Positions 1-9,327 of a stretch of DNA of 9,327 nt are shown here, piece after piece. Position numbers and translations under genes: made by a program. The notes beneath the pieces are model-generated. The model did no database searches and had not been told where the DNA came from. It worked only from the letters and a program-made list of their open reading frames with translations. Origin of the DNA: a virus. Taxonomy: Duplodnaviria > Heunggongvirae > Uroviricota > Caudoviricetes. Position 1 is the first letter of the stretch. The number at the start of each line of letters is the position of its first letter. Location: the IMG/VR virus record IMGVR_UViG_2554235297_000005; one strand, written 5' to 3'.

Positions 1-202
1 GAATCCGGGTGCGTCGGTCGATCTCCGCGTGGCAGTCACTACAAGCCCATGCGCCGATCAGGTCGTCAGGCTTCATTCCCGTTCCGCAAATTCCAGCCAT
101 CCGGTAATGTGCCAGAACTGTAGTTTCAGGATTACCATTGCATATTCCGTAAATACGTACCTGGCATTCTCTGCCGCGTGCTTCTTTGCGTAGGTTAGCC
201 AT
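1..202 (-). CDS. DUF1364/YbcO-like putative nuclease, N-terminal 67 codons only (gene runs off the left edge of the window)
   Basis: Minus-strand ATG at 202..200 overlaps the TAA stop of the upstream gene (TAATG). Translation begins MANLRKEARGRECQVRIYGICNGNPETTVLAHYRMAGICGTGMKPDDLIGAWACSDCHAEIDRRTRI, a Cys/His-rich pattern recalled from E. coli prophage YbcO. Not in the ORF track because it is truncated. Confidence 0.5.
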   Translation of the reverse strand, partial: MANLRKEARGRECQVRIYGICNGNPETTVLAHYRMAGICGTGMKPDDLIGAWACSDCHAEIDRRTRI

Positions 203-471
203 TATGGTTCACTCCAGTAATTCTCAATTGCAGCAGCCATTCTCTGCATCCACTCAGCCAGCTTTAACGCGGCTTCTCTTTCAGAACCACATTTAGGGAA
301 ATCCTTCATTTCCATGCTGGCCTTATATGTTCTGAATGCCAGGTCTCCGGTAATAACCAACTCCTGATCAAGCACCGAGCGTTTATTCCGGTGTTGAACG
401 TAATAGACAGATTCAGTCCGCATTTCTTCTCTGTCTTTTTTGAAGGAAATAAGCTCAGAGAAATCACTCAT
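202..471 (-). CDS. Hypothetical nin-region protein (89 aa)
   Basis: ORF-track ORF 202..471. Its ATG overlaps the NinF stop by 8 nt (ATGAGTGA) and its TAA overlaps the next ATG, so it sits in a coupled operon. No recognisable motif. Confidence 0.6.
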   Translation of the reverse strand: MSDFSELISFKKDREEMRTESVYYVQHRNKRSVLDQELVITGDLAFRTYKASMEMKDFPKCGSEREAALKLAEWMQRMAAAIENYWSEP

Positions 472-640
472 CGTCTTCTTCCTCGTACATTGAGCTATTC
501 GGATCGCTCATCAGTTCTGCGCAGCAGTACTCACACACGTGAACTTCCAGCACATGCAGCTTCTGACCGCAGTTAGCGCACGTTAAAGCTCGCTCGACGC
601 TTTCTTTCTGGTATTGAAGGGATTGGGATGGGCTAAGCAT
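464..640 (-). CDS. ninF: NinF-like small zinc-finger-type protein (58 aa)
   Basis: Absent from the ORF track (under 60 aa) but read by hand on the minus strand: [58 protein letters not shown]. The CxxC...C.CC pattern and sequence match lambda NinF from memory. Its ATG overlaps the upstream TAA (TAATG). Confidence 0.7.
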   Translation of the reverse strand: MLSPSQSLQYQKESVERALTCANCGQKLHVLEVHVCEYCCAELMSDPNSSMYEEEDDE

Positions 641-1005
641 TATTGGATTCTCTGCATCATGAGAAAGACAATCATGGCGGCGCGGAGGGGATTTTCATGT
701 ATAGCTCGCTTAGATTTACAGTAGGCCACACCGCGTGCACCCCACTCGTCTTCATCGAGATTGATAATGCTAATCCTGTATTTTTCAATAATCGGCCATG
801 CGGCTGCTGGGTTTGCGCATGGGTTAAAGGATCCGCGCTCAACTTCTACTTCAACTGCGTCTCCGTTTACAATGTCTCCCTCAAATGAGACAAACACCAT
901 ATCGCCATTCTCACCTTCTTTGTAATCCGGTGATCCGTTATGAATGGCTTCGAATACCGCCACGTTAATTTCAAAATCACTTAACTGTGAATAATCCATT
1001 GTCAT
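640..1005 (-). CDS. Hypothetical nin-region protein (about 121 aa), acidic, possibly NinX/DUF2591-like
   Basis: ORF 640..1041 trimmed to the Met at 1005..1003, which overlaps the NinE stop (ATGA). It occupies the ninE-ninF interval where P22-like phages carry ninX. Family assignment is a guess. Confidence 0.55.
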
Positions 1006-1178
1006 TTCCTCGCACGATTTCTTAGCCACCGGATATCCCACAGGTGAGCCGTGTAGTTGAAGGTTTTTACGTCAGATTCTTTCGGGATTGGCTTGCGTTT
1101 ATTTCTGGAGCGTTTCGTTGGAAGGTATTTGCAGTTTTCGCAGATTATGTCGGTGATACTTCGTCGCTGTCGTCTCAT
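1002..1178 (-). CDS. ninE: NinE-like protein (58 aa)
   Basis: ORF 1002..1268 trimmed to the internal Met at 1178..1176, which overlaps the methyltransferase stop (ATGA). Product [58 protein letters not shown] matches lambda NinE from memory. Confidence 0.7.
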
Positions 1179-1702
1179 TCTGCCATCCTGACGCCCTGCC
1201 CGATCGCCATCAATGCCGCTTTGGATACGGTAGTAAACATCCGTCGAGGACTGATGAACGGTCGCCAAATCAGCAGCATGGAGCCTTTGCTGTTTCCCTT
1301 CTTCTCCAGCCCTGTCGATGGTTCGATAAAATTAATCCGTCCATCAGTGATAATACGAACTTCGTCGACACTCTCCAGAGCCTTGCTGAACCATCCGACT
1401 GACATATCCTCTGGCACAAGCATAACTACCGTCTGTCGCTGTTGTATGCACTGCTCAGCGGCTTTTTCCACCCACGGCCTGATATTGCTATACGGTGGGT
1501 TATTCCAGATTGCACCGTGGCTTATCCACTCAGAATTTAGCGCGTCGTCGGCCTCAGTTAGCCAGTGAGCACACAGAGCATTTTTGTCGCTCGCTGCCGA
1601 ATCCAGCCAGAATCCAAACTCAATATCCAGTGCATCAAAAAGCCAAAGCGGCGTTTGCCAGCAGTCCTTGTCGTGTGCTGGCGTATTTGATTTGATAGTC
1701 AT
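1175..1702 (-). CDS. Phage DNA N6-adenine methyltransferase (Dam family, orphan; about 175 aa)
   Basis: ORF 1175..1762 trimmed to the Met at 1702..1700, which overlaps the NinB stop (ATGA). Contains the CWQTP motif and the NPPY catalytic motif typical of N6-adenine methyltransferases. No adjacent restriction endonuclease. Confidence 0.8.
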
Positions 1703-2139
1703 GCAGCCCGATCTCCCCATCGCGCTTTCCATTCGAGAGCTAGTCGCGCTTCGTCTGACCACTTAACGCCACGCTCTGTACCGAATGCCTGTATAAGCTC
1801 TAATAGCTCCGCAAATTCGCCTACACGCATCCTGCTGGTTGACTGGCCTATTACCACAAAGCCATTCCCGGCAAGGTTAGGAACAACATCCTGCTGCTTT
1901 AATGCTGCGGTAAACACACACTTCCAGCTTTCTGCATCCAGCCAGCGACCATGCCATTCAACCTGACGAGAGACGTCACCTAAGCATGCCCATAGCTTCC
2001 TGTTTTGGTCTAAGCTGCGGTTGCGTTCCTGAATGGTTACTACGATTGGTTTGGTTGGGTCTGGAAGGATTTGCTGTACTGCGTGAATAGCGTTCTGCTG
2101 ATGTGCTGGAGATCGAATTTCAAAGGTTAGTTTTTTCAT
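1699..2139 (-). CDS. ninB: NinB (Orf-family recombination mediator, 146 aa)
   Basis: ORF 1699..2157 trimmed to MKKLTFEIRSPAHQQNAIHAVQQILPDPTKPIVVTIQERNRSLDQNRKLW..., preceded by a GGAGAGGGAAG Shine-Dalgarno. The ORF-track N-terminal extension MGEREV is a translation of the RBS and terminator tail. Sequence matches lambda NinB from memory. Confidence 0.85.
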   Translation of the reverse strand: MKKLTFEIRSPAHQQNAIHAVQQILPDPTKPIVVTIQERNRSLDQNRKLWACLGDVSRQVEWHGRWLDAESWKCVFTAALKQQDVVPNLAGNGFVVIGQSTSRMRVGEFAELLELIQAFGTERGVKWSDEARLALEWKARWGDRAA

Positions 2140-2155
2140 GACTTCCCTCTCCCCC

Positions 2156-2187
2156 AAATAAAAAGGCCTGCGATTACCAGCAGGCCT
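2156..2187 (-). terminator. tR2-like intrinsic terminator between the helicase gene and ninB
   Basis: On the minus strand: AGGCCTGC-TGGTAATC-GCAGGCCT hairpin (8 bp stem, 2164..2187) followed by TTTTTATTT. Same position as lambda tR2 between P and ninB. Confidence 0.7.
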
Positions 2188-2212
2188 GTTATTAGCTCAG
2201 TGATGTAGATGG

Positions 2213-3589
2213 TCATACGTCCGCCCCTTGTGCATATCGTCTGCCACGCGCAGCAGGTGCATTTGATGCTGTGCAAATCTGTCTGGCTTCATCCTGGTCA
2301 CATGCAACAAAGTGTCCGTTGCAGAACCGCTGGTAAACCGTACCAAGCGAGCCAAAACGGTTTTTCGTCACGATGATTTCAGCAAATGGCGCGGCGCTAC
2401 TGTTCTCGTCATATACCGCTTCCCGATAGAGCATGATGATTGAGTCTGCATCCTGTTCAATGCTTCCTGAATCACGCAAATCTGCGTTTGTCGGGCGTTT
2501 GTTTGGTCGCTTCTCAACATCGCGCGAAAGCTGACTCAGGGAGATAACAGGCGTTTTCAGGTCTTTCGCCATCGCCTTCAGGCTTCCGGAGATGTGAGCA
2601 ATTGCAAGGTCGTTGCGGTCTGCTTTCGGCTTCTCAATCAGGCCAAGATAATCCGCCATGATGAGTGACAGGTTTGGATTTTCCTGTTTGTGCCGTTCTG
2701 CGATTGAGCGTATTTCTTCGACCGATAACCGCGAGGCATCGACTACCCATACATCCAAATCTGCAAGCTGATTCATGCCGTTAGCAACGCGCGCCCAGCC
2801 TTCGTCATCCATCGATGCAGGATTTCGCAGCACGCTAACCGACATCCTCCCGGCGTTGGCAATGCTTCGCTCTGCAATCTGCAATGCGCTCATTTCCATT
2901 GAGAAAATCAATACCCCGCGCCTGACGTCAGAACCAGGAAGAACGCGGCTTGCAACGCCTTCGGCAATCTTTAGCGCCAGTTCGGTTTTCCCCATACCAG
3001 GACGAGCGGCGATTATCACCAGGTCTTCCGCGTTCATCCCTCCGGTGATGGCGTCAAGTTCTTCGATTCCGGTCTTCAGGGTATCTGATTCCTCTCCGTT
3101 CCTCAGACGCCTGTCAAGCGTGTCAGTGTAGTCAGTAATGATTTCCCCTAACCGTACAGGTTTTACCTCGTCACGGGGCTTTCTGATGGCTGAGAGACGC
3201 TTTACAAGTTCATCCATCGCCTGACTCGATGCGTCGATGGTTCCGCTCTGAATTGGTTCACGCATTTCATCCATGATTTCCAGCACCAGACGGCGGTGAT
3301 AGTTATCCGCGACCATTCCGGCATATCCCTTCAGGTTTGCGGCGCTCGGGCAGTTTTTGCTGGTCATCAGGATTGAGGTGAAATGCTCCTCTCCGCACGC
3401 CTCGGCAACCATCAGCGCGTCGATTAGGTTTCTGTTTCTCGCCTGCTTGCGGATAACCTCGAAGGCTTTCCGGTAGAGCGGAATTGAAAACGCTTCCGGC
3501 TCCAGTGTTGCCAGAACGTCGCTGGCGGTTGGAGTTAATCCACCAATCAGCAGGCCACCGATAACACTCGCTTCGATATCCTGTCTCAT
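2213..3589 (-). CDS. DnaB-family replicative DNA helicase (P22 gene 12-like), in the position of lambda P
   Basis: 458 aa ORF with a DnaB-like N-terminus ([12 protein letters not shown]) and Walker A motif [14 protein letters not shown]. Its ATG overlaps the stop of the upstream initiator gene (ATGA at 3586..3589). Confidence 0.9.
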
Positions 3590-4533
3590 GCAATCCCCCT
3601 GTCTGCAAACTTCCCTTCCCGTACTCCCGTTAACGAATCTTCCCTCAGCAGGTAATCAAAATCTGCCGTCCAGCCAGTGTCGTTGTCTCCGAAGTAAAAC
3701 GGCTTGGCCTGATGCACAAACGCCCTGACATACGCTCTGAAACCGTCCACGTTTGGCGTTTTCAGTTGCGGGATGATTTTCTTCAGGCGGCGTTTGCGTT
3801 TCTCGTTGACCGCAACAGCGTGTGGCAGTCTGTCACCGACTTCGGTGTTGTAGGCGTTCAGGAAGGATTCGTAGTCGATTCGTTCTGCCTTGCGACGTTC
3901 AGGTTTAACCTGCCCATCGCCTCCCCCATTGGGGGGTAGGGGGGTATTATTTATATTCTTGTTAATACCTTCTTGTTCATCATGTGCGGTTGTTTGTGCG
4001 GCTTCATGTGCGCTTTCATGTGCGGCATGTGCGCTGAAAGCCGCGCCATTACTGGCTTCGTCATGTGCGGCATCATGTGCGGTTGTTTGTGCGGCTTCAT
4101 GTGCGGGTAAATTGTCCATTTTTTGAGCATATTCATGGTAATTTGTGATGGTGATCACACGACCTTTTTGCTTCTCTCCATCAATGGAGATCATCCCCTC
4201 TTTCACAAAAACCTGAAGCATCCGCTCAACCTGATCACGGCTTGCTGGCTTGCCATGTCTGTCGCATAACTGAAGACCTAAATCAGCTGCTGTCACAACC
4301 AGTTGACCGGGTTGCAGATGCCATTCATGACCTTTGAAATTCGCTTTGTATGGCTTTCTGGCGGCATTCAGGAGAAGGTTTTCCCACAGGGTGCGAAGAT
4401 AAACATCTTTCGCCCATGACTGTTTCAGAATGCTCCGGTACAACGGAATGTAACCAGTTTTCTGGTTCTCCATCCTGTTGCTCCTGCGCTCGTGTGCGGC
4501 GCTGAAATCGTAGATTTTTGCTGTATTGCTCAT
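3586..4533 (-). CDS. Replication initiator, lambda O / P22 gene 18 family (315 aa)
   Basis: N-terminus MSNTAKI resembles the lambda O start. The middle is a low-complexity AH(D/E)AA repeat encoded by DNA iterons, as for ori-lambda lying inside O. Sits immediately upstream of and coupled to the helicase gene. Confidence 0.85.
3944..4106. repeat. Candidate replication origin inside the initiator gene: iteron array plus flanking AT-rich segment
   Basis: Nine copies of the core TGTGCG(G/C) at about 3983, 3995, 4007, 4019, 4029, 4064, 4076, 4088 and 4100, mostly 12 bp apart. Two identical 35-nt blocks (3978..4012 and 4071..4105). AT-rich stretch 3944..3977 lies on the gene-downstream side, and a G-rich quasi-palindrome lies at 3921..3943 (outside this feature's coordinates). 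Confidence 0.7.
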
Positions 4534-4535
4534 AA

Positions 4536-4808
4536 CTACCTGCCTTGACGAAAGACCTTAAGAACATTGTTAAACTGACTTACGGATATGTCTTCTTTGA
4601 GCAGCTTTTCCAGAAATGCGTTTGGAATGAACGTATATCCCTCCTCTTTTGGTAGAGACGGAAGCAACGCCCTCGCCTCAGCCTTCAGAAGCTCAGTTCT
4701 GGCAACTTTCACAAAAGAGATTTGAGTTCTTTCATCAATGGAACGAAGGAAGCGCAAACGCTTAGCTTCTTTGTGTGTATCAGGTGGATTAAAGCCTTTG
4801 TTTCGCAT
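4536..4808 (-). CDS. Hypothetical small protein between cII and the initiator gene (about 90 aa)
   Basis: ORF 4536..4973 overlaps the cII 3' end out of frame. The likely start is the internal Met at 4808 (MRNKGFNPPDTHKEAK...), which has a GAGGT about 7 nt upstream and lies 22 nt after the cII stop. Start choice is uncertain. Confidence 0.5.
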   Translation of the reverse strand: MRNKGFNPPDTHKEAKRLRFLRSIDERTQISFVKVARTELLKAEARALLPSLPKEEGYTFIPNAFLEKLLKEDISVSQFNNVLKVFRQGR

Positions 4809-4811
4809 ATA

Positions 4812-4887
4812 ATTACCTCGCTGGATATTGTTAAAATTCCATCTGGGTTTGTTCAGAACGCTCGGTTGCCGCCGGGCGTTTTTTATT
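4812..4887 (+). ncRNA. oop: oop-like antisense RNA opposite the 3' end of cII
   Basis: Plus-strand CCATCTGGGTTTGTTCAGAACGCTCGGTTGCCGCCGGGCGTTTTTTATT matches the 3' part of lambda oop/t0 from memory. TATAAT at 4808..4813 is a candidate -10. The 5' end is approximate. Confidence 0.6.
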
Positions 4888-5127
4888 GGTGAGTCCATCA
4901 AGCGCATACTTAAAAGCCCTACTAATCGGACTGATGTCTGATGCCATTCCGAAAGCACACAAGACCGAAGCAATAAATCTCCAGTCCGTTCTGCTTATCT
5001 TCGATTCATGACAGCCAATCATCTTTGCCAGACCGCGCTGGGTAAGCGTTGACAGGTTGATGAGTAAATCTGTTTCTGCGCGATCAATTTCTCGCTGTGT
5101 TGGCTTGCTGTAACTTGCTTGTGTCAT
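4831..5127 (-). CDS. cII: cII-family transcriptional activator (98 aa) with a divergent N-terminal domain and lambda-type C-terminus
   Basis: C-terminal LTNKKRPAATERSEQTQMEF is nearly identical to the lambda CII C-terminus from memory, while the N-terminal part differs from lambda. Located downstream of cro in the PR operon. Confidence 0.8.
   Translation of the reverse strand: MTQASYSKPTQREIDRAETDLLINLSTLTQRGLAKMIGCHESKISRTDWRFIASVLCAFGMASDISPISRAFKYALDGLTNKKRPAATERSEQTQMEF
4859..4885 (+). terminator. Intrinsic terminator of oop (lambda t0-like)
   Basis: CGCTCGG-TTGCCG-CCGGGCG hairpin (7 bp with one G-U pair) followed by TTTTTT at 4879..4884. Confidence 0.75.
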
Positions 5128-5212
5128 TTCTTAATATTTCCAATAGTGAATAGTTAGTTGAAAGATATGCGTGGAAACGCATATGGCCTTAGTTGGTCAG
5201 ATATATTGGGAC

Positions 5213-5227
5213 TCGCTTTGTCAGCGA
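5213..5227 (-). promoter_or_regulatory. nutR boxB-like hairpin (P22-type loop)
   Basis: Minus strand reads TCGC-TGACAAA-GCGA between cro and cII. It has the same loop as the nutL hairpin at 7405..7419. Confidence 0.55.
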
Positions 5228-5265
5228 CGTAGGACGAATGTCCATTGTGAAAATAGCGGTGTTAC

Positions 5266-5475
<210 letters not shown>

Positions 5476-5482
5476 TTAGTAC

Positions 5483-6280
<798 letters not shown>

Positions 6281-6287
6281 CACGTAA

Positions 6288-6725
6288 ATGATTAAAGAAC
6301 GTATTTCTTATATCATTCCGATTGCGATGGATGAAGGCAACCCAGTAACTCCAGTTCTTATCTATGAAATGGATAAAGACTCCCATGAAGTGGATCTATC
6401 ATTTGGCGCTTTTTTTATCGGCCTTAAGGCTACAAAAAAATATTCCATAGGCATTGAGGTTTTCAATGCTCAAGAAATACCGATACCAATTGACACAAAA
6501 CTGTACTCCAACCATAAGTTTTTTACGGTAGCAGAAGCCAACGATGGAGAAACCATCGTATCAACTTCTATGAGAATTAACTTCCCAAGGGTGAAAATTA
6601 TCAAGCCTGGGATATTCGAAGTTAGAGCATCACTGGTTAATCCTGATAAAGGCGAAGTAATTGATGTAAAAAGTTCGTTTTTTGACGTGAAGATAACAGG
6701 ATCAGTTCGCGATGAGTTTAGATAA
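6288..6725 (+). CDS. Hypothetical protein (145 aa), first gene of the cI-downstream cassette in the rexA position
   Basis: ORF starts 8 nt after the cI stop on the same strand. Visibly AT-rich with different codon usage from cI. No recognisable catalytic motif and no similarity to RexA that I can see. Confidence 0.7.
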   Translation: MIKERISYIIPIAMDEGNPVTPVLIYEMDKDSHEVDLSFGAFFIGLKATKKYSIGIEVFNAQEIPIPIDTKLYSNHKFFTVAEANDGETIVSTSMRINFPRVKIIKPGIFEVRASLVNPDKGEVIDVKSSFFDVKITGSVRDEFR

Positions 6726-7083
6726 CAAGGTTGCTCAGCTTCGTCCAAATCAAAACATATCTCGCCCAATTGGACACTATTCCACTGATGATGCATACTC
6801 ACGGCATGGTGGAGGAAACGGCGGAGGTAACATGCTTGAGGCTAGAGTTGCAAAGCTAGAGTCTGATGTTGAATACATCAAGCGCGATCTCGCTGAAGTA
6901 AAGTCAGATATAAAATCTGTAGATTCTCGTCTGTCAGGTATTGAGACAAGCATTAGCTCAGCAAAAATCACCATCAAGGCATCTGCGGTCGTTGTCAGTT
7001 TCGTGTTCGCATTTTGCGCCTACATTTTTGGAAGTTATGTTTCCAAAATCCTTGATGCCTTAAACGGACTCGTTCTTAAGTAA
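6712..7083 (+). CDS. Small coiled-coil protein with a C-terminal transmembrane segment (123 aa; alternative start at 6832 would give 83 aa), in the rexB position
   Basis: The ATG at 6712 overlaps the end of the upstream ORF. N-terminal 40 aa are low complexity (HGGGNGGGN). Heptad-like segment LEARVAKLESDVEYIKRDLAEVKSDIKSVDSRLSGIE, then hydrophobic AVVVSFVFAFCAYIFGSYV. A GGAGGT precedes the alternative ATG at 6832. Confidence 0.65.
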   Translation: MSLDNKVAQLRPNQNISRPIGHYSTDDAYSRHGGGNGGGNMLEARVAKLESDVEYIKRDLAEVKSDIKSVDSRLSGIETSISSAKITIKASAVVVSFVFAFCAYIFGSYVSKILDALNGLVLK

Positions 7084-7088
7084 CACAC

Positions 7089-7116
7089 AACCCGGCCTCA
7101 GCGCCGGGTTTTCTTT
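7089..7116 (+). terminator. Intrinsic terminator closing the cI-cassette transcript
   Basis: AACCCGGC-CTCAGC-GCCGGGTT hairpin (8 bp stem) followed by TTCTTT, immediately after the stop at 7083. Confidence 0.7.
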
Positions 7117-7271
7117 ACCTCACGATCCCCTTCACCCAATAACACATAACCAATTGTATTTATTTGAAAATTAATAGATACAACTCACTAAACATCGCAA
7201 TTCAGATCTCTCGATCACCTCCCAAGCCACACACCCCTGCAAAAAAATAAATCTATATAAAAAACATACAG

Positions 7272-7344
7272 ATAACCATCTGCGGTGATAAATTATCTCT
7301 GGCGGTGTTGGCATAAATACCACTGGCGGTGATACTAAACACAT
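7272..7344 (+). promoter_or_regulatory. Left operator OL3-OL2-OL1 with PL promoter
   Basis: OL3 AACCATCTGCGGTGATA at 7273..7289, OL2 TATCTCTGGCGGTGTTG at 7294..7310, OL1 TACCACTGGCGGTGATA at 7318..7334. -35 TTGGCA at 7308..7313 and -10 GATACT at 7331..7336 with a 17 bp spacer. Start expected near 7343. Confidence 0.85.
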
Positions 7345-7404
7345 CAGCAGGACGCACTACTCACCAGGGCGGTGAATATACAACGATTCAAGCAAGAATC
7401 TACG

Positions 7405-7419
7405 GCGCTGACAAAGCGC
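7405..7419 (+). promoter_or_regulatory. nutL boxB hairpin (GCGC-TGACAAA-GCGC), P22-type
   Basis: Perfect 4 bp stem with a TGACAAA loop about 60 nt downstream of the PL start. Matches the P22 boxB form from memory. No clear boxA upstream. Confidence 0.6.
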
Positions 7420-7424
7420 AATAA

Positions 7425-7573
7425 CCAAAGTGAACTTTGGGGTGTGGTGAAGGGTTCATGGACGGGAATATGTCGCACGTAAAGCGGCGAGGCCTGCGGG
7501 ACTATTGCCGAATTGAAGTAGGCCGAAACAGGTCGAAATGGGTCTCCCACCTACCACACCACCAAAGTTCACC
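7425..7573 (+). promoter_or_regulatory. Long-range stem in the N leader (RNase III-site-like) adjoining the N Shine-Dalgarno
   Basis: 5' arm CCAAAGTGAACTTTGGGGTGTGGTG (7425..7449) is complementary to 3' arm CACCTACCACACCACCAAAGTTCACC (7548..7573), giving about 19 bp of pairing with one small bulge. The 3' arm ends 1 nt before the AGGAGG at 7574..7579. Confidence 0.45.
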
Positions 7574-7584
7574 AGGAGGTCTAT

Positions 7585-7968
7585 ATGACACGCAGAACTC
7601 AGTTCAAAGGCAATTCACGTTCTCGTCGTCGTGAGCGTTTAAAGGCAAAGGCATTAGCTAACGGCGTACTGGCCCGCGAAGAAGCAATAAGTTCAGAAGT
7701 ATTACACCGCCCTACTCTAAGCAGAGCGCAGATTCAGGCTAAAGGTACTCACGAAACGCCTGAGCGCATAGAAGACGCTAAGCCAATTAAGTTCATGGCA
7801 CAGGACGTGATCTGGCAACAGAAAGAATACAGACGCAATCTGGAGCGAGCGGCCATTGTGTACGCGAATGAGTTTGGACATAAGCAACCAGAAACTGGTG
7901 TATGTCTTCCAAACGTAGCCATTTACGCGGCAGGATACCGGAAATCAAAACAACTGACAGCAAGATGA
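7585..7968 (+). CDS. N: N-family transcription antiterminator (127 aa), P22 gene 24-like
   Basis: First gene downstream of PL and nutL with a strong AGGAGG RBS. Arginine-rich motif RRTQFKGNSRSRRRERLKAKA near the N-terminus. C-terminal LPNVAIYAAGYRKSKQLTAR resembles the P22 gp24 C-terminus from memory. Confidence 0.8.
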   Translation: MTRRTQFKGNSRSRRRERLKAKALANGVLAREEAISSEVLHRPTLSRAQIQAKGTHETPERIEDAKPIKFMAQDVIWQQKEYRRNLERAAIVYANEFGHKQPETGVCLPNVAIYAAGYRKSKQLTAR

Positions 7969-8026
7969 CTTGTGTTGGTCGCCAGAAAATGAAATTAGGC
8001 AGCAAACCACTTATTTGAGGTGAGAT

Positions 8027-8497
8027 ATGACAAAATCATGGAGCGTACCTTTTCCTGAATCAGAAACTGAACATGAGGGAATGCCTGTTTTCTGGAGATT
8101 CCAGGCGACAGTTGAAGAAGATGGAATCAAAATATTCGCACTTCAATATATAGCTTTTCATCAGACAGAGCATTATGCATGGTTGGTTCCTGCGCATTGG
8201 ATTGTTAATTTTAAACCAGCACCAAATCAGTGGTTACAGGAATGGAAACAAAGGAGAAATAGATATGCAATTAAGAAAGTAGCAAAAAATGCAGAAAGAT
8301 CTTTTGCATTCCCGACGAAGAAACTTGCCATTGAAAGTTTATTGCGCCGAAAGAAATACCATTTGATGAGAATCAAACAAGATTTGGCTGTTGTATCAAC
8401 TCTTGTTGATGGGATGAAGAATATTGATACATCAACACCAGATATTGAATATAACTTTGGACACAACCAAGAAACAGAAAATTGGGTGTTTTATTAG
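8027..8497 (+). CDS. Hypothetical protein (156 aa), AT-rich cargo gene downstream of N
   Basis: ORF with GAGGTGA upstream of the ATG. AT-rich with a basic central region (RRKKYHLMRIKQ). No recognised family. Confidence 0.6.
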   Translation: MTKSWSVPFPESETEHEGMPVFWRFQATVEEDGIKIFALQYIAFHQTEHYAWLVPAHWIVNFKPAPNQWLQEWKQRRNRYAIKKVAKNAERSFAFPTKKLAIESLLRRKKYHLMRIKQDLAVVSTLVDGMKNIDTSTPDIEYNFGHNQETENWVFY

Positions 8498-8601
8498 TAC
8501 GAATAAGCACTGTGTATTCATTCCAACGAGTGAATACACGGAGCAATGTCGCTCGTAACTAAACAGGAGCCGACTTGTTCTGATTATTGGAAATCTTCTT
8601 T

Positions 8602-8629
8602 GCCCTCTAATGTGAGGGCGATTTTTTTC
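8602..8629 (+). terminator. Intrinsic terminator-like hairpin inside the PL operon
   Basis: GCCCTC-TAATGT-GAGGGC hairpin followed by GATTTTTTT, lying between the two AT-rich ORFs. Confidence 0.55.
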
Positions 8630-8646
8630 TGTGAGGATATGAACAG

Positions 8647-9015
8647 ATGTCAAACATCAAAAAATACATCATTGATTACGACTGGAAAGCATCAATAGAA
8701 ATTGAAATCGACCATGACTTAATGACAGAGGAAAAACTTCACCAGATTAATAATTTCTGGTCAGACTCTGAATACCGACTCAATAAACACGGCTCTGTAT
8801 TAAATGCTGTATTAATCATGCTGGCGCAACATGCTCTGCTTATAGCAATTTCAAGCGACTTAAATGCATATGGTGTTGTGTGTGAGTTCGACTGGAATGA
8901 TGGAAATGGTCAGGAAGGATGGCCTCCAATGGATGGTAGCGAAGGAATAAGAATTACCGATATCGATACATCAGGAATATTTGATTCAGATGATATGACT
9001 ATCAAGGCCGCCTGA
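8647..9015 (+). CDS. Hypothetical acidic protein (122 aa)
   Basis: ORF with GAGGA about 9 nt upstream. Strongly acidic, especially the C-terminal third (DWNDGNGQEGWPPMDGSEGIRITDIDTSGIFDSDDMT). AT-rich. Confidence 0.6.
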   Translation: MSNIKKYIIDYDWKASIEIEIDHDLMTEEKLHQINNFWSDSEYRLNKHGSVLNAVLIMLAQHALLIAISSDLNAYGVVCEFDWNDGNGQEGWPPMDGSEGIRITDIDTSGIFDSDDMTIKAA

Positions 9016-9090
9016 GTGCGGCTTTACCGCATACCAATAACGCTTCACTCGAGGCGTTTTCGTTATGCAATCAAACAGAAGGAGCATCCT

Positions 9091-9261
9091 ATGCAACAGT
9101 TCGCTATTGCAGGGGCGGCATCGGTTCGCCCTTTCAACCCGATTTTATCGGTACAGCATTCACGAAAAAATATTTTAACCGGAGCAGACTTTAAACAACC
9201 AAGAATGAAAAGCTTGCTCGAAAAGCTTTGGGATATTTTGAAACAACAAGGCCGTCCATGA
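9091..9261 (+). CDS. cIII: cIII-like small regulator (56 aa)
   Basis: Internal Met of ORF 9016..9261 with AGGAG 7 nt upstream. MQQFAIAG...SLLEKLWDILKQQGRP resembles lambda CIII (MQYAIAG...LIDILNQPG) from memory, and the position in the PL operon fits. Similarity is partial. Confidence 0.45.
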   Translation: MQQFAIAGAASVRPFNPILSVQHSRKNILTGADFKQPRMKSLLEKLWDILKQQGRP

Positions 9262-9327
9262 GTTTTACAGATAACTGGTCAGACGAAGAATTCATTCGTC
9301 AGATGAAAGAATTAATCGGTAACGAAG
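9258..9327 (+). CDS. Hypothetical protein, N-terminal 23 codons only (runs off the right edge of the window)
   Basis: ATG at 9258 overlaps the cIII-like stop (ATGA). Translation MSFTDNWSDEEFIRQMKELIGNE continues open to the window end. Confidence 0.4.
   Translation, partial: MSFTDNWSDEEFIRQMKELIGNE

Follow-up and report, generated by a model that had tools for sequence, protein, structure and literature searches.

The interval between the repressor gene cI and the gene N of lambdoid prophages is an established home of exclusion genes expressed in the lysogen, such as rexAB and bstA, and its contents are mostly unannotated across prophages. Which genes occupy this slot in the present virus (Caudoviricetes; IMG/VR record IMGVR_UViG_2554235297_000005), and do they also serve exclusion? 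The window, which is the whole stretch of 9,327 nucleotides that was analyzed, carries two genes there, designated ORF1 and ORF2, in place of rexA and rexB. There is about an even chance (a probability of roughly 0.5) that this pair is a phage-exclusion module expressed in the lysogen, as judged from position and architecture only.

The cI repressor of the lambda immunity type (237 aa; positions 5567-6280, + strand), whose product is named "LexA family protein" by PGAP, is the first gene of the operon in the list of open reading frames. The cro-OR-cI region shows 98% DNA identity to lambda 38255-37231 in the blastn comparison. The homology to lambda stops at position 6276, at the cI stop, and restarts at 7089, at a terminator. 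Thus, the segment of 812 bp at 6277-7088 (+ strand), which has no homology to lambda, replaces the rexA-rexB segment of 1404 bp (lambda 35827-37230). It encodes ORF1 (145 aa; 6288-6725; WP_000588958.1) and ORF2 (123 aa; 6712-7083; WP_000050903.1), both on the + strand. The end of ORF1 and the start of ORF2 overlap by 14 nt. The spacer between cI and ORF1 is 7 nt, and the ATG of ORF1 begins at the eighth base past the cI stop.

The cI operon ends at an intrinsic terminator on the + strand (7089-7118), composed of a hairpin at 7089-7110 and a T-tract. The hairpin shows a dG of -14.6 kcal/mol and a z score of -4.7, and none of 200 shuffled sequences folds equally well. The alignment with lambda identifies it as the terminator that follows rexB there, the equivalent of t_imm. 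Comparable hairpins are observed downstream of 36 of 62 unique related pairs. The downstream boundary of the slot (7274-7336, + strand) was also assigned by alignment with lambda and contains OL3 (7274-7290), OL2 (7294-7310), and OL1 (7318-7334), together with PL (-35 TTGGCA at 7308-7313 and -10 GATACT at 7331-7336). An earlier note on this DNA had described two ORFs of 145 and 123 aa in the rexAB slot on the cI strand, starting 8 nt past cI and followed by an intrinsic terminator before OL/PL; the coordinates, the spacer, and the lambda breakpoints agree with this description. It had also called the ORFs AT-rich, with an abrupt drop in GC. This is clear for ORF1 (37.2% GC, compared with 45.5% for cI and 46.4% for the window) and only mild for ORF2 (42.7%).

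Six promoter-like sites were seen in the cassette, and 4.1 +/- 2.1 are expected from shuffled sequences, so there is no excess. Two 9-of-12 matches on the + strand within ORF2 were rejected as internal promoters, being at chance level against shuffles. The only + strand terminator in the cassette region is the one at 7089. An antisense ORF at 6470-6802 (110 aa) was set aside, as substitutions are distributed in the way expected for the + strand frames.

Both ORFs are confirmed to be real genes, not chance ORFs: their PHROG matches are full-length, homologues occur in several genera of enterobacteria, and purifying selection acts on both. ORF1 matches PHROG 5893 (phrog_5893) with an E-value of 8.5e-65, residues 1-140 aligning with positions 1-140 of the 140 in the profile. 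ORF2 matches PHROG 6136 (phrog_6136) with an E-value of 3.6e-46, residues 1-123 aligning with positions 1-120 of 120. Both proteins are therefore already catalogued as phage families, each annotated as "unknown function". The dN/dS ratio ranges from 0.08 to 0.27 for ORF1 and from 0.14 to 0.36 for the N-terminal part of ORF2.

The ORF1-ORF2 pair is conserved across 143 related loci, and a CI-type (HTH/S24) repressor is located directly upstream in 128 of 141 locus rows. When types are separated below 60% identity, these repressors represent at least 18 types in several enterobacterial genera, and the pair is a compact, well-delimited candidate of 812 bp. Repressor-linked loci include Salmonella phage epsilon34, which has a different repressor, and Enterobacter prophages. 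The scan of genome contigs revealed one locus, in Dryocola. All ORF2-like genes with upstream sequence have an abutting or overlapping partner gene (gap from -56 to +6 nt), with the exception of one split gene. The ORF1 family accounts for 48 of their 55 unique upstream partners, and at some loci CxxC..CxxC proteins stand in for ORF1 in the same slot. Fused ORF1-ORF2 proteins, hinted at by the 276-residue phrog_3556, were searched for among the 9936 ORFs of the loci, and there was no case. In E. coli, which holds 1436 copies of lambda-type cI, the distribution of the cassette is patchy: it is present in 14 of 5426 genomes, whereas this cI is present in 1212. In a sample of six prophages that share this cI, the slot has six different contents. 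The slot is a variable hotspot, as had been suggested earlier, and PMC8585504 and PMC7067206 likewise state that gene content downstream of the repressor varies.

ORF1 and ORF2 would constitute the distal part of the repressor operon, in the order PRM/PRE-cI-ORF1-ORF2-t_imm, and the three genes are probably co-transcribed. From this distal position, both proteins would therefore be made in the lysogen, like rexAB and bstA. The slot position by itself is no proof of defence, since other functions are conceivable for morons located there.

ORF1 is confidently predicted by AF2 to be an all-beta sandwich with eight strands (mean pLDDT 89.9). The hydropathy scan revealed no TM-like or hydrophobic segment in it. 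The structural matches are generic only (Ig-like, CBM, RhoGDI, and MD-2-like), and the modeled fold is generic, with no hint of sensing. The earlier proposal that ORF1 is soluble and has no recognizable motif is in line with these results.

ORF2 is composed of three parts. In the AF2 model, residues 1-39 are disordered and a single helix follows at residues 40-121. The N-terminal tail (residues 1-40; 6712-6831, + strand), delimited by mosaic analysis, dN/dS, and AF2, has low pLDDT and no secondary structure in the model, and ends in a GGGNGGG run. Family conservation and heptad analysis define a heptad helix at residues 41-87 (6832-6972, + strand), where MLEARVAKLESDVEYIKRD is the most conserved stretch of the family. 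Mean pairwise identity in the family alignment reaches 0.59 in the heptad helix and falls to 0.33 in the N-tail and 0.39 in the C-tail. A single heptad register dominates, with hydrophobic residues at 14 of 16 a/d positions. The C-terminal transmembrane segment (residues ~88-110; 6973-7041, + strand; KD19 2.1) is followed by 13 residues. It is the sole hydrophobic segment among the 123 residues, and by hydropathy ORF2 has a tail-anchored topology. A comparable segment, 1-17 residues before the end, is found in 54 of 55 unique ORF2 relatives, even though their tails fall into 8 unrelated types. The heptad-like helix and the single C-terminal hydrophobic segment that had been noticed at the start are thus recovered.

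Met41 of ORF2 (ATG at 6832-6834, preceded by GGAGG at 6823-6827; the element spans 6823-6834 on the + strand) may serve as an internal start, which would give an isoform of 83 aa. Met41 is kept in 52 of 54 unique ORF2 relatives, and an SD core is present upstream in 39 of these 52.

XhlA, which is defined by a helical N-terminal part and a C-terminal membrane segment in a small protein, has the architecture seen in ORF2. The match of ORF2 to the Pfam model PF10779 XhlA scored 19.3 bits, below the gathering threshold of 34.7. Among the 27 members of the ORF2 family, 16 show sub-threshold XhlA matches at E <= 0.01 (best 8.3e-6); matches to FlaC_arch, a generic coiled-coil family, are at least as common, in 19 members. 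NCBI labels many ORF2 relatives "hemolysin XhlA"; for ORF2 this label has no above-threshold model match. No family in NCBIfam and Pfam is above threshold for either protein. In PADLOC-DB v2, ORF1 has no matches and ORF2 has only non-significant ones on the coiled coil, to CorA-like (E 0.0039) and LmuB (E 0.034). When the ORF2 family was searched as a profile against the PDB, only generic coiled coils (such as Lpp, GCN4, sigma-1, and gp26) came up. The accessions of ORF1 and ORF2 are absent from the DefensePredictor supplements consulted. The literature search by accession, locus tag, and keyword found no functional study of the pair and no citation of the accessions.

The pair shows mosaicism, and the boundary between its modules falls within ORF2. 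The degree of identity in ORF1 follows that of the ORF2 N-tail, with 152 against 0 discordant comparisons, and is uncorrelated with the ORF2 membrane tail (rho 0.004). Eight unrelated types of membrane tail have been swapped in. There are two evolutionary units, ORF1 with the N-tail of ORF2 and the membrane tail of ORF2, joined at the conserved central segment of ORF2. The earlier suggestion that the cassette was acquired as a unit needs refining, because the two units join within ORF2. The co-segregation of ORF1 and the N-tail could reflect plain physical linkage with recombination in the conserved central segment. The modularity is arms-race-like.

Under the exclusion reading, ORF2 would be tail-anchored in the inner membrane, with the disordered N-tail and the coiled coil in the cytoplasm and the C-terminal helix in the membrane. 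ORF1 would be a cytoplasmic binding protein of the beta-sandwich type, most likely docking on the N-tail of ORF2. It may hold ORF2 or sense infection, and an infection cue would alter the interaction between the two. As a result, oligomerized ORF2 helices would gate the membrane or damage it, in the manner of a holin or of XhlA, and the superinfecting phage would be aborted. We infer the binding, the membrane damage, and the defence role; a membrane-disrupting role of ORF2 is suggested by its architecture and the sub-threshold XhlA match. A broader reading is put forward tentatively. The pair may stand for a modular family of abortive-infection systems linked to repressors, previously without a name, in which a tail-anchored XhlA-like coiled-coil effector is constant, while the cytoplasmic partner (a beta-sandwich or a CxxC..CxxC protein, with an N-tail to match each) and the membrane tail are exchanged independently. 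In this family, the Met41 start behind the GGAGG of the glycine codons could yield a tail-less isoform and a switch of the holin/antiholin type.

The position and the synteny apply equally to an exclusion of superinfecting phages at the envelope, as known for P22 SieA, T4 Imm, HK97 gp15, and DicB. ORF2, with ORF1 as an accessory, would block DNA entry or an inner-membrane receptor and leave the cell unharmed. By prediction, ORF2 is small and crosses the inner membrane once, and swapped tails could suit different membrane targets. However, ORF2 is mostly cytoplasmic by prediction, and only ~13 residues follow the transmembrane helix, so that little of the protein should reach the periplasm, the usual site of action of entry blocks. 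Entry blockers also do not typically depend on a cytoplasmic partner. This explanation is considered unlikely.

Lysogenic conversion unrelated to phages, as with bor and lom of lambda, is improbable to a similar degree. The pair would alter host membrane physiology, stress tolerance, or the interaction with the host animal. Expression in the lysogen is expected from the position, and the hosts of the cassette include pathogens, namely the EPEC reference strain E2348/69 and Salmonella (P22-like phages). The beta-sandwich of ORF1 weakly resembles the lipid-binding cups of RhoGDI and MD-1/MD-2. On the other hand, the module keeps to the repressor slot across many phage backgrounds in several genera and does not follow particular pathotypes, and rapid domain swapping is more typical of conflict systems. 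ORF1 and ORF2 have no export signals, and neither protein should therefore reach the cell surface.

A role in the phage life cycle, either as a lysis accessory akin to XepA/XhlA of PBSX or in modulating induction or the maintenance of lysogeny, is quite unlikely. RexB, for comparison, has been reported to influence proteolysis. The recurrent weak XhlA matches in ORF2 relatives are in favor of such a role. In PBSX, XepA, a cytotoxic beta-sandwich protein proposed to collapse the proton motive force, is encoded near the lytic genes xhlA-xhlB-xlyA, of which xhlA is indispensable for lysis (PMC6834076). ORF2 is located in the immunity operon, not in a lysis cassette beside holin and endolysin genes. 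In E2348/69, the holin and the GH24 endolysin of the prophage (positions 1-413 of locus L001) are ~8.6 kb away on the opposite strand. Very unlikely is an addiction pair of the toxin-antitoxin kind that stabilizes the prophage, with ORF2 as membrane toxin and ORF1 as neutralizer: a small membrane protein and a soluble partner from overlapping, probably translationally coupled genes would fit it, but neither ORF is similar to known TA families, the proposed antitoxin is well folded with no obvious lability, and the mechanism overlaps with the abortive-infection model.

The exclusion reading is retained as the main one. If the pair is protective, it would represent a new protein family in prophage-encoded immunity and a simple model of a soluble partner controlling a tail-anchored membrane effector, and the mosaic would show diversification by exchange of the sensor and membrane parts at a joint that stays conserved. 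Even without a role in defence, the pair would be an abundant membrane module with predicted expression in the lysogen.

A close parallel in position and layout is RexA/RexB of lambda. RexAB excludes superinfecting phages (e.g., T4 rII) via loss of membrane potential. The two pairs share the slot after cI in the cI operon, the same terminator, the combination of one soluble and one membrane protein, and the expected expression in the lysogen. The proteins differ: RexA has 279 aa, in contrast to the 145-aa beta-sandwich of ORF1, and RexB (144 aa) is a four-helix polytopic membrane protein, whereas ORF2 has one C-terminal anchor and a long cytoplasmic coiled coil. BLASTP against lambda RexA (11.9 bits, E = 10) and RexB (20.8 bits, 27% identity over 49 residues, pairwise E 0.004) revealed no homology, and the earlier statement that RexA/RexB are not encoded here stands.

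BstA of Salmonella BTP1, a proven abortive-infection protein, is encoded in the same slot downstream of the repressor and transcribed from the cI promoter (PMC8585504, PMC7067206). It is a single, unrelated protein found at sites of phage DNA replication (PMC8585504), and no search run here detected BstA homology for either ORF. PBSX of Bacillus subtilis likewise has a beta-sandwich gene near one whose small product is described as a holin (PMC6834076), although XepA and XhlA belong to a lysis cassette. A link of ORF1 to XepA/YomS (6i56, 6ia5, 6i5o) was pursued because one Firmicute phage protein is among the top viral fold matches of ORF1 and because of the PBSX gene order. No specific sequence or fold similarity emerged, neither XepA nor YomS is among the structural matches of ORF1, and the likeness is therefore an architectural analogy only.

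True homologues are genes 45 and 44 of epsilon34, also found in g341c and NM-3. They were described in 2008 as positioned "like rexA and rexB", with no database matches (PMC2629481). The earlier label "unrecognised" is too strong in view of this description, the PHROGs, and the loose NCBI label. The product gp45 shows 74% identity to ORF1. The product gp44 is like ORF2 in the first ~45 residues and in having the glycine run, and differs in its unrelated, shorter membrane tail. The epsilon34 pair lies between the repressor gp46, which it follows directly, and OL/PL, and both the repressor and the immunity type differ from those observed here.

The window covers the immunity region of a lambdoid prophage and, as far as position 8497, shares 99.9% identity with an EPEC E2348/69 prophage. 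In alignment with lambda, 98% homology extends from cro to 6276, 4 nt short of the end of the cI coding sequence. It picks up again at 7089 (88.5%), in the final bases of lambda rexB, and then spans the terminator and OL/PL. Thus, 812 bp exactly replace the 1404-bp rexA-rexB segment. The lambda-type cI (5567-6280, + strand) is followed, after a 7-nt spacer, by ORF1 (6288-6725, 145 aa), the end of which overlaps ORF2 (6712-7083, 123 aa) by 14 nt. A hairpin with a T-tract lies at 7089-7118 (-14.6 kcal/mol, z -4.7; 0 of 200 shuffled sequences fold as well), followed by OL3, OL2, OL1 and PL at 7274-7336. The earlier note had described this layout, and all its checkable details are correct. It was also right about the drop in GC content (45.5% in cI, 37.2% in ORF1, 42.7% in ORF2) and about the absence of RexA and RexB, as neither protein resembles them. 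No promoter or terminator signals beyond chance were found between cI, ORF1 and ORF2.

The PL -35 (7308-7313) is TTGGCA instead of the TTGACA of lambda, and the bases right after the -10 (7337-7339) are ACTAAACAC instead of ACTGAGCAC; on these substitutions, PL may be weaker here than in lambda. After PL and a long leader, a 127-aa ORF (7585-7968) occupies the N position. In the E2348/69 genome (NC_011601.1), the annotation has no complete gene for it; PGAP gives only a 69-nt "regulator, incomplete" at its 3' end. The stretch at 8100-8850 is very AT-rich (GC 0.35-0.37) and has ORFs of 156 and 122 aa; lying downstream of N, it may form a further region of accessory genes. The match to NC_011601.1 stops after 8497, and 8498-9327 is covered by two other O127:H6 assemblies as separate pieces. 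The replication-protein ORF at 3586-4533 (- strand) contains a repetitive AHDAAHDE and a further 11-residue stretch, which on the DNA are probably iteron or origin repeats inside an O-like gene.

The 3' half of the window cI is present in 1212 of 5426 complete E. coli genomes, and the whole cassette in 14. The earlier note asked whether the interval is a variable hotspot, and it is: in six sampled prophages with the same cI, the stretch from cI to OL is filled differently each time. One has a P63C-domain protein, three have a lone hypothetical gene (127, 173 or 345 aa), one has a hypothetical gene of 185 aa with a DUF1828 protein, and one has a pair of 88 and 216 aa. The cI-N interval is a hotspot of mosaicism and the home of rexAB and bstA, and transcription of bstA from the cI promoter was seen in 17 of 17 conditions tested (PMC7067206, PMC8585504).

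ORF1 and ORF2 match over their full length PHROG 5893 (E 8.5e-65) and PHROG 6136 (E 3.6e-46), both labelled "unknown function". Homologues occur in Escherichia, Salmonella, Edwardsiella, Dryocola, Enterobacter, Klebsiella, Citrobacter, Yersinia and others. Codon-level comparison put dN/dS at 0.08-0.27 in ORF1 and at 0.14-0.36 over the first 40 codons of ORF2. The two are genuine protein-coding genes, held by purifying selection. At 6727-6831, within the region encoding the ORF2 N-tail (residues 1-40, ending in a glycine run), dS against three related loci (L002, L051 and L063) is 0.25-0.35, versus ~1.5 in the adjoining ORF1, in a small sample of ~35 codons. This suggests nucleotide-level constraint or recent recombination at the junction.

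The AlphaFold model of ORF1 is a confident eight-stranded beta-sandwich (mean pLDDT 89.9, pTM 0.85). Foldseek against PDB returned weak matches (TM ~0.5) to RhoGDI, MD-1/MD-2 and GH2 domains, and the top matches among viral models were uncharacterised standalone phage proteins of similar size. The family profile retrieved only 61 of 1.84 billion representative proteins at E <= 0.001, nearly all of them standalone and 130-150 aa long. ORF1 contains no hydrophobic segment and has no match in Pfam, NCBIfam or PADLOC. It looks like a small cytoplasmic binding module rather than an enzyme.

ORF2 is modelled as a disordered N-tail (residues 1-39) and a single helix (40-121). Residues 41-87 keep one heptad register, in which 14 of 16 a/d positions are hydrophobic, and strong hydrophobicity (KD19 2.1) marks residues ~88-110, in agreement with the heptad helix and single C-terminal hydrophobic segment noticed earlier. 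Given also the lack of an N-terminal signal, ORF2 is built like a tail-anchored inner-membrane protein, and its bulk is predicted to lie on the cytoplasmic side. Among known families, only Pfam XhlA gives a signal, and at 19.3 bits it falls below the cut-off of 34.7. This match is seen again in 16 of 27 relatives (best E 8.3e-6), but one to the generic coiled-coil family FlaC_arch is seen in 19 of 27, and PDB profile matches are generic coiled coils. A Met directly follows the glycine run in 52 of 54 unique ORF2-like proteins, and in 39 of these 52 the glycine codons provide GGAG, GAGG or AGGA 3-16 nt upstream, although the counts are not phylogenetically independent. In the window, the codons of GGGNGGG include GGAGG (6823-6827), 4 nt from the in-frame ATG of Met41 (6832-6834). 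This candidate internal start suggests a possible second isoform that would lack the N-tail and consist of the coiled coil and anchor.

The family was followed through 143 loci from annotated records, encoding contigs, one species-representative genome and IMG/VR (133 loci). Each ORF2-like gene with available upstream sequence has an abutting or overlapping same-strand partner. Across 64 unique pairs, most partners measure 110-190 aa, and the two genes are spaced by -56 to +6 nt, one split gene excepted. An iterated profile assigned 48 of 55 unique partners to a single ORF1 family, including some barely connected by BLAST (31% identity, pairwise E 1e-6). The profile is specific: 130 of its 131 matches among 9936 ORFs were designated partners. 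The other seven partners (loci L089-L094, L114-L117, L130 and L110) are not ORF1-like. Six are 110-132 aa with a CxxC..CxxC motif, three of which were scanned against Pfam with no family found; the seventh, from L110, is 90 aa and lacks the motif. L089-L094 and L130 occupy the same slot downstream of a repressor.

In 128 of 141 locus rows, the first gene upstream of the pair encodes a CI/LexA-type repressor. At least 18 repressor types below 60% identity are represented, with Pfam HTH_3 and/or Peptidase_S24 confirmed on six representatives; Salmonella phage epsilon34, for example, has its own repressor, gp46. Such diversity indicates a portable module within the repressor operon that is not tied to immunity specificity. 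At L108 and L110, the gene directly upstream encodes instead an 80-aa protein starting MARNDPQFNVRMPDEIKQQL, with a ribbon-helix-helix (Arc/Mnt-like) look as judged by eye only. A hairpin with a T-run ends 36 of 62 unique pairs, ~10 nt or less from the stop in all but two, often with a stem like that of t_imm, the lambda terminator downstream of rexB. The form ACCCGGCC-loop-GCCGGGT follows different cassette variants in many loci of L016-L142, and compensatory changes include ACCCAGCC/GCTGGGT and ACCCGACC/GTCGGGT. The terminator seems to mark a conserved edge of the module.

Conservation along ORF2 peaks in the central segment, GGGNGGG followed by MLEARVAKLESDVEYIKRD (mean pairwise identity 0.59, versus 0.33 in the N-tail and 0.39 in the C-terminal part). 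Where partners are >=60% identical, N-tails are also >=60% identical in 152 comparisons and <35% identical in none, and the converse holds just as cleanly. Between partner identity and that of the C-terminal part there is no relation (Spearman 0.004): 74 comparisons combine similar partners with unrelated tails, and 334 the reverse. Thus, exchange involves two units, one being ORF1 with the ORF2 N-tail and the other the ORF2 membrane tail, which meet at the conserved centre. Over its last 35 residues, ORF2 comes in eight unrelated types, every one strongly hydrophobic (KD17 1.97-2.56), and the anchor is kept in 54 of 55 unique proteins, the lone exception being truncated where its contig stops. 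Among E. coli and E. marmotae, some loci combine a near-identical ORF1 (dN 0.003) with an unrelated ORF2 tail, showing recent recombination inside ORF2; L026 and the E. coli genome matches H45 and H46 (EPSSH018 and LR-60) carry such an ORF1 with an ORF2 that has an unrelated 107-aa E. marmotae-type tail. The co-segregation fits docking of ORF1 on the N-tail. Plain linkage, if recombination falls inside the conserved segment, would produce the identical pattern.

From anatomy, conservation and context, we infer that ORF1-ORF2 is a lysogen-expressed exclusion module, the best-supported reading, with a probability of about one half. One cI-ORF1-ORF2 message would end at t_imm. The C-terminal helix would anchor ORF2 in the inner membrane and the coiled coil would oligomerise it, with its N-tail bound by ORF1 in the cytoplasm. 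An infection cue would alter this interaction, and ORF2 would then perturb the membrane in a holin- or XhlA-like manner, protecting the lysogen. A block to phage entry at the envelope is unlikely, and so, to the same degree, is a lysogenic-conversion role unrelated to phage. Involvement in lysis or induction of the phage itself is less probable still. An addiction module is the least credible of these explanations.

ORF1-ORF2 belongs to a known kind, the accessory or exclusion cassettes of repressor operons, and is not categorically new. Its genes are known as PHROGs and RefSeq hypotheticals, and the rexAB-like position was remarked in 2008, when epsilon34 genes 44 and 45, which had no database matches, were described as apparently in the repressor operon "like rexA and rexB" (PMC2629481). 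No functional study was found in the literature, and neither protein gave a significant match in defence catalogues, including PADLOC. The present analysis adds that rexAB is exactly replaced in a lambda-immunity prophage, that the repressor-linked family is broad and that the module boundary falls inside a gene; it also contributes the fold assignments, the alternative types of partner and tail, and the candidate internal start. A specialist would anticipate unknown cargo in this slot; ORF1-ORF2 is a clean, testable candidate. An attractive analogy is with PBSX, where the beta-sandwich protein XepA is encoded close to XhlA (PMC6834076). It failed specific tests: XepA and YomS are both absent from the sequence and structure matches of ORF1, and, in contrast to the PBSX pair, ORF1-ORF2 belongs to the immunity operon, not to a lysis cassette.
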